From the NCBI GenBank assembly GCA_965243135.1, contig OZ251539.1, forward strand, positions 2,368,001 through 2,432,000: a DNA stretch of 64,000 nt, written 5' to 3'. Shown piece after piece: positions 1 to 64,000 of the stretch. Under the pieces are notes generated by a model. That model had not been told where the DNA came from and did no database searches. It saw nothing but the letters and a program-made list of their open reading frames with translations. Source of the DNA: Alphaproteobacteria bacterium (GTDB taxonomy: Bacteria; Pseudomonadota; Alphaproteobacteria; MPNO01; UBA830). Position numbers and translations under genes: made by a program. Numbering within the stretch: position 1 is the first letter of the stretch; every line of letters begins with the position of its first letter.

Positions 1-1081
1 CGACCGCCCGCGCCGAGACCTTTCCCGGACTGTAAAGGCATGTGGAAATCTCGATGCCCTTGACCAGCGGGATCCATGACGCGGAATAGGCGCCGACATT
101 GGAGGTATTTTCCGTTCTGAGCGCCAGCATGCGGCCGTCCCGGTCGAACGCGAGCCTGGCATCGACCACGAGGTCGCGAGCCTGATAGTCGGTGAGCATG
201 CATTCGGTCCGGTCCCCGGTCCACTTGACCGGCCGGCCCAGCCGCCGCGCAGCCCACAATACCAGCGCATGCTCCACGTAAAGCGCGTTGCGCGGACCGT
301 AGGAACCGCCGGCATCGCCGATGACGATGCGAACGTCGCCTTCATCCACTCCGAGCAACCCGGCGAGCTCCACCTTGTACCGGTAGATGCTGCCGGCCGT
401 GGTTCGCAGGGTGTAGCGACCATCCTTCCCGAAGACGCCCAGAGAAGAGCGCGGTTCCATGACGACCGCCGAAACCCGGCTGAGCGCGGTCCGGAGCGAC
501 ACGACATGCGCGGCTCCGTCGAAAACCTTGTCGGTCGACGCCGCTTCGTTGACATCGGCATCGATAGCGACGTTCGAACCGTGATCGGGCCAGACCAACG
601 GCGCCTCGGGACCGGCCGCCTTGCTTGTGTCGACGATGGCCGGCAGCGGCGCGTAGTCGATGCGGATCCGTTCCGCGGCGTCCCTCGCCTCCGCCACGGT
701 TTCGGCGACGACCATCGCGACCGGCTCGCCGACGTAACGCGCCCTATCGGCCGGCAACGGGTAATGCGGCGCGGCGAAACGGTCGCTGCCGTCGCGATTC
801 CGTAGCGCGATGTCCGGTGGGCTCGAGAAACCGAGGTTATGCGGGATCGCGCCGAGGCCGTCGGACAGCCAGTCGGCGCCGGTCAACGCCGCAAGGACGC
901 CGGGAGCGCTCTCCGCGGCGGTCGCGTCGACGGAACGGATCAGGGCGTGAGCGTAGGGCGACGCCACGAAGACCGCGCGAACCTGGCCGCTCAGCTCGGC
1001 GTCGTCCGCGAAGCGGCCTCGACCGGTGAGCAGATGCAGGTCTTCCTTGCGAAGCGGAGATCGACCGATCATCGCGTTCAT
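1..1081 (-). CDS. Xanthine dehydrogenase/CoxL-family molybdopterin-binding subunit (5' part; runs off the window start)
   Basis: Not in the ORF track. Manual translation from ATG 1081 (GGAGAG RBS) gives MNAMIGRSPLRKEDLHLLTGRGRFADD...SPYAHALIRSVD...GDAGGSYGPRN...NVGAY, typical of CoxL/XdhA-family N-termini. Confidence 0.88.
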   Translation of the reverse strand, partial: MNAMIGRSPLRKEDLHLLTGRGRFADDAELSGQVRAVFVASPYAHALIRSVDATAAESAPGVLAALTGADWLSDGLGAIPHNLGFSSPPDIALRNRDGSDRFAAPHYPLPADRARYVGEPVAMVVAETVAEARDAAERIRIDYAPLPAIVDTSKAAGPEAPLVWPDHGSNVAIDADVNEAASTDKVFDGAAHVVSLRTALSRVSAVVMEPRSSLGVFGKDGRYTLRTTAGSIYRYKVELAGLLGVDEGDVRIVIGDAGGSYGPRNALYVEHALVLWAARRLGRPVKWTGDRTECMLTDYQARDLVVDARLAFDRDGRMLALRTENTSNVGAYSASWIPLVKGIEISTCLYSPGKVSARAV

Positions 1082-1490
1082 GCGCTCTCCCCTATGTTGG
1101 CGACGCTCCGTGATCCAGCCGCCGCGACCGCCAACTTTGTTAATCGCAGCCGGATTCGTCAAGATACGGACCGCGGCGCGGCGCGACTTCGCCCGCCGGA
1201 GCTTGCGCCTTGACGTCGGCAGGCCCGCAAGGGCCTCTCGGACGTTCGAATTTCAAAACGAAAAGCGAATATCCGGTTGCCGCGGCATCGCGTCGCAACC
1301 CGGGGCGAGCCTGGCCGTGACGCGGGCGGCCAGTTGCGGGAGCGTCGGCAAACATCGAGGGAGCGAGTCAAGTCCTCCGCCGGCGACGACATGGATCGCG
1401 AGGCCGCCCTTTGCAGCCCGGCGGCCACGAGAATCAGGCGGATCGCCTTCAAACGGGGCGTTATGTGCGGCTCGAGCGCCGTTCTACGGA

Positions 1491-1852
1491 TTAGGTGGTG
1501 TTTTGCCGAAACCAGTCGGCGAGTCCTGCCTCTGTGATTTCTCCGTCCGCGACTCCTTCCATGATAGCTGCCGCATGAACGAAACTTGAGGTTATTCTGT
1601 TGTCGACCAGAAACAAACGGGCCGTAATCCGCGCGCTTGTTGCCCATGGTTTTTCGCGATACCCCAAGCGTAGGACGCAGCCAGCGCAGCGGCACCCTGA
1701 TCGCCATAAACGGCAAGGTTTCTCGGGCGCGTGCGAGCGGACTCCACGGCGCCGGGAGCCCGTACGCCGCCTAACCCGCCATGCTCGTGGATTTGATCAT
1801 CATGAATTTCGTGGACAGTTTTCAGATCAATTCAGCGCCAGACGGCGTTCAC
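1491..1852 (-). pseudogene. doc: Death-on-curing (Doc) family toxin pseudogene
   Basis: GTG 1852 overlaps the antitoxin stop. It reads VNAVWR*IDLKTVHEIHDDQIHEHGGLGGVRAPGAVESARTRPRNLAVYG..LAASYAWGIAKNHG, then frameshift, GNKR, frameshift, ITARLFLVDN...GEITEAGLADWFRQNTT*. There is an internal TGA at 1832-1834, and the F-x-D of the HxFxDGNKR motif is missing. Confidence 0.85.
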
Positions 1853-2070
1853 TTCGCAAGCGCTCGCAATATCTCACGGTCATCGTGCATAATTCTCTTG
1901 GCGAGCGTCATTCGACGTTCGCGGTCCAAACGGTGGCGGCTAAGTCGAAAGCTGCCGTCCTCCTCCTCGGTCAGATAGAAGACGTCGCCTTCCCTTAACC
2001 CCAGCTGCGCCATTTCCTCCTTTGTGAGGGTAAGGCCGGAAGGCCCAGCGGAAATTTTGAGCGAAAGCAT
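1849..2070 (-). CDS. AbrB/MazE/SpoVT-family antitoxin (Doc-associated type)
   Basis: 73 aa MLSLKISAGPSGLTLTKEEMAQLGLREGDVFYLTE..GSFRLS...RIMHDDREILRALAK, with GGAG RBS. Lies directly upstream of the doc remnant with a GTGA overlap. Confidence 0.85.
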   Translation of the reverse strand: MLSLKISAGPSGLTLTKEEMAQLGLREGDVFYLTEEEDGSFRLSRHRLDRERRMTLAKRIMHDDREILRALAK

Positions 2071-2140
2071 CCCTGCTCCGAAGTGCAACGCTTGGTTGGC
2101 CTGCGGCGATCCCCGCATAGAAGGCAATATTAGAGACACG

Positions 2141-2156
2141 TTGCCTATCGAGGCAA
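2141..2156. promoter_or_regulatory. Palindrome TTGCCT-N4-AGGCAA, candidate autoregulatory operator of the abrB-doc module
   Basis: Perfect 6-4-6 inverted repeat about 70 bp upstream of the antitoxin start; an additional AGGCAA half-site at 2122-2127. Function is inferred. Confidence 0.35.
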
Positions 2157-2348
2157 GGCGCTGTCAGTAACAGATGATATGTCCGGTTTTAGAACGTTTC
2201 CAGACCAAGGAGGTGGCGGCGGACGGAACGGCGACAGGGACTGAGGAAGTTCGAAGAGGCATCGCGCCCAAGGCTGGTTCCGCGACGGCTTCGACGCCAT
2301 CGTTCCCGGAGACGTCGGGCTGCGCCCGATTCCGGGGTCGCGCCCCGG

Positions 2349-3221
2349 TCAGGAGAGGGAGCGGTACCAGTCGAGTATGCGGCCGCCGGTCCACATGACC
2401 GCGCCGCCGGAAGAGGAAATCGCGTCGAGCGTCTTCTCGAAATGCTTGATGCGGAACGACGTCCCGGAAATATAAGGGTGAACGGCGATCGCCATCACCC
2501 GCGCCCCGTTCTCCCCTTCGAGATGCAGGCGCTCGAAGCTGTCCATGCAGCGATCGTAGAATTCCGCCGCCTTGTGATGCTGGACGAGCATCATCGGGAT
2601 GTCGTTGAGCTCCACCGTGTAGGGAACGGAAATCAGCGGACCATGCTCCGTGCGTATTTCGAACGGCAGATCGTCCATCGGATAATCCGCGACGTATTCG
2701 ATGCCCTGCTCGGCGAGATAGTCGGGCGTCTCCCAGGTTTCCGTCAGCCCGGGGCCCATCCAGCCCCGCGGCGGGCGGCCCGTGAAGTCCCTGATCGCCT
2801 CGATGGTGCGGCGGATGTCGTCGCGCTGGTCCTCGATCAGATGGGTCGGACGCTGAAGGAAGGCGTGACCGAGAAACTCCCATCCGGCATCCCTCGCGGC
2901 GCCGGCGAGGCGCGGGTACTGCGCGCACACCGAACCGTTCACCGACATCGTCACGGGAATTCCGCGCGACGTCAGGGCTTCGTGCAGCCGCCAGAATCCG
3001 ACCCGCATGCCGTATTCCTGCCACGACCAGTTGGGAATGTCGGGAACGTGCGTCCGCCCGCCCGGCGGCGGCAGCACCGTGCGCGGCATGGGTTTTTCGA
3101 TGTCCCAATTCTCGATGTTGACGACGACCCAGACGGCTACGCGCTTGCCGTCGGGCAAGGCCGCGGGAGGCCGATCCGCGATGGCCGAATAGTCGATGCG
3201 GTCGCGGGGTTTGAGAACCAT
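2349..3221 (-). CDS. Polysaccharide deacetylase family protein (PuuE/allantoinase-like)
   Basis: MVLKPRDRIDYSAIADRPP..VAVWVVVNIENW..NWSWQEYGMRVGFWR..EFLGH..PRGWMGPGL..PYTVELND..IAVHPY; real start is ATG 3221, inside the longer called ORF. Confidence 0.88.
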   Translation of the reverse strand: MVLKPRDRIDYSAIADRPPAALPDGKRVAVWVVVNIENWDIEKPMPRTVLPPPGGRTHVPDIPNWSWQEYGMRVGFWRLHEALTSRGIPVTMSVNGSVCAQYPRLAGAARDAGWEFLGHAFLQRPTHLIEDQRDDIRRTIEAIRDFTGRPPRGWMGPGLTETWETPDYLAEQGIEYVADYPMDDLPFEIRTEHGPLISVPYTVELNDIPMMLVQHHKAAEFYDRCMDSFERLHLEGENGARVMAIAVHPYISGTSFRIKHFEKTLDAISSSGGAVMWTGGRILDWYRSLS

Positions 3222-3250
3222 TTCCGTCCGGCCGGCCGACGGCCGCCCTC

Positions 3251-4603
3251 CTAATTTCCCATCAGGCTCGGCAGATACAGCGCGACCCCCGGCGCGATGA
3301 CCAGGATGACGATCAGTATCAGGTCGCACAGCAGGTACGGCGCGGCGGCGAGCGCCACCTGGCCGAGCGTGGTTCCGCGCACCATTCCCATCATTATGAA
3401 CAGGAGCAATCCGAACGGCGGAGTCGTCGCGCTCATCTCCAGGGACATGAGGACGATCAGCGAGAACCATATCGGGTCGTACCCGAGCTGCGTCGCGATC
3501 GGATAGAAGATCGGCACCGTGATCAGCATCATCGAAACCTGGTCCATGAACATGCCGAGCAGAATCAGGACCAGGAACATCGCCGCGAGAATGACTAGCG
3601 GCGCCACCTCGAAACCGGTCGCCCAGGCGACGAAGCCGCGGCTCGCCCCCGAATAGGACAGCAACTGGCTGAACACCGTGGAATTCATCAGGATGAAGAA
3701 CACCATCCCGACCACCCGGATCGTGCCGATCAGCGACGTCTTGAAGGCGTCCCACGTGAAGACGCCGCGCAACAGCGCCAGGATGCAGACGCCGACCACG
3801 CCGAAAGAGGCCGATTCCGAAGGAGTCGCCCAGCCCAGCACGATGAAGCCGATGACGAGAAAGACCACGAAGCCCATCGGCAGGATGTTCACGAAAATCT
3901 GATAGGCTTTCTGCTTCCAGGTCGTCGAATCCACCTCGTAGCTGGGCGCCCCTTCCGGGTTCATCACGAGCATCAGCGTGATCATGCCGGCGTAGAGCCC
4001 GGCCAACAGGAAGCCCGGCAGGAGCCCGGCGATCAGAAGGGCGCCGACGTCGACGCCCGCGATGCTGGCCAGCAATACGCCGAGCGACGACGGGGGGATG
4101 ATCATCGCAAGGCCGCCGGTGCCGAGAATCGGCCCCATCGACATGTGCTTGTTGTAGCCGCGGCGCTGCATCTCGGGCACCAGCAACGAGCCGAGCATGG
4201 CCGTATTCGCCATCGTGGATCCGGTCAACGTCGAAAACAGGGAGCCGCCGATCACCGTCAGATAGCAGAGGCGGCCGGGGATCTTGCCGAGCAACGTATC
4301 CAGCGCGTCGAAGACGCGGATGGCGAGGCCCGTGTGGAAGAACAGCGACCCCATGAGGATGAACATGGGAATCGGCGACAGGGTGAAGGTCGTGATGAGT
4401 TGCGGCGCGTTGTCGACGATCTGGGGCAGCTTGAGTTGGGCCTCGCTCAAAAAGCCGCCCAACTCCCAGACCGGCTTGCCGATGACGAAGACGCAGGTGC
4501 CGATGACGTTGGTGATGAGGAAAGTGAAAGCGACCGGAAAGCCGAGCGCCATGCCGGTCACGACGCAGCCGAGAAGAATCGTGCCGGCCCAGTACCACTC
4601 CAT
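3251..4603 (-). CDS. dctM: TRAP transporter large permease
   Basis: Hydrophobic 450 aa from MEWYWAG; contains IPMFILMG, GGLAMIIPPS and TTPPFG motifs. Confidence 0.92.
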   Translation of the reverse strand: MEWYWAGTILLGCVVTGMALGFPVAFTFLITNVIGTCVFVIGKPVWELGGFLSEAQLKLPQIVDNAPQLITTFTLSPIPMFILMGSLFFHTGLAIRVFDALDTLLGKIPGRLCYLTVIGGSLFSTLTGSTMANTAMLGSLLVPEMQRRGYNKHMSMGPILGTGGLAMIIPPSSLGVLLASIAGVDVGALLIAGLLPGFLLAGLYAGMITLMLVMNPEGAPSYEVDSTTWKQKAYQIFVNILPMGFVVFLVIGFIVLGWATPSESASFGVVGVCILALLRGVFTWDAFKTSLIGTIRVVGMVFFILMNSTVFSQLLSYSGASRGFVAWATGFEVAPLVILAAMFLVLILLGMFMDQVSMMLITVPIFYPIATQLGYDPIWFSLIVLMSLEMSATTPPFGLLLFIMMGMVRGTTLGQVALAAAPYLLCDLILIVILVIAPGVALYLPSLMGN

Positions 4604-4605
4604 GG

Positions 4606-5121
4606 TCAGACGCCGTCCTTCACTTCTCCGAGGTCGTAGGAGTAGTAATGCCGCCGTCCGATCAGGTACATGAGAAACTCGAGCGTGACGAGGGCGAAAC
4701 CGATGATCATCGGGAAAAACTGCGCCCAGTAGGGCATGTCGACGCCGCGCACGTCGAGTTGCCCGGACTCTGCCGCCTCGACGAACAGGCCCCAGGCGAA
4801 GAACGTGAACAGCGCCGCCGCCAGCGTGCACGTCGTGTAGACGAGCTTCGCCAGCGGCAGCCGCACTCCGTTCGGCAAAATCGAAACGACCGCCTCGATG
4901 GCGACGTGCCCCTTCTCGCGCACCAGCCACGGCGCGGCGAACATGGCGATGTACAGGAGCGCGTACTCGACCACGGACGACGTGAACAGGGGCGGCGTGA
5001 CTCCAACCGTTCGCAGCGAGACGTCGACTACGATCATCGTGAACAGGCAGGGAATGACGGCGCTGGCCGCCCAGGCCAGCGCCGTCGAAACCTTGCCGAG
5101 AATCCGGTCGAAGCGGTCCAC
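4606..5121 (-). CDS. dctQ: TRAP transporter small permease
   Basis: About 171 aa, four hydrophobic segments, VVEYALLY..APWLVREKGHVAIE; lies between dctP and dctM. Start (GTG 5121) is approximate. Confidence 0.85.
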   Translation of the reverse strand: MDRFDRILGKVSTALAWAASAVIPCLFTMIVVDVSLRTVGVTPPLFTSSVVEYALLYIAMFAAPWLVREKGHVAIEAVVSILPNGVRLPLAKLVYTTCTLAAALFTFFAWGLFVEAAESGQLDVRGVDMPYWAQFFPMIIGFALVTLEFLMYLIGRRHYYSYDLGEVKDGV

Positions 5122-5126
5122 GGCGG

Positions 5127-6158
5127 TTACTGACGAAGGCGGGAGGTCGCGCTCTTCAGATCCACCTGGCGGTTGGGCTTGCCCGGAACGTACATCAGGG
5201 GCTTCAACCTGTCGTGGAATTCGGAACGCTTCTTCAGCTCCTTCCAGATCTCCTGATGCGCGATGTCGAGGTAGCTCGCGGCGGCGTCGCCCTCGAGGAC
5301 GATGTCTTCGACGCCCGCCGCCTTGAGTTGGACTTCTTCCTCGTGCCGCGACTTTTCGACGAAACGAACGGAGGTCGTTTCGTATTCGACCGCGAGGTCG
5401 TCCAAGGCCTTTCGCTGCCCGTCGGAGAGCTTTTTCCAGGACGCCGCGTTCACGGTGATCACCGTGTTGGTCTGGTAGAAGTTCGGCACGACGCGGAACT
5501 TCGTGACCTTGTGGAAGCCGTTCGGCACCACCGAGACGTCCGTAAAGCCGAAACCGTCGACGGTGCCGCGCTGCATCGCGGTGAAGACCTCGCTTCCCTT
5601 GATGTTGATCGTGGACGCGCCGAGCGCCCGGAACAACGGACGATAGGTTCCGGTCGCGCGCATCTTCATCCCCGTCAGATCGGGAAGGCCGTTCTTCATC
5701 TTCGGCTTCTTGGCGAGATACATGTGATAAGACGTCATGCTCTCGCCCCAGGCGAGCAGGTGCGCGCCCGCCTTTTTCATATACACCTCCTGAAGCACTT
5801 CCCATGCGCCGTTCTTGCGCAACGCGGAGGGGCCTTGGTTCGCCGCGAGAATCGCGTAGCCTTCGGGCACCGTGCCGATGTAGTAGGCGGTCGGCGAATG
5901 CAGCATGTCGAATTGTCCGCGCTTCAACGCGTTCGCGGCCTTGCGCGGCGGCACGATCTCCTGGCCGCCCTTGTATTCGACCTGAACCACTCCCTTCGCC
6001 GCCTTGTTCAACGGCGCAACGAAGGTTTCCAGGAAACTCTTGGTGAGCGTGTTGGTCTGCTGCAGCGACGTGACGGCGCTGAGCGAATCGAGCGAGAACG
6101 CCGGCGACGCTGCGAGGCAAGCAGCGGCGCCCAGCGCGCCAAATGCGAATCGTGACAT
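5127..6158 (-). CDS. dctP: TRAP transporter substrate-binding protein DctP (copy 1)
   Basis: Signal peptide; GGQEIVPP, DLTGMKMRATG and SEVFTAMQRGTVDG motifs. Confidence 0.92.
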   Translation of the reverse strand: MSRFAFGALGAAACLAASPAFSLDSLSAVTSLQQTNTLTKSFLETFVAPLNKAAKGVVQVEYKGGQEIVPPRKAANALKRGQFDMLHSPTAYYIGTVPEGYAILAANQGPSALRKNGAWEVLQEVYMKKAGAHLLAWGESMTSYHMYLAKKPKMKNGLPDLTGMKMRATGTYRPLFRALGASTINIKGSEVFTAMQRGTVDGFGFTDVSVVPNGFHKVTKFRVVPNFYQTNTVITVNAASWKKLSDGQRKALDDLAVEYETTSVRFVEKSRHEEEVQLKAAGVEDIVLEGDAAASYLDIAHQEIWKELKKRSEFHDRLKPLMYVPGKPNRQVDLKSATSRLRQ

Positions 6159-6194
6159 TCCATTCTCCAGATTATGAGCCCATCTAGCGAGCGT

Positions 6195-6222
6195 ACCATA
6201 GGCGAACTCCGCCCGGTGTCAA
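6195..6222 (-). promoter_or_regulatory. Candidate sigma70 promoter for dctP copy 1
   Basis: Minus strand TTGACA-N16-TATGGT about 40 bp upstream of ATG 6158. Confidence 0.4.
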
Positions 6223-6273
6223 CGGCCGCGCCGCGCTCCGGGGGAAGCGTCCCCGGGTTCCGGCCGGCCGGCG

Positions 6274-7296
6274 TCAGCGGAGTTTCGAGCCGGTCGCGAA
6301 CGTGGCCTGCCGGTTGGGCTTCCCCGGGACGTACATCAGGGGACGAAGCTTGCCGGCGTACTCGGAGCGGTTTTCCAGTTCCTTCCAGATCGCGTCGTAC
6401 GCGGCGTCGAGATACTTCCTGGCCGCCTTGCCCTCGAGCACGATGTCCTTGACGCCGGCCGCCCTGAGTTGCTCGTCCTCCTTGAGGCGCTGCTCCTCCA
6501 TCCAGTGAACGGACGTGGTCTCGTATTCGATCGCGGCGTCGTTGACTTTCTTCCGGTCCTCCGCGCTCAGCGCTTTCCAGCTCTGCGGATTCATCGTCAG
6601 AACCTGATTGGTCTGATAGTAGTTGGGCAGGATCCGGTACTTCACCGCCTTGTGCAGGCCGATCGCGACGACGGCCACGTCGGGGAAGCCGAAGCCCTGG
6701 ACGGTTCCGCGCTGGATCGCGGTGAAGATTTCGCTGGACTTGATGTTGATGGTCGAGGCCCCGAGAGCCCGGAACAAAGGACGGTAGGTGCCGGTGGCGC
6801 GCATTTTCACGCCCGTGAGGTCGGGCGCGCCGTCCTTGTCGAGCTTCGGCTTGATCGTCAGATAGGTGTAGTAGGACGTCATGTTCTCGCCCCAGGCGAG
6901 AAGCTTGGCGCCTGCTTTTTTCAGATAGACCTCTTCGAGGACCTTCCAGCCGCCGTTCTTGCGGAGCGACGCCGGCCCCTGGTTGGATCCGTACATCGCG
7001 TAACCCTCGGGGACCGTGCCGATGTAATAGGCCGTGGGACTGCTCAAAAGATCGAACTGGCCGCGCCTGAGGGCGTTCGCCGCCTTGCGCGGCGGCACGA
7101 CCTCCTGACCGCCGATATACCTGACCACGAGCCCTTTCCTTTGCGCCGGTTCGAGGAAGTTCCTGAGAAAACTCTTCGCCAGCGTGTTCGTCTGCTGAAG
7201 AGCCGTGACCGCGCTGAGCTCCTTCGCCCCCGCCGAAGAAAATGCCAGAACCGCCGCCGTCAAGGCCGAGGCAGCGCCTGCGAATTTCGAGACCAT
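6274..7296 (-). CDS. dctP: TRAP transporter substrate-binding protein DctP (copy 2, tandem paralogue)
   Basis: Signal peptide; long identical stretches with copy 1 (SPTAYYIGTVPEGYA, MRATGTYRPLFRALGASTINIK, LMYVPGKPNRQ). Confidence 0.92.
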   Translation of the reverse strand: MVSKFAGAASALTAAVLAFSSAGAKELSAVTALQQTNTLAKSFLRNFLEPAQRKGLVVRYIGGQEVVPPRKAANALRRGQFDLLSSPTAYYIGTVPEGYAMYGSNQGPASLRKNGGWKVLEEVYLKKAGAKLLAWGENMTSYYTYLTIKPKLDKDGAPDLTGVKMRATGTYRPLFRALGASTINIKSSEIFTAIQRGTVQGFGFPDVAVVAIGLHKAVKYRILPNYYQTNQVLTMNPQSWKALSAEDRKKVNDAAIEYETTSVHWMEEQRLKEDEQLRAAGVKDIVLEGKAARKYLDAAYDAIWKELENRSEYAGKLRPLMYVPGKPNRQATFATGSKLR

Positions 7297-7338
7297 GATG
7301 TTCTCCCCGTCGTCGTTCGGGCTTCGCGCCCGTTCGGA

Positions 7339-7369
7339 AGCATAGTGCCGGCGGACGGCGAGATGTCAA
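7339..7369 (-). promoter_or_regulatory. Candidate sigma70 promoter for dctP copy 2
   Basis: Minus strand TTGACA (7369-7364) followed 16-19 nt later by CACTATGCT. Confidence 0.3.
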
Positions 7370-7893
7370 TCGTTCCGCGCCGGCGAAACGGTCTGCCGAA
7401 CGCCTGCGCCCCGGCCAGGAAGAGCGGCGCCCTTTCCTTCCACTCGGCGAGTGCAGGCGCTTCGTCGGGAGCGATTGCCTTCTTCGCCGCCTTGGAAGGG
7501 CTCGCGGGGGCGCCGCGCGAGAACGACCGGTCCGGGAGCGAAGTCGGGGTCTACCCGAGCGCGGCCGCGACAAGCGCTCCACGGGAGCGGACGGTCGGCG
7601 CGGCGCGGCCAAGGCAAGATCCACGAGGCGGCGCAGCGCAGCATCGTCGCCCGGCGTTTCCGCGAATCGCTCGCCCGTCCGGAGTCCTCGACGCCTTGAC
7701 TCGCCGGCCGATCCGTTCCGATACTTCCCTCGCGACAGCGCATCCCGCCTGCCTGCGGCGCGCTCCGCAGTTCATGGGCCGGCAGCGGCTTCGAGGCCGG
7801 AGAACGTCCGGGATCCGCCCGAGCGGACCGCCGACGGCTCCGCGAAGCGAAGCGGCGAACCGGTTTCCGCCACTCCCTTGCCCGGAGGAAGGT

Positions 7894-8961
7894 ATGGACG
7901 AAAGACGCATCGACGGCCGGCGCGGCGTCGCGCGGCCCGGGCGGCCCGGGCGGCCCGTCTTCGACCCTTCAGAGTGGCGCGGCGAAGAACTGGCCGCGCG
8001 GGAAGGATGGTTTCTGCGCTTCGACGACGGCGAAATCCGGGATCTGATGGAGATGTGTCGCTCCGTAAGGGAGACGGTCGGCGACGATCCCGGCAATCTC
8101 ATCGCCATTCCTCCAGGCGGCTTCGACCTCGGCAGGTTCGCCGGAAAGCTCGGCCATATCCGGAAAGAGCTGAAAGACGGCGTCGGCGCGATCATGCTGC
8201 GCGGCTTGCCGGTCCGCGACATGGAACTGATGGATGTCGCGATCGTCTATTGGGCGATCGGACGGCAACTCGGAAAGCCCATGTCGAACAACGCGCAGGG
8301 CGACCTGTTCGGGCACGTCACCGACTTGGGCAAGGACTACCGGGATCCGGAGGTGCGCGGGTACCAGACGCGAGCGACCATGGACTACCACTGCGACCAA
8401 TGCGCCATCGTAGGGCTGCTGTGCCTGCGCACCGCCAAGTCGGGGGGCACGTCCAAAATCGCCAGTTCCGTCGCGGTCTACAACGAACTGCTGGCGCGAC
8501 GGCCCGATCTCGCGGCGGCGCTGACGGAGCCCGTGTTCTGGTCCAAGCACGGCGAAGTCGACGCCGGGGAAGCGAACTACTACGAGAGTCCGGTGTTCAA
8601 TTTTCTGGGGGGCTACCTCTGCACGTCGTTCGGGCCCATGCACATCCACAAGGGCCACGCCCTGCCCGAAACGCCGCCCCTGACCGACGAGCAGCGGGAG
8701 GCCATACGCCTGGCGGAGGACTTGGCGGAGGAGCAACGCTACGAGGTCGATTTCGAGGTCGGCGACATTCAACTCCTCAACAATTTCGTCGTGCTGCACA
8801 CCCGCAACGAATTCGAGGATTGGCCGGAGAAGGAGCGAAAGCGGCTGTTGTGGCGCCTGTGGCTCTCCGACGACGGATTGAGACCGCCAACCGCCTACGC
8901 GTTGCAATGGCGCCGCGGCGTAAAACTTTCGGAAACGGCGGAACGCATCGCGCTGTCCTGA
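7894..8961 (+). CDS. TauD/TfdA-family Fe(II)/2-oxoglutarate dioxygenase
   Basis: ATG 7894 after GGAGGAAGG; HxD motif in MDYHCD, then GLLCLRTAKSGG and GDIQLLNNFVVLHTR..RLLWRLWL. Confidence 0.9.
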   Translation: MDERRIDGRRGVARPGRPGRPVFDPSEWRGEELAAREGWFLRFDDGEIRDLMEMCRSVRETVGDDPGNLIAIPPGGFDLGRFAGKLGHIRKELKDGVGAIMLRGLPVRDMELMDVAIVYWAIGRQLGKPMSNNAQGDLFGHVTDLGKDYRDPEVRGYQTRATMDYHCDQCAIVGLLCLRTAKSGGTSKIASSVAVYNELLARRPDLAAALTEPVFWSKHGEVDAGEANYYESPVFNFLGGYLCTSFGPMHIHKGHALPETPPLTDEQREAIRLAEDLAEEQRYEVDFEVGDIQLLNNFVVLHTRNEFEDWPEKERKRLLWRLWLSDDGLRPPTAYALQWRRGVKLSETAERIALS

Positions 8962-9146
8962 CGGCGCGACGACAGGCGGCGGCTGGACGCTTTGCGTTTC
9001 TCCCTGTCGCGCCCGACGATGCGGGCTGCGGCGATCGCCGACGCGAAAAAGCGCCCGTTCGCCGCAGCCGTCCCGACCGACTCCAGGCGCCGGCGAATGA
9101 TCCTCCCTTCCAGCGCGAGAGCCTCGTCCGACCCGGAGGACCTTCG

Positions 9147-10577
9147 ATGACGGACGTCGCGATCGTCGGCGGCGGCTTCACCGGCGCCGTCTTCGCGATC
9201 CACCTGTCACGCATGGCCAAACGGCGGCTCGACATCGCGATTATCGATCCGCGCGACCGCCCCGGTCGCGGCGTCGCCTACGATACGGCCGATCCGGACC
9301 ACCGGCTCAACGCGCCGTTGCCCGTGCATTTCGTCTATCCCGACGCGCCGAACCATCTGGCCGACTGGTACGTGGAACAAGGCGGCCCGGCGCGCGATCC
9401 CGAAGCGCGGGCGGCGGACGGCAACGTCTACATGCGGCGCGGGGATTTCGGGCGTTACGTCGAAGAGCAACTTCTCGCGCACATCGAAGACAACGCCTCC
9501 GGCTCGAAAATTCGGCACGTCAGATCGCGCGTTCTGGCCGCGCGCAAGGCATCCGACGGCTACAGGCTGACGTTGGACGACGGGCAAACGTTGCCGGCCC
9601 GGCTGACGGTCCTTGCGGCAAGCTACGATCGTCCCCATGCGCCGCCGCCCTTCGACGGCGCGATCTCCGATCATTCCGGGTTCCTCGCCGACCCGTGGGA
9701 CGCCGCCCGGATCCGGAAAATTCCGCCGGATGCCGGAGTTCTGGTGCTCGGCACGGCGCAAACTGCCTCGGACGCGATCGCCACGCTGCTGCGCTCCGGG
9801 CACAATGGCCCCATCACGGCGGTCTCGCGCCACGGCCTCCGTCCCCGCCGACGGCCGGCGGCTCTTTCCGGCGCTCCGCCGGACGTCATGGAACGCGTCG
9901 TTCGCCCCGTTTCCCTATTCACGACCGCGCACGGCCGGCATGCGACCGTCCGCAGCCTGCTGCGGACGCTGCGGGTCGAAGCGCGCCGGGCCGAAGCCGT
10001 CGGCGGCGCCTGGTTCGAACCCTTCGCCGATCTGCGGGATTCGGTCTGGGAGATCTGGCCTGCGTTGCCCCTGGCGGAAAAGCTCCGGTTCCTGCGCCAT
10101 TTGCGGGCCTGGTACGATGTCCACCGTTTTCAACTGCCGCCCCAAATCGAAGCGCGCCTCGCCGAAGCCGAGGCTGCCGGACAATTGTCGTTCGAGGCAG
10201 GCTTCTGCGTGTCGGCCGCACGCGACGGCGGCGCCTTTTCGGTCGTCATGCGGCGCAGGGGCAGCGGCGAACGCCACCGGAAAAAGTACGACGCCGTCGT
10301 CAACTGCACCGGGCCCGGCGTGCGACCGGACCGGTCGACGAACCCCATCGTGACGACTCTGGCGGCGCGCGGCTACGCGGCGCCCCATCCGGTGGGCATC
10401 GGCTTCCAGGTCGACGACAAATGCCGCGCGATCGGCGCCTGCGGACACGCGGATCCGCGATTGCGGATCGTCGGCCCGCTGACTTATGGCGCGTTCGCCG
10501 ACCAGCAGGGGGCCGCGTTCATTGCGCTGCGCCTGCACCGGATCATGCCCGACGTCGTCGCCTCGCTGCAACGCTGA
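9147..10577 (+). CDS. FAD/NAD(P)-binding oxidoreductase (FAD_binding_9 type)
   Basis: MTDVAIVGGGFTG Rossmann motif; GRGVAY..HRLN, RRGDFGRY, WYDVHRF and VVNCTGP. Confidence 0.85.
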   Translation: MTDVAIVGGGFTGAVFAIHLSRMAKRRLDIAIIDPRDRPGRGVAYDTADPDHRLNAPLPVHFVYPDAPNHLADWYVEQGGPARDPEARAADGNVYMRRGDFGRYVEEQLLAHIEDNASGSKIRHVRSRVLAARKASDGYRLTLDDGQTLPARLTVLAASYDRPHAPPPFDGAISDHSGFLADPWDAARIRKIPPDAGVLVLGTAQTASDAIATLLRSGHNGPITAVSRHGLRPRRRPAALSGAPPDVMERVVRPVSLFTTAHGRHATVRSLLRTLRVEARRAEAVGGAWFEPFADLRDSVWEIWPALPLAEKLRFLRHLRAWYDVHRFQLPPQIEARLAEAEAAGQLSFEAGFCVSAARDGGAFSVVMRRRGSGERHRKKYDAVVNCTGPGVRPDRSTNPIVTTLAARGYAAPHPVGIGFQVDDKCRAIGACGHADPRLRIVGPLTYGAFADQQGAAFIALRLHRIMPDVVASLQR

Positions 10578-10689
10578 GGCGGGTCGGCCGGCGGCGCGTT
10601 CGCTCTCGATCTTCGGTGGCGTTTCGCCGGACCCGTCGGCGGCAACGCCCCGGGGGAGCGCCCTCGGCAACCGCCGTCCGGCGGCATGA

Positions 10690-10807
10690 AAGACAATCGC
10701 CCCCGAAACGAAATGCGCCTGTTCGCCATGAATGGCGAGCGGCCGCTCTCCACCGCCGCCTCTTCGACTGCAGCGTTGATGAACGGACGCACTATGTCGT
10801 CAAGCAT
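10690..10807 (-). pseudogene. Short remnant of the ATPase partner gene (DUF4276/Toprim-like, tentative)
   Basis: ATG 10807 overlaps the ATPase stop and reads MLDDIVRPFINAAVEEAAV; a shifted frame gives IHGEQAHF. This resembles N-termini of partner proteins (INxAVEGxxDEAV..YGxxGK) but degenerates quickly. Confidence 0.35.
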
Positions 10808-11936
10808 CCGCGAGCCTCGACAAACGCATCGCACCGGAGGGCTGCGTTTTGGGAATCACTGCGTCGCCAAGATCAAGGCCGCCCTCCAAGAGAGCTCGTA
10901 CATCCTTGAATGAAGACGCCGGCACGGCTTCGGCGCCTTCGCGCCCAGGCAGGAACAGCAGCGTTTCATCGAGCCCGATTCCCTCGTCGGCAAGCAGCTC
11001 CGGCGAATGGGTGCTCAGGAAAATCTGCTTCGAAGGCAATTTCCTCACGCTCTCCAACATCTGCGGAAGCCTGCGAACAATGTCCGGATGAAGGGAAATC
11101 TCCGGCTCTTCCAGAAGCAGCGGACCGCATTCGTTAATCGCCGCCCATAGAAGCCCAATCAGACGCAATGTGCCGTCGGAAAACTGTTCCTCCGTCTGCC
11201 AGGCTGGACGCCAATGCTCATACTTCATGCGCAGGTGCGGCGCGCCGCGCTCGTCTCGCTTGAAGTCCAACTCCTTGAACTGCGGAATCGCGATCCGCAG
11301 GGCCTGTTCTATTCGCCTCAGTCGGCGCTCGCGCCGGTCCAGTCGCACCTTGGGGATCTGATCGAGAAAATCGCCGCCATCGCCGGAGCGCCTGATTGAT
11401 CTCTCGGGATCACGAACCAGCTGAGGCACCACATGCGGATACCTTATGGACTTGAAGAACGCCGCCAAGTCGCGGAAATCACGGTTTACGTTGACCTGTT
11501 CGAGAAAGGTTTGGGACAGGCGCGCGTCGTCGTCGCGGTCTTCTTCTTCCGGCCGATCTATGATCGTCTCGCTATCCCGCAACACCCGCTCCTTGCGCAG
11601 TTCCGGACGCCGCCGACGGCCTTCGTTGAAGGCGATTTCATAACGCCACCGAGCTCCGCGCCGCCCGTGAACGTCGACCCCGATCTCGACGTCAGTATTC
11701 CGGCGCGCCGTCAGGCATCGAATGGCCTTGATTCCCCCTCGCCGCTCAACCGCTTCCTCGAATCCCCCGCCCACCGACACCAAATCCTTCAAGAACCGGA
11801 AGGCGTCAAGAAGATTGGATTTACCGGCGGCGTTGGCGCCGACAAGGAACATGCGATTCTGAACCTCAATGTCGATGTCATGGAAATTCTTCCAGTTCCG
11901 AAGTCGAAGACGCCGAAATCGCAGATCATTCGCCAT
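10800..11936 (-). CDS. AAA/ABC-type ATPase (AAA_21/AbiEii-like, putative defence-associated)
   Basis: MANDLRFRRLRLRNWKNF; Walker A GANAAGKS, signature FSDGTLRL, Walker B LLLEEPEISLHP, H-loop STHS. Confidence 0.88.
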   Translation of the reverse strand: MANDLRFRRLRLRNWKNFHDIDIEVQNRMFLVGANAAGKSNLLDAFRFLKDLVSVGGGFEEAVERRGGIKAIRCLTARRNTDVEIGVDVHGRRGARWRYEIAFNEGRRRRPELRKERVLRDSETIIDRPEEEDRDDDARLSQTFLEQVNVNRDFRDLAAFFKSIRYPHVVPQLVRDPERSIRRSGDGGDFLDQIPKVRLDRRERRLRRIEQALRIAIPQFKELDFKRDERGAPHLRMKYEHWRPAWQTEEQFSDGTLRLIGLLWAAINECGPLLLEEPEISLHPDIVRRLPQMLESVRKLPSKQIFLSTHSPELLADEGIGLDETLLFLPGREGAEAVPASSFKDVRALLEGGLDLGDAVIPKTQPSGAMRLSRLADA

Positions 11937-12351
11937 CGCGTTTCTCCTGCGCATCGTTCGGTCCGCTCGGACGCGACCCTGCGCCGCCTCGCCTGATTGG
12001 TGGTCCACCTTCAGCCGACAGGGCTGTACCTTGTTCGGGCCGCGGAACCGTACAGGTTTCCTGACCGGATCTCGAAGCTCGACCGCGGAGCCCGTCGCGA
12101 CATAGAGCCAGCGGCGCTCGCAACGGTCCGCGGCCGGGCGACGCTCGTTCGGCGCGACGCTGCCGCCGGCGGCGGCGTTCGCGCCGCAGCGAAACTTCCT
12201 CATGGCGAAATTCCGCCCGGGGCGGACGGCCTTCGGAGCCGGCGACGCCGTTCCCCTCGTCTTCATGCGCCTTACCGGCCTCCCCTGTCGACTCCGAGAC
12301 GCAACGCAGGCCCTCGGCAGTCTCTGTCGCGTGGGCGGGTTGGCCAGCCGG

Positions 12352-14697
12352 TCAAGGCGCGGAGCGACGGCGTCGCCGACCGCCTTCTTCCGCCAGTTCG
12401 ATCGCGGCGCGCACCCGCGCAGGCGTCATAGGCATCGAAATATCGGTCGCGCCGAGCGGACGCAACGCGTCGAGAACCGCGTTCACCGCGAGTACCGGCG
12501 AAATCGCCACGCCCGCCTCGCCCGCCGCCTTCGCGCCCATCGGATTGACGGAAGTGGGAACCGGATTGAGTTCGCAAAGGAATCGCGACTCGGGCGCGTC
12601 GTCCGCTCGCGGCAGGCCGTAGTCGAGAAAGGAGCCGGAAAGCATCTGGCCGCTCTCGCGGTCGTAAACCACGTGTTCCGAGAAGGCTTGCCCGAGACCG
12701 TGCACGACGCCACCCCGGAGCTGCGCCTCGACCAGAACCGGGTTCACGGGCGTTCCGCAATCGTGAACCATCGCGTATCTGTCGACCCGCGCGTCGCCCG
12801 TCTCGGGATCGACTTCGACCTCGCAGCAATGCGCGCCGTTGGGAAAGGTGAAGTTTTCTGGAAGAAACCGCTCGCGGACCGCGATGCCGCCAGCCTGCGA
12901 CACGACTCTGTCGAGCGCGACCGACCGGTCGGTGCCCGCCACGACGAACCGGCCGTCGCGGAACCGCACGTCCTCGACCGCCGCTTCGAGCAGGACCGAA
13001 GCGACCGCTCCGGCCTTTTCGATCGCCCCGTCGGCCGCGCGCGCGACCGCGGATCCGCCGACGACCAGCGAACGGCATGCGCCGGTACCGGTGCCGTAGG
13101 CGATGTCGTCGGTGTCGCCCTGAATGACGCGAATGCGGTCCATCGATACGCCGAGACGGTCCGCTGCGATCTGGGCGTAGACCGTGTCGTGGCCCTGGCC
13201 GTTGGACATGGATCCGATGCGGAGTTCGAACGTTCCGTCCGATCCGCATCTGAGGTCGGCTTCTTCGTCGAGTCCGAAACCCAGCGCCTCGATCGTGTTG
13301 CAGACGCCGAACCCCCGCAGCAGCCCGGCGCGGGCCGAAGACGCGCGTCGTTCGGCATAGCCCGAGCGATCCGACAAGACCAGCGCGCGGTCGAGATTCG
13401 CGGCGAACTCGCCGCAGTCGTAGTCGAGTCCGGTGATCGTCCGATAAGGCAACCGGCGAATCAGGTTGTCGCGGCGGAGCGCGGCGCGATCGACTCCGAA
13501 TTGGGCCGCGGCGGCGTCCATAAGGCGCTCCGGGGTATACTGCCCCTCCGGCTCTCCGGCGCCGCGAATCGGGCAGGTCGGCACGGTGTTGGTCAGAACG
13601 CCGCGCGCCTCGAAGTATCCCGTTTTCACGTCGTAGACCGACGGCGCGACCTTCACGGAATTGCGCACCGGATTGACGGCCCGCGGAGCCAGGTAAGCGC
13701 CGATATTGACGTCGTTGACCACCCGCATCGCGAGGAGGCGGCGGCGGGAATCGAATGCGCATTCCGCCCGGGAGATCATGTCTCGCGAATGAACGTCGGC
13801 AAGGAAGGATTCCGACCGGTCGCAGATCCAGCGGACCGGACGCCCGATCCGCCGCGCCGCCCACAAGACCAGCACCTGCTCGGGATAGACGATGTTCTTG
13901 GATCCGAAACCGCCGCCGAGCCGCGGCACGACGACCCGGATTTTTTCCGGCGCGCAGAAAAAGCAGAACTTCGCGAGCGTGTTCCTGACCGGATGCGGCT
14001 TTCCGGCCGTCGCGCGGAGCGTGAATTTTTCCTCGGCGGGATCCCAGGAGCCGATATAACCGCGCGTCTCGACGGGCGCGCCGACCCCGCGGTTCTGCAC
14101 GTGCGCGATCCGTGCAACGTGGGCGGCGGCGGCAAACGCCGCCTCGGTCGCCGCCCTGTCGCCGAAGGCGACCCGAAAGCAGACATTGTCGGGAAACCGC
14201 GGGTCGATCGGCGGCGCGCCCTCGTTCAGCGCGTCCGCCACGTGGACGACTGCGGGCAGAGGCCGGCATTCGACCGTGACCGCTTCGGCTCCGTCCCTTG
14301 CGGCGTTCCGGGAATCGCCGATGACCATCGCCAGGATCTGACCGACGTAGCGCGCGCGGTCCGCGGGCATCGCCGGTTGCGGGGGCGCGACCGACGGATC
14401 CCCCAAAGGCGCCGTCTCGTCGGCGTCCGGCGGACGGATTTCCCAAGGCACGCCGCCGATCCCGTCGTTCTCGAGATCGCTTCCCGTCAGGACGGCGAGA
14501 ACCCCCCGGCGGCGACGCGCCGCCGCCGCGTCGATACGCAGGATGGCGGCGTGCGGTTCGACGGAGCGCACGAAAGCCGCGTAGGCTTCTCCGGGCAGGC
14601 GGATATCGTCGAGGAACGCGGCCGTTCCTCGAAGAAGCTCCTCGTCTTCGAGGCGCTGGACCGACCGCCCGACAAGACCGCCGGCGAAATCGCTCAC
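12352..14697 (-). CDS. Xanthine dehydrogenase/CoxL-family molybdopterin-binding subunit
   Basis: From GTG 14697: VGRSVQRLEDEELLRG..GGGFGSK..PTCPIRGAGEPEG..SNGQGHDT..DCGTPVNP..AKAAGE. Confidence 0.92.
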   Translation of the reverse strand: MSDFAGGLVGRSVQRLEDEELLRGTAAFLDDIRLPGEAYAAFVRSVEPHAAILRIDAAAARRRRGVLAVLTGSDLENDGIGGVPWEIRPPDADETAPLGDPSVAPPQPAMPADRARYVGQILAMVIGDSRNAARDGAEAVTVECRPLPAVVHVADALNEGAPPIDPRFPDNVCFRVAFGDRAATEAAFAAAAHVARIAHVQNRGVGAPVETRGYIGSWDPAEEKFTLRATAGKPHPVRNTLAKFCFFCAPEKIRVVVPRLGGGFGSKNIVYPEQVLVLWAARRIGRPVRWICDRSESFLADVHSRDMISRAECAFDSRRRLLAMRVVNDVNIGAYLAPRAVNPVRNSVKVAPSVYDVKTGYFEARGVLTNTVPTCPIRGAGEPEGQYTPERLMDAAAAQFGVDRAALRRDNLIRRLPYRTITGLDYDCGEFAANLDRALVLSDRSGYAERRASSARAGLLRGFGVCNTIEALGFGLDEEADLRCGSDGTFELRIGSMSNGQGHDTVYAQIAADRLGVSMDRIRVIQGDTDDIAYGTGTGACRSLVVGGSAVARAADGAIEKAGAVASVLLEAAVEDVRFRDGRFVVAGTDRSVALDRVVSQAGGIAVRERFLPENFTFPNGAHCCEVEVDPETGDARVDRYAMVHDCGTPVNPVLVEAQLRGGVVHGLGQAFSEHVVYDRESGQMLSGSFLDYGLPRADDAPESRFLCELNPVPTSVNPMGAKAAGEAGVAISPVLAVNAVLDALRPLGATDISMPMTPARVRAAIELAEEGGRRRRRSAP

Positions 14698-15468
14698 GTG
14701 CGACGCGGCGACAGGGCGCCGCGGCCGAAGGCGAACGCGCCGGTCCGGCTCCCGGAGACGCCGGCGTCCGCGAGAACCTCTTCGGCGCAGAAGGTCGTGT
14801 TCCGCGCTTTGCGAAAACCTCCTGCATGATCTCGCGAAAGGAAGTCTCGACTCGGGGACCGGCGCGCCGGTCCGCCTCGACGAAAATCGACCGCGTCGTC
14901 CATCGAGCGTGCCGGTTTCGAACCAGGGCGCAGCGCGAAAATTCTTCCTCCGTTTCTCCGGTCCCTTGCGCGTCGACACAGCCGCGCCTTTCGGTCGCCC
15001 GGAGATCCAGGGTTCGCCGGCAAGGCGCAGTTACGAGACTCCGAGGCATAGCGGGGATCGAACTTCACGACCTTGCCGTCCGGCCGGGCCGGTCCGCCGG
15101 ACAGCGCCCGCCCCGACAAGCGCGGGCCATCCGGAACGCCGTTCCCGAGGCGCCGGCGGAAGCCGTAATTCCCATGGCGGAGCCCCGGCCCGGCGGTCAA
15201 CCTGGTCGCGAACTCCAGTCCCGAGGCCATCATGCCATATCTCCCGCAAACCGCCCGGCTTCCCGTTCCGCGGATCCTTTTCCCCACGCGCCAACGACCC
15301 GCGAAGCGTGGCGAATCCTCCGACGACGCGCAAGCGTCCGCGCGGCTGCGGCCGCCCGATCCCTCTCCGCGACCCGTTCGCCGCCGGACAGGGTTGGCCC
15401 GAACGCGCCAAACGTTCTATATTATGACGGCCGTCGGCGCCGCGGCGGCCGGAACTCGGAGGACGGTC

Positions 15469-17628
15469 ATGGAACGCTCGTTCGCACGCGAAGTCGAAAT
15501 GCTCCGCCGCGGAGACGGCGAGCATTTCGAGGGCGAAGGAATCCTCGCGATCACCAAGGCGCTGCTGCAATCGGGGGTTTCCTACGTCGGCGGCTACCAG
15601 GGCGCGCCGGTCTCGCACTTGATGGACGTCCTTACGTCCGATTCGAAGGGCCTGATGGCCGATCTCGGCGTTCACGCCGAAGTATGCGCGAACGAAGCCG
15701 CCGCCTGCGCCATGCTCGCCGCCTCGGTGAACTATCCGATCAGGGGCGCGGTGACCTGGAAATCGACGGTCGGCACCAACGTCGCCTCGGACGCCCTGTC
15801 CAACATCGCGTCGGTCGGGGTCAAGGGCGGCGCGCTCATCATTCTCGGGGAAGACTACGGCGAGGGCTCCTCGATCATTCAGGAGCGCAGCCACGCCTTC
15901 GCCATGAAGAGTTCCGTCTGGCTGATGGATCCGCGCGTCGACCATCCGCGCGTCGTCGAACTGGTCGAGAAGGCGTTCGAACTGTCGGAGGCCAGCAACG
16001 CGCCGGTGATGATGGAGTTCCGAATTCGCGCCTGTCACGTCACCGGCAGGTTCGCCACCAGGAACAACCGGAAGCCCCGGTATTCCATGAACGATCCGAT
16101 CCCGGAGCCGGACTTCGACCTCGAACGGATCGCCCTGCCGCCCGCGACCTACCTTCAGGAACGTAAAAAGGTCGACGAACGCTTTCCGGCGGCCGTCGAA
16201 TTCATCCGCAAGAATCGCCTCAACGAGGTTTTCGGCGGCGACTGCGACGACGTCGGCATCATCTGCCAGGGCGGTCTCTACAACTCGGTGATCCGCGCCC
16301 TGCAGCAGCTCGGACTGGCCGACCCCTTCGGTGCCGCTCGCATCCCGATCTACTGCATGAACGTGACCTACCCGATGGTCCCGGACGAAGTCGTCGCCTT
16401 CTGCGCCGGCAAGCGTTCGGTCGCCATCGTCGAGGAAGGCTTCCCGGAATACCTGGAGCAGGCGCTGAACGCCACCCTGCGCAAGGCGGATCTGAACACT
16501 ACGGTCGTAGGGAAGGACGTCTTCCCCCGAGCCGGGGAATACCAGTCCGAAGTCATGCTTAACGGCGTCGCCCGGTTCATCGAGGGCGCCGTGCCGAAGG
16601 GCGTCGATCTCGGGCCGGTCGCCGCAGTAACCAAGGCGATCGCCGACAACAAGGCGCTCGCCGCCGAACTGCTCGGCGCGGAGATCCCGAAGCGTCCGCC
16701 GAGCTTCTGCACGGGCTGCCCGGAAAGGCCGGTGTTTTCCGCGCTCAAGCTGGCGCAGCGCGATCCCGAAATCGGCGAGATGCACGTCTCGGCGGATATC
16801 GGCTGCCACACGTTCGCCGCCTTGCCCCCCTTCGGCCTCGGCAACACCGTGACCGGTTACGGGCTGGGCCTTGCGAGCTCCGCGGGCGTCAAGGACGCCA
16901 TGAAGGGGCATACGATTTCGATCATGGGCGACGGCGGCTTCTGGCACAACGGGCTGTCCACCGGCATCACCGGCGCCGTCTTCAACAAGCACGACAATCT
17001 CCTGATCGTCATGGCGAACGGGTACTCTTCCGCCACGGGCCAGCAATACCTCCCGTCGTCCACCGCCGGAGGCGCGCGTCCGGCGGACACCGTCGTCCCC
17101 ATCGAGTCGGCGCTCAAGGGCGTCGGCGTGAAGTGGATCCGCAAGCAGTACACCTACCGGGTCGGGAAAATGCGCAAGCTCATCAAGGAGGCGCTGACCT
17201 CGCCGGAGAAAGGCCTCAAGGTCATCATCGCCGAAGCGGAATGCCAGATCGCCAAGCAACGTCGCGAGAAACCCTTGGCGGCCAAGGCGCTCAAGGCCGG
17301 CGATCGCGTAATCCGCACCCGCTTCGGCGTCGACGAGGACACCTGCACCGGCGATCATTCCTGCATTCGGCTTTCGGGCTGTCCGTCGCTTTCGGTCAAA
17401 CCCAACCCGGATCCGCTGCGGAAAGATCCGGTGGCGACGGTGCTGAACTCTTGCGTCGGCTGCGGGTTGTGCGGCGAGGTCGCCGACGCCGCCGTTCTGT
17501 GCCCCTCGTTCTTCAAGGCCGACGTCGTTCAGAATCCGTCGCTGGCCGACCGCGCGCTTCATCGCGTTCGCTCGGCCGTGATCGGTTTCTTCCAAGGCAA
17601 CGCGGCGCAGCCCGCCGCCGCCGAATGA
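15469..17628 (+). CDS. iorA: Indolepyruvate:ferredoxin oxidoreductase subunit alpha
   Basis: MERSFAREV..GYQGAPVS..RPPSFCTGCPER..DIGC..ThDP motif MGDGGFWHNG; C-terminal ferredoxin Cys motifs CTGDHSC and CVGCGLC. Confidence 0.92.
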   Translation: MERSFAREVEMLRRGDGEHFEGEGILAITKALLQSGVSYVGGYQGAPVSHLMDVLTSDSKGLMADLGVHAEVCANEAAACAMLAASVNYPIRGAVTWKSTVGTNVASDALSNIASVGVKGGALIILGEDYGEGSSIIQERSHAFAMKSSVWLMDPRVDHPRVVELVEKAFELSEASNAPVMMEFRIRACHVTGRFATRNNRKPRYSMNDPIPEPDFDLERIALPPATYLQERKKVDERFPAAVEFIRKNRLNEVFGGDCDDVGIICQGGLYNSVIRALQQLGLADPFGAARIPIYCMNVTYPMVPDEVVAFCAGKRSVAIVEEGFPEYLEQALNATLRKADLNTTVVGKDVFPRAGEYQSEVMLNGVARFIEGAVPKGVDLGPVAAVTKAIADNKALAAELLGAEIPKRPPSFCTGCPERPVFSALKLAQRDPEIGEMHVSADIGCHTFAALPPFGLGNTVTGYGLGLASSAGVKDAMKGHTISIMGDGGFWHNGLSTGITGAVFNKHDNLLIVMANGYSSATGQQYLPSSTAGGARPADTVVPIESALKGVGVKWIRKQYTYRVGKMRKLIKEALTSPEKGLKVIIAEAECQIAKQRREKPLAAKALKAGDRVIRTRFGVDEDTCTGDHSCIRLSGCPSLSVKPNPDPLRKDPVATVLNSCVGCGLCGEVADAAVLCPSFFKADVVQNPSLADRALHRVRSAVIGFFQGNAAQPAAAE

Positions 17629-19157
17629 GTTCCCTTCCCGAACGTCCGATCTCGATGGTGGTCGGCGCCCTCGGCGGCGAGGGAGGCGGCGTGCTCACGA
17701 CCTGGATCGTTCGCGCAGCGGAACTATGCGGATTTCCGGTCCAATCGACTTCGATTCCCGGCGTCGCCCAGCGTACCGGAGCCACGACCTACTACGTCGA
17801 GATCTATCCCGCTCCTCACGATGCGCTGAAAGAGCGCCGGCCGGTGATGGCGCTCTACCCCGCTCCCGGCAACATGGATATCGTGATCACCTCCGAACTC
17901 ATGGAGGCGGGCCGCATGCTCGAAAGCGGCATGGTCACGTCCGACCGGACGACCTTGATCGCGTCTACGCATCGCGTCTATTCGATCTTCGAAAAATCGG
18001 CGATGGGCGACGGACTGTTCAGAAGCGAGAAGCTCGGCAACGCCGCGCAAAAGCTCAGCAAGCGCGCCGTGATGTTCGACATGGCGGCGCTCGCCGAGCG
18101 CGAGCGGACGGTCCTTAACGCCATCGTCCTGGGAGTGATCGCAGGATCGGGCGACCTGCCGATACCGGCCGAACGCTTCGAAGCCGCCGTGCGGGACGCC
18201 GGAGTGGCCGTGGAATCCAACCTGCGCGGTTTCGAGGCCGGTCTCGCCTACATGCGGGGCGAACTCGCGCTTCCCTCCCCGGAAGCGGCGAAAAAGACCC
18301 GTCCCGCCAGACCGAGCGCCGAAAGCCTGCTTTCCGAAGTGGCTTCGACCTACCCGGCGGAGACGCAAGCCGTCGTATCCGAGGGCGTCAAGCGACTGGT
18401 CGACTATCAGAATCCGGCATACGCCCGCCTCTATCTCGACCGGCTGGCCCCGATTTGCGCGATCGACCGGGAACGCGGCGGCGAGAACTGGACTCTGACG
18501 ATGGAGACCGGCCGTTATCTTGCGCTGATGATGTCCTACGAGGACATCATCCGCATATCCGATCTCAAGTCCCGACGGTCGCGCATGGAACGGCTGCGCG
18601 GCGAAGTGGCGGCGAAGCCGGGCGAGCCTGTGCGGATCACGGAATTCCTGAAACCCGGCTTCGACGAATTCACGTCGGTCATGCCGCCGTGGCTGGGCCG
18701 ACCGATCATGAACTGGGCCCGCGGCAACGACTGGGCGAAGGACTTCAACTTCGCCATGCGCGTGCGCACCGACACGATCTGGGGCTTTCTGCGGCTCCGA
18801 ACTCTGTCGAAACTGCGCTTCTTCCGACCGCGAACCTATCGCTACGCCGAAGAACAGCGGATGATCGAGTCGTGGCTCCGGACCATTCGGGAAGCCGCCG
18901 CGCGCCATTACGGGCTAGCCGTCGAAATCGCCGAACTTGCCAATCTGCGCAAAGGCTACGCCGATACCCACAAGCGCGGAATCGCCAATTTCTCGCGCAT
19001 CATGGACGGCATCGCGGCGCCCTGCGCCCGCGCCGAGCGGGATCCGGCCTGGGGCGCCGAGGCGATCGTGCGCGCCCGGGAAGCCGCGCTCGCCGACCCG
19101 GAAGGGGCGGCGCTCGGAAAGACGATGGCGGAACTGGAAGCCGTGGCCGCCGAATAG
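17625..19157 (+). CDS. iorB: Indolepyruvate oxidoreductase subunit beta family protein
   Basis: ATGA overlap with iorA; GALGGEGGGV, PGVAQRTGAT, MSYEDIIR and KGYADTH motifs. Confidence 0.9.
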   Translation: MSSLPERPISMVVGALGGEGGGVLTTWIVRAAELCGFPVQSTSIPGVAQRTGATTYYVEIYPAPHDALKERRPVMALYPAPGNMDIVITSELMEAGRMLESGMVTSDRTTLIASTHRVYSIFEKSAMGDGLFRSEKLGNAAQKLSKRAVMFDMAALAERERTVLNAIVLGVIAGSGDLPIPAERFEAAVRDAGVAVESNLRGFEAGLAYMRGELALPSPEAAKKTRPARPSAESLLSEVASTYPAETQAVVSEGVKRLVDYQNPAYARLYLDRLAPICAIDRERGGENWTLTMETGRYLALMMSYEDIIRISDLKSRRSRMERLRGEVAAKPGEPVRITEFLKPGFDEFTSVMPPWLGRPIMNWARGNDWAKDFNFAMRVRTDTIWGFLRLRTLSKLRFFRPRTYRYAEEQRMIESWLRTIREAAARHYGLAVEIAELANLRKGYADTHKRGIANFSRIMDGIAAPCARAERDPAWGAEAIVRAREAALADPEGAALGKTMAELEAVAAE

Positions 19158-19387
19158 GCCGGTCGCCGACGAGACGGCAGGAAGACGAGGCGCGGCCCGC
19201 GCGTTCCGACCCCGAAGCGCGGAAACGTCGACCGCCCAAGGCGTCAACGAGAAATCATGCCGGAAAAATTCGAAGCGCTTGCGTCGACCCGCCTTCGCCG
19301 TTCCCCGCCTCGCAACTTCCGACGCGGCGCAGGCGGCGAAGGAGGCGTGGACGCCAGAACGGGAGAGGCAAGCGGCGCGACGGCCGG

Positions 19388-20302
19388 CTACTTCTTCTTC
19401 GGCAGAAACCTGTCGACGTTGGCCGAATCCACGAGAACGTGGTCGACATAGACCTTCCGATCGAACTGGCGGCCCTTCAGTTGCGCATCCATCGTATCGA
19501 CGCCGAGAATTCCCCACGCGACCGGATTTAGCGCCACCGTGAGGCCCATGTCCCCGCGCTTGACCGCGAACCTCGCCGGCGGAATGCCGTTCATCCCGGT
19601 AACGATCACCTTCCCTTTCAAGCCGGCCGCCGCGACGGCCTGCGCCGCGCCCAATCCGAGCTCGTCGTTGGCGCCGTAGATCGCGTCGAGATCCGGGTGG
19701 GCGACCAAGGCGTCTTCGCTGTACTTCAGGCCGTTCTCGCGGGTGAGCAGCATCTCGTGGCGGAACACGATCTCTATCCCCGGATGCTTCGCCATTTCGT
19801 CCGCGTAACCGGCGGCGAAGTTGATGAAGGCCTGCGCGCCCGCCGGGCCGGCCAGCATCGCGACCTTCCCCTTGCCGTCCAGCCGTTCGGCGGTCCACGC
19901 GGCGATCTCGCCTCCGACGAGGGTTTCGTTCACCGCGATGTGGAGCAACTGATCCTTGCAGGCGGAACCGCGCGCGATCGACATCATGGGAATCCCCGCC
20001 TGCTTCGCCTTCGTATACGCGGAACACAACGCGCGCGCGTCGATCGGCGAAATCAGAATGCCGTCGACCTTCTTGGCGATCAGGTCGCCTACCCCGTTCA
20101 ACTGCTTCGCAATGTCTTCCTCCGCATTCACCACGGACACCTCGTGACCGAGCTCCGCAGCCCGCTTCTTCATGCCGTCGAGCATCGCGATGTAAAACGG
20201 ATTGGTGTCGGAGGCGAGCGCGACGCCGATCGTTCCCGCATTCGCGCTTCCCCAACCGGCCGCAAGCCACGCCGCGGCGGCAATCGCAATAAATTTCCTC
20301 AT
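19388..20302 (-). CDS. Sugar (ribose-type) ABC transporter substrate-binding protein
   Basis: Signal peptide; NPFY, KVDGILISP and AIYGANDELGLGA (PBP1 fold). Confidence 0.9.
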   Translation of the reverse strand: MRKFIAIAAAAWLAAGWGSANAGTIGVALASDTNPFYIAMLDGMKKRAAELGHEVSVVNAEEDIAKQLNGVGDLIAKKVDGILISPIDARALCSAYTKAKQAGIPMMSIARGSACKDQLLHIAVNETLVGGEIAAWTAERLDGKGKVAMLAGPAGAQAFINFAAGYADEMAKHPGIEIVFRHEMLLTRENGLKYSEDALVAHPDLDAIYGANDELGLGAAQAVAAAGLKGKVIVTGMNGIPPARFAVKRGDMGLTVALNPVAWGILGVDTMDAQLKGRQFDRKVYVDHVLVDSANVDRFLPKKK

Positions 20303-20348
20303 GATTCGAACCTCCCTCGTCAGTCTATCATGAAGGCTCTTGCGAGGC

Positions 20349-21302
20349 CTATCCTCTGCGCAGCCGGTCGGCGGCCGCGGCGGCGACGATGACGGCGCCG
20401 ACCGCGACTTGCTGCCAGTAGGAATGAACGTTGGCCAGATTGAGCGCGTTGGCGAGCACGATCATGATGAACACTCCAATGACGGTCTTGTAGAGCTTTC
20501 CTTCGCCTCCGAACAGCGACGCTCCGCCGAGAACGACGGCGGCGATAGCCGTCAATTCGTAGAAAATGCCCGCGGTCGGCTGGCCGGACTGCAGACGCGA
20601 ACACAGCATGACCCCTCCGGTTCCCGCGAGAGCGCCGCACCAGACGTACGCCGACATGCGGACTCTGACGATGTCGACGCCCGCGAGATACGCCGCTTCG
20701 GCGTTGCCGCCCGTCGCGAATATACGCAGCCCGTAGGCCGTGCGATGCAACATCCAGTGAAACGCGACGAAGACCGCCACCGGGAACAGAACGAGATAGG
20801 GAATGCCGAAAAGACGCTCGATCGCGAAGTCGAGAAACGGTCCGGGCAATCCCTCGTCGCCGACGACGGGACGCCCTCCGGTGATCAGAAACGTCGCGCC
20901 GCGAAAGGCGACCATGGTGCCCAGGGTGGCGATGAACGGGTTGACGTCGAGCCTGGTGACGATCAGCCCGTTGACGAGCCCGACGCCGGCTCCGACCAGG
21001 ATGCCCGCGGCAACGCCCGCGACGGCGCCGAACTCCAGCATTGCCATCGCGGCGACGCAGCCCGACAGGGCGACCACCGACCCGACGGAGAGATCGAAGC
21101 CGCCGCACACGATCACGTAGGTCATCCCGATCGCGATGACCGTCATGACGGCGCCCTGCACGAGCACGTTGTTGATGTTGATGGGCGACAGGAAACGCGA
21201 AGACAACAAGGCGGCGACCACGCAAAGCGCGATCAGGGCGAGCAGCGGCATCTGGTTCCAGAGGACCGTCTTCGTCCCTGCGTTCCGCCATGCAATCCGC
21301 AT
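20349..21302 (-). CDS. Sugar ABC transporter permease (RbsC-like)
   Basis: GMTYVIVCGGFDLSVGS, PFIATLG, YELTAIAAVVLGGASLFGGEG. Confidence 0.92.
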   Translation of the reverse strand: MRIAWRNAGTKTVLWNQMPLLALIALCVVAALLSSRFLSPININNVLVQGAVMTVIAIGMTYVIVCGGFDLSVGSVVALSGCVAAMAMLEFGAVAGVAAGILVGAGVGLVNGLIVTRLDVNPFIATLGTMVAFRGATFLITGGRPVVGDEGLPGPFLDFAIERLFGIPYLVLFPVAVFVAFHWMLHRTAYGLRIFATGGNAEAAYLAGVDIVRVRMSAYVWCGALAGTGGVMLCSRLQSGQPTAGIFYELTAIAAVVLGGASLFGGEGKLYKTVIGVFIMIVLANALNLANVHSYWQQVAVGAVIVAAAAADRLRRG

Positions 21303-22768
21303 CACCGTCCCCCCAGCAGTTCCCGCAATCTGCCCTCCGTGTACTCGCCGTCGCGAGTCAGCTTCGCGACCGCCTCGCCGGCCCGGAGGACGATGACGCG
21401 ATCGCTCGCCGAAATCACTTCGATCAATTCGGAAGATGCGAACAGGATGCCGCCGCCCTGCGCCGCGAACCGGTCCATCAGGCGATGAATCTGGGCCTTT
21501 GCGGCGACATCGATTCCATGGGTCGGCTCGTCGAGCAGCAAGACGGTCGCTTGCCCGGCAAGCCAGCGGGCGAAGACGACCTTCTGCTGGTTGCCGCCGG
21601 ACAGTTCGCGAACCGGCCTGTCCGGATCGCGGGGCCGGATGTCCAATTTTTCCATCAGATCGTCGACGAGGTCGTCGACGGCGCGCCTGTCGAGACCCAG
21701 CGGGCGGGCAAAACGGGCGAGATTCGGCAAAACGACGTTCTCCCGCACGGTCAACCCCATAACCAGTCCCAACGCCCGTTCCCCGGGCACCAGGCCCAAG
21801 CCGCGCCCGATGGCGTCCTTCGGACTGCGCAACGGCGTCGAAACGCCGTTTATCCGTACGGACCCGCGAACCGCGCCGTAGAGACGTTTCAGCACGTCGG
21901 CAGCGCCGCTGCCGAGAAGCCCGGCGAGTCCCACGACCTCGCCGACGCCAACCTCGACGCCGACGCCCTCGAGCAGGGCGCCGCCATTCCGTCCGCGATC
22001 GCCGCGGTGCAGACTCCGCCGGAGGTCGCGCCCCGTCATCAGTTCCGCCATGTCCCGCTGCGTGAACTCGCCGCGTCGGCCTTCCCCCACCTTGCGCCCG
22101 TCGCGCAACACCGTGACGCGATCCGCGATCCGTTCCACTTCGTCCAGACGATGCGACACGTAGATCAGGCCGACGCCCTCCCGCTTGAGAGCTTGAATCA
22201 CGTCGAACAGCCTGTCGACCTCGCGCGCTTCGAGCGACGCCGTCGGCTCGTCGAGCACAAGAATCCTGGCGTCGGAAGCGAGCGCTCGCGCAATCATTAC
22301 GAGCTGGCGTTCCGCATATCCGAGAGCGCCGACGGCCGCGTCGACGTCGACCTCCAGATCGAGCCGCCCGACAAGCTCGGCGGCGGCGGCGCGCAGGACG
22401 GAACGGTCGATTTCCCGCAGCAGTCCCAACCGCGACCTGACCGGGATTCGTCCGAGAAGCACGTTCTCGGCAACGGTCCGCGCAGGCACGACATGCATTT
22501 CCTGAGGAATGACCACGATGCCGGAGCGGATGGCTTCGCCCGGGGTGGCGTGTTCGACCCGCCGGCCGCCGAGCCTGATTTCTCCCGCGTCCGGCCTGTG
22601 CACGCCGCCGAAAATCTTCACCAGGGTCGACTTGCCAGCGCCGTTCTCGCCGATCAGGGCGTGGACTTCGCCGCGCCGGACCTCGAAGGAGACGTCGTCC
22701 AGAGCGCGGGTCGCGAGAAAGTTCTTCGAGATCCCGTGCGCGACCGCAAGGGGAAGCGAAGCGTTCAA
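21302..22768 (-). CDS. Sugar ABC transporter ATP-binding protein (RbsA-like, two ABC domains)
   Basis: GENGAGKST, LVLDEPT and second-domain LSGGNQQKV..LLDEPT; TTG start overlaps the upstream hydrolase stop. Confidence 0.92.
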   Translation of the reverse strand: MNASLPLAVAHGISKNFLATRALDDVSFEVRRGEVHALIGENGAGKSTLVKIFGGVHRPDAGEIRLGGRRVEHATPGEAIRSGIVVIPQEMHVVPARTVAENVLLGRIPVRSRLGLLREIDRSVLRAAAAELVGRLDLEVDVDAAVGALGYAERQLVMIARALASDARILVLDEPTASLEAREVDRLFDVIQALKREGVGLIYVSHRLDEVERIADRVTVLRDGRKVGEGRRGEFTQRDMAELMTGRDLRRSLHRGDRGRNGGALLEGVGVEVGVGEVVGLAGLLGSGAADVLKRLYGAVRGSVRINGVSTPLRSPKDAIGRGLGLVPGERALGLVMGLTVRENVVLPNLARFARPLGLDRRAVDDLVDDLMEKLDIRPRDPDRPVRELSGGNQQKVVFARWLAGQATVLLLDEPTHGIDVAAKAQIHRLMDRFAAQGGGILFASSELIEVISASDRVIVLRAGEAVAKLTRDGEYTEGRLRELLGGR

Positions 22769-23589
22769 TGCGCCGCCATCCACGCGACAGCGCGCGGCGC
22801 CCAAGGCCCGTCGGCCTCGCCTCCGGCGAGGCTGGCGCCGAAATGATCCCTCGCGTCCAGAACCACGACCTCGGCATCGCCGCCGACGCTCCGCAACGTC
22901 GCCGCCATCGCTTCGGCCTGCGTCTTCAAATGGGGAAAATCCTCTCCGCCGTAGGCGATCAGAAACGAACACGGCCGTTCCTTCACGTGGAGAACGGGGC
23001 TCGCGTCCCGATCGTTTTCCTCCGCGCCGAGAAACCGCGGGCGCATCGACAGGCCCGATCCCTCCCCGAACATGTAGACGCCGGAAATGGGCAGGCAGCC
23101 GCGGATCGCGTCCGGGGGAAGATCCCGCGTTCGCCGCCATTCTTCGGTGACCGCCAGCAGGGACGCGTAGTGACCGCCCGCGGAATGGCCGCCGACGAAC
23201 AGACGGGACGGATCTCCCCCGTATCGATGGATTTCCCGGAAAACCAGGGCGATCGCGTCGGCCACGTCGTCCCGTCCGGCGGGAAAAACGTGGAGCGGCG
23301 CGAGACGATATCCGACGGAGCAGAACGTGACGCCTTGGGACAGGAGCGCCGGCGCCATGAAGTTCATGTGCTCCTTGTAGCCCGAGGTCCATCCGCCGCC
23401 GTGCACGAAAACCAGCACGTCTCCGTTGGGCTCGGCGGGCGCATGAACCGCAACCGCCTGATAGGGATCGCCGCCGTAGGACAGTTCGGCGTCGGGAGCG
23501 ACGCCGGCTCCGCGCCGCGTCACTTCTTCCACGTAAGAGCGGGCGATTTCCGAAAAAGGCTCCTGCGGCGGATATTCCTCGGGCCGCAT
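22765..23589 (-). CDS. Alpha/beta hydrolase, HSL/kynurenine formamidase-like
   Basis: Oxyanion motif HGGGW, nucleophile elbow GHSAGG, C-terminal DHF. Confidence 0.85.
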   Translation of the reverse strand: MRPEEYPPQEPFSEIARSYVEEVTRRGAGVAPDAELSYGGDPYQAVAVHAPAEPNGDVLVFVHGGGWTSGYKEHMNFMAPALLSQGVTFCSVGYRLAPLHVFPAGRDDVADAIALVFREIHRYGGDPSRLFVGGHSAGGHYASLLAVTEEWRRTRDLPPDAIRGCLPISGVYMFGEGSGLSMRPRFLGAEENDRDASPVLHVKERPCSFLIAYGGEDFPHLKTQAEAMAATLRSVGGDAEVVVLDARDHFGASLAGGEADGPWAPRAVAWMAAH

Positions 23590-23592
23590 CGT

Positions 23593-24666
23593 TCAGCGGT
23601 CCACCCGTCGAACGATCATGCTTTCGTCCACGACCCTGCCCCGGTCGATGACCGTGTCGTTGTCCAGAACGACCGTGCAGCCGCGCATCGGCACGTCGTA
23701 ATGGCCTTTGGTCGTGCGAGTCCCGCCCCCTTCGCTGTTGGGGCCGGTCGAGAACAGGAAATTCCCGGCGAACGCGCGCGCCGAAGCGTAGGTGCGATCG
23801 GGGTCGTCGCCGTAGAGCGCCAGCGCGTCCCAGCGCGACTGCGGATTCAGGCCCCAACCGAGATGCGAAAGATGATGGCCGTCGAGGTCGTCCGGGTCCG
23901 CCTTGTTGTCTTCGAGCCAGTGCTCCATCAGCCTGGCGTCCATGCCGCCGGAAATCTTTCTGATGCAGCCGTCTTCGATCTCGAGGCGAATTTCGTCCTG
24001 CACGTAGCGGTTGTACGGCAGGACGACCATGTCGCCCGGCTGGACGACTACCGTGCCGCGGGCGGATTTTTCGTTGGGAAACGTGTGCACGTGGCCGGCG
24101 CCCCAGTGATCGAAGCGCCCGGGAGCGTCCGCGTACCCGTACTGAATCATGGTCGGATATTCGCCGCATTCGTAAGCCAGATCGGTCCCGGCGTCGCTCG
24201 TGACCCGGACGGAACTGGTCGCTTCGAGCCGCTTGCCGGCGCGGATCACGGCTTCGCGCAGTCCGGGAGGCGCCATGAGCTGCTCCAGATCGTCGGGGGC
24301 GTCGATGATCATCAGCACTCGCGTGCCGGCTCCGCGAACGGTCTTCATCCACCTGGTGAACAACGGAATATGGAGGCAGACGAGCATGTCCGCCGCGCAC
24401 AGGGCCTCGAGCGTCCCTTTGCAGGCGCCGATCGTCTCCACCCCGACCTTCGTCCACGACGGGATCGAATTCACGCAAAGTTCGTAAGCGTCGGCGCCCA
24501 GTTCCGACGCCGCTGCGAAAGACGCCTGCACGTATTCGCGTCTGGAGTTCAGATCGGAGAGCAGCGCGACGGTCTCGCCCTCCCTGACTTCGCACAACGC
24601 GAACTCCTCGCGGAACAACGCCGCGAGCCTGGCCGGATTCAATTCCTGCGTGCGCATGACGAGCAT
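23593..24666 (-). CDS. nicX: 2,5-dihydroxypyridine 5,6-dioxygenase-like protein (NicX/M29 fold)
   Basis: Collinear similarity to NicX as recalled: YGYADAPGRFDHW, TFPNE, SHLGWGL, ARAFAGNFLFSTGPN, GHYDVPMR (His/His/Asp Fe ligands present). The exact substrate is not certain. Confidence 0.75.
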   Translation of the reverse strand: MLVMRTQELNPARLAALFREEFALCEVREGETVALLSDLNSRREYVQASFAAASELGADAYELCVNSIPSWTKVGVETIGACKGTLEALCAADMLVCLHIPLFTRWMKTVRGAGTRVLMIIDAPDDLEQLMAPPGLREAVIRAGKRLEATSSVRVTSDAGTDLAYECGEYPTMIQYGYADAPGRFDHWGAGHVHTFPNEKSARGTVVVQPGDMVVLPYNRYVQDEIRLEIEDGCIRKISGGMDARLMEHWLEDNKADPDDLDGHHLSHLGWGLNPQSRWDALALYGDDPDRTYASARAFAGNFLFSTGPNSEGGGTRTTKGHYDVPMRGCTVVLDNDTVIDRGRVVDESMIVRRVDR

Positions 24667-25118
24667 CCTTCGTGATTGACGGTCACGCTCGCGAAGCCCC
24701 TGCCCCGAACGAATTCCGCGCACTCGAACGAGTTCGACCGGCGGCGAAGCAGGCCGACGCATGACGCCGGGCGAATCTCGGCAACGAAAAAACGCGAACC
24801 AAGGACGCCATCGAACGAACCCGAAGCATAGCGGCGTCGGCCTCGGAAGCAAAGCGCCCTCTTGCCCCGCCCGCCCGTCGAAGCCGCCCGGCGACTCGGC
24901 GAGCGCGCCGGTCCATGAAGCCCTCTTCCCGGACGAGACCGTGATCGCTGCAAGCCCTCGACGGCCTCCGCGCATTCCGCGCTTTCGACGGCGCGTCCAC
25001 GAGACTTCAGGCTATCATGAAAGGAGCCCTGTCCGCGGAACCAGGGCGAGCCACCGACGCGATTGCGGGGCCGGCGTCGGAAAATCCCCGAAAGCCGCAA
25101 AGCCGAAAGCTGCCGCCA

Positions 25119-25847
25119 TCAAACAAGAGGCACGAAATCGTCGCCCGACATCGGCTTGTGCTCGTTCCACCGGCCCTGCATCTCGATCAGAACGCGCTGC
25201 CGCGAAGGCGCAGGTTGCGGATTGATTTTCACGACGCGAGCTCCGTAACTCGGAGATTCCGTCAGCGCTGCGGCCAGTTCCCCCTCAAGATAACGCGGCG
25301 CCCAACCGATCATCTGGTAGTCTTCAGTCTGAATCTGCACTGCGATTCCGGTCGCCGGATTCGTCAATTCCAGCGCCAAGTGCAACGTTTCGTTCGCATT
25401 CAAGAAACTGATCCGTGCCCTTGCGGCGGGATTCACGCGTCGGTGGCCGAGCAGGAAAAAGCGACAGAAAAATTTTCCGTCTTCTTGCTTGACGATTTTT
25501 GGAAATACCTCGTAGTGATCGGTCACGCGGTATCCGCCGTTTACCGACAAAATTTCGAATGGATCCGCGTTATCGCCAAGGTCAAGATGGCGCAAGTAAT
25601 CGCCCCGGTCCGGTCTTCCCCGCGCGATAATGCGATTCTTGAACAATGAAAAAAGTTCGGACGACCGATAATCCTCCTCGAAATCCGGAAAATCGTATAG
25701 CGGCGGAAAGCCAACCTCCTCTTCGGCTCGCTTTGCGCCGTGGATATAACGAAACCGATAAAACGAAGGTTCGAGATCCAGCCTGCCGATCGGAAACCAT
25801 CGGCGGGACCTCTGCTTGTCCTGCCATGCCAGGAACAGAGTGTTCAT
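25119..25847 (-). CDS. HipS(HipA N-terminal)-like + HIRAN domain protein
   Basis: LFLAWQD..WFPIGRL..YRFRY..GFPPL.DFP..SSELFSLFKNR..RPDR..DPFEIL..GG.RVTD, followed by a HIRAN-like half (L.LELTNP..AVQI..IGWAPRYL). Confidence 0.82.
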   Translation of the reverse strand: MNTLFLAWQDKQRSRRWFPIGRLDLEPSFYRFRYIHGAKRAEEEVGFPPLYDFPDFEEDYRSSELFSLFKNRIIARGRPDRGDYLRHLDLGDNADPFEILSVNGGYRVTDHYEVFPKIVKQEDGKFFCRFFLLGHRRVNPAARARISFLNANETLHLALELTNPATGIAVQIQTEDYQMIGWAPRYLEGELAAALTESPSYGARVVKINPQPAPSRQRVLIEMQGRWNEHKPMSGDDFVPLV

Positions 25848-26077
25848 ACCGCGAGGCTCCGCAGTTGCTCAAGATTGTAGTTCAACAAGGCGCGGGCGAA
25901 CGATCGTTGGGACGAAGTCATCCAGCCTTCCGGCACGCGCTCGACGAGGTCGCTCAATCGTCGCGCATCCAGTTTTTCCAGTTTTCTCAACCCCGGAATC
26001 ACGAGGTCAGTATAACGTCGATGCGCCCGCCGCGCAAGTTCCAACGGCCTAGGCGCCCGCCTTTCGTTTTCGCACAC
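25844..26077 (-). pseudogene. C-terminal remnant of a HipA-like kinase
   Basis: PLELARR...LSDLVERVPEGWMTSSQRSFARALLNYNLEQL, typical of the C-terminal helices of HipA-like kinases; its TGA overlaps the HIRAN gene ATG (ATGA). Confidence 0.7.
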
Positions 26078-26133
26078 GCGTCATGCCTTTCCGCATAGCT
26101 CGACCCTTTGGAATAAGGCTATCCCGGTGCTCA

Positions 26134-26784
26134 TCAACTCTTTGTCCCGGAAAACGCACTCCGCAGACGATGGCGCACTTGAGGAACATCGTGGAACACT
26201 GCCATCCATACCGACCAAAAGCCGCTCGCCTCAGCAATCATGATCACGATGTCGACATCGGCATTTCCTTCCTCCAGCTTTTGCCGAACTTGTTCGGCTT
26301 TTCCCCAAGTCTCTTTACGTTGACGCCAACGTAAATCCTTAGCCTGTTGCAATGATCTTCTATTTCGTCGAGGGATATGATTAAGACCAACGAGTTCCAA
26401 TAGCGCTTGCGCTCGGGCGCGATCCCCAACAGATAGTTCCGCGCTCGTATTCACGATCCCATCTGACGAATACCGAAATGCCGCCTCGGTGTCGTCTTGA
26501 TCAGGCCACATGTATCCGTACCGCGACCTATTTCGATCACTCTTCCGAGAGTTGCAATTTCTGCAAGCAAGAAGAAAATTCGTCCATTCTCTTTCCAAAT
26601 TCGGACAATGAATTTTTGGTACAACATGTTCGATATCCAAATAGTACCCCTTGCGTTCGCAATAGCTGCAGTATCCCCCAATTCGGCGCAGAAGATCGTT
26701 CTTTGCGTCATGATAGGTTGAAAAAGATACCGGATTCCCTCGGTCATCCATTGGACACGGTCCTCGATCAATAGGCCGCATCAT
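26134..26784 (-). CDS. ptuB: HNH endonuclease (Septu PtuB / retron-associated type)
   Basis: MRPIDRG..GGYCSYCE..IEHVVPK..WTNFLLACRNCNSRK..WPDQD..GFWSVW; lies immediately downstream of the ATPase. Confidence 0.82.
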   Translation of the reverse strand: MMRPIDRGPCPMDDRGNPVSFSTYHDAKNDLLRRIGGYCSYCERKGYYLDIEHVVPKIHCPNLEREWTNFLLACRNCNSRKSDRNRSRYGYMWPDQDDTEAAFRYSSDGIVNTSAELSVGDRARAQALLELVGLNHIPRRNRRSLQQAKDLRWRQRKETWGKAEQVRQKLEEGNADVDIVIMIAEASGFWSVWMAVFHDVPQVRHRLRSAFSGTKS

Positions 26785-26824
26785 TAGCTCCTATTGGTTC
26801 AAACCAATTTTCCTTATGACGACT

Positions 26825-28117
26825 TCATTCAAGTCCGCCGGATTTTCTATGCATGCGCAAGAAAGCAAGATAGGCAGGGTCGTCTCCAAAGGGTTCCTCC
26901 AGATTGTCAAGTTTGTGTCGAAGATTCTTGACTTTCTCAACGTTCCGACCTTCGCCATGCTCGATAAGTTCAAAATATTCTTCCGCCGCGTGCAGCATGT
27001 TCCAAAAGCGCTTGCTCCGTTGCGGCAAATCAACCCCCATAATATTTTCGGTAACGTCCTCTATGCTTTGTCGATGTACCGGCTCCAGATAATCTGATTC
27101 CCTGTCCAGATTGGCTACAGCGCCTGACTCCATGGATTGAATAATAAAAGGCGAATGAGTTGTAGCGACAAATTGCAAACTTGGAAATGTTTCGCTGAGA
27201 TCCTGCACTACGCTTCGCTGCCATCTTGGATGAAGGTGCAGATCGATTTCATCGATCAACACAATGCCCGGTGTTTCTACATGCGCTTGTCCGCGCAAAT
27301 GTGGGTTGAGCTCGGCGCATCGTACGGCGATATCGGCGACTGTCGCTGCCATGGTCCGCTGGCCACCGCTCAGCGACCAAAGCGGAAGCCGGTGACTATC
27401 TCCAAATTCGACGACGATATCGTCTTCCTCGAAATCGAAGATGACGGAACGCGCGCCTTCGACGCATTTTGCGATCACTTGGTACACGGCGTCGAGAGTT
27501 TCCAATCTTTCGCCGTTCTGCGCTTGTATCAAAGCCAGACGCTTTACCCAAGCGGTCATGCGCTGCGCCGACGACGACGGCTCGAGACAGTTTCGATAGC
27601 CGGCATAACGAGTTTCTCTCTTTGTCGGATTCAGAAAACGCCTGTCCATAGATCTTTGCTGAATCCATAAACGGCCGGTTCCATAATATCCTATAAACGG
27701 AAATATAACATTTTCCCCACTCGTGCTCTGCCGAACCAAATCGGCCATCTTGTATCGAATATTATTTGCCTCGGAACGGGACGTCTTGCCTTTCTCTGTT
27801 CTCAATTCGCGTGACCAGAATTGCTCTTTTTCCGCAACCAATCCGTTCACTTCTATGCGGGCCGGATAATATTCAACGCATTGCCGTGTTTCACCGGATT
27901 TCCGGTAGGTGCGACGCACATCCCGACGATAGATCGATACTCCCTTCGCATCCGGTATATTGAGCAATGCAGATCCCGCCGCTACTGCCAACGCATCAAG
28001 CAGCGTTGTCTTGCCGCTTCCGTTTACGCCCACCAGCAACGTGAATCGTTTATCCAAAACAAAAGTTCGGTTTTCGAAACACCGAAAATTCTGGATTCGA
28101 AGTCGGTCTATCCGCAT
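26825..28117 (-). CDS. ptuA: AAA/ABC ATPase (Septu PtuA type)
   Basis: MRIDRLRIQNFRCF, Walker A GVNGSGKT, YYGTGRLW, LSGGQR, PGIVLIDEIDLHLHPRWQR, FPSLQFVATTHSPFII; alternative start 28150. Confidence 0.85.
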   Translation of the reverse strand: MRIDRLRIQNFRCFENRTFVLDKRFTLLVGVNGSGKTTLLDALAVAAGSALLNIPDAKGVSIYRRDVRRTYRKSGETRQCVEYYPARIEVNGLVAEKEQFWSRELRTEKGKTSRSEANNIRYKMADLVRQSTSGENVIFPFIGYYGTGRLWIQQRSMDRRFLNPTKRETRYAGYRNCLEPSSSAQRMTAWVKRLALIQAQNGERLETLDAVYQVIAKCVEGARSVIFDFEEDDIVVEFGDSHRLPLWSLSGGQRTMAATVADIAVRCAELNPHLRGQAHVETPGIVLIDEIDLHLHPRWQRSVVQDLSETFPSLQFVATTHSPFIIQSMESGAVANLDRESDYLEPVHRQSIEDVTENIMGVDLPQRSKRFWNMLHAAEEYFELIEHGEGRNVEKVKNLRHKLDNLEEPFGDDPAYLAFLRMHRKSGGLE

Positions 28118-28439
28118 TGCAGAATCATGCCAATGATTGTTAGCCGCCAAGCCAAGAGGCCGCGTCTAACGACCGTAGCAGTATAGCGGGCGAACGGTCA
28201 AGATCAGGAATCAGCAGCGAACGGAAGCATATGGCGGTCGGAATTCCCGGAAAGCAGCGGCGGGCGCATGCATGTTAAAGATCGCTGCTTGACGGAAAGA
28301 GGTGGTAATCGCTCGTGTCGGAAGCGAACTCATGGCTTCATCCCGTTTTCCAGCACCGCCGGACCGGGTGCTGCTCTACATTGTAAGACACTGTTTTTGC
28401 TTCGGAAATCGGAATTTCCACCGGCGGGCGGAGTCCGGC

Positions 28440-28568
28440 GCCTGTTCTTGCGGAAACTTGAACAACCACAGGTCGTCGCCCTTGCGACACCAAAATTTTT
28501 TCTTGGTTCCCATTTCCTCTTTATCGACGATCATGTCCGGCTTTACGTCCACGATACGGATCCGGCAC
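28440..28568 (-). pseudogene. N-terminal remnant of the HipA-like kinase
   Basis: Not in the ORF track. Manual translation gives GTG-PDPY, frameshift, IVDVKPDMIVDKEEMGTKKKFWCRKGDDLWLFKFPQE, matching the E-x-x-G-(S/T)-K-x-K-x-W...W-L-F-K start of HipA-like kinases. Confidence 0.75.
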
Positions 28569-28671
28569 GGCCGTCAGGCAGCCGGAACGCCGCCCGGTTC
28601 CGGTCGCGGGAGACAACCTGTCAGGGCGACCTCCGGACAAGCCGGCCCGGAAATTCACTCGCTCCGCCTCG

Positions 28672-29706
28672 TCATCCGCCCGCTTCCCGAAGAATTTCGG
28701 CTATCCCGGTCAAATTCAGCCGTTCGGCCAGCTCCAGCGGCGACAGGTTGCGGCTCCGCCCGCATTGCGCATAGCCGTCAACTTTCAGGCCGTGCCGGAC
28801 GAGCATCTCGACGATCTCGCGATGTCGCATCGCAACCGCCATGCAAATCGCGCGGCGCGCCCGGCCGTCGACGGACGCCCCTTCGCTCAACAGAAGTCTC
28901 GTCATTTCCGCGCGTCCGAAAAGAACGGTCGCGTTAAGCGCGGGGCCCGAGATGACTCGGCCGCCCGCGAAATCCGGACGCGAAAACTGGATGACGGTCT
29001 CCGGATCGAAACCTTCCGCGGCGATCTTCCGGAACGCCTCGACGTCCCCGCCCTCGATGGCCCGGATCAAACTGTCGCCGGGAGATCCCTGCCGCGCCGT
29101 CGTTTCGGGCAGCGCTATGCCGCGCGCGCCGACCCTCGCCAGAAGCGCCTCCATGCCGCCGACGCCCACGCTCCCCGACATAGGGCAATGCAATCCCCAA
29201 AGCCTGATGCGTCCGCGGGTGCCCGCGTCGTCCGGGGCGGCGGTCAGATCGAATTGGCGAAAGACGGCGCACTCGCGCCCGTCGGCGGCGAAGACAAGAT
29301 ACTCCGCCTTTCCCAGCGCCGTCGTTGCGCTGCCTGCGCGGCCGAAAGAGAGAGCCTTGTCCTTGAACGGACTGAGCGACCTTGCGAAGTCTTTCAGATC
29401 GGTCTGCAGGTAATCCGGAAAATGGCGGCCCGGCGCCGCCTCGTCCAGTTGAACGAGCAGAACCGGAAGGGATTGGACACGGGATATCCAGACGCCGGAA
29501 TGCGTTTCGACCTTGTAGTCGGTCGCCTTGTAGGGGAGATAACGATAAAGCGCCAGGGTTCGTGCGACCTCGGGTCCGGAGAAGACGATTTTGCTTTCGG
29601 ATCGCGTCGTCGTCTCCCAGTCGGCCGCGGTCGCCGGCATGCATGCCAGAAAAAAGCAGAACGCCCACCCCGTGCCGCGAAACCGGCCCTTGCTTCTTGA
29701 TCGCAT
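28672..29706 (-). CDS. Secreted protein with C-terminal ankyrin repeats
   Basis: Signal peptide (WAFCFFLACMPATA); about four ankyrin-like units (LIRAIEGGDVEAF, ALNATVLFGRAEMTRLLLSEGASVD, AICMAVAMRHREIVEMLVRHG, SPLELAERLNLTGIAEIL). Confidence 0.72.
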   Translation of the reverse strand: MRSRSKGRFRGTGWAFCFFLACMPATAADWETTTRSESKIVFSGPEVARTLALYRYLPYKATDYKVETHSGVWISRVQSLPVLLVQLDEAAPGRHFPDYLQTDLKDFARSLSPFKDKALSFGRAGSATTALGKAEYLVFAADGRECAVFRQFDLTAAPDDAGTRGRIRLWGLHCPMSGSVGVGGMEALLARVGARGIALPETTARQGSPGDSLIRAIEGGDVEAFRKIAAEGFDPETVIQFSRPDFAGGRVISGPALNATVLFGRAEMTRLLLSEGASVDGRARRAICMAVAMRHREIVEMLVRHGLKVDGYAQCGRSRNLSPLELAERLNLTGIAEILREAGG

Positions 29707-29848
29707 TGCGCGCTCCCATGTTCGCTTCTCGACCAACGGCCTTCGCGCGGCGCCGACGGCGCTTCTTCAGGCCGAATCCTTTCCGGCCGCGGCGTTCGCG
29801 ACTCTTCTCGCCCTGCCCGGCGCGGCCGGAACGCGGGAGCCGTTCAGG

Positions 29849-31057
29849 CTATTTCTCCGGAAGCCCGAACAACCTCGCGGCGTTACGGCCGAGAATGTTG
29901 CGCTTCGCCTCCTCGTCGAGAAACGGCAGATCGGCGATCACCGTCGGCAGATCGAAATCCCAGTGCGGCCAGTCCGAAGCGTAGAGAAGCTGCGTCGGCG
30001 CCCGGATCGCCTCGAACGAAGCTTCGAGCAGCTTCATGTTCGTGCGCTCCAGAGGCTGGCAGGAGAAATACATCTCCGAGATGTACTCGCTGGGAAGCCG
30101 CTTCAGGTTGGGCGCCTCGGAAGAGCGCATCAGATACTCGCTGTCCAGCCGCTGCTGCATGAACGGCACCCAGGCGACGCCCGACTCGATCCAGACCACC
30201 GGCAGATTGGGAAAGCGCTCCGGCAATCCGTTGATCACCCAGTTCGTCATGTGGACGACGTTGCACAGCACGAACGAGATCGCGTGCATGGAAATGAACC
30301 GGTTGAGCTGGCCGACGTATCCTTCGTGCTGCCAGTGAGGCCCGGCATGGAAGCCGAGAACCTTGCCGCGCTCCTCGATCATCCGGTAAAGCCGCATGTA
30401 CTGGTTATGGTGAACCGGCCTGAAGCGCACGGACGTGATCATGAAGCCCGCAACCTTCGGATGGTCGGCGTAGCGCTCGACGATCCGCTCGCAGGCGCCC
30501 GGCTCCGAGAACGGCAGATAGAGCATGGAATGGATGCCGTCTTCGGTGGCCAGCACGTTCTCGGTCAGCCACCTGTTGTAGCCTTCCGCCAGCCCCACTT
30601 CGACTTCGACCTCCGGATGCAGCCCGAGCGACAGCATCGGCGTCGGAAACGTGATCTGGCGGTCGACCGACATGCTTTCCATGGCGCGGCGGATCAGCAC
30701 GACGTCGCGGTGCGCGCCGTCTTCGGCCGCGGCCTCTTCCTCCAGCCCGTGATCGTGGCTCACCCGGCCGCCGATGCTCTGGTTCGGCGGCCAGCCCGAG
30801 GTGTTCATGATCCCCGGATGGACGCGCCCGTTGCGCAGGAAACTCTCGGCGGTCGTGCGCACGACGTCGCTCGGAATCAGCTCGATGACCTGATCCCAGG
30901 ACTGCGTCTCGAAATGATGCGCATCGACGTCCACGATCAACCAGTCTTCGATGCCGCGTTCCCGTATGGCCCGCTTCGCGCGCGCCAGCGTTTCTCTCGT
31001 GTCGGTGCTCTTCCCGAGCTGTCCGAGCTCGCGGATCGGCTCCATTCCGCTGTCCAT
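29849..31057 (-). CDS. Amidohydrolase_2 family protein (possible decarboxylase/hydratase)
   Basis: VDVDAHH, GFHAG, ERFPNLPVVWIESG, LPSEY, LLYASDWPHWD, ILGRNAARLF. Confidence 0.9.
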   Translation of the reverse strand: MDSGMEPIRELGQLGKSTDTRETLARAKRAIRERGIEDWLIVDVDAHHFETQSWDQVIELIPSDVVRTTAESFLRNGRVHPGIMNTSGWPPNQSIGGRVSHDHGLEEEAAAEDGAHRDVVLIRRAMESMSVDRQITFPTPMLSLGLHPEVEVEVGLAEGYNRWLTENVLATEDGIHSMLYLPFSEPGACERIVERYADHPKVAGFMITSVRFRPVHHNQYMRLYRMIEERGKVLGFHAGPHWQHEGYVGQLNRFISMHAISFVLCNVVHMTNWVINGLPERFPNLPVVWIESGVAWVPFMQQRLDSEYLMRSSEAPNLKRLPSEYISEMYFSCQPLERTNMKLLEASFEAIRAPTQLLYASDWPHWDFDLPTVIADLPFLDEEAKRNILGRNAARLFGLPEK

Positions 31058-31079
31058 GACTGTCCTCCGTTTCTTTCCT

Positions 31080-31946
31080 TCAGTGCGCCATCAGCACGGG
31101 AACCTCCGCGTTCTGGAGCACGTGCCGGGTAACTCCGCCGAGAATGAGCTCCCGCAAGCGGCTGTGCGAATAAGCGCCCATGACCAGGAGATCGGCGTCG
31201 GTTCGCGACGCCTCCTCGAGCAGGACCTCCCCGACCACCCTGTGGTCGGGCTCGATTTCGATCACTTCGGCGCTGACCTCGTGCCACGAAAGGTATTTGG
31301 CGATCTCCTGGGGCGGCGGACCCTGCTTCGCTCCCGTCCTGACGGAGACGATGCTGACGGACCGGGCGAATCTGAGGAACGGCAACGCCGCCGACACCGC
31401 CCGCGCCGCGCTGGCGCTCCTGTTCCAGCCGATGACGATCCTTTCGCCGACCGACCCCGGCGAGGACGGCGGAGCGATCAGGACCGGACGGCCCGTCCGG
31501 AACAGCGCCGCCTCGGCGGACAGTTCCCCTACGCTCGTATGGTCGGAACGCGCAGGGCCGACCACCACCAGATCGTAGGCTCCGCCGCGCGCCGCCACCA
31601 CGTCCGACGCCACCCCCTCGGCGACGTGCCAGGAGGCCGACGGAAGTTCGGCGGGGAGCACGTTCTCCCGGTAGTCGACGTTGCGCTCCGCCAGCATTTC
31701 GTCGAAGCGCTGCCGGGCCAGCTTGCTCTTGCGTTCCCGATCCTGCTGGAATTCCCGCGACATCTCCGTCTGGACCGCCTCGAACAGCCCCATCGCGCCG
31801 GCGGGAATGATCTCGCTCATCTCGCCCGTGACGAACAAGCAATCCGCGTGGCCGCCGAACTCGAGGGCCAGAGACAGCGCGGTATCGATCGCGCTTTCGT
31901 CGTGCGAGATGTCGCCGACCGGCACCAGCATGTTCTTGATCGTCAT
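31080..31946 (-). CDS. Universal stress protein (tandem USP domains)
   Basis: IKNMLVPV..DLVVVG..GRPVLIAP..IVIGWNRS..DLLVMGAYSHSRLRELILGGVTRHVL. Confidence 0.92.
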   Translation of the reverse strand: MTIKNMLVPVGDISHDESAIDTALSLALEFGGHADCLFVTGEMSEIIPAGAMGLFEAVQTEMSREFQQDRERKSKLARQRFDEMLAERNVDYRENVLPAELPSASWHVAEGVASDVVAARGGAYDLVVVGPARSDHTSVGELSAEAALFRTGRPVLIAPPSSPGSVGERIVIGWNRSASAARAVSAALPFLRFARSVSIVSVRTGAKQGPPPQEIAKYLSWHEVSAEVIEIEPDHRVVGEVLLEEASRTDADLLVMGAYSHSRLRELILGGVTRHVLQNAEVPVLMAH

Positions 31947-32258
31947 GGCCGCGTCCTCCGAATGACCTGCCGCAGTCTAGCGCAATCCGGGCGGCGGGCC
32001 ACGGTCTCCGTCGCCGGCTCCGTTCAACGCGCGCGCCGTCCGCCAAGCGGACGGGAGATCCAGCTCGCTCCGGGGCGTCGCGTCGCGACCGCCCGGCATT
32101 CGCGCTTCGTCGCGACGGTCCGCGGGCGCCCGGCGGACGGCGGCCGAAAAAAACGGCGCGGCGCAACCGTCCGGGCCTGCCGAAAGCGCCGCGGCACTTG
32201 ACGCGCGGACGGCGGAAGGTCAGTTTGCCCCGACGCTCGCCCAATCTGGAGTCCGACG

Positions 32259-33860
<1,602 letters not shown>

Positions 33861-33889
33861 CGGCACCGGGATTCCTGAAGGAGGATAGA

Positions 33890-35191
33890 ATGAAGAACAC
33901 GAAGCTCACGCGCCGGAAGTTCGTCGTCGCGTCCGCCGCCGCCGCCGCCGCGGCGCAGTTTCCGGCGCCGGCGATCGCCCAGGCGAAGACGATAAAGATC
34001 GGTTACGTCAGCCCGCAGACGGGTCCGCTGGCGCCTTTCGGCGAAAGCGACAACTTCAACGCCGACGGGTTTCGCGCCGCCGTGCGCAACGGCCTCAAGC
34101 TGGGGCGGACGACGCATCCGATCGAGTTGATCGTCAAGGATTCGCAATCCAATCCCAACCGCGCGGCCGAGGTCGCCAAGGAGTTGATCGTCGACGACGA
34201 GGTCGACCTGATGATGGTGGCCAACACGCCGGAAACGACCAATCCCGTCGCCACCCAGTGCGAAATCGAGGAAACGCCGTGCATCTCCACCAATTGCCCG
34301 TGGCAGCCCTGGTTCATCGGCCAGCAGGGCAATCCCGGCGACCCCGCGACGTGGAAGCCTTTCGAATGGGCGTATCATTACTTCTGGGGCCTCGAGGACG
34401 TCATCGCGGTTTTCACCAACATGTGGTCGCAGCTCGACACCAACAAAGTCGTGGCGGCCGCCTATCCGAACGACGCCGACGGCAACGCCTGGGGCGACAA
34501 GAAGCTGGGATTTCCGCCGGTGCTGGCCGACAAGGGCTTCAAGCTGATCGATCCCGGCCGCTATCAGAACCTCACCGACGACTTCACCGCCCAGATCACG
34601 GCCTACAAGAACGCGGGCGCCGAAATCATGACCGGCGTCATGCTGCCGCCCGACTTCACGGTGTTCTGGACGCAGGCCCGCCAGCAGGGCTTTCGTCCGA
34701 AGGCGGCGAGCGTCGGAAAGGCGATCCTGTTCCCGGTGTCCGTCGAGGCGCTCGGCGAGGCCGGCCACAACCTGTCGTCCGAGGTGTGGTGGTCGCCGGC
34801 GCATCCGTTCCGGTCGTCGCTCACGGGACAGTCCGCGGGCGATCTCGCGAAAGCCTACGCGGCGGCGACCGGCAAGCAGTGGACGCAGCCGATCGGCTTC
34901 GTCCACAGCCTGTTCGAGATGGCGGTCGACGTTCTGAAGCGCGCGGCGGACGTCGGCGACCGCAAGGCCGTCCGCGACGCCCTCGCCTCGACCAACCTCG
35001 ACACCATCGTGGGCAACGTCCGCTGGGACGGCAAGGGCGTGCCCCCGTTCGCCGCGAAGAACATCTCGAAGACTCCGCTGGTCGGCGGGCAGTGGCGGCA
35101 TGTCGGCGGCGGCAAGTACGATCTGGTCGTCACCGACAACCGGACGGCGCCGCAGATTCCGGTCACGTCCGAAATGCAGGCCATTTCCTGA
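33890..35191 (+). CDS. Branched-chain/aromatic ABC transporter substrate-binding protein (Tat signal)
   Basis: Twin-arginine leader TRRKF; IKIGYVSPQTGPLAPFG, KDSQSNPNRAAEVA. Confidence 0.9.
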   Translation: MKNTKLTRRKFVVASAAAAAAAQFPAPAIAQAKTIKIGYVSPQTGPLAPFGESDNFNADGFRAAVRNGLKLGRTTHPIELIVKDSQSNPNRAAEVAKELIVDDEVDLMMVANTPETTNPVATQCEIEETPCISTNCPWQPWFIGQQGNPGDPATWKPFEWAYHYFWGLEDVIAVFTNMWSQLDTNKVVAAAYPNDADGNAWGDKKLGFPPVLADKGFKLIDPGRYQNLTDDFTAQITAYKNAGAEIMTGVMLPPDFTVFWTQARQQGFRPKAASVGKAILFPVSVEALGEAGHNLSSEVWWSPAHPFRSSLTGQSAGDLAKAYAAATGKQWTQPIGFVHSLFEMAVDVLKRAADVGDRKAVRDALASTNLDTIVGNVRWDGKGVPPFAAKNISKTPLVGGQWRHVGGGKYDLVVTDNRTAPQIPVTSEMQAIS

Positions 35192-35232
35192 TCCCTCCGC
35201 CCGGGCTTCCTGCCCGGGCGGCCGCCCCCGCC

Positions 35233-35949
35233 ATGCTGCTGCAGCTCAGCGATCTCTCGAAAGCCTTCGGGTCGGTGGTCGTCGCCGACCGACTCGACCT
35301 GTGGGTCGCCGAAGGCGCGGCCATCGGCATCGTCGGCCCCAACGGCGCCGGCAAGTCTTCGCTGTTCAACCTGATCACCGGCGAACTGGCGCCCGACAGC
35401 GGAACCGTGCTGCTCGGCGGCCGCGACCTGACCCGCGCCGCGCCGCCGGAACGCTGCCGCGCCGGCATCGGCCGCTCCTATCAGATCCCGCAACCCTTCG
35501 AGACGCTGACCGTGTTCGAGAACCTGCTGGTCGGCGCGATCTACGGTCGCGGGCTGCGCAAGGCCCAGGCCGCCGAGCATTGCGGCGAGGTCCTGGAACG
35601 AACGCGGCTGCTCGACCGCGCCAACCGGACCGCCGGATCCCTGTCGCTGCTCGAGCGCAAGAGACTCGAGATGGCGCGAGCGCTGGCGACGCGGCCGCGC
35701 TTGCTTCTGCTCGACGAGATCGCCGGCGGGCTCACCGAACAGGAATGCGCGGACCTCGTGGCCACCATTGCCGACATCCACCGCAGCGGCGTCACCATCG
35801 TCTGGATCGAACACGTCGTCCACGCTCTGCTGGCGGCGGTCGAACGGCTGGTGGTGCTGGATTTCGGACGGCTGATCGCCGACGGCGACCCGCGCGCCGT
35901 CATGGCGTCCCGCGAGGTCCAGGAAATCTACACGGGGCTGACGGAGTAA
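35233..35949 (+). CDS. livG: Branched-chain ABC transporter ATP-binding protein
   Basis: GPNGAGKSS, LSLLERKRLE, LLLDEIAGG, WIEH. Confidence 0.9.
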   Translation: MLLQLSDLSKAFGSVVVADRLDLWVAEGAAIGIVGPNGAGKSSLFNLITGELAPDSGTVLLGGRDLTRAAPPERCRAGIGRSYQIPQPFETLTVFENLLVGAIYGRGLRKAQAAEHCGEVLERTRLLDRANRTAGSLSLLERKRLEMARALATRPRLLLLDEIAGGLTEQECADLVATIADIHRSGVTIVWIEHVVHALLAAVERLVVLDFGRLIADGDPRAVMASREVQEIYTGLTE

Positions 35950-36429
35950 TGGCGCTGCTCGAGACGCGCGGCCTCGTCGCCCGCTACGGCGACTTCCAGG
36001 CGCTTTACGGTATCGACACCGAACTCGGCGAGGGCGAGACCATCGCCGTTATCGGCGCCAACGGCGCCGGCAAGTCGACCTACCTGCACAGCATCGTCGG
36101 ATTGCATCCCGGCGGCGGCGACGCCGTGCTCCTCGACGGCCGTCCCATCGGCCATCTGCCGCCCTCGGAAATCGTCGGGCTGGGCGTGGCGCTGGTGCCG
36201 GAAGGCCGAAGGCTGTTCGCTTCCCTCAGCGTCGAAGAAAATCTGCGGATCGGCGCGTACGGGCGCAAGCGGCCGGGATACTGGACCCTGGAAACCGTGT
36301 TCGCGCTTTTCCCGGCGCTGGCGGAACGGCGCCAGTTTCCGGCCAACCGGCTGTCGGGCGGCCAGCAGCAAATGGCGGCGTTCGGCCGCGCGCTCATGTC
36401 CAATCCGCGAGTCCTGCTGTGCGACGAGG

Positions 36430-38077
36430 CAGCAATTCCCGCTAAGGCTCGAAACCCTTGAAAAATATGGGGCCGGAAAAAAGTCTTTCGTGGACTTTTC
36501 GAGGTGATTCGGGGCTATTTGCCTTCGAGCGGAGCATTTTTCTCTGGAAAGTGGTCCGAAGGCGAGGCGGGATTGTACCAAAATGGCCAGAATGCCAGGC
36601 ATGCGCAAGACGCTCAGCGCTCCGGGATTGCTGAAGGAAGTGCGAGCTTGTTTCGACCGTATTGAAGATCCGATCGCGAGCCGGGGGCTGAACCAGACGG
36701 ACTGTCTGATGTCGGGTCTAGCGGTGTTCGGTATGAAGTATGCGTCGCTTCTGCAATTCGACGAAGCCGCGCACGCCGACGAAGCGGTTCGGCACAACCT
36801 CGCGACCTTATACGGCGTCAAGCGCGTGCCGTCGGACACTGCGATGCGCGAACGGCTTGACGAAGTCTGTCCGCGGCAATTGCGGCGTTGTTTCACGAAG
36901 ATGTTCCAGGTTTTGCAACGAGGCAAGGGGTTGGAACAATACACTTGTCTGAACGGGCATTACGCTCTTTCGATCGATGGAACGGGATACTTCTCGTCGA
37001 ACAAGGTGCACTGTAAAAATTGCTGCGAGAAACACCACCGCGACGGTACGATTACCTACTACCACCAGATGTTGGGGGCCGTTCTGGTGCATCCGGAACA
37101 AAAGGAGGTTTTTCCGTTTGCACCGGAACCGATCCTGAAGGAAGACGGCGCAAAAAAGAACGATTGCGAACGCAACGCAGCGAAACGGCTTCTGGAAGAT
37201 GTGCGTCGTGAACACCCGCACCTGAAGCTAGTTGTGTTGGAAGATGGGCTGGCCTCGAACGGACCACATGTCAATCTTCTCAAGGAGTTAGACATGCGTT
37301 TCATACTGGGGGCGAAGCCCGGCGACCACAAATTCCTGTTCGAGTGGGTCAACAACGCGCCGTCCGTGGAGCGCCGGGAGTTCACGGACGGTGACAACAT
37401 ACGGCACGAATTCCGGTATCTCAACGGAGTGCCTCTGAACGATACGCACTTCGACCTCAAAGTGAACTTTCTCGAATACTGGGAGAAGCTCCCAAACGGT
37501 AAGAAACAACGTTTCTCCTGGGTCACGGATCTGCCAATTGACGAAGGGAACCTGATGGAGTTGATGCGCACCGGGCGGGCGCGCTGGAAGATCGAGAACG
37601 AAACTTTCAACACCCTGAAGAACCAAGGCTACTGCTTTGAGCACAACTTCGGTCACGGTAACAAGAATCTGTCGACGGTCTTTGCGTTCCTGATGATGCT
37701 GGCGTTCCTGATTGACCAGATTCAACAGCGATGTTGCAAACTGTTCCAACAGGCACAAACGAAGGCCAAGCGGCCCATTTACTTCTGGGAAAAGGCGCGG
37801 GGATTGTTTCTCGAATACTTCTTGAAGGACTGGGAAACACTCTACCGAATGATCGCGTTTGGATACCGGAAAGCAGAGGGAATTCCCTACGACACCTCCT
37901 GACCTGGCACCGTGACCGAATGTGCTAAAGCAAGTTTTTCAGGGGAAACAGGATGGTCAAGGCTAAGTCGGCACCAAGCCGAAGCGGGGAAGGTGCGTCG
38001 CGGCGGCTGATCCCTCGGTAACGACGCTATCTCGACGCGCCTTTCGCAAAGGGCGGCCACCTTAGCGGGAATTTCTG
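36430..38077 (+). mobile_element. Insertion sequence, 1648 bp, DDE transposase (ISNCY/IS4-related; family not certain)
   Basis: TIRs CAGCAATTCCCGCTAAGG (36430-36447) and, reverse-complemented, CAGAAATTCCCGCTAAGG (38060-38077), 17/18 identical; 9-bp direct repeat GCGACGAGG at 36421-36429 and 38078-38086. Confidence 0.95.
36583..37902 (+). CDS. DDE transposase
   Basis: Intact 439 aa: SIDGTG, HCKNC, KNDCERNAAKRL, LEDGL, GRARWKIENETFNTLKNQGY.FEHNFGHG; AT-richer than the flanks. Confidence 0.93.
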   Translation: MARMPGMRKTLSAPGLLKEVRACFDRIEDPIASRGLNQTDCLMSGLAVFGMKYASLLQFDEAAHADEAVRHNLATLYGVKRVPSDTAMRERLDEVCPRQLRRCFTKMFQVLQRGKGLEQYTCLNGHYALSIDGTGYFSSNKVHCKNCCEKHHRDGTITYYHQMLGAVLVHPEQKEVFPFAPEPILKEDGAKKNDCERNAAKRLLEDVRREHPHLKLVVLEDGLASNGPHVNLLKELDMRFILGAKPGDHKFLFEWVNNAPSVERREFTDGDNIRHEFRYLNGVPLNDTHFDLKVNFLEYWEKLPNGKKQRFSWVTDLPIDEGNLMELMRTGRARWKIENETFNTLKNQGYCFEHNFGHGNKNLSTVFAFLMMLAFLIDQIQQRCCKLFQQAQTKAKRPIYFWEKARGLFLEYFLKDWETLYRMIAFGYRKAEGIPYDTS

Positions 38078-38311
38078 GCGACGAGGTCTCGCTCGGACTG
38101 GCGCCGATGATCGTTCGCGACATCTACGCCGCGTTGCCGACGATACGCGAGAACGGCGCGGCGGTTCTGCTCGTCGAACAGGACTTGCGGCGCGCGCTGG
38201 GAGTCGCGGACCGCGTCTACTGCTTCATGGAGGGCCGCGTGACGCTGGAAGGGCGGCCCGACGCCCTGGACGCGGACGACATCCGCCGCGCGTATTTCGG
38301 GATGTAGCTCG

Positions 38312-39181
38312 ATGCTGACCTGGATCGACGCGATCTTGCAGGGCGCGCTGCTCGGGGGGCTGTACGCGCTGTTCGCCGCCGGCCTGTCGCTGATGTTCGG
38401 CATCATGCGGCTCGTCAACCTCGCGCACGGCGACCTGATCGTCCTCGCGGCGTTCTTCATCCTGCTCGTCGCCGACTCGTTCGGCGTCGACATCTTCCTC
38501 GCCACGGCCGCCGTGCTGCCCGCCATGTTCGCGACGGGCTACCTGCTGCAGCGGCATCTCCTGAACTTCACGCTCGGCCACGACATTCTGCCGCCGCTTC
38601 TGGTCACGTTCGGAATCTCGATCGTCATCCAGAACGGACTCCTCGAAAGCTTCAGCGCCGACAGCCGCCGCCTCCAGGCGTTCGGCCTCGAGACCGCGTC
38701 CTGGTCGCTCGGGGGCGGCATCGCGATCGGCGTCCTGCCCGCGATGACCTTCGCCACGGCCGTCGCCGCCATCGTCGTTCTGAACCGGATCATGTACCGG
38801 ACGGAGCTGGGCCGCGCCTTCCGCGCCACGTCGGACGATCCGGCGACGGCGCAGTTGATGGGCATCGACAACCGCCGGATCTTCGCGGTCGCGACCGCGA
38901 TCGCGTTCGTCGTCGTGGCGATCTCGGCGCTTTATTTCGGGAATCGGGCCCAGTTCGATCCGACCATCGGCGCGTTCCGCCTTCTTTACGCCTTCGAGGC
39001 GGTCATCATCGGCGGCCTGGGAAGCCTGTGGGGAACGCTGGCGGGCGGCGTCATTCTCGGCGTGGCGCAGACCGTGGGCGCCAAGATCAATCCCGAATGG
39101 CAGATCCTCGCGGGCCATGCCGTATTCCTGGTCGTCCTCGTCGTCCGCCCGCGCGGCCTTTTTCCGCGGACGACCGACTGA
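38312..39181 (+). CDS. livH: Branched-chain ABC transporter permease
   Basis: GGLYALFAAGLSLMFGIMRLVNLAHG, GRAFRATS, IIGGLGS. Confidence 0.92.
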   Translation: MLTWIDAILQGALLGGLYALFAAGLSLMFGIMRLVNLAHGDLIVLAAFFILLVADSFGVDIFLATAAVLPAMFATGYLLQRHLLNFTLGHDILPPLLVTFGISIVIQNGLLESFSADSRRLQAFGLETASWSLGGGIAIGVLPAMTFATAVAAIVVLNRIMYRTELGRAFRATSDDPATAQLMGIDNRRIFAVATAIAFVVVAISALYFGNRAQFDPTIGAFRLLYAFEAVIIGGLGSLWGTLAGGVILGVAQTVGAKINPEWQILAGHAVFLVVLVVRPRGLFPRTTD

Positions 39182-40242
39182 TGGCGCGCTTCCGCGTCGA
39201 AACCCGCACGCGCGCGTCGACCGCCGCCGTCGTGGCGGGCGTCGCCCTTTTCGCCGCGCTGGCGGCGGCGCCGGCCTTCGTTTCGCGCAGCGTCATCCAG
39301 GATCTGTTCTTCGTGCTGACGATGCTCGCGCTGGCGCAGTACTGGAACCTGCTGGCGGGCTACGCCGGCCTGGTGTCGGTCGGCCAGCAGGCGTTCGTCG
39401 GCCTGGGCGGGTACACCCTGTTCGCGGCGACCATCCTTTACGGCCTGGATCCGATGATCGCCGTCGCGCTGGCAGGTCTCGTGTCAATGGCCTTGGCGCT
39501 TCCCACCGCTCTGGTGATTTTCCGGCTCCGGGGGGCGTATTTCGCGATCGGCACCTGGGTCGCGGCCGAGGTTTTCCGCCTCGTGCTGGCGCAATGGAAG
39601 AGCGTCGGCGGCGGCACCGGCACCTCGCTGCCTCGCAGCGCGACCAGCGGCATCTACGGCCTCGACGCGATCAAGGAGCTGTTCGACGTGCGCACGTCGG
39701 CGGCGCGGGACATCGAAGCCTACTGGCTGGCCCTCCTGCTCGCCGCGGGGACGATCGCGCTGACCTGCGCGATACTGCGCGCCCGGCACGGCCTCGCCCT
39801 CGCCGCGATCCGCGATTCGGAGACCGCCGCCGGCAGCCTCGGCGTCCGCGGCTTCCGAACGAAGCTCTGGGTCTTCGCCGTCGCCGCGTTCGGCACCGGG
39901 CTGACCGGGGCGCTGATCTATTTTCAGAAAGCGCGGATATCGCCGGACGCCGCGTTTTCGGTGATCGACTGGACCGCGTTCGTGGTGTTCATCGTCGTCA
40001 TCGGCGGCATCGGCACCGTCGAGGGACCGATCATCGGAGTCCTGATCTTTTTCGTCCTGCAAAACTACCTCGCCGATTACGGGACCTGGTATCTGATGCT
40101 GCTCGGCGCGACAGCCATCGCCGTCATGCTGTTCGCGCCGCAGGGCATCTGGGGTTTCGTGTCGCAGCGCTACGGCCTGCAGCTGTTTCCGGTGCGCCGC
40201 CGGCTGATCGTCGGCGCGGGGCGGAAAACCGGCGACCGGTGA
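39181..40242 (+). CDS. livM: Branched-chain ABC transporter permease
   Basis: From ATG 39181: WNLLAGYAGLVSVGQQAF, RLRGAYFAI, AIRDSE, VVIGGIGT. Confidence 0.92.
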   Translation: MARFRVETRTRASTAAVVAGVALFAALAAAPAFVSRSVIQDLFFVLTMLALAQYWNLLAGYAGLVSVGQQAFVGLGGYTLFAATILYGLDPMIAVALAGLVSMALALPTALVIFRLRGAYFAIGTWVAAEVFRLVLAQWKSVGGGTGTSLPRSATSGIYGLDAIKELFDVRTSAARDIEAYWLALLLAAGTIALTCAILRARHGLALAAIRDSETAAGSLGVRGFRTKLWVFAVAAFGTGLTGALIYFQKARISPDAAFSVIDWTAFVVFIVVIGGIGTVEGPIIGVLIFFVLQNYLADYGTWYLMLLGATAIAVMLFAPQGIWGFVSQRYGLQLFPVRRRLIVGAGRKTGDR

Positions 40243-40434
40243 CGCGGCGAGGAGATGCGCTTTCCGGCTGCGGGCGCGCCCCGCAAGCGACCGCGCATCG
40301 GAGTTCCGGGGCGGGCCCGTCGACCGGACGAGCCGCCGGCAAAACGCGGCGCGCGCGCCGCAGGCCGGAATCGACTTGGAGCGGAGCCCGTGCTAGACTC
40401 CCGCTCCGTTGATCGTCAAGGGGAGAACTGTTCC

Positions 40435-41403
40435 ATGAACTATCTGAAATTCGTTCTGGGCGCGGCCGTCGGCGTTGCGTTCGCGGCCTCGGCGTCGGCG
40501 CAGACCGTCGGCATCGGCGCCACCAAGGCAGGCGCCGTTTCGCAGATCACGGCGACGATATCCAAAGCGGTCTCCGAACACGGCGACGGCCTGCAGATGC
40601 GCAAGCAGACCATGGGCGGCACGCAGCAATACATTCCGGTCGTCAATGCCGGCGAAATCGAGTTCGGAATTTCCAACATGGCCCAATACCACATGGCCAG
40701 AACCGGCACGGGGCTTTCCGAAGGCCAAAAATACGACAAGCTGCGCCTCGTCACGACGATGATGAAGTTCACCGTCAGCCCGGTCGTGCCCCTGGAGTCG
40801 GGCATCACGAAGGTTTCCCAGCTGAAGGGAACGCGGATGGCGGTCGGCTTCAAGGGGGCGCCGCTGTTCGTGAACCTCCACAACGGCACTCTCGCCACCG
40901 CCGGGTTGACTCCCGACGACATCAAGCCGGTTCCGCAGGTCGGCCTCGTCCAGCACTGGCGCGCCTTCATGGCCGGCAAGATCGACTGGGCCATCGCCGC
41001 CGCAGGCTCCGGTTTCGTCAAGCAGATGAACGCCAAGATCGCGGGCGGGGTGCGGCACTTGTCGCTCGACGACACGCCGGAGTCCCTGAAGAAAATGCAC
41101 ACGTGGTTCCCGAAATCGTACTACAGCACCGTCAATCCCGCCAAAGGCCTGACGGGCGTTACCGAGCCCACGGTGTTCATCACCTACGACTACCTGCTGT
41201 GGTCGAGCACGCACGTCTCCGACGAGATCGTCTACAAGGTCGCGAAGGTGATGCACAATCAGGCGAAGCAGCTGAAGGAAGGCGGCCCGCTGTGGCGGTC
41301 TTACGAAGCCGGCAAGCGCATGTCCAAACCGCAGGGCCATCCCTATCATCCGGGCGCGGCCAAGTACTACAAGGAAGTCGGCCTCTGGCAAGGCGCAAGC
41401 TGA
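40435..41403 (+). CDS. TAXI-family TRAP solute receptor
   Basis: Signal peptide, short PBP2 fold, C-terminal PYHPGAAKYYKEVGL; precedes a fused 4TM/12TM permease. Confidence 0.88.
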   Translation: MNYLKFVLGAAVGVAFAASASAQTVGIGATKAGAVSQITATISKAVSEHGDGLQMRKQTMGGTQQYIPVVNAGEIEFGISNMAQYHMARTGTGLSEGQKYDKLRLVTTMMKFTVSPVVPLESGITKVSQLKGTRMAVGFKGAPLFVNLHNGTLATAGLTPDDIKPVPQVGLVQHWRAFMAGKIDWAIAAAGSGFVKQMNAKIAGGVRHLSLDDTPESLKKMHTWFPKSYYSTVNPAKGLTGVTEPTVFITYDYLLWSSTHVSDEIVYKVAKVMHNQAKQLKEGGPLWRSYEAGKRMSKPQGHPYHPGAAKYYKEVGLWQGAS

Positions 41404-41415
41404 CCGACCGCTTCG

Positions 41416-41448
41416 AGTCGACCGCGCCCGGGGGCGCGGTCGACTTTT
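41416..41448 (+). terminator. Stem-loop/intrinsic terminator after the TAXI gene
   Basis: AGTCGACCGCGCCC...GGGCGCGGTCGACT long stem followed by a short T run. Confidence 0.55.
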
Positions 41449-41716
41449 CCGGCGCAACCGCCCCCTGGAACGCCGGGCGGATAACGTTGCCTCGGCCGGT
41501 CGCCAGTGATTCGCAACGCGAGAGCGGCGCAGCGCGTCTTGCGGCGCGGCGCATGATCGCGACCTGAAGTCGGCGCTCGGCCGGCATCTCGTCGGACATG
41601 GGGGAAGACCGGACGGCTTCGTTCGTCCGGCGGCGGAAGCGTCAACCGGGGCGTCTCGGAGATCGCAGGAGATCGTCGCAGGTTTCGGAGAACGGCGACC
41701 GAAGGAGAACCTGACC

Positions 41717-43681
41717 GTGAACGGACGAACTGACGGCGGCCGCAGCGCTTCCCTGCTCTCCCAGCGGAAGGAATCCGCGCTGATCACGCGCCTGTCGCTC
41801 GGTCTCGGCGCAATCATCACCGTTATCGCCGTTACCTGGTCGGTAGACCTCTGGCTTGAACTGGGCTTCGCGTGGTTCGACGAACAGGCGATGACGGCCT
41901 GCCTCGGCCTGACCCTGGGAATAATCTTCATCCGCTTCCCGGCGAGACCCGGAAAAGAGCGCATGTCGCTGCCCTGGTACGACGCGGTTCTCGCGGCGCT
42001 CGGCATCGGCAGCAGTTTCTACCTCGTCTACACGTACGGCGAGATCGAAGCCAATCCGTTCGCGATGCGGGAAAGGGCGTTCGGCATAAGCGTCATCCTG
42101 TTGCCGCTGGTTTGGGAGGCGTTGCGACGCACGACGGGCTGGAGCCTGACCATCGTGTTCAGTTTCTTTCTGGCCTACGCTTTCGTCGGGCACCTCATGC
42201 CGGGCATGCTCAAGGGCGTCGAACAGAACAACGTGCGGCTGATCGCCGAACTGGGCGTAACGAACGTCGCGCTGCTCGGCCTGCCCCTGAAGATCATCGT
42301 GCTGACCGTCGTGCTGTTCATCTGGATGGGGCAACTGCTTCTGCACACCGGCGCGTCCGAATGGTTCACCGATTTCGCCGCCGCCGTGATGGGGCGTTCC
42401 CGCGGCGGCTCCGCCAAGATCGCCGTCGTGGCGTCGGGTTTGTTCGGCTCGATCTCGGGATCGGCCGTGTCCAACGTCGCGTCGACCGGCGTGATCACGA
42501 TACCGCTGATGCGCCAGGCCGGCTACGACGCCAGGAGCGCCGGCGCGATCGAGGCGGTCGCCTCCACCGGCGGTCAGATCATGCCGCCGATCATGGGCGC
42601 GGCGGCGTTCCTGATGGCGGAACTCCTGGAGCTCGAATACACGGAGGTCATTCTCGCGGCGCTTCTGCCGTCCGTGCTTTACTACCTCGCCGTCTTCGTC
42701 CAGGCCGACCTCGAGGCGGCGAAGAACGGCATCGCGCCCCTCCCGAAGGACCGCATACCGCCGATCCTGCGCGTCGCGAAGGAAGGCTGGTTCTTCACGT
42801 TGCCTTACGTCGTGCTCATCTACACCCTGTTCTGGATGAACATGCCGCCGCAACAGTCGGCATTCTGGGCGGCGGTGACGGTGGCCGTCGTCAGCGTGGT
42901 CTTCGCCTACAAGAAGCACCGGATCACTCCGGCGCAGCTCTGGGATTCCATCGCCGGCTGCGGGCGCGCCGCCGCCGACATCGTCGTCATCGGCGCGATG
43001 GCGGGGATCATCATCGCCATACTCGACCGCACGGGCCTCGGGCAGGCGCTTACGCTAATTCTCGCCTCGGTCGGCGAAGGCAGCCTGGTGCTGTTGCTTA
43101 TCCTGACGGCAATAGTCTCGATCCTGCTCGGCATGGGAATGCCGACGTCGGCGATCTACCTGCTGCTGGCCACGATGATCGCGCCGTCTCTGATCAAGCT
43201 GGGGATCCACCCGATCGCGGCGCACATGTTCGTGCTGTATTTCGGGCTGATGTCGATGATAACGCCGCCCGTGGCGATCGCCGCATTCGCGGCGGCGTCC
43301 CTCGCTGGTTCGAAGCCGATGGAAACCGGCGCGACGGCAGTGCGGCTCGGCTGGATCGCCTACGTGATCCCGTTCGTATTCGTGCTTTCTCCGGCTCTGA
43401 TCGGCCAAGGCACCGCTTTCGAAATCGTTTCGGCGGCGGCGACGGCCATTATCGGCGTATGGATCGCGTCCTGCGGTTTGATCGGCCACATGTTCGGGCC
43501 CCTCACCCCTCTCGCCCGGGCCCTCTTCTTCGTCGCCGGAATGCTGCTTCTGCTGCCCGCGGACGCGCTGCCCAACGGGCTGCTGATCAATGCCGCCGGC
43601 TTCGGTCTCGGAGCATTGCTGACGACCAGGAATTATCTGGCGAACAAGCGCGGAGAAATCCGGGCGGCGACCGGCGAATAG
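41717..43681 (+). CDS. TRAP transporter fused 4TM/12TM permease
   Basis: GRSRGGSAKIAVVAS.LFGSISGSAVSNV, EAVASTGGQIMPPIMGAAAF, LGMGMPT, TPPVA. Confidence 0.93.
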   Translation: MNGRTDGGRSASLLSQRKESALITRLSLGLGAIITVIAVTWSVDLWLELGFAWFDEQAMTACLGLTLGIIFIRFPARPGKERMSLPWYDAVLAALGIGSSFYLVYTYGEIEANPFAMRERAFGISVILLPLVWEALRRTTGWSLTIVFSFFLAYAFVGHLMPGMLKGVEQNNVRLIAELGVTNVALLGLPLKIIVLTVVLFIWMGQLLLHTGASEWFTDFAAAVMGRSRGGSAKIAVVASGLFGSISGSAVSNVASTGVITIPLMRQAGYDARSAGAIEAVASTGGQIMPPIMGAAAFLMAELLELEYTEVILAALLPSVLYYLAVFVQADLEAAKNGIAPLPKDRIPPILRVAKEGWFFTLPYVVLIYTLFWMNMPPQQSAFWAAVTVAVVSVVFAYKKHRITPAQLWDSIAGCGRAAADIVVIGAMAGIIIAILDRTGLGQALTLILASVGEGSLVLLLILTAIVSILLGMGMPTSAIYLLLATMIAPSLIKLGIHPIAAHMFVLYFGLMSMITPPVAIAAFAAASLAGSKPMETGATAVRLGWIAYVIPFVFVLSPALIGQGTAFEIVSAAATAIIGVWIASCGLIGHMFGPLTPLARALFFVAGMLLLLPADALPNGLLINAAGFGLGALLTTRNYLANKRGEIRAATGE

Positions 43682-44033
43682 CTTTTTTCCCGAAGGCGCA
43701 GAGAATCCCCTCCGTCGGCGGCGGCAAGGAGTTTTCCGCTGGAACGATGGAAATTCTTTCGCTTTCGGTAGCTGCCCGAGCGGCGTCGCGAACGGGAAGT
43801 TCGAGCGACCGGCAGCGACGGAACGACCGCCTTCGCTTCCGTCGTCCCGAAGGGGACCAACGCCGGTCAGTTGCCCGTGGCGCTTCGCGGCCCCGCGCAG
43901 AGCGACCCCTCGCCTCGGAAAAGAGCGCCGCTCGCCGGCGTGGCGGGGGAACTTCGCGCGGTTGCCGGCCACTCGGAATTCCCTTGCCGCCGTCCGCGTG
44001 GTAAAAGTCCGACGAAACGGTCGGAGGAGCTGA

Positions 44034-44522
44034 ATGAACCCGTCTTCCGCGATTTCCGGACCGCCCTCCTTTGACGGTCTTGATCATGTGAGCGTGCCGT
44101 GCCGCGATCTCGAAGAGGGCATTCGGTTCTACCGCGACGTCCTCGGCGGCGAGATCGTCGTGCAAGAAGCGGCTTTCGCGCTGTTCGACATCGGCGGCGC
44201 GCATGTCGGCATTGGTTCGGTCGGCTGCACCTTCATCGAACCCGGGAACGAATACCCGCATATCGGTCTGACCTGCAGCGCGGAAACCCTTGTCGGGATG
44301 AAGGCGTGGCTCGCCGCCTGCGAAATTCCGTCCAGCAACTTCTGGACGCGGGGCGGCGTCGAGGCGATGATGTTTTTCCGCGACCCTTCCGGCAACGTGA
44401 TCGAACTTTACTGTCATGAAGGCTACGCCGGAGCGGCGGATCTTCCCCGCGGTCCGGCGCGCGGCCATGGCACGGCGGTCGATATCGACGCCATCGCCTA
44501 TGACGATTGGCGGCTGCCTTGA
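44034..44522 (+). CDS. VOC/glyoxalase family protein
   Basis: GLDHVSVPCRDLEEGIRFYRDVLG..PHIGL..FFRDPSGNVIEL. Confidence 0.9.
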   Translation: MNPSSAISGPPSFDGLDHVSVPCRDLEEGIRFYRDVLGGEIVVQEAAFALFDIGGAHVGIGSVGCTFIEPGNEYPHIGLTCSAETLVGMKAWLAACEIPSSNFWTRGGVEAMMFFRDPSGNVIELYCHEGYAGAADLPRGPARGHGTAVDIDAIAYDDWRLP

Positions 44523-44920
44523 CCCGCGAGACGCTGTCGCCGTCGCAATTTCGGATGCCGCCGAGCTTGAACCGTCCCGAAACGTCGGGAGGCGTGAACT
44601 TCTAACGGCCGGCCCTCTCCACCCACGGCGGCGCTCCGCAACCTTTCGGTCGAGTCGGGATCGTCGAGGTCCGGACGCTCCCCGCAAGCGTCGGCGCCTC
44701 CCTTCTCCGAGCGGCGCCGTCAAGCGATCGTCCCGACGACCGGCGAGTGCGGAACTCGGGTCGCCATGCCGTTGCCGTCGAAAGCCGCTGCACGGCAACG
44801 GCCTGCATCGCGAAAGGAAACGCCCGGAGCGAGCGTCTTCCCGCCGGAAACGGCGGCGGCGCAACCGGCCGCCGACGCCCGCAAGGACGGGGCGGCCCGA
44901 AAGCCGCCCCGAAACGCCCC

Positions 44921-46000
44921 CTACGACCCGAGAGGCTTGAACTTGTAGCGATACGGCCAGCGGTGCCCTGCTTCCTCCATGTAGGTCATGTATTTTTCCA
45001 TGATCGCCGGACCGTCGATCCCATAGCCCTTGGCGATGTCGTGAGCCCGCTCGTTCGGCCAGTCCTTGAGCGCCTCCGCCCACTTCGCCTGCTGCTCGAC
45101 CGGAAGCGTCGAAACCTTGGCTCCCGCCTTCTTCAGCTTCTCGAGACCGATCATCTCGCTGTTGTAGGCGTCGAGCGTCGCCGCCGTCTCGTAGCCCTTG
45201 CCCGCCTCGTCGATGATCTTCAGCACGTCGGCCGGCAGCTTCTTCCGCGTGTCGTGATTCATCGTCAGGATCGTCTGGGCCATGGCGCCGAGATTGGTCA
45301 CCTTGAAATAAGGCGCCGGCTCGTGGAACTTGAAGCCGAAATACACCCCGGGGAACATGATGAACCCTTGGGCCACGCCGGTCGCCAGCGCGTTGTAGGC
45401 GGTCGGCAACGTCGTCGTGACGGGGATCGCGCCGAAGCGCTCCACCCACGGCAGGTTCGGGCCGGCCGCGATGATCTTCTTGCCTTTGAGCTGGTTCACG
45501 TCGTTCCACTCGAACTTGGTGCCGAGCCCATAGTTGTCGAAGCCCGTGAGGGCGATCAGCTTCTGGTTGTACTTCTTGTCGAGCATGTCGTAGAGCTCGG
45601 GATGCTCCGCCATGACCCGCAGCTTGACCTCCAGCTGCTTGCGGATGTCGCCGGTGGTGAACGGCGTGAAGTAGTCGAAGTTCATCGGCAGCATCTTCGC
45701 GCTCTCGAAGCAGACGCACCAGCCGCCGATGTCGAGGAGGCCCTTTTCGACCGCCTCCAGCGTCTCGTGCACCTTCGCGATCTTGCCGGCGTAGGCGTGA
45801 ATGATGCGCACCTTGTGCCCGGTTTCGGCCGCGACGCGCTTCGTGATCTCGTCGGCGAGATAATGCTCCATGTTTCGGACGTAGGGAGTCGGCTTGCTGG
45901 GATGGCCCGATCCGAAACGCAGAAGGAAGGTATCGGCGTTCGAGGGCGCGGCGACCGCGCCGGCCATCGACGCGGCAACGACCGCGGTAAGCTTGATCAT
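44921..46000 (-). CDS. dctP: TRAP transporter substrate-binding protein
   Basis: Signal peptide from MIKLT; ETLEAVEKGLLDIG, YNALATGVAQG. Confidence 0.88.
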   Translation of the reverse strand: MIKLTAVVAASMAGAVAAPSNADTFLLRFGSGHPSKPTPYVRNMEHYLADEITKRVAAETGHKVRIIHAYAGKIAKVHETLEAVEKGLLDIGGWCVCFESAKMLPMNFDYFTPFTTGDIRKQLEVKLRVMAEHPELYDMLDKKYNQKLIALTGFDNYGLGTKFEWNDVNQLKGKKIIAAGPNLPWVERFGAIPVTTTLPTAYNALATGVAQGFIMFPGVYFGFKFHEPAPYFKVTNLGAMAQTILTMNHDTRKKLPADVLKIIDEAGKGYETAATLDAYNSEMIGLEKLKKAGAKVSTLPVEQQAKWAEALKDWPNERAHDIAKGYGIDGPAIMEKYMTYMEEAGHRWPYRYKFKPLGS

Positions 46001-46095
46001 GGGTTTCAAGGTCTTTCCTTTCGGATTGGTTTCGATTGACAACTATCACATGCGAAAAAGCGCCGAAAGCCCGGTCGCCCGCGCCGCCGGGCAGG

Positions 46096-47406
46096 TCACA
46101 CGAAACCGGTCAACCAGCTGGCGACCGGCGGAAACGCCCAGATCAGGGCCGCCGTCGCCAGCATCAGCAGCCAGTAGGGGATCGATCCCCTGAAGATCTC
46201 GGCCAGGCTCACGGCCGCGTCCGGAACGGCTCCTTTCACGACGTACACAACCAGCCCGAAAGGCGGCGTGAGCAGGCCGGCTTCGATCAGCAGAATGCCG
46301 AAGATCGCGAACGCGAAGCCGTCCATGCCGATCAGCGGCGCGAACGTCGCGAAGATCGGGACGGTCAGCAGAATGATGGAGATCGAATCCAGAACCATGC
46401 CCAGCAGGAGCCAGATCACGATCATCATGATCGCGATCCCGAAGCCGCCGATGCCCAGCGACAGCAGCGAATCCTTGATGATCGACTGGATGTCCGCGAG
46501 AGCCAGAAAGCGGGAATACATTCCGGCGGCGACGAGCAGGATCATGATCGGCGCGGACGTCTTGCCCGCGTCGACGACGGCCTCGACGATTCCCTTCAGG
46601 CGGAGCCCCTTGACGATCGCGAGAAGCATCGCGGCGAGCGCGCCGATGCCGGCGGCCTCGGTGGCGGTGAACGCCCCGCCCCATATGCCGCCGAGAACGA
46701 CGCAGACGATCAGCGCGACGCCTACGGCCGAAACGATCTCGCTTCGGGTCAAGCTTTCCTCGCTCTGCGCCTGCGGCTCCGCCGGAGCGACGTCCGGATT
46801 CCGCACCGCCACCGTCACCGCGTAGAACACGAACAGCAGCGACAGCACGATTCCGGGCACGACCCCGGCCACGAACAGCTTGCCGATCGATTGTTCCGTG
46901 ATGATGCCCCAGACGATCAGCAAGACGCTCGGGGGAATCAGCATTCCAAGGCAGGCCGACCCGGCGATGGATCCCAGAGCGAATTCCCGCTTGTAACGAA
47001 ACCGCGTCATCTCGGGATAGGCGATCCTGCTGAACGCCGCCGCGGAGGCGATCGAGGTTCCGGTCACGGCCGCGAACGCCGCGTTTCCCGCGACCGTGGC
47101 GACGGCGAGGCGTCCGGGTATCCTGCGAAGTCCGCGATTGATCACTTTGTACAAGTCGCCCGCCGCCCCGCACTTGGCCACGAAATCCCCCATCAACACG
47201 AACAGCGGGATCGTCGCGAACACGTAGTGCCGAACCAGTTCGTAGGCCGCGCCGCCGACCTGGGCCGACGCCAGGTACATGTCCTCGAAGATGAAGTAGG
47301 TGCCGATCATCGCCGTCAGCCCGAGCGCCAGGGCGATGTGGACCCCCGCGAAAATCGCGACCAGCATGCCGACGAGCGTCAGCGCCATGAGAGCGTTCAG
47401 GTCCAT
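46096..47406 (-). CDS. dctM: TRAP transporter large permease
   Basis: IPLFVLMG, LGMLIPPS, FTATEAA, LTPPFG. Confidence 0.92.
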   Translation of the reverse strand: MDLNALMALTLVGMLVAIFAGVHIALALGLTAMIGTYFIFEDMYLASAQVGGAAYELVRHYVFATIPLFVLMGDFVAKCGAAGDLYKVINRGLRRIPGRLAVATVAGNAAFAAVTGTSIASAAAFSRIAYPEMTRFRYKREFALGSIAGSACLGMLIPPSVLLIVWGIITEQSIGKLFVAGVVPGIVLSLLFVFYAVTVAVRNPDVAPAEPQAQSEESLTRSEIVSAVGVALIVCVVLGGIWGGAFTATEAAGIGALAAMLLAIVKGLRLKGIVEAVVDAGKTSAPIMILLVAAGMYSRFLALADIQSIIKDSLLSLGIGGFGIAIMMIVIWLLLGMVLDSISIILLTVPIFATFAPLIGMDGFAFAIFGILLIEAGLLTPPFGLVVYVVKGAVPDAAVSLAEIFRGSIPYWLLMLATAALIWAFPPVASWLTGFV

Positions 47407-47440
47407 TCATGCACTCCGTCGAACGCCGCCGCCGACGGCT

Positions 47441-47965
47441 TCAGATGCCCTCCGCGGCTTCCGAAGCCTTCCGCTGCGCGCCGGGCGTCGGGTCGGCTCC
47501 TCTCGCCGCCTGCAGGAGAAGCACGAAATAGATCAGCGTGATGAGCGCGGCGGCCGCGATGATGATGGTGCGAACGGGATAGACGGGGACTTCCAGCGCC
47601 CCGATTCCCTGGTATTCGCCGATCTCCCAGCCCTTGACCATATCGCTCCATCCCCCCACCGCGATGCCGATGAAGAGCGCCATGCCGAGCAGATAGGCCA
47701 CGGCGTTGACGACGTGCCGCCAGCGCTTGCCGAGGTGTTCGAACACGATGTAGGTGCGCAGCATGCTGCCCGAGAGAATCGCGAGCGGCACCTGCAGGAA
47801 CACGATGGCGGGAACGGAATTCGTCACGATTTCGTCGCCGCCGAGAAAAGCGTTGAACACGCCGCGGCTCGTGACCTCGACGAAGATCACGACCGCGATC
47901 AGCATCAGCCAACCGGCTGCGACGTAGTTCAGCCATGTGCAGAATCGTTCGAGCGCCGAATGCAT
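47441..47965 (-). CDS. dctQ: TRAP transporter small permease
   Basis: 174 aa, four hydrophobic segments, upstream of dctM. Confidence 0.85.
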   Translation of the reverse strand: MHSALERFCTWLNYVAAGWLMLIAVVIFVEVTSRGVFNAFLGGDEIVTNSVPAIVFLQVPLAILSGSMLRTYIVFEHLGKRWRHVVNAVAYLLGMALFIGIAVGGWSDMVKGWEIGEYQGIGALEVPVYPVRTIIIAAAALITLIYFVLLLQAARGADPTPGAQRKASEAAEGI

Positions 47966-48065
47966 GATCTCGTCTCTCCGCTCTACGGAACCGCCGGTCT
48001 CGGCCGGCGTTCGGCGAACGCCGACGGCCGCGCCGCGCGGCGGCGTCCGGGCCGCGGCAACGCCA

Positions 48066-48410
48066 TCACGGCGTCTGCCGAGCGTTCTCCGGAACGTTCC
48101 AACCGCGCCTGGTCGCGGGGCGGTCGAGCGTACACCGGCGGCGAACGTTGGGATAATCGTCGACGGTCCGCCAGTCGAACCGCGCGACCCGCGGCCAGAA
48201 CCTGCCCGCCTTCTCGGCGAGGTGCATGGGGCCCGGCTCCATCAACGATTTGCCGTCGTCGACGATGGCGCGGATCTTGTCGTTGGGGCTGAGGAACCCC
48301 GGAGCGCACCGCTCGTCCTTCGCGATGTTGACCGCGGCGTAACCGCATTCCTCCAGCATGATGGAAATCTTGCGGCCGTTCGGCGCGCGCCAAGCGTAGA
48401 GATCGATCAC
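48066..48410 (-). pseudogene. Glutathione S-transferase (YfcG/YghU-like) with internal deletions
   Basis: MIDLYAWRAPNGRKISIMLEECG..FLSPNDKI.AIVD..LAEKAGRFWP is joined directly to the C-terminal RVARFDW..DYPNVRR..RPATRRGW. Only 114 aa, roughly half a normal GST. Confidence 0.85.
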
Positions 48411-48429
48411 TTCGCCATCCGGTACGGTT

Positions 48430-48888
48430 TCACGACGGCAGTTCCGCCGCCGTTACTTCGGCCTCGACGTCCCGCGCTTCCGCGGCGGCGAAGTTCAGCT
48501 CGATCTTGACGCCGTTCGGATCCATGAGAAACAGTTGGAACAACCCTTGATCGTCGACCTGCCGGGTTGCGTAGGCGACGCCCTTCGCGTCGAGATCGGC
48601 CATCATTCCGGCAAGGCCGGTCGCCCGGAACGCGATGTGGTCGACCACGCCGGAGCCGCGCGTCGCCGTCGACTGCTGTCCCAGATACTTCTTCCGGTTT
48701 TCGTCGACGGCATCGCCGCCGACGGTGAGATGGAGAACCGCCTCGCCGCCAAGATACAGCCAGCGCACCGGAAACCTGAAGTCGGGATGCGGACCCTCCG
48801 TCATTCCCAGAACGTCGACGTACCAATCCCGGGTTCCGTCGAGATCGCCGGTCTGAATGAGAAAATGTTCAAGATGAGACAGGGGCAT
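48430..48888 (-). CDS. VOC/glyoxalase family protein
   Basis: LEHFLIQTGDLDGTRDWYVDVLG..VDHIAF..QLFLMDPNGVKIELNF. Confidence 0.9.
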   Translation of the reverse strand: MPLSHLEHFLIQTGDLDGTRDWYVDVLGMTEGPHPDFRFPVRWLYLGGEAVLHLTVGGDAVDENRKKYLGQQSTATRGSGVVDHIAFRATGLAGMMADLDAKGVAYATRQVDDQGLFQLFLMDPNGVKIELNFAAAEARDVEAEVTAAELPS

Positions 48889-49006
48889 CGACGCCTCGGT
48901 GCGCAGGTGACCTCAGACTACAGCAACCGGCGGACCGGTCAAATCTTTTCGCCGCGGCGTCCGGTCGGCTATATCTTCCGTCACGGAACCACAGGGAGGC
49001 CGACGG

Positions 49007-49318
49007 ATGACCGCTTACTGGCTGGCTCGCGCGAAGATCAACGATTTCGACGAATACATGAAATACGCGACCAAGGTCCCCGCCATCCTCGAAAAATACA
49101 ACGGCAAGATCCTGACGCGAGGCGGCAACCACAAGACGCTCGAGGGCCCCGACCGCTTCGAACGTTTCGTCGTGATCGAGTTTCCGTCGATGGCGGACGC
49201 GGAAGCCTGCTTCAATTCCGACGAGTACCGCGCCGCCGCGGCCTACCGCAGGCGCGGCGGCGTCGGCGAAAACGAACTCACGATCGTCGAGGCGGGCGAT
49301 CTCACTCCCGCCGCGTAG
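49007..49318 (+). CDS. DUF1330 domain protein
   Basis: MTAYW..Y..YNGKILTRGG..LEG..VVIEFPS..A..FNSDEY. Confidence 0.9.
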   Translation: MTAYWLARAKINDFDEYMKYATKVPAILEKYNGKILTRGGNHKTLEGPDRFERFVVIEFPSMADAEACFNSDEYRAAAAYRRRGGVGENELTIVEAGDLTPAA

Positions 49319-50024
49319 ATCCGGCCGGGCTTGCGCCGTTCTCGACGTCTTGAAATACGAACTACTTTCAAGAGCGCCGATTTACCCCGATTCGGTCGCG
49401 GAAAACTGCGAAATCTCCGCGCCGGCCGTTCTCGCGGACGCTGCCCCGCTCCGCGACCGGTCGGGTTCAACGCCGAGAGAATGGCGCGGTCCTGGCCGGA
49501 AACGCGTCCCCAAGAGGTAGCGGCGCCGTCCTCGTAGGCCGGAGGGGCATCCGGCCCGCGGCCATCTCCGCTTCGAAGCGCGCTGCGCTCTCGTCCCGCA
49601 GGCGCGCGAGACCGCTCCCCGCGCCGCCGATAGGCTCACCGACAAGCCCCGGCGGTCCGCGCCGGGGCGACTCTCGCGCCGCCAGTCACCGACCCGACGT
49701 TTCCAGGGTCAGGCGGCGGCCTGCCCACGGCAACCGGCCGCCGCGTTCCGGACCGGCGCAGTCCACGCCGCACTAAGGAAGACTTCTTCGCCCGTCGGCG
49801 AAACCCGTTCGCCGACCCCCGAGACGCGAGGTCTCCGCGCCCTGACGGCGAGGGCGGCGAAACGCTCGGACAGCAAGAGCAAGGACCGTAGCGGCGCAAG
49901 ACCGCGACGGTGCGCCGGGCGCCGCCGCAGCGACGCGACGGACATGCCGGGATCTTTCAGGGCGACAAGCGGCCGTAGTTCGCAACCGAACGCGAGACGA
50001 TTTCACGGAGTCAAGCTTCGCGCG

Positions 50025-50549
50025 CTATTCCACCGATTCGGTCGGCAGCTTGGTCGGCGATTCGTTCCGGCGCGCGATAACGGTCTCGAACAGGTCGAAC
50101 TTGCCCTCGACGCGCGCTATGCGCTCGCTTAAATTCCGGATTTGCTCGTCAATTTGCTGAAATCGCTCGTCAACCTGACGGAATCGTTCGTCAATCTGCT
50201 GAAATCGTTCGTCAATCTGCTGAAATCGTTCGTCAACCTGACGGAATCGCTCGTCAACCTGACGGAATCGTTCGTCAACCTGCCGAAATCGCTCGTTCAT
50301 CTGGGCGGTCAGTTGCCGGAACCGTTCATCCATACGTTCGTTCAGCTGCCGGTATTGCTCGTTCATCTGCCCGGTCAACTGCCCGGTCAACTGCAGGAAC
50401 CGGTCATTCGTCCGCCGATCCTGTTCGTCCATGCGCGCGGCAAGGGCGTCGATACGGTTGTCGAGCCTGTGCCCCTGCTGAAGCACCAACCCTGCAAGGG
50501 CTGCGCCGACCGCAAGAATGGCGATAAGTTCGGAAGAGAACCGTTTCAT
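50025..50549 (-). CDS. Membrane-anchored coiled-coil heptad-repeat protein
   Basis: N-terminal hydrophobic ELIAILAVGAALAGLVL, then ERF(R/Q)Q(V/I)D heptads, ending LSERIARVEG. Confidence 0.75.
   Translation of the reverse strand: MKRFSSELIAILAVGAALAGLVLQQGHRLDNRIDALAARMDEQDRRTNDRFLQLTGQLTGQMNEQYRQLNERMDERFRQLTAQMNERFRQVDERFRQVDERFRQVDERFQQIDERFQQIDERFRQVDERFQQIDEQIRNLSERIARVEGKFDLFETVIARRNESPTKLPTESVE
50145..50295. repeat. 21-bp coding tandem repeat (about 7 units)
   Basis: Units such as TCGTCAACCTGACGGAATCG(C/T) and TCGTCAATCTGCTGAAATCGT encode ERFRQVD/ERFQQID. Confidence 0.88.
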
Positions 50550-51600
50550 GAACTTGAATCTAACTCCGTGAAATCGGAAAGACGACCCCAAGCTGTCAGT
50601 ATGTCGGTAACGGACGACCGGTCCATGTATGGTCTGTCCTGTTTTGGAACGTTCTCGACGCGCTCCTGCAAGGAGAGGGGTTTGCGCCGCGCCGCCCTGC
50701 ATCGGTTGACCGCTCTCGCGTCGGTCCCGGCAGCCGCCGAACATGCAGCTTCGGCAATGGGAAAGGCGACTCGGTCGGAACGACGTTCGGACCGCGCCGC
50801 GCGACGGTCGTCGACGTGCCGCACGGTCGGGATCGCACCGAAGGAGCCGCAGGCCGACGACGACGGACGCTCGCCGTCTCCATGCCTTTGGCCAAGGCGT
50901 AGCGAACGCCGAAGAGAAGCGAGATCGCGGACCGCTTCGGCGGCCCTCAAGCTGGGCGTTCGGGCGACGGGGAACTCGTCGAGCGCGAAGGACGAGGCGG
51001 CAAGGAGTTCCGCGCCGGTCGGGTCTCTAAGCGCTCGGCCTGCCCCTCGCGGGGTTCGGGTTGACTTGTGCGCGTCGCCGGCAGGGCTCGCCGTGCCGCT
51101 GCCCCCCTCGTCTTCCGCCGACCCCCGGCGGAAAGGGCCGGCGCGCTCGTCGTTCTCTCCGTCGGCAGCTTTTCGCTGCGCGACTTCCGCATCATGCGTT
51201 CCGAGGCTTGCGTTCACCCGCGCGTCGGCCTGCATGTTCGCCGAGCGGCCTTCTTCTTCCGGCCTGCGCCCCTTAAACCGCCCCGGCCGCGCCGGAACGC
51301 CGGAACGACAGTTGTTGGTCGCGCGCGCATCGACGCCTTTCCACGGCGCGCAGAACGCGGAACGGTTATCTCGCGCAGCGGCGCGAGTCCGGGAGCGACA
51401 TGCCAAATGCTGCATGCCGCGGGGCGAGCGGGCTCCGGCGCTTGGCGGTCCGCGCGACCCTCGCGAGCCTGCCCGCAGGCAGCCGGCCGCGGGACGCCGA
51501 ACGGACGGCAGCCGACAAAATGGCGCAGCGCAACCGTCTCGGCTTTGCCGGAGGTTGCGAAGGCGCTATGGTCGATCGGCAATCCCAGTCAGGAGGAACC

Positions 51601-51993
51601 ATGTCCGGACCCGAAGTCACCAAGCAGGACATCATGAACGCATGCGAAGGCATGCTTCAAAAACAGCTCTACGTCGTTCATACCTTCCCGACGAACGGCT
51701 TGGGACCGGTGATGGAAAACATCGAGCCCCACCTGAAATTCCAGATCGAACTGGAGGAAAAGGGCATCATGTTCGGTGCCGGTCCGTTCTGGGACGACGC
51801 CGAGGAAAAATGGGAAGGCGAAGGCATGGTCATCATCCGCGCCGGCTCCCTCGCCGAAGCGAAGGAAATCGCCGCCAGCGACCCGATGCACGCCAGCGGC
51901 GCGCGCGACTACACCGTGCGCCCGTGGCTGATGAACGAAGGCACGGTTACGGTAAAGGTTCGCTACTCGGACGGAAGCCGCGAACTGATCTGA
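51601..51993 (+). CDS. YciI/muconolactone-isomerase-like protein
   Basis: ATG 51601 after AGGAGG; HLKFQ..LEEKG..GAGP..GMVIIRA.SL.EA..IA..DPMH..R.Y.VRPW..NEG. Confidence 0.85.
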   Translation: MSGPEVTKQDIMNACEGMLQKQLYVVHTFPTNGLGPVMENIEPHLKFQIELEEKGIMFGAGPFWDDAEEKWEGEGMVIIRAGSLAEAKEIAASDPMHASGARDYTVRPWLMNEGTVTVKVRYSDGSRELI

Positions 51994-52093
51994 CGCTTCT
52001 GCCGACGGACCGCCCTCCTTCGGCGCGCCGGGACGGAACGGTCCCGGGAGCCTTTCGCCGGGCCGGCGACGGTCGTCGGGCGGCAGGCCCGGC

Positions 52094-52828
52094 CTATCGC
52101 GCTCCCGACACGTTCAGCACGGTTCCCGAAACGTAGCTCGCGGCGTCGGACAGGAGCCACAGGACGGCGTTCGCCACCTCCGCGGCTTCGCCCGCGCGCG
52201 CCATCGGCAATGCGGGAGCGACCGCCTCCAGGCGTCCGGGCGGCTGAATTTCCGTGTCGATCACGCCGGGGCTGACGGCGGCCACGCGGATGCCTTCGCC
52301 GGCGACTTCCTGCGCGAACCCGAACGTGAACGCGTTGACGGCGGCCTTGGCCGCGCCGTAGTGGACGAGGGAGCCGGCGCCGCCGAGTTCCGAAGTGCGC
52401 GACGACAGGTTCACGATCGCGCCGCCGTTCCCGCCGCGCCGCAACGACATGCGCTTCGCCGCTTCCCGGGCGCAGAGGATCGTTCCGACGACGTTCACCA
52501 TCATGTGCCGGACCAGCGCGCCGCCGTCGATTTCGTCGACGCGGGACAGCGGATCGAGGATCCCCGCCGAATTGACCAGACCGTCCACCCGCCCCAATTC
52601 GCCGTCGCAGGTCGCGAAAAGACGGAGAACGTCCGCCTCGACCGATACGTCGCCTTTGACGGCGACCGCCCGGCGCCCGGCGGCGCGGACCCGGTCCGCG
52701 ACCTCTTCCGCCCGCGCGGCGTTTTTCCGGTAGTTGACGCAGACGTCCCAACCGCCTTCGGCGGCTCCCGCCGCGGTCGCCGCGCCGATGCCGCGGCTTC
52801 CGCCCGTTACGATCAGCACTTTTCGCAT
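52094..52828 (-). CDS. SDR family oxidoreductase
   Basis: VTGGSRGIG, LVNSAG, YxxxK in HYGAAK, VSPGVIDT. Confidence 0.92.
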   Translation of the reverse strand: MRKVLIVTGGSRGIGAATAAGAAEGGWDVCVNYRKNAARAEEVADRVRAAGRRAVAVKGDVSVEADVLRLFATCDGELGRVDGLVNSAGILDPLSRVDEIDGGALVRHMMVNVVGTILCAREAAKRMSLRRGGNGGAIVNLSSRTSELGGAGSLVHYGAAKAAVNAFTFGFAQEVAGEGIRVAAVSPGVIDTEIQPPGRLEAVAPALPMARAGEAAEVANAVLWLLSDAASYVSGTVLNVSGAR

Positions 52829-53007
52829 TGCCGCCCCCGGCACCTTTCGCGTTGCCTCCGCTGGTCGGCAATCGAACAGCCCGGAGCGGCGGTGTCAACG
52901 TCCGGAGGCGGCGGAGGCCCGCCGTTTCCGAAGCGCGAATCCCGCCGAATTGACCCGACCGCCTCGGACCCCGAAAATGCCGGAAAAGGGAACGGACAGG
53001 CGAACCG

Positions 53008-55068
53008 TTGACGAACGAAGGCAGCATCCGGCTGGCGGCGGATATCGGGGGCACGTTCACCGACGTCGCCGCCTTCGATCCGGCCTCCGGACGCCTCGTC
53101 TTCGCCAAGACGTTGTCGACGTCCGATTCGCTTATCGACGGAATCGAGGAGGGAGCGAAAAAAAGCGGCGCCGCGTTCGCCGACGCCGACCTTTTCCTGC
53201 ACGGTTCCACGATCGCCATCAACACGATTCTGGAACGGACCGGGGCGCGAACGGCGCTTCTGATCACGCGCGGCTTCCGCGACATATACGAAATCGGGCG
53301 CGTCAACCGGCCGGATTCCTACAATCTCTTCTTTCGCAAGCACGAGCCGCTCGTCGAACGGGCGCTGCGCTTCGAAGCGGCGGAACGCATGTACGCCGAA
53401 GGCGCCGTTCGGGAACCGCTCGACGAAGAGCAGGTGACCTCCCTCTGCGCGGACCTGCGCGCCGAGGGCGTCGAAGCGGTCGCGATCCTGTTCCTTCACT
53501 GCTACGCGAATCCCGGGCACGAATTGCGGGCGCGCGAGATCGTCGAGCGCGAACTGCCGGACGCCTTCGTTTCGACCTCCCACGAACTCACCCGCGAGTA
53601 CCGCGAATTCGAACGTTGTTCCACGGTGGTCGCGAACGCCTACGTCGGCCCCCGCGTGCGCGGCTATCTCGGCGGAATCGACCGGCGAATCCGCGCCCGC
53701 GGATTCGAGGGATCGTTTCTCGTGGTCCAGTCGACCGGCGGCCTTTACGCCAGCGAACAGGCGGAGCGGCAATGCATTCGCATGCTTGAATCGGGCCCGG
53801 CCGCGGGCGTCGTCGGAACGCGCGCGCTGTGCGAAGCGACCGGAATGCAAAACGCCATCGCGTTCGACATGGGAGGAACGACGGCGAAAGCGGGCGTCGT
53901 CCAGGACGGCGCGGCGCTGACCACCGGCAGCGCTCTCGTCGGCGGTACCGGCCTGCCCGTCCAAATCGCGATGATGGACATCTTCGAGGTCGGCACGGGC
54001 GGCGGGTCCGTCGCGCATGTCGAGACGGAAGGCGGTTTCCGCGTGGGCCCCCGCAGCGCGGGCGCGCGGCCGGGCCCGGCATGCTACGGCTTCGGCGGCC
54101 TTGAGCCGACCGTGACCGACGCCAATCTCCTGCTCGGCCGGCTGGACTCCGAACGGTTTCTCGGCGGCGAGATGACGCTCGACGCCGCGGCGGCGGAAGA
54201 CGCCGTTCGAAACCGGATCGCGGACCCGTTCGGCATGGATGCGATCGCGGCGGCGCGGGGCATTCTTCGCGTCGCCGTCACCTCGATGTCGCACGCCGTC
54301 CGGGCCGTCACGACGGAACGCGGGTTGCATGCGGGCGACTTCGCCATGGTCGCCTATGGCGGCGCGGGTCCGCTGCACGCCTGCGACATCGCCCGGGAGA
54401 TGGGAATATGCCGCGTCGTCATCCCGCCTTCTCCGGGCCATTTTTCGGCTTTCGGCATGTTGTTCTCCGACTTGCGCCACGACTTCGTGCGATCATGCTT
54501 CATCCGCCTCGCCGAAGCGGATTTCGCCGATATCGACGCGATCTACGCGGAGCTCGAAGCGGAAGGCCGCAGAGAAATCGGAAGGGCGTCGGTCGCCCCC
54601 GAACGCGTCGTGATTTCCCGCGCCGCGGACATGCGCTACGTCGGGCAGGAGCACGCGGTCACCGTGAACCTCCCGCCCGGCAAACAGGATCGCGGCGCCG
54701 TCAAATCGCGGTTCGACGCCGAGCACGAATTGCGATACGGAACCTGCGCGCCGCAGGAGCAGGCGGAAATCGTCAGTCTGCGCCTCGCGGCGACGGGCAT
54801 CCTCGGAAAGCCGACGATCGGAACCGTCGCCCCGGGAGGCGGCTCTCCCCCGCCCGAAGCGCGAACCGGCGTCCGCAGGGTCGTCTTCGAGAGCGGCCCG
54901 GTCGAAGCGTCGACCTGGACCCGGCCGAAACTGCTCGCCGGAAACCGCATCGAGGGACCGGCGCTGATCGAGGAACACGCTTCGACCACGGCGCTGGAAC
55001 CCGGCGACGCGCTCGAAGTGGACGGGTTCGGCAACCTTTCGGTCGCCGTGAGAGGACGTCGGCCATGA
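53008..55068 (+). CDS. Hydantoinase/oxoprolinase family subunit A (ATP-binding)
   Basis: ADIGGTFTD, ESGPAAG, FDMGGTT, GTGGGS, PGPACYG..PTVTDA, YGGAGPLH. Confidence 0.93.
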   Translation: MTNEGSIRLAADIGGTFTDVAAFDPASGRLVFAKTLSTSDSLIDGIEEGAKKSGAAFADADLFLHGSTIAINTILERTGARTALLITRGFRDIYEIGRVNRPDSYNLFFRKHEPLVERALRFEAAERMYAEGAVREPLDEEQVTSLCADLRAEGVEAVAILFLHCYANPGHELRAREIVERELPDAFVSTSHELTREYREFERCSTVVANAYVGPRVRGYLGGIDRRIRARGFEGSFLVVQSTGGLYASEQAERQCIRMLESGPAAGVVGTRALCEATGMQNAIAFDMGGTTAKAGVVQDGAALTTGSALVGGTGLPVQIAMMDIFEVGTGGGSVAHVETEGGFRVGPRSAGARPGPACYGFGGLEPTVTDANLLLGRLDSERFLGGEMTLDAAAAEDAVRNRIADPFGMDAIAAARGILRVAVTSMSHAVRAVTTERGLHAGDFAMVAYGGAGPLHACDIAREMGICRVVIPPSPGHFSAFGMLFSDLRHDFVRSCFIRLAEADFADIDAIYAELEAEGRREIGRASVAPERVVISRAADMRYVGQEHAVTVNLPPGKQDRGAVKSRFDAEHELRYGTCAPQEQAEIVSLRLAATGILGKPTIGTVAPGGGSPPPEARTGVRRVVFESGPVEASTWTRPKLLAGNRIEGPALIEEHASTTALEPGDALEVDGFGNLSVAVRGRRP

Positions 55069-56813
55069 ACGAAAGAACGGTCGACCCGGTGATCACCGAG
55101 ATCGTGCGCAACGGCGTCGTCGCGATCACCGAGGAGATGAAGGCCAACCTCATGCGCACCGCCTACAACATGATCATCTACGAAGCGCTAGACTTCACGG
55201 TGGGGCTGTTCACCGCCCGCGGAGAAACCGTCTCCATCGGACTCGGGCTGCCGATGTTCATTCGCGGCATGGCGGAGACGATCAAGGCGAAACTCAGGCA
55301 TTTCGGCCCGGAGGGAATAAAACAGGGCGACATTCTGCTGACCAACGACGCATACATCACGGGCAGTCATCTCAACCACATGACGTTCTCCCTGCCGGTA
55401 TTCGTCGACGGCGAACTGGCCGCTTTCGCTTGCTGCATGGCGCACTGGCCCGACATCGGGGGCACGCTCGACGGGATCACGACCGACATCTATTCCGAAG
55501 GCTTGCAACTTCCGATCGTGAAGTACCGGCGCGAAGGGGTCGTGAACGAGGAACTTGTCGACATCATCAGGGCCAATGTCAGGCTTCCCGACCGCGCGAT
55601 GGGCGATCTGCGCGCGCAACTGACGGCGATCGCGACCGGCGAAACCAGATACCTCGAGCTCATCGAGAGATACGGGAAGGAGCGGGTCGCGGCTTCGATC
55701 GAGGAGATCATGGACCGGTCCGAACGGACGGCCCGCGCGAACGCGCGGTCGATACCCGACGGAGTCTACGAGGCCGAATCGTTCATGGACGACGACGGCG
55801 TCGACATTTCGACGCCGATCCCCATCCGGGTGCGCGTGATCGTCGAAGGCGACGAAATGACGGTCGATCTTTCGGACGTCGCCGAACAGGTGCGCGGTTT
55901 CTACAACTCGGGCGTCACGACGGGCCACGCCTGCGCGCAGGTCGCGTTCAAGTGCCTGACTTCCCCGACCGACTACCCCATCAACGACGGCTCCTTCCGC
56001 AACCTGAAGACCGTCGTCCCGGCCGGGCGCGTGATCAGCGCCGTAAAGCCGGCGCCCATGCGCTGGTGGATGACCTTTCCGATGACCATCGTCGACACCA
56101 TCTTCAGGGCGCTGACGCCGGCCATCCCCGACAGGACCATTGCAGGTCATCACGCGGACCTCGTCATCGGCATGCTCAACGGGATCAATTCGCGAACCAA
56201 CGAATTCTATATCGCGTTCATCGGCCCGACGGGCGGCGGCTGGGGCGCCAAGAAATCGGAAGACGGGGTAAGCGCGACCGTCTGCATCAACGACGGCGAC
56301 ACGCATAACAGCCCGGCGGAACAGCTGGAGGCCAAGTATCCGCTGCTGATCGAAAGCTACGCGCTGCGCGGCGACTCCGGCGGCGCGGGAGAACGGCGGG
56401 GAGGGCTCGGCTGCGAGAACGTCGTCGAGGCGAGAGACGATCTGATGCTGAACGCCCAGGTCGACCGGATGCATTGCAAGCCTTGGGGCCTCGAGGGAGG
56501 TCTGGACGCCGCCGGAAACCAGGTAACCCTGCGGATCGACGGAGTCTGGCGCGAAGATTATCCGAACGCCAAGTTGCTCACGGCCCGCATCAAGGCCGGA
56601 GACGCTTTCGCCGTGCGTTCGGGCGGCGGCGGCGGGTTCGGCGATCCTCTGTCGCGGCCGGCGCCGGAAGTGGCTTCGGACGTCCGAAACGGATACGTGT
56701 CCGCGGCGGCGGCGCGCAGGGATTACGGCGTCGTCTGCAACGAGGGCGAACTGGACGAAGAGGCCACCGATCGACTGCGCGCCGAACGACGCGCGGCGGC
56801 AAGGGGGGATTGA
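55065..56813 (+). CDS. Hydantoinase B/oxoprolinase family subunit B
   Basis: ATGA overlap with subunit A; NDAY..GSHLNH, HWPDIGG, GGGWGA, DSGGAG..RGG, GGGGFGDP. Confidence 0.93.
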   Translation: MNERTVDPVITEIVRNGVVAITEEMKANLMRTAYNMIIYEALDFTVGLFTARGETVSIGLGLPMFIRGMAETIKAKLRHFGPEGIKQGDILLTNDAYITGSHLNHMTFSLPVFVDGELAAFACCMAHWPDIGGTLDGITTDIYSEGLQLPIVKYRREGVVNEELVDIIRANVRLPDRAMGDLRAQLTAIATGETRYLELIERYGKERVAASIEEIMDRSERTARANARSIPDGVYEAESFMDDDGVDISTPIPIRVRVIVEGDEMTVDLSDVAEQVRGFYNSGVTTGHACAQVAFKCLTSPTDYPINDGSFRNLKTVVPAGRVISAVKPAPMRWWMTFPMTIVDTIFRALTPAIPDRTIAGHHADLVIGMLNGINSRTNEFYIAFIGPTGGGWGAKKSEDGVSATVCINDGDTHNSPAEQLEAKYPLLIESYALRGDSGGAGERRGGLGCENVVEARDDLMLNAQVDRMHCKPWGLEGGLDAAGNQVTLRIDGVWREDYPNAKLLTARIKAGDAFAVRSGGGGGFGDPLSRPAPEVASDVRNGYVSAAAARRDYGVVCNEGELDEEATDRLRAERRAAARGD

Positions 56814-57073
56814 AATCCGGCGCGGCGCAACCGGGCGAACCCGGCGCCTGCCCCGGCCTTTCTCCTCCGGCGGGAGGAGAAGTCCCGAAAGAACGGCCGG
56901 GTTCGGGCTGCGGTCGGAAAGCTTGCCGCCCGGCCCGCCTGCCCGCTTCTTCGGAAAGGAGACGCCGCGGCGTCCGTCGGCGCTGCCGGCCCTCCGCCCG
57001 GACATCGCAACGAATCTTCGCCGGACGAATTTCCCGAAACATGGAAATTGCGCCATTTGCATGGACAACTTGG

Positions 57074-57092
57074 TTGACATATCATATGACAA
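57074..57092. promoter_or_regulatory. Imperfect palindrome TTGACATAT-C-ATATGACAA overlapping a TTGACA -35-like box upstream of fic
   Basis: 8 of 9 positions pair; lies in an AT-rich patch about 60 bp upstream of the fic start. Confidence 0.4.
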
Positions 57093-57150
57093 ATAGAGGC
57101 TAAGAAATAAAATAACTGTTAAATATCAAAGTGTTGAAACGATAAGGGAA

Positions 57151-58368
57151 GTGACAACAGGGTTGACAGGCAAACGGTCATACGAACGGACGCATCCTTG
57201 GTTGACCTTTCGGTTCGACCTGAACCGATTGCGCTCGGCGGACTGGCTGGCCCTCGGAGAAGCGGCTTCCAAGAGCGAACACATCGCGGGCGCAGCTCTC
57301 GACCCCGAGATCGCGGACAATCTTCACAGCCTGTATCTCGCCAGGGGCGCGCTCGCGACGACAGCGATCGAAGGCAACACATTGTCGGAGAGCGAGGTCC
57401 GGGAACGCATCGACGGCACGCTGCGATTGCCCCCGTCTCGCGAATATCTGGGTCGGGAAATCGACAACATTGTCGACGCCTGCAACATGCTCGCCAACGA
57501 ACTGGACGAGAAGAACCGCATTCCGCTGACCGTCGAACGGATCAGGTGGATGAACGAAATGGCGTTGCGCAATTTGAAGGCCGAGGACCACATAGCGCCG
57601 GGTCGGATCCGAAGGACCGACGTATCCGTCGGCAGCTATCGTTGCCCGAATTGGCAAGACGCGGAATTTCTCTTGTCGCGGCTATGCACGGTGCTGGAAT
57701 CGTTCGCTTTGCCGCAGGGCGATCAGGTTCCCCATGCGATCCTGAAAGCGATATTCGCCCATCTCTACCTGGTATGGATTCATCCGTTCGGCGACGGCAA
57801 CGGCCGCACGGCGCGCCTCGTCGAATTGGCCATCCTGCTGGAAGCCGGCGTGCCGTTGCCCGCCTGCCATCTGTTGAGCAGTCACTACAACCTGACGCGA
57901 ACCGAATACTATCGGCAGCTGGCGCAAGCCAGCCGGACGGAAAACGGAATATACCGGTTCGCAGCCTATGCCATCGCCGGGCTGGTCGATGGATTGCGCG
58001 GGCAGATCGAGGAAATCCGGGAGCACCAACTGGATGTCGCGTGGATCAACTTCGTCTACCGGCGGTTTCGCGACATGAAAGGCTCGGGCGCGCGACGCCT
58101 GCGCACCCTGGCCTTGGCTCTGCCGCAGGTTCGGGAAGAGACCGCGGTCGACCAACTGCCGAATCTCACCGCCGACCTCGCGCGAGCCTATGCGAACGTC
58201 TCGCGCAGAACGCTGGTCCGCGACGTCGACGCGCTTGAGCGGATGGGCTTGCTATTGCGCGGCCGGGGCACCGTAAGAGCGGGCCGCGAACAAATCCTCG
58301 CGTTGTTGCCTTGGCGGAACCGTACTGCCGCCGAACAGGCAGCCGGGCGGAACGGTTCGGCCCTCTGA
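57151..58368 (+). CDS. Fic family protein (class II, N-terminal inhibitory helix, C-terminal HTH-like region)
   Basis: Intact HPFGDGNGRTAR; inhibitory (S/T)xxxE(G/N) motif in TTAIEGN; C-terminal VSRRTLVRDVDAL helix. Confidence 0.92.
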   Translation: MTTGLTGKRSYERTHPWLTFRFDLNRLRSADWLALGEAASKSEHIAGAALDPEIADNLHSLYLARGALATTAIEGNTLSESEVRERIDGTLRLPPSREYLGREIDNIVDACNMLANELDEKNRIPLTVERIRWMNEMALRNLKAEDHIAPGRIRRTDVSVGSYRCPNWQDAEFLLSRLCTVLESFALPQGDQVPHAILKAIFAHLYLVWIHPFGDGNGRTARLVELAILLEAGVPLPACHLLSSHYNLTRTEYYRQLAQASRTENGIYRFAAYAIAGLVDGLRGQIEEIREHQLDVAWINFVYRRFRDMKGSGARRLRTLALALPQVREETAVDQLPNLTADLARAYANVSRRTLVRDVDALERMGLLLRGRGTVRAGREQILALLPWRNRTAAEQAAGRNGSAL

Positions 58369-58705
58369 ACGCCAATCAATGAAAGCGGCCGCCTGAAACG
58401 AGCCCGGGTTGCCCGGCTCTTCGCTCGCCGCTCGGCGGACGCAGGACCAAGAGCTGGCCACCCAGACGATTCACGCCGGTTGTCGATGTCCGGCGACGGC
58501 GAGGTCCCCTCGCGGTCCAGCCTTTCTTCCCCTGGACTGGCCCGGTCCCGTTGCGCGACATGGATTCGGCAGCGCGCGTTGGCGTCGAGGCCAGGATCGG
58601 CAAAACCATGTAATGTCTCCGCTCTCTCGCTTCCGTCCGAAAAACCGGCGGCGGCGCGGCGCCGGTCGCGAACGGCGAACCTGCGCCATTCCAAAGGAAC
58701 TCCAT

Positions 58706-60322
58706 ATGAACGTTGCAAGCATCGTCGTCGAAACGTTGATCGCCAACGGCATCGACCAGCTCTATTGCCTTCCCGGCGTTCAGAACGATCCCTTTTTCGA
58801 CGCGCTCCACGACCGGACGGACGCCTTGGCGCCCGTCCAGACGCGTCATGAACAGGGGGCGGCCTACATGGCCACGGGCGCGGCGTTGGCGACAGGCCGG
58901 CCGCAGGCCTTCTGCGTGGTGCCCGGTCCCGGGTTTCTCAACGCGACGGCCGCCCTTTCGACGGCGTGGGCGGTCAACGCGCCGGTTCTGGCGCTGGTCG
59001 GACAGATCCCGCTTGGCGCCATCGGCAAGGGCCGCGGCCTTCTGCATGAAATACCCGATCAGCTGGGCATGATGAGAAGCCTGACCAAACAGGCGAAACG
59101 GATCTCCGGCGGCGCCGAAGCGCATGCCGTCCTGCAGGACGCGTTCGCCGCATTGCGCTCCGGCCGTCCGCGGCCGGTCGGGGTGGAAGTGCCGGTGGAC
59201 GTCTGGTCGGCCGAACTTCCGGAAGCGCCGGCCGACCTCGTATCCGCCCCGCGGGGAACTCCGGCCGTCGACGAGGAGGCGATCGCGAGGGCCGCTGCGC
59301 TGCTCTCGAACGCGGAGCGCCCGCTCATCGTGGTCGGCGGAGGCGCGAGGGATTTCAGCGAGGAAATAACGCGGCTCGCCGAAACCCTGTCGGCCCCGGT
59401 CCTCTCCTTCCGCAACGGGAAAGGGGTCGTTTCCGCCGACAACCCCCTTTCCATCGGGATGCCCGTCGCGCACGACCTGTGGGGCAAGGTAGACGTCGCG
59501 CTCGGTCTCGGCACCAGGCTGAGCCAGCGGATGGCCTGGGGCGTGGACGAGGGCCTCAAGATCGTCCACGTCGACATCGACCCGGAGGAAATCCGCCGTT
59601 TCGGCGACCCCGATCTGGCCGTCAACGCCGATCTGGCCGACGCGCTGCCTGCCCTTCTGGGCGCTCTCGAAGGCCGCGAGCGCCGCGACTGGCTCGCGGA
59701 GACGACCGCGGCCAAGAATCGTTTCGCCGCCGTCTACGCCGACCGGCTCGCCCCGCAGATGGCCTGGCTGAACGCGATCCGCGCCGAACTGCCGCGGGAC
59801 GGCATATTCGTCGACGAGCTGACGCAGATGGGATACGTCTCGCGCTTCGCCTTCGACTGCTACGCGCCGCGCACCTTCGTTTCGACCGGTTACCAAGGAA
59901 CGCTGGGCTACGGCTTCGCGACCGCCCTCGGAGTCGCCCATGCCCGGCGCGACGTGCCGGTCGTCGCGATCTCCGGCGACGGCGGCGCCCTGTTCGCGAT
60001 CGGCGAAATGGCCACGGCCGTGCATCACCGGATTCCGCTGACGACGGTGGTCTTCAACGACAACGCTTTCGGCAACGTTCGCCTGCTGCAGAAGGACCAT
60101 TACGACAGCCGCTTCATCGCCAGCGATCTGACGAGTCCCGATTTCGCGAAGCTTGCGGAAAGCTTCGGCGCCCGGGGACTCCGCGCCGCCACGCCGGAGG
60201 AACTGCGGACGCGGTTGCGGGAAGCGTTCGGGTCGCGGGAGCCCGCCCTGATCGAAGTGCCCGTCGGCGAACTGCCGAGTCCGTGGGAGTTCCTGATGAT
60301 GCCGAAGGTGCGGGGACGATAG
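58706..60322 (+). CDS. Thiamine diphosphate-dependent enzyme (acetolactate synthase large subunit-like)
   Basis: LPGVQN, RHEQGAAYMA, VPGPG; ThDP motif GDGG...NDN. Confidence 0.92.
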   Translation: MNVASIVVETLIANGIDQLYCLPGVQNDPFFDALHDRTDALAPVQTRHEQGAAYMATGAALATGRPQAFCVVPGPGFLNATAALSTAWAVNAPVLALVGQIPLGAIGKGRGLLHEIPDQLGMMRSLTKQAKRISGGAEAHAVLQDAFAALRSGRPRPVGVEVPVDVWSAELPEAPADLVSAPRGTPAVDEEAIARAAALLSNAERPLIVVGGGARDFSEEITRLAETLSAPVLSFRNGKGVVSADNPLSIGMPVAHDLWGKVDVALGLGTRLSQRMAWGVDEGLKIVHVDIDPEEIRRFGDPDLAVNADLADALPALLGALEGRERRDWLAETTAAKNRFAAVYADRLAPQMAWLNAIRAELPRDGIFVDELTQMGYVSRFAFDCYAPRTFVSTGYQGTLGYGFATALGVAHARRDVPVVAISGDGGALFAIGEMATAVHHRIPLTTVVFNDNAFGNVRLLQKDHYDSRFIASDLTSPDFAKLAESFGARGLRAATPEELRTRLREAFGSREPALIEVPVGELPSPWEFLMMPKVRGR

Positions 60323-60432
60323 GACGGAGGCCCGAGGCGACGCCTTGCCGCCGCGGGACGCCGGTTCGCATGCCGGCCGGCGACGGAGGCCGACTCCGCC
60401 GAGGACGCCGTCGACGACGACGAACGGTAGAT

Positions 60433-61641
60433 CTACGCAGGCGCGCGCTCGGGAAGCGACATCAGCAATCCGACGAGCGCCGTGGCCGCCGCCAGCGCCA
60501 GATAGCCCGGAGCGAAAGATCCCGTAATCTGCGTCGCGAGGCCGAAGGCGGGCGGAGCCGTCACCACCCCGGCGAAGGTGACGAAAAGGCCGCCGCCGGT
60601 CGCCCTGCTGACCTCGTCCGGCGCGACTCGCCGCGAAACCTCGGCGAGATAGACGCCGTTCCACGCTACGCCCGTCGCTCCGAACGCCGCGCAAACGCCG
60701 TAGACCGCCCAATGCTGCCAATTCGCCGAGATCGCCGCCGTCGCCGCGGCGCTGGCCGCCATGCCGAACGCCAGGAGCGCCAGAATTCTTCCGCTCCGCC
60801 CGGTCGCGTCCGCCACGCCGCCCCAGAACACGCGCCCGACGACGCCCGCCGCCCCAAGGACGGAAAGCGCAAGGCCCGCGTCCCGGTTGGACCACCCTAT
60901 CCCGGTTTCGAGATAGGTGACGAGGAAATAGATGTAGCTCTGCTGAATCGCGGCGAACAGGAAGGAGCCAAGAACCAGCAGGCGCAGTTCCCTTCTCCGA
61001 AAAACCAGACGAAGCGGCGCCGCGACGCTGTCCCGCAGCAACGGCGCCGCCGGACGCAGATCGACGTCGAAACGGCGCCGCGGGATCTGAAGCGCCGCCG
61101 CTCCGAGAAGCACCGTCGCCGCTACCGCCCGCAACGCGCCCTGCCAATCCAGCAGGACGAGAAACATCGGGACGACCAACCCGGTAACGAGCCCGCCGAG
61201 AGGAACGCCCGTCTGCTTGATGGAAAAGACCAGAGAGAGAAATCGCGGGGGCGTGTGGCGGGAGAGAACGTGGCTGCTGGCGGGCGTCGTAGGGCCGTAG
61301 CCCAGCCCGCAAACCAGCGCCGACAGCGCCAGCAAGAGCCAGTGAGACCCGGAACCGGCAAGGACGCCGACGGCGCAAATCGCCATGGCTGCCTGGCTGA
61401 ACCGGATCGCGCCGTAACGCAGGACGAAACCGCTCGCGGTCAGGGTGCCGACCATCGCGCCCAGATATACGAGCGAAGCGTAGATCCCGATGTTCTCGGG
61501 TCCGATGCCGATGTCGCGGGCCGCCTTCGGCGCCGCCACGGACAAAGCGAGCGTCGCCATCGTGACCAGCACCTGAACCGAAGTCGTCGCGACGAGCGCG
61601 GTGGCGACGGCTCCCGCCGACCTGTCGGCGCTCGCGCGCAT
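60433..61641 (-). CDS. MFS transporter
   Basis: About 12 hydrophobic segments; GYGPTTPASS..SIKQTGVPLGG, GRVFWG..AD. Confidence 0.88.
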   Translation of the reverse strand: MRASADRSAGAVATALVATTSVQVLVTMATLALSVAAPKAARDIGIGPENIGIYASLVYLGAMVGTLTASGFVLRYGAIRFSQAAMAICAVGVLAGSGSHWLLLALSALVCGLGYGPTTPASSHVLSRHTPPRFLSLVFSIKQTGVPLGGLVTGLVVPMFLVLLDWQGALRAVAATVLLGAAALQIPRRRFDVDLRPAAPLLRDSVAAPLRLVFRRRELRLLVLGSFLFAAIQQSYIYFLVTYLETGIGWSNRDAGLALSVLGAAGVVGRVFWGGVADATGRSGRILALLAFGMAASAAATAAISANWQHWAVYGVCAAFGATGVAWNGVYLAEVSRRVAPDEVSRATGGGLFVTFAGVVTAPPAFGLATQITGSFAPGYLALAAATALVGLLMSLPERAPA

Positions 61642-62909
61642 CAGTCGAGCGGCAACGAAATCAGCCCGTCCGCCAGCTTTGGATGAAACCATGTCGACTT
61701 GGGCGGCATGATCCTTTCGGCGTCCGCCACCGCCATGAGTTCGGCGACGCTGCAGGGAAACAGCGTGAAGCCCGCCGCCATCTCGCCGGAATCGACTTGC
61801 GCCGCGACGGCTTCTCCGCCATGCGAACCGCCTACGAAGGAGATGCGCGGATCCGTGGTCGGGCTGCCGATCCCCAGGTGCGGCTTCAACACCAGACGAT
61901 CGAGCAAACTGACGTCAAGGTTCGTCACCGGGTCTTCCGTCGCGTCCGGCTGCCTGAGCGTCAGCGAATGCCACTGCCCGGCAAGATAGAGCCCAAAGGA
62001 ACGAGGGGCGTTCGGACGAACCGGCCCGTCCATCGCGCGAACGTCGAAATCCCGCGCAAGCGCGCGAACCAGCTCCGCCGGCGCGAGAGCGCCCAGATCG
62101 CGCACGACGCGGTTGTAACTCAGGACGGACACCTCGTCCTCGGGAAAGCAGACGGCAAGAAAACCGCCGCAACTGCGGCCCGCCGCGCGCCGCGCCGCCG
62201 CCACGCGAGCGGCGGCGGCCGACCGGTGGTGTCCATCGCCGATGTAGAGCGCATCCAACGCGTTCATCGCCCGCGAGATGGCGGCGATGCGGTCGGCGTC
62301 GCGGACCGTCCAGACCTCGTGGCGAACGCCGTCGAAATCGGGCACGACCATGTCCGCCTTCCGGTCGGCCGCCGCATCGGCCAGAAGAGAGGCCAGAGGC
62401 CGGCTCGCGCGGTGCGTCATCAGGACCGGTCCGGTCATCGCGTCGACCGCCTCGATCTGGCGCTTACGGTCGTCCTCCTTCCGCGGCATGGTCAGTTCAT
62501 GCCTGCGAATCCGATTTTCGACATAGGCCTCGATCGAAGCGGAAACCGCCACGCCGGTCTGCGCGCGCCCGTTCGCGGCCATCCTGTAGACGTAATACGC
62601 AGGCGCCTCGTCGCGAACCAGCGTTCCGGACGCCTCGAGATCCTTCAGGTTTCGCGCCGCCGCTTCGTAGACCTCGCGAGAATGGGGATCGACGTCCTCC
62701 GCGAGGCCGGCTTCCGCGCGCGAGACGCGCAGAAAGCTGAGCGGGCGTTCGTTGACGATCCTCCGCGCTTCCTGGGCGCCGACGACGTCATAGGGGGGCG
62801 CGGCGATCTCCGCCGCGCGTTCCGGCGCCGGCCGAAGGCCGGCAAAAGGTCTGACAAGGGCGCGTTCGATCGCCGTTCGCCGCCCTTCCGGCGCCGCGTT
62901 GGCCGACAT
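61641..62909 (-). CDS. DUF1015 family protein
   Basis: VRPFAGLRP..PPYDV..IRRHELT..YIGDGHHRSAAA..SYNRV..IMPPKSTWFHPKLADGL. Confidence 0.9.
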   Translation of the reverse strand: MSANAAPEGRRTAIERALVRPFAGLRPAPERAAEIAAPPYDVVGAQEARRIVNERPLSFLRVSRAEAGLAEDVDPHSREVYEAAARNLKDLEASGTLVRDEAPAYYVYRMAANGRAQTGVAVSASIEAYVENRIRRHELTMPRKEDDRKRQIEAVDAMTGPVLMTHRASRPLASLLADAAADRKADMVVPDFDGVRHEVWTVRDADRIAAISRAMNALDALYIGDGHHRSAAAARVAAARRAAGRSCGGFLAVCFPEDEVSVLSYNRVVRDLGALAPAELVRALARDFDVRAMDGPVRPNAPRSFGLYLAGQWHSLTLRQPDATEDPVTNLDVSLLDRLVLKPHLGIGSPTTDPRISFVGGSHGGEAVAAQVDSGEMAAGFTLFPCSVAELMAVADAERIMPPKSTWFHPKLADGLISLPLD

Positions 62910-62944
62910 TCGCCGTTCCCGTACGTTGGTTGAACCGAGGATGT

Positions 62945-63661
62945 CTACAGCGAATCGGCGCCTGCGCGCCTCTGGAAATACTCCCAGGCACGCCGTATCG
63001 AAAAGCCGCTCAGAAACGTCTCGGTGCAGCGGTCGATCTCGCCGTCCGACAGATATTCGATCCGCTCGTCCATGTTCATCGCGTCCTGGAGCAGGCGCGC
63101 GTTCACTTGAAGATAGATCGCGGTCATGACCGCGGCCTCGACGGAACGTCCGCTGACGGCGCAGCCGTGTCCGCGCATCAGAACGACGGTGTTGCCGCCC
63201 AGCGTCCTCGCGAGATCCCGGCCCTGGTCCATATTCACGACCAGAAGATTGGTGTCGCCGAACCCGGTCCGGATATCCCAAACGGGAACTCGCTTGCCGA
63301 TGGACGCTCCCACGTGCGCTACGGGCCGGAGCGGCGTGGGCGTCACGCCGAACGGTATGACGGCGTGCGAATGGTTATGAATCACGGCGTTCACGTCAGG
63401 CCGCGCTTCGTATATCGCCCCGTGAATGTGGCGTTCGGCGTAGGGCGTACGATCGTCGCCGACCGCCTCTCCGTTCAGCGTGAACTCCATCACGTCCGCC
63501 AAGGTTACCAGTTCCGGGCTGCGCGAACGGCTCATCAGGTAACGATTCGGATCTTCGGGATGGCGGACGCTCACGTGCCCGTAAGCGTCTACGACCTCCT
63601 CCCTCGCTAGGATCCTGTTCGCGACCACGACCTCGCGCATCGCGCCGGTCAGCCCGTGCAT
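62945..63661 (-). CDS. Class II aldolase/adducin family protein (hydroxypyridine-dicarboxylate decarboxylase-like)
   Basis: ANRIL..DAYGHVSVR, ERHIHGAIYEARPDV..VIHNHS, LMRGHG metal motifs. Confidence 0.88.
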   Translation of the reverse strand: MHGLTGAMREVVVANRILAREEVVDAYGHVSVRHPEDPNRYLMSRSRSPELVTLADVMEFTLNGEAVGDDRTPYAERHIHGAIYEARPDVNAVIHNHSHAVIPFGVTPTPLRPVAHVGASIGKRVPVWDIRTGFGDTNLLVVNMDQGRDLARTLGGNTVVLMRGHGCAVSGRSVEAAVMTAIYLQVNARLLQDAMNMDERIEYLSDGEIDRCTETFLSGFSIRRAWEYFQRRAGADSL

Positions 63662-64000
63662 ATCCGCCTCCGCATGGAGATAATTCGCCGTTCGGCGGTA
63701 ATAACATGAAGCCGCCGCAACGGCCAATCGCGGCGGGCGGCACGATAAAGTCGCCCGGCCGTTCGCTCAGGCAGCGGCGCGACGGCAAGCGCTGCCGGAA
63801 TCGCTTGGCTACGGTTTCTCGACCGCGAACGGCGAGGCTGCCCCAAGAGTCGAACGGAACGACCCGCAGGGCGCGCCCCGCGGGCCAGCGAGCGGCGCAG
63901 CGCGAACTTCTGTCCGGGGACGCGACATGTCAAGAACATTTTGAACTGGTACGCACCGAATTAATTGACCGCTTCCGTTGTGGTCCGGCAGGTAGACCTG

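Follow-up and report, generated by a model that had tools for sequence, protein, structure and literature searches.

A Septu cassette lies between the remnants of a HipA-family kinase gene, upstream of an intact hipN gene, in an alphaproteobacterial genome

The window (the whole 64,000-nucleotide stretch of contig OZ251539.1 that was analysed) contains a short islet of low GC content among metabolic genes. All parts of the islet lie on the minus strand, where they are read in the order hipI N-terminal remnant, spacer, ptuA, ptuB, linker, hipI C-terminal remnant and hipN:

25100 to 28600, minus strand: low-GC islet (about 3.5 kb) with all hipI, ptuAB and hipN parts
28418 to 28570, minus strand: hipI N-terminal remnant (extent of homology), with an open frame of 58 aa at 28552-28376
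28118 to 28417, minus strand: non-coding spacer of 300 nt from the N remnant to ptuA, with neither kinase nor PtuA homology
26825 to 28117, minus strand: ptuA, 430 aa from ATG 28117, ABC-type ATPase of Septu type I; the frame is open from TTG 28150
26134 to 26784, minus strand: ptuB, 216 aa, HNH nuclease of Septu, following ptuA after a 40-nt gap
26078 to 26133, minus strand: linker of 56 nt from the ptuB stop to the C remnant, forming the right-hand insert junction
25844 to 26077, minus strand: hipI C-terminal remnant, open for 77 aa starting at GTG 26077
25119 to 25847, minus strand: hipN, 242 aa, intact; putative antitoxin whose N domain is HipS-like and whose C domain is HIRAN

The hipIN module, a short HipA-family kinase (HipI) paired with a HipS–HIRAN protein (HipN), was described by Gerdes et al. 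2021 (PMC8262856) and corresponds to the PADLOC candidate system PDC-M03. The 58-aa frame at 28552-28376 matches profile PDC-M03A (PDLC04345) over positions 6–43 of 302 (E 3.4e-8), within a remnant that overall covers profile positions 4–43 and includes the Gly-rich-loop region EEMGTKKKFW. The 77-aa frame at 26077-25844 matches positions 230–301 of the same 302-position profile (E 1.3e-12). In tblastn searches with intact kinases of about 300 aa from other loci, the two remnants correspond to residues 2/9–50 and 229–302, as the original prediction had anticipated in expecting N- and C-terminal hits to a single kinase. The pieces thus match opposite ends of a single profile and of shared intact proteins, and both belong to one kinase family. 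The kinase N-terminus had been placed at 28568-28440; the remnant is real, and its extent is refined here to 28570-28418.

Kinase residues ~51–228 leave no trace in the window in tblastn searches with intact kinases, in line with the earlier statement that the catalytic core is absent. The missing segment amounts to about 170 codons with all catalytic motifs, absent from both window and genome; alignment with intact kinases places the catalytic-loop and Mg-binding motifs within it. A search of the whole genome with PDLC04345 recovered only the two remnants and, at a distance of 165 kb, a long HipA-like frame that is unrelated; the genome yielded no intact HipI kinase. The homologous stretch of the N remnant contains neither a stop nor a frameshift, and an in-frame TGA lies two codons ahead of the first aligned residue. 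The C remnant aligns with residues 229–302 of the L007 kinase and is 41–49% identical to the L007 and L008 kinases. The two remnants are 44% and 49% identical to L008, and L007 and L008 are 48% and 45% identical to each other over the same columns. With reading frames free of stops and frameshifts and with identities equal to those between intact kinases, the remnants show no visible extra decay.

The PtuA frame (28150-26825) matches PADLOC profile PtuA1 (PDLC00278) over positions 1–430 of 436 (E 3.7e-134), and its best solved relative is the Septu PtuA of 8ee4 (E 1e-50). Every aligned homologue begins with MRID, so the probable start is the ATG at 28117. Residues of the Walker A, signature, Walker B/D-loop and H-loop motifs are invariant among the aligned homologues (N32, G35 and K36; S250 and G252; D289, E290, D292 and H294), as is the segment T320–P323. 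The PtuB frame (26784-26134) matches PtuB1 (PDLC00315) over positions 1–208 of 227 (E 8.2e-72) and Pfam HNH at 36.5 bits (E 5e-9; cut-off 21.4). The CxxC...EH...N...CxxCN pattern of the nuclease is invariant in the homologue alignment (C39, C42, E52, H53, N69, C74, C77 and N78). PtuB stops just past the conserved AFxGT and lacks a tail of ~20–25 aa present in 5 of 6 aligned homologues; nothing significant was found for this tail in other frames past the ptuB stop.

Two adjacent, co-oriented genes with full-length PtuA1 and PtuB1 matches and preserved motifs are the features of Septu type I (8ee4/8ee7). The locus differs from that system in that its proteins are only 29–45% identical to alignable relatives, its PtuB lacks the C-terminal tail of most homologues and the pair sits in a broken toxin gene. 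In retron Eco7/Ec78 (type I-A), a homologous effector pair is controlled by a reverse transcriptase and ncRNA/msDNA, the known case of PtuAB under another sensor, and the retron-type PtuA is a protein of ~550 aa with an N-terminal extension, a helical flap and msDNA-binding elements (PMC12819146). In contrast, PtuA of the islet has 430 aa, and retron PtuA structures align to its C-terminal half only (query residues ~199–373). Against NF041760, the model for retron PtuA, the protein reaches 205.8 bits (cut-off 500), and the NCBIfam retron model TIGR02646 reaches 47.7 against a cut-off of 52.15. The islet lacks a reverse transcriptase gene, its only family-matched frames being ptuA, ptuB, hipN and the two remnants. 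Rfam at E<=1 over 24000-30000 gave two chance snoRNA matches outside the islet and nothing else. Judged by their sequences, PtuA and PtuB form a complete stand-alone type I Septu system and not a retron-type pair, and the system is probably functional at this locus.

The HipN frame (25847-25119) matches PDC-M03B (PDLC04347) over positions 1–241 of 245 (E 1.9e-70). Its start codon overlaps the TGA of the kinase C remnant as ATGA, a coupling that had been claimed and is read directly from the sequence; by coordinates, a 4-nt overlap between kinase and hipN also occurs in seven intact loci (L009, L010, L012, L013, L014, L016 and L065). Pfam HIRAN is matched only weakly (E 0.0017; 18.6 bits, under the cut-off of 24.7). 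A Foldseek search with the AlphaFold model (pLDDT 69) finds the HLTF HIRAN structures 4s0n, 4xzg, 5bnh and 6kcs together with 3k2y at probability 1.0, with TM scores of 0.59–0.79 on the target, which points to a genuine HIRAN fold in the predicted model. Model confidence is mixed in the N-terminal half, where the best HipA-like fold match is 3dnt (probability 0.18); this domain has no Pfam match, and the HipN profile finds nothing among PDB sequences at E<=1. Its putative HipS-like character rests on family membership and on PMC8262856. The HipS of HipBST, which the N domain of HipN is described as resembling, neutralises a short HipA-type kinase (PMC8262856); the present locus, unlike HipBST, has neither HipB nor a live kinase. 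The genome also encodes a lone 144-aa HIRAN protein from the HipN profile family.

Among 76 positions invariant in 10 homologues, HipN departs at three. The same measure applied to HipN proteins beside a live kinase gives 4/77, 16/89 and 9/82 deviations, and by this alignment measure the predicted protein is as conserved as in loci where the kinase survives.

The islet has a GC content of 46–60%, compared with 64–70% in its flanks (GC profile). The individual parts fall into three compositional layers: the host at 65% (64–65% in the genes flanking the islet), the hipIN parts at 55–60% (hipN 54.7%, N remnant 56.2%, C remnant 59.6%) and ptuAB at 49–50% (ptuB 49.2%, ptuA 50.1%), in agreement with the earlier remark that the insert is richer in AT than its surroundings. 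The neighbouring genes encode an ABC transporter, an esterase, an ankyrin-repeat protein, an amidohydrolase, Usp and HpaB, and no integrase was seen among them. No convincing direct repeats, target-site duplication or terminal inverted repeats were found at the insert junctions. The spacer contains no consensus sigma-70 promoter and is presumably the upstream region brought along by the Septu cassette; the linker shows no homology to PtuB or to the kinase. A promoter and terminator scan gave no signal exceeding shuffled expectation, and no terminator is predicted between ptuB and hipN.

Contigs from independent metagenome runs, belonging to three other studies, bridge every junction, so the nesting is not an assembly artefact. 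A 10,062-nt contig (run X8, record 25) covers 23500-30000 in the same order with 3.9–5.9% differences, and contigs of run X4 cross the hipN/remnant/ptuB side and the ptuA/spacer/N-remnant/flank side (records 3, 6 and 7). The hipI–ptuAB–hipN structure also exists in other related populations. In X8 the segment 26075-26135 is swapped for 68 other letters while both sides still align. A 1-nt insertion polymorphism at 28220 in X4, X7 and X8 is consistent with the spacer being non-coding. An intact hipN and an indel-free C remnant persist across strains up to ~5% apart (X8). Of the 20 hipN codons affected by the listed differences that X4 and X8 share, 13 encode another residue, a pattern that does not resemble strong constraint.

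The original prediction advised looking for an uninterrupted kinase–HIRAN allele in relatives and for recurrent PtuAB–HIRAN neighbourhoods; neither was found in the genomes and loci covered. HipN was not detected in 60 relatives, and no clean empty site or uninterrupted kinase allele at this chromosomal site was found in the four other genomes of the genus, in which only the flanks match (70–84% identity, not syntenic). The kinase core adjoins HipN in 23 of 32 other HipN loci, two of the 32 cannot be judged for kinase state, and in the remaining seven the kinase is lost or degraded by routes other than PtuAB. The core is deleted in frame in L015; an IS630-like frame and a 35-aa kinase remnant lie beside HipN in L066; and a 1528-aa helicase-nuclease abuts a 68-aa kinase C remnant next to HipN in L084/L165. 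Orphan HipN-family genes without any kinase are seen in L011, L073, L081 and L083. In three independent events the C piece that was kept begins at profile positions 215, 226 and 229. These similar breakpoints may be explained by ascertainment together with the need to remove the core; a functional reason is also conceivable.

PtuB was found near none of the 32 other HipN loci. PtuB accompanies PtuA at 97 of 115 PtuA loci, and neither HipN nor the kinase was found near any of the 115, in a survey whose closest PtuA relatives with context are <=45–48% identical, such that recurrence among nearer kin would escape it. The HipN HMM recovered 19 of 20 independent HipN loci in a control, and many of the surveyed loci had flanks of 1.5 kb only. 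One weak PtuA match in L010, which spans 45 aa of the P-loop alone (E 6e-5) and lies ~1.8 kb upstream of its kinase, was taken as an unrelated ATPase. No PtuA relative close enough to name a donor emerged from metagenomes (13 loci, <=43% identity), 400 genomes of the phylum (19 other genomes, best 45%), plasmids (<=39.5%) or viral contigs (80 loci, <=48%). HipN was not found in viral contigs, and hipIN modules are present on plasmids.

The open reading frames and translations of the earlier description hold, and profile, tblastn and alignment evidence agree on the nested arrangement that had been claimed, in which a HipA-like kinase gene encloses a ptuA–ptuB pair and is followed by an intact HipS–HIRAN gene. 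We consider it likely that the locus is a degenerate hipIN module whose toxin core was replaced by a Septu cassette, an instance of ordinary defence-gene turnover and not a combined system. The locus shares with hipIN a full-length HipN and the ATGA overlap; it differs in that HipI is cut to two end pieces, leaving the module dead as a toxin–antitoxin or defence system. The proposal that one conflict system took the place of another's toxin fits this arrangement, and an insertion scar, offered initially as an alternative, is a better description than a composite. About 170 codons of hipI, the entire catalytic core, would have been exchanged for a 2.35-kb cassette of upstream region, ptuA and ptuB. 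A toxin gene may be a safe landing site, given the proposal that loss of the toxin is harmless and loss of the antitoxin is not. Septu would act alone, with an ABC-ATPase oligomer holding an HNH nuclease that is freed or activated on infection and cuts nucleic acid. HipN would be a leftover with no part in Septu, probably still made by read-through from ptuAB with the help of its own ribosome-binding site, and the insertion would be recent compared with how far the family has diverged. The persistence of intact hipN over ~5% divergence counts against the leftover reading, since it would also be expected under selection for a HipN role.

The same history with HipN retained for a separate function, either as an orphan antitoxin that neutralises HipI kinases arriving on plasmids or phages (anti-addiction) or as a free DNA-end-binding protein, is in our view unlikely. 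Such a role would accord with the kinase-free HipN-family genes of several genomes (L011 and the others named above), the 73 of 76 homologue-invariant positions kept and the second, lone HIRAN protein of this genome, and with the occurrence of hipIN on plasmids. Yet the genome holds no intact HipI kinase as a target, the neutralisation of a toxic HipI by HipN is itself put forward only as a proposal in PMC8262856, and a young event explains the intactness of HipN equally well.

Quite improbable is a composite in which HipN, with or without the coupled 77-aa kinase C remnant, was co-opted to sense DNA ends for PtuAB or to restrain it, by analogy with retron Eco7/Ec78, the arrangement first suggested with HIRAN in the retron's place. 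The genes are co-oriented without a predicted terminator from ptuB to hipN, HipN is intact with a HIRAN fold in its predicted model, hipN and the C remnant are free of indels in a strain ~5% apart, and PtuAB has been co-opted once already, by retrons (PMC12819146). In G197 (L165), moreover, another defence-like nuclease-helicase lies immediately upstream of a kinase C remnant and HipN. These points are set against the lack of recurrence in the loci surveyed (0/32 and 0/115), the repeated loss of the kinase beside an intact HipN with a different, unrelated replacement each time, and a PtuA of stand-alone type, without the N-terminal extension, helical flap and msDNA loops described in PMC12819146. 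The N remnant indicates that an intact kinase was interrupted, not that a module was assembled; given remnants without extra decay, HipN may be intact simply because the event is young; and the 13 residue-changing codons of hipN do not favour a constrained role. A complex prediction for PtuA and PtuB with HipN returned a score of 0.00 and the verdict 'no answer', which weighs neither for nor against binding.

A broader version holds that HipN and the short kinase C piece, which carries the translation start of hipN, form a portable DNA-end-sensing module that outlives its kinase and comes to regulate any nuclease effector arriving upstream, PtuAB here and the 1528-aa helicase-nuclease in G197. 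We regard it as highly improbable; if it held, a nucleic-acid sensor would have been added to Septu twice, the second time without any link to retrons. An assembly chimera, with reads from two loci wrongly joined, has negligible probability and is refuted by X8 record 25, which spans the entire stretch, and by the X4 records on both sides.

In the literature searched, no experimental study of the hipIN family and no paper naming both PtuA and HIRAN was found; the terms HipN, HipI and HIRAN occur together only in PMC8262856. The label 'PDC-M03' appears there once, in a phage paper that seems unrelated.

Replacement of the hipI core by Septu provides a clean, composition-dated example of defence-islet turnover, in which one system landed in the toxin gene of another. 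Of a toxin–antitoxin pair the toxin is the half that can be spared, which presumably made the insertion tolerable; what stays behind is an orphan antitoxin. Annotation pipelines would label the locus 'Septu plus a HIRAN protein' and overlook the dead kinase. A true composite would mean that PtuAB had been captured independently by a nucleic-acid sensor for the second time, which the evidence does not favour. The locus is a natural starting point for asking whether HipS–HIRAN proteins act without their kinase.

The locus consists of five pieces on the minus strand between 28570 and 25119, delimited from the ORF list and from PADLOC profile matches:

28552–28376, minus strand: N-terminal remnant of hipI, the short HipA-family kinase gene; 58-aa frame, PDC-M03A profile positions 6–43 of 302, E 3.4e-8 (PADLOC)
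28150–26825, minus strand: ptuA ORF; PtuA1 PDLC00278 over 1–430 of 436, E 3.7e-134 (PADLOC)
26784–26134, minus strand: ptuB; PtuB1 PDLC00315 over 1–208 of 227, E 8.2e-72 (PADLOC)
26077–25844, minus strand: C-terminal remnant of hipI; 77-aa frame, PDC-M03A positions 230–301, E 1.3e-12 (PADLOC)
25847–25119, minus strand: hipN, the partner gene with a HIRAN domain and a putative HipS-like one; 242 aa, full-length match to PDC-M03B, E 1.9e-70 (PADLOC)

The PADLOC E-values, all far beyond chance, confirm the original prediction of a PtuA–PtuB pair nested inside a HipA-like kinase gene with a HIRAN gene downstream: both remnants match one kinase family, the core is missing and the TGA of the C remnant overlaps the hipN ATG. 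The same 4-nt overlap is present, by coordinates, in seven intact loci, and a GGAG precedes the hipN ATG by 9 nt. In the hipIN module as named by Gerdes et al. 2021 (PMC8262856), a short HipA-family kinase is followed by a HipS-like and HIRAN protein; the window keeps HipN and the overlap, whereas its kinase has no core. An in-frame TGA lies two codons before the first N-remnant residue that aligns with intact kinases (28571–28579), and the first in-frame start is the GTG at 28552. The original hipI start codon may therefore have been lost, or the boundary of the low-GC islet that holds all the parts may lie at this point.

Apart from the two end pieces, a whole-genome search with the kinase profile returns only a long HipA-like frame, unrelated and 165 kb away. 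When intact kinases of 299–332 aa from nine other loci are aligned, only their residues 2/9–50 and ~229–302 find a match in the window; the remnants thus match the two ends of the same proteins, as anticipated. According to the alignment, the catalytic-loop (GNTDRHHxNWG) and FDHASSLGRE motifs belong to the missing stretch. Over the same columns, the remnants resemble their homologues as closely as intact kinases resemble one another, and no stop or frameshift interrupts either of them.

All ABC-ATPase motifs are present in PtuA, as are the HNH residues in PtuB. The best solved relative of PtuA is the stand-alone Septu PtuA 8ee4 (E 1e-50 over residues 12–377), whereas the match to retron-type PtuAs is confined to the C-terminal half of the window protein. 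A retron-type PtuAB was rejected on the strength of this relationship, of NCBIfam retron models scoring far under their cut-offs, and of an islet with no reverse transcriptase gene in the ORF list and no Rfam RNA family. As described in PMC12819146, stand-alone PtuA is without the N-terminal extension, helical flap and msDNA-binding loops by which retron Ec78 controls PtuAB, and stand-alone PtuAB has a DNA-nicking activity that ATP inhibits. According to a 2026 abstract (PMC13096335), Septu cleaves the variable loop of tRNA-Tyr. The window PtuB stops just past the conserved AFxGT, without the 20–25-residue tail of five of the six aligned homologues, which places the right-hand junction at the extreme 3′ end of ptuB. 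The same genome has another, different Septu pair ~97 kb before the window start (G000:C1:2270000–2272700, locus L053). It comprises a PtuA in a 655-aa frame (PtuA1 PDLC00311, E 3e-112), 34% identical to the window PtuA, and a PtuB (PtuB1 PDLC00349, E 7e-53); no HIRAN gene is seen in this 4.2-kb locus.

The GC content is layered, with 64–65% in the flanking genes, 55–60% in the hipIN parts and 49–50% in ptuA/ptuB. The islet sits among ordinary metabolic genes, with no integrase seen nearby and no duplication or inverted repeat at the insert junctions. HipN was not found in 60 relatives, a DNA search of the four other genomes of the genus matched the flanks and not the islet, and no uninterrupted hipI allele was found at this chromosomal site. 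About 8 kb from the islet, a 439-aa ORF (36583–37902, plus strand) may represent a degenerate insertion sequence: its third-position GC (0.69) is below that of its neighbours, and it matches an IS4-family transposase weakly (E 1.7e-4, far under cut-off).

At this locus Septu most likely functions by itself, and HipN would be a leftover of a dead hipIN, a reading that we consider quite probable. With no predicted terminator separating ptuB from hipN, read-through transcription probably still reaches the latter gene.

HipN has been proposed as a putative antitoxin and possible DNA-end sensor (PMC8262856). Its Pfam HIRAN match is weak (18.6 bits, under cut-off); an AlphaFold model built on 11 homologues (pLDDT 69) matches HLTF HIRAN domain structures and the bacterial HIRAN protein 3k2y with a Foldseek probability of 1.0. 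A HipS-like fold in the N-terminal half is not confirmed by PDB sequence search or by Foldseek of the model. Retention of HipN for a job of its own, as an orphan antitoxin, is possible and rather unlikely. The protein deviates at 3 of 76 positions invariant among homologues; HipN proteins whose kinase is live deviate at least as much. Together with the well-preserved remnants, these few deviations indicate from sequence divergence that the insertion is young on the scale of the family, so an intact hipN tells little about selection. Elsewhere in the genome, a lone 144-aa ORF (G000:C1:4481788–4482105; L005 1492–1926) matches the PDC-M03B profiles in their HIRAN half only (E 4.5e-16), and the ORF adjoining it has no PADLOC match.

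A true PtuAB–HipN composite, in which HIRAN would serve as the sensor, is less probable still, and the arrangement did not recur among the loci examined. PtuB was found by tblastn and HMM near none of 32 other HipN loci (12 from genome contigs, 2 from plasmids and 18 from 400 genomes of the phylum); a kinase core adjoins hipN in 23 of these, is lost or degraded in 7 and cannot be judged in 2. On the PtuA side, PtuB is present in 97 of 115 loci and HipN or kinase in none, among relatives at most 45–48% identical to the window PtuA and with only 1.5-kb flanks at many loci. As a control, the HipN HMM recovers 19/20 independent HipN loci. Both families occur together in only one of the 400 genomes, on different contigs.

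An assembly artefact, the least credible explanation, is ruled out by metagenome contigs from sequencing runs of other studies: one of 10,062 nt from run X8 covers 23500–30000 in the same order with 3.9–5.9% differences, and contigs from run X4 bridge both insert sides. In X8, the 59-nt linker between the ptuB stop and the C remnant (26075–26135) is replaced by 68 unrelated letters while the adjoining coding parts align, and neither hipN nor the C remnant contains any of the 18 gap letters of the left piece. Among the differences listed against X4, ptuA/ptuB differ by ~0.3% (5 in ~1,595 nt; 26443–28340), and hipN, the C remnant and both flanks by 1.1–2.4% (23628–26360 and 28704–30000). The low value may mean that recombination spread the Septu segment more recently, or that ptuA/ptuB are under stronger constraint. 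Among the listed differences common to both runs, 13 of the 20 touched hipN codons change the residue, and 11 differences crowd into the 44 nt at 25239–25282 (hipN residues ~189–203), changing seven residues. The segment belongs to the HIRAN half and resembles a variable patch or else a recombination tract; either the low ptuAB divergence or the hipN changes could stem from recombination between strains.

Kinases beside hipN have been lost by other routes as well. In L015 (3827–4444), an in-frame deletion of profile positions 124–214 leaves a 205-aa ORF, and an Oscillatoria plasmid (L066, 2008–2989) has an IS630-like transposase ORF with a 35-aa C remnant of the kinase behind it. Genome G197 holds two hipIN copies, 93% identical over 579 nt, one with an intact kinase (L068, G197:C243). 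In the other (L165; G197:C101, 1–6841), a 1528-aa helicase-nuclease (AAA_11/AAA_12 and REase MTES_1575; PADLOC PDC-S37/MkoC-like) ends at base 584, exactly where a 68-aa C remnant (profile 229–296) begins, with hipN next; no N remnant was found in the 6.8-kb contig. In L165, as in the window, a defence-like gene adjoins a dead hipI. Four of the seven degenerate loci are orphans, with hipN present and the kinase lost. The right-hand breakpoints are similar (profile positions 215, 226 and 229), a likeness that needs no special explanation because only loci keeping hipN are visible and a tolerated lesion must remove the core motifs. Taken across L015, L066, G197 and the four orphans, kinase loss beside a surviving HipN recurs, with a different replacement each time.
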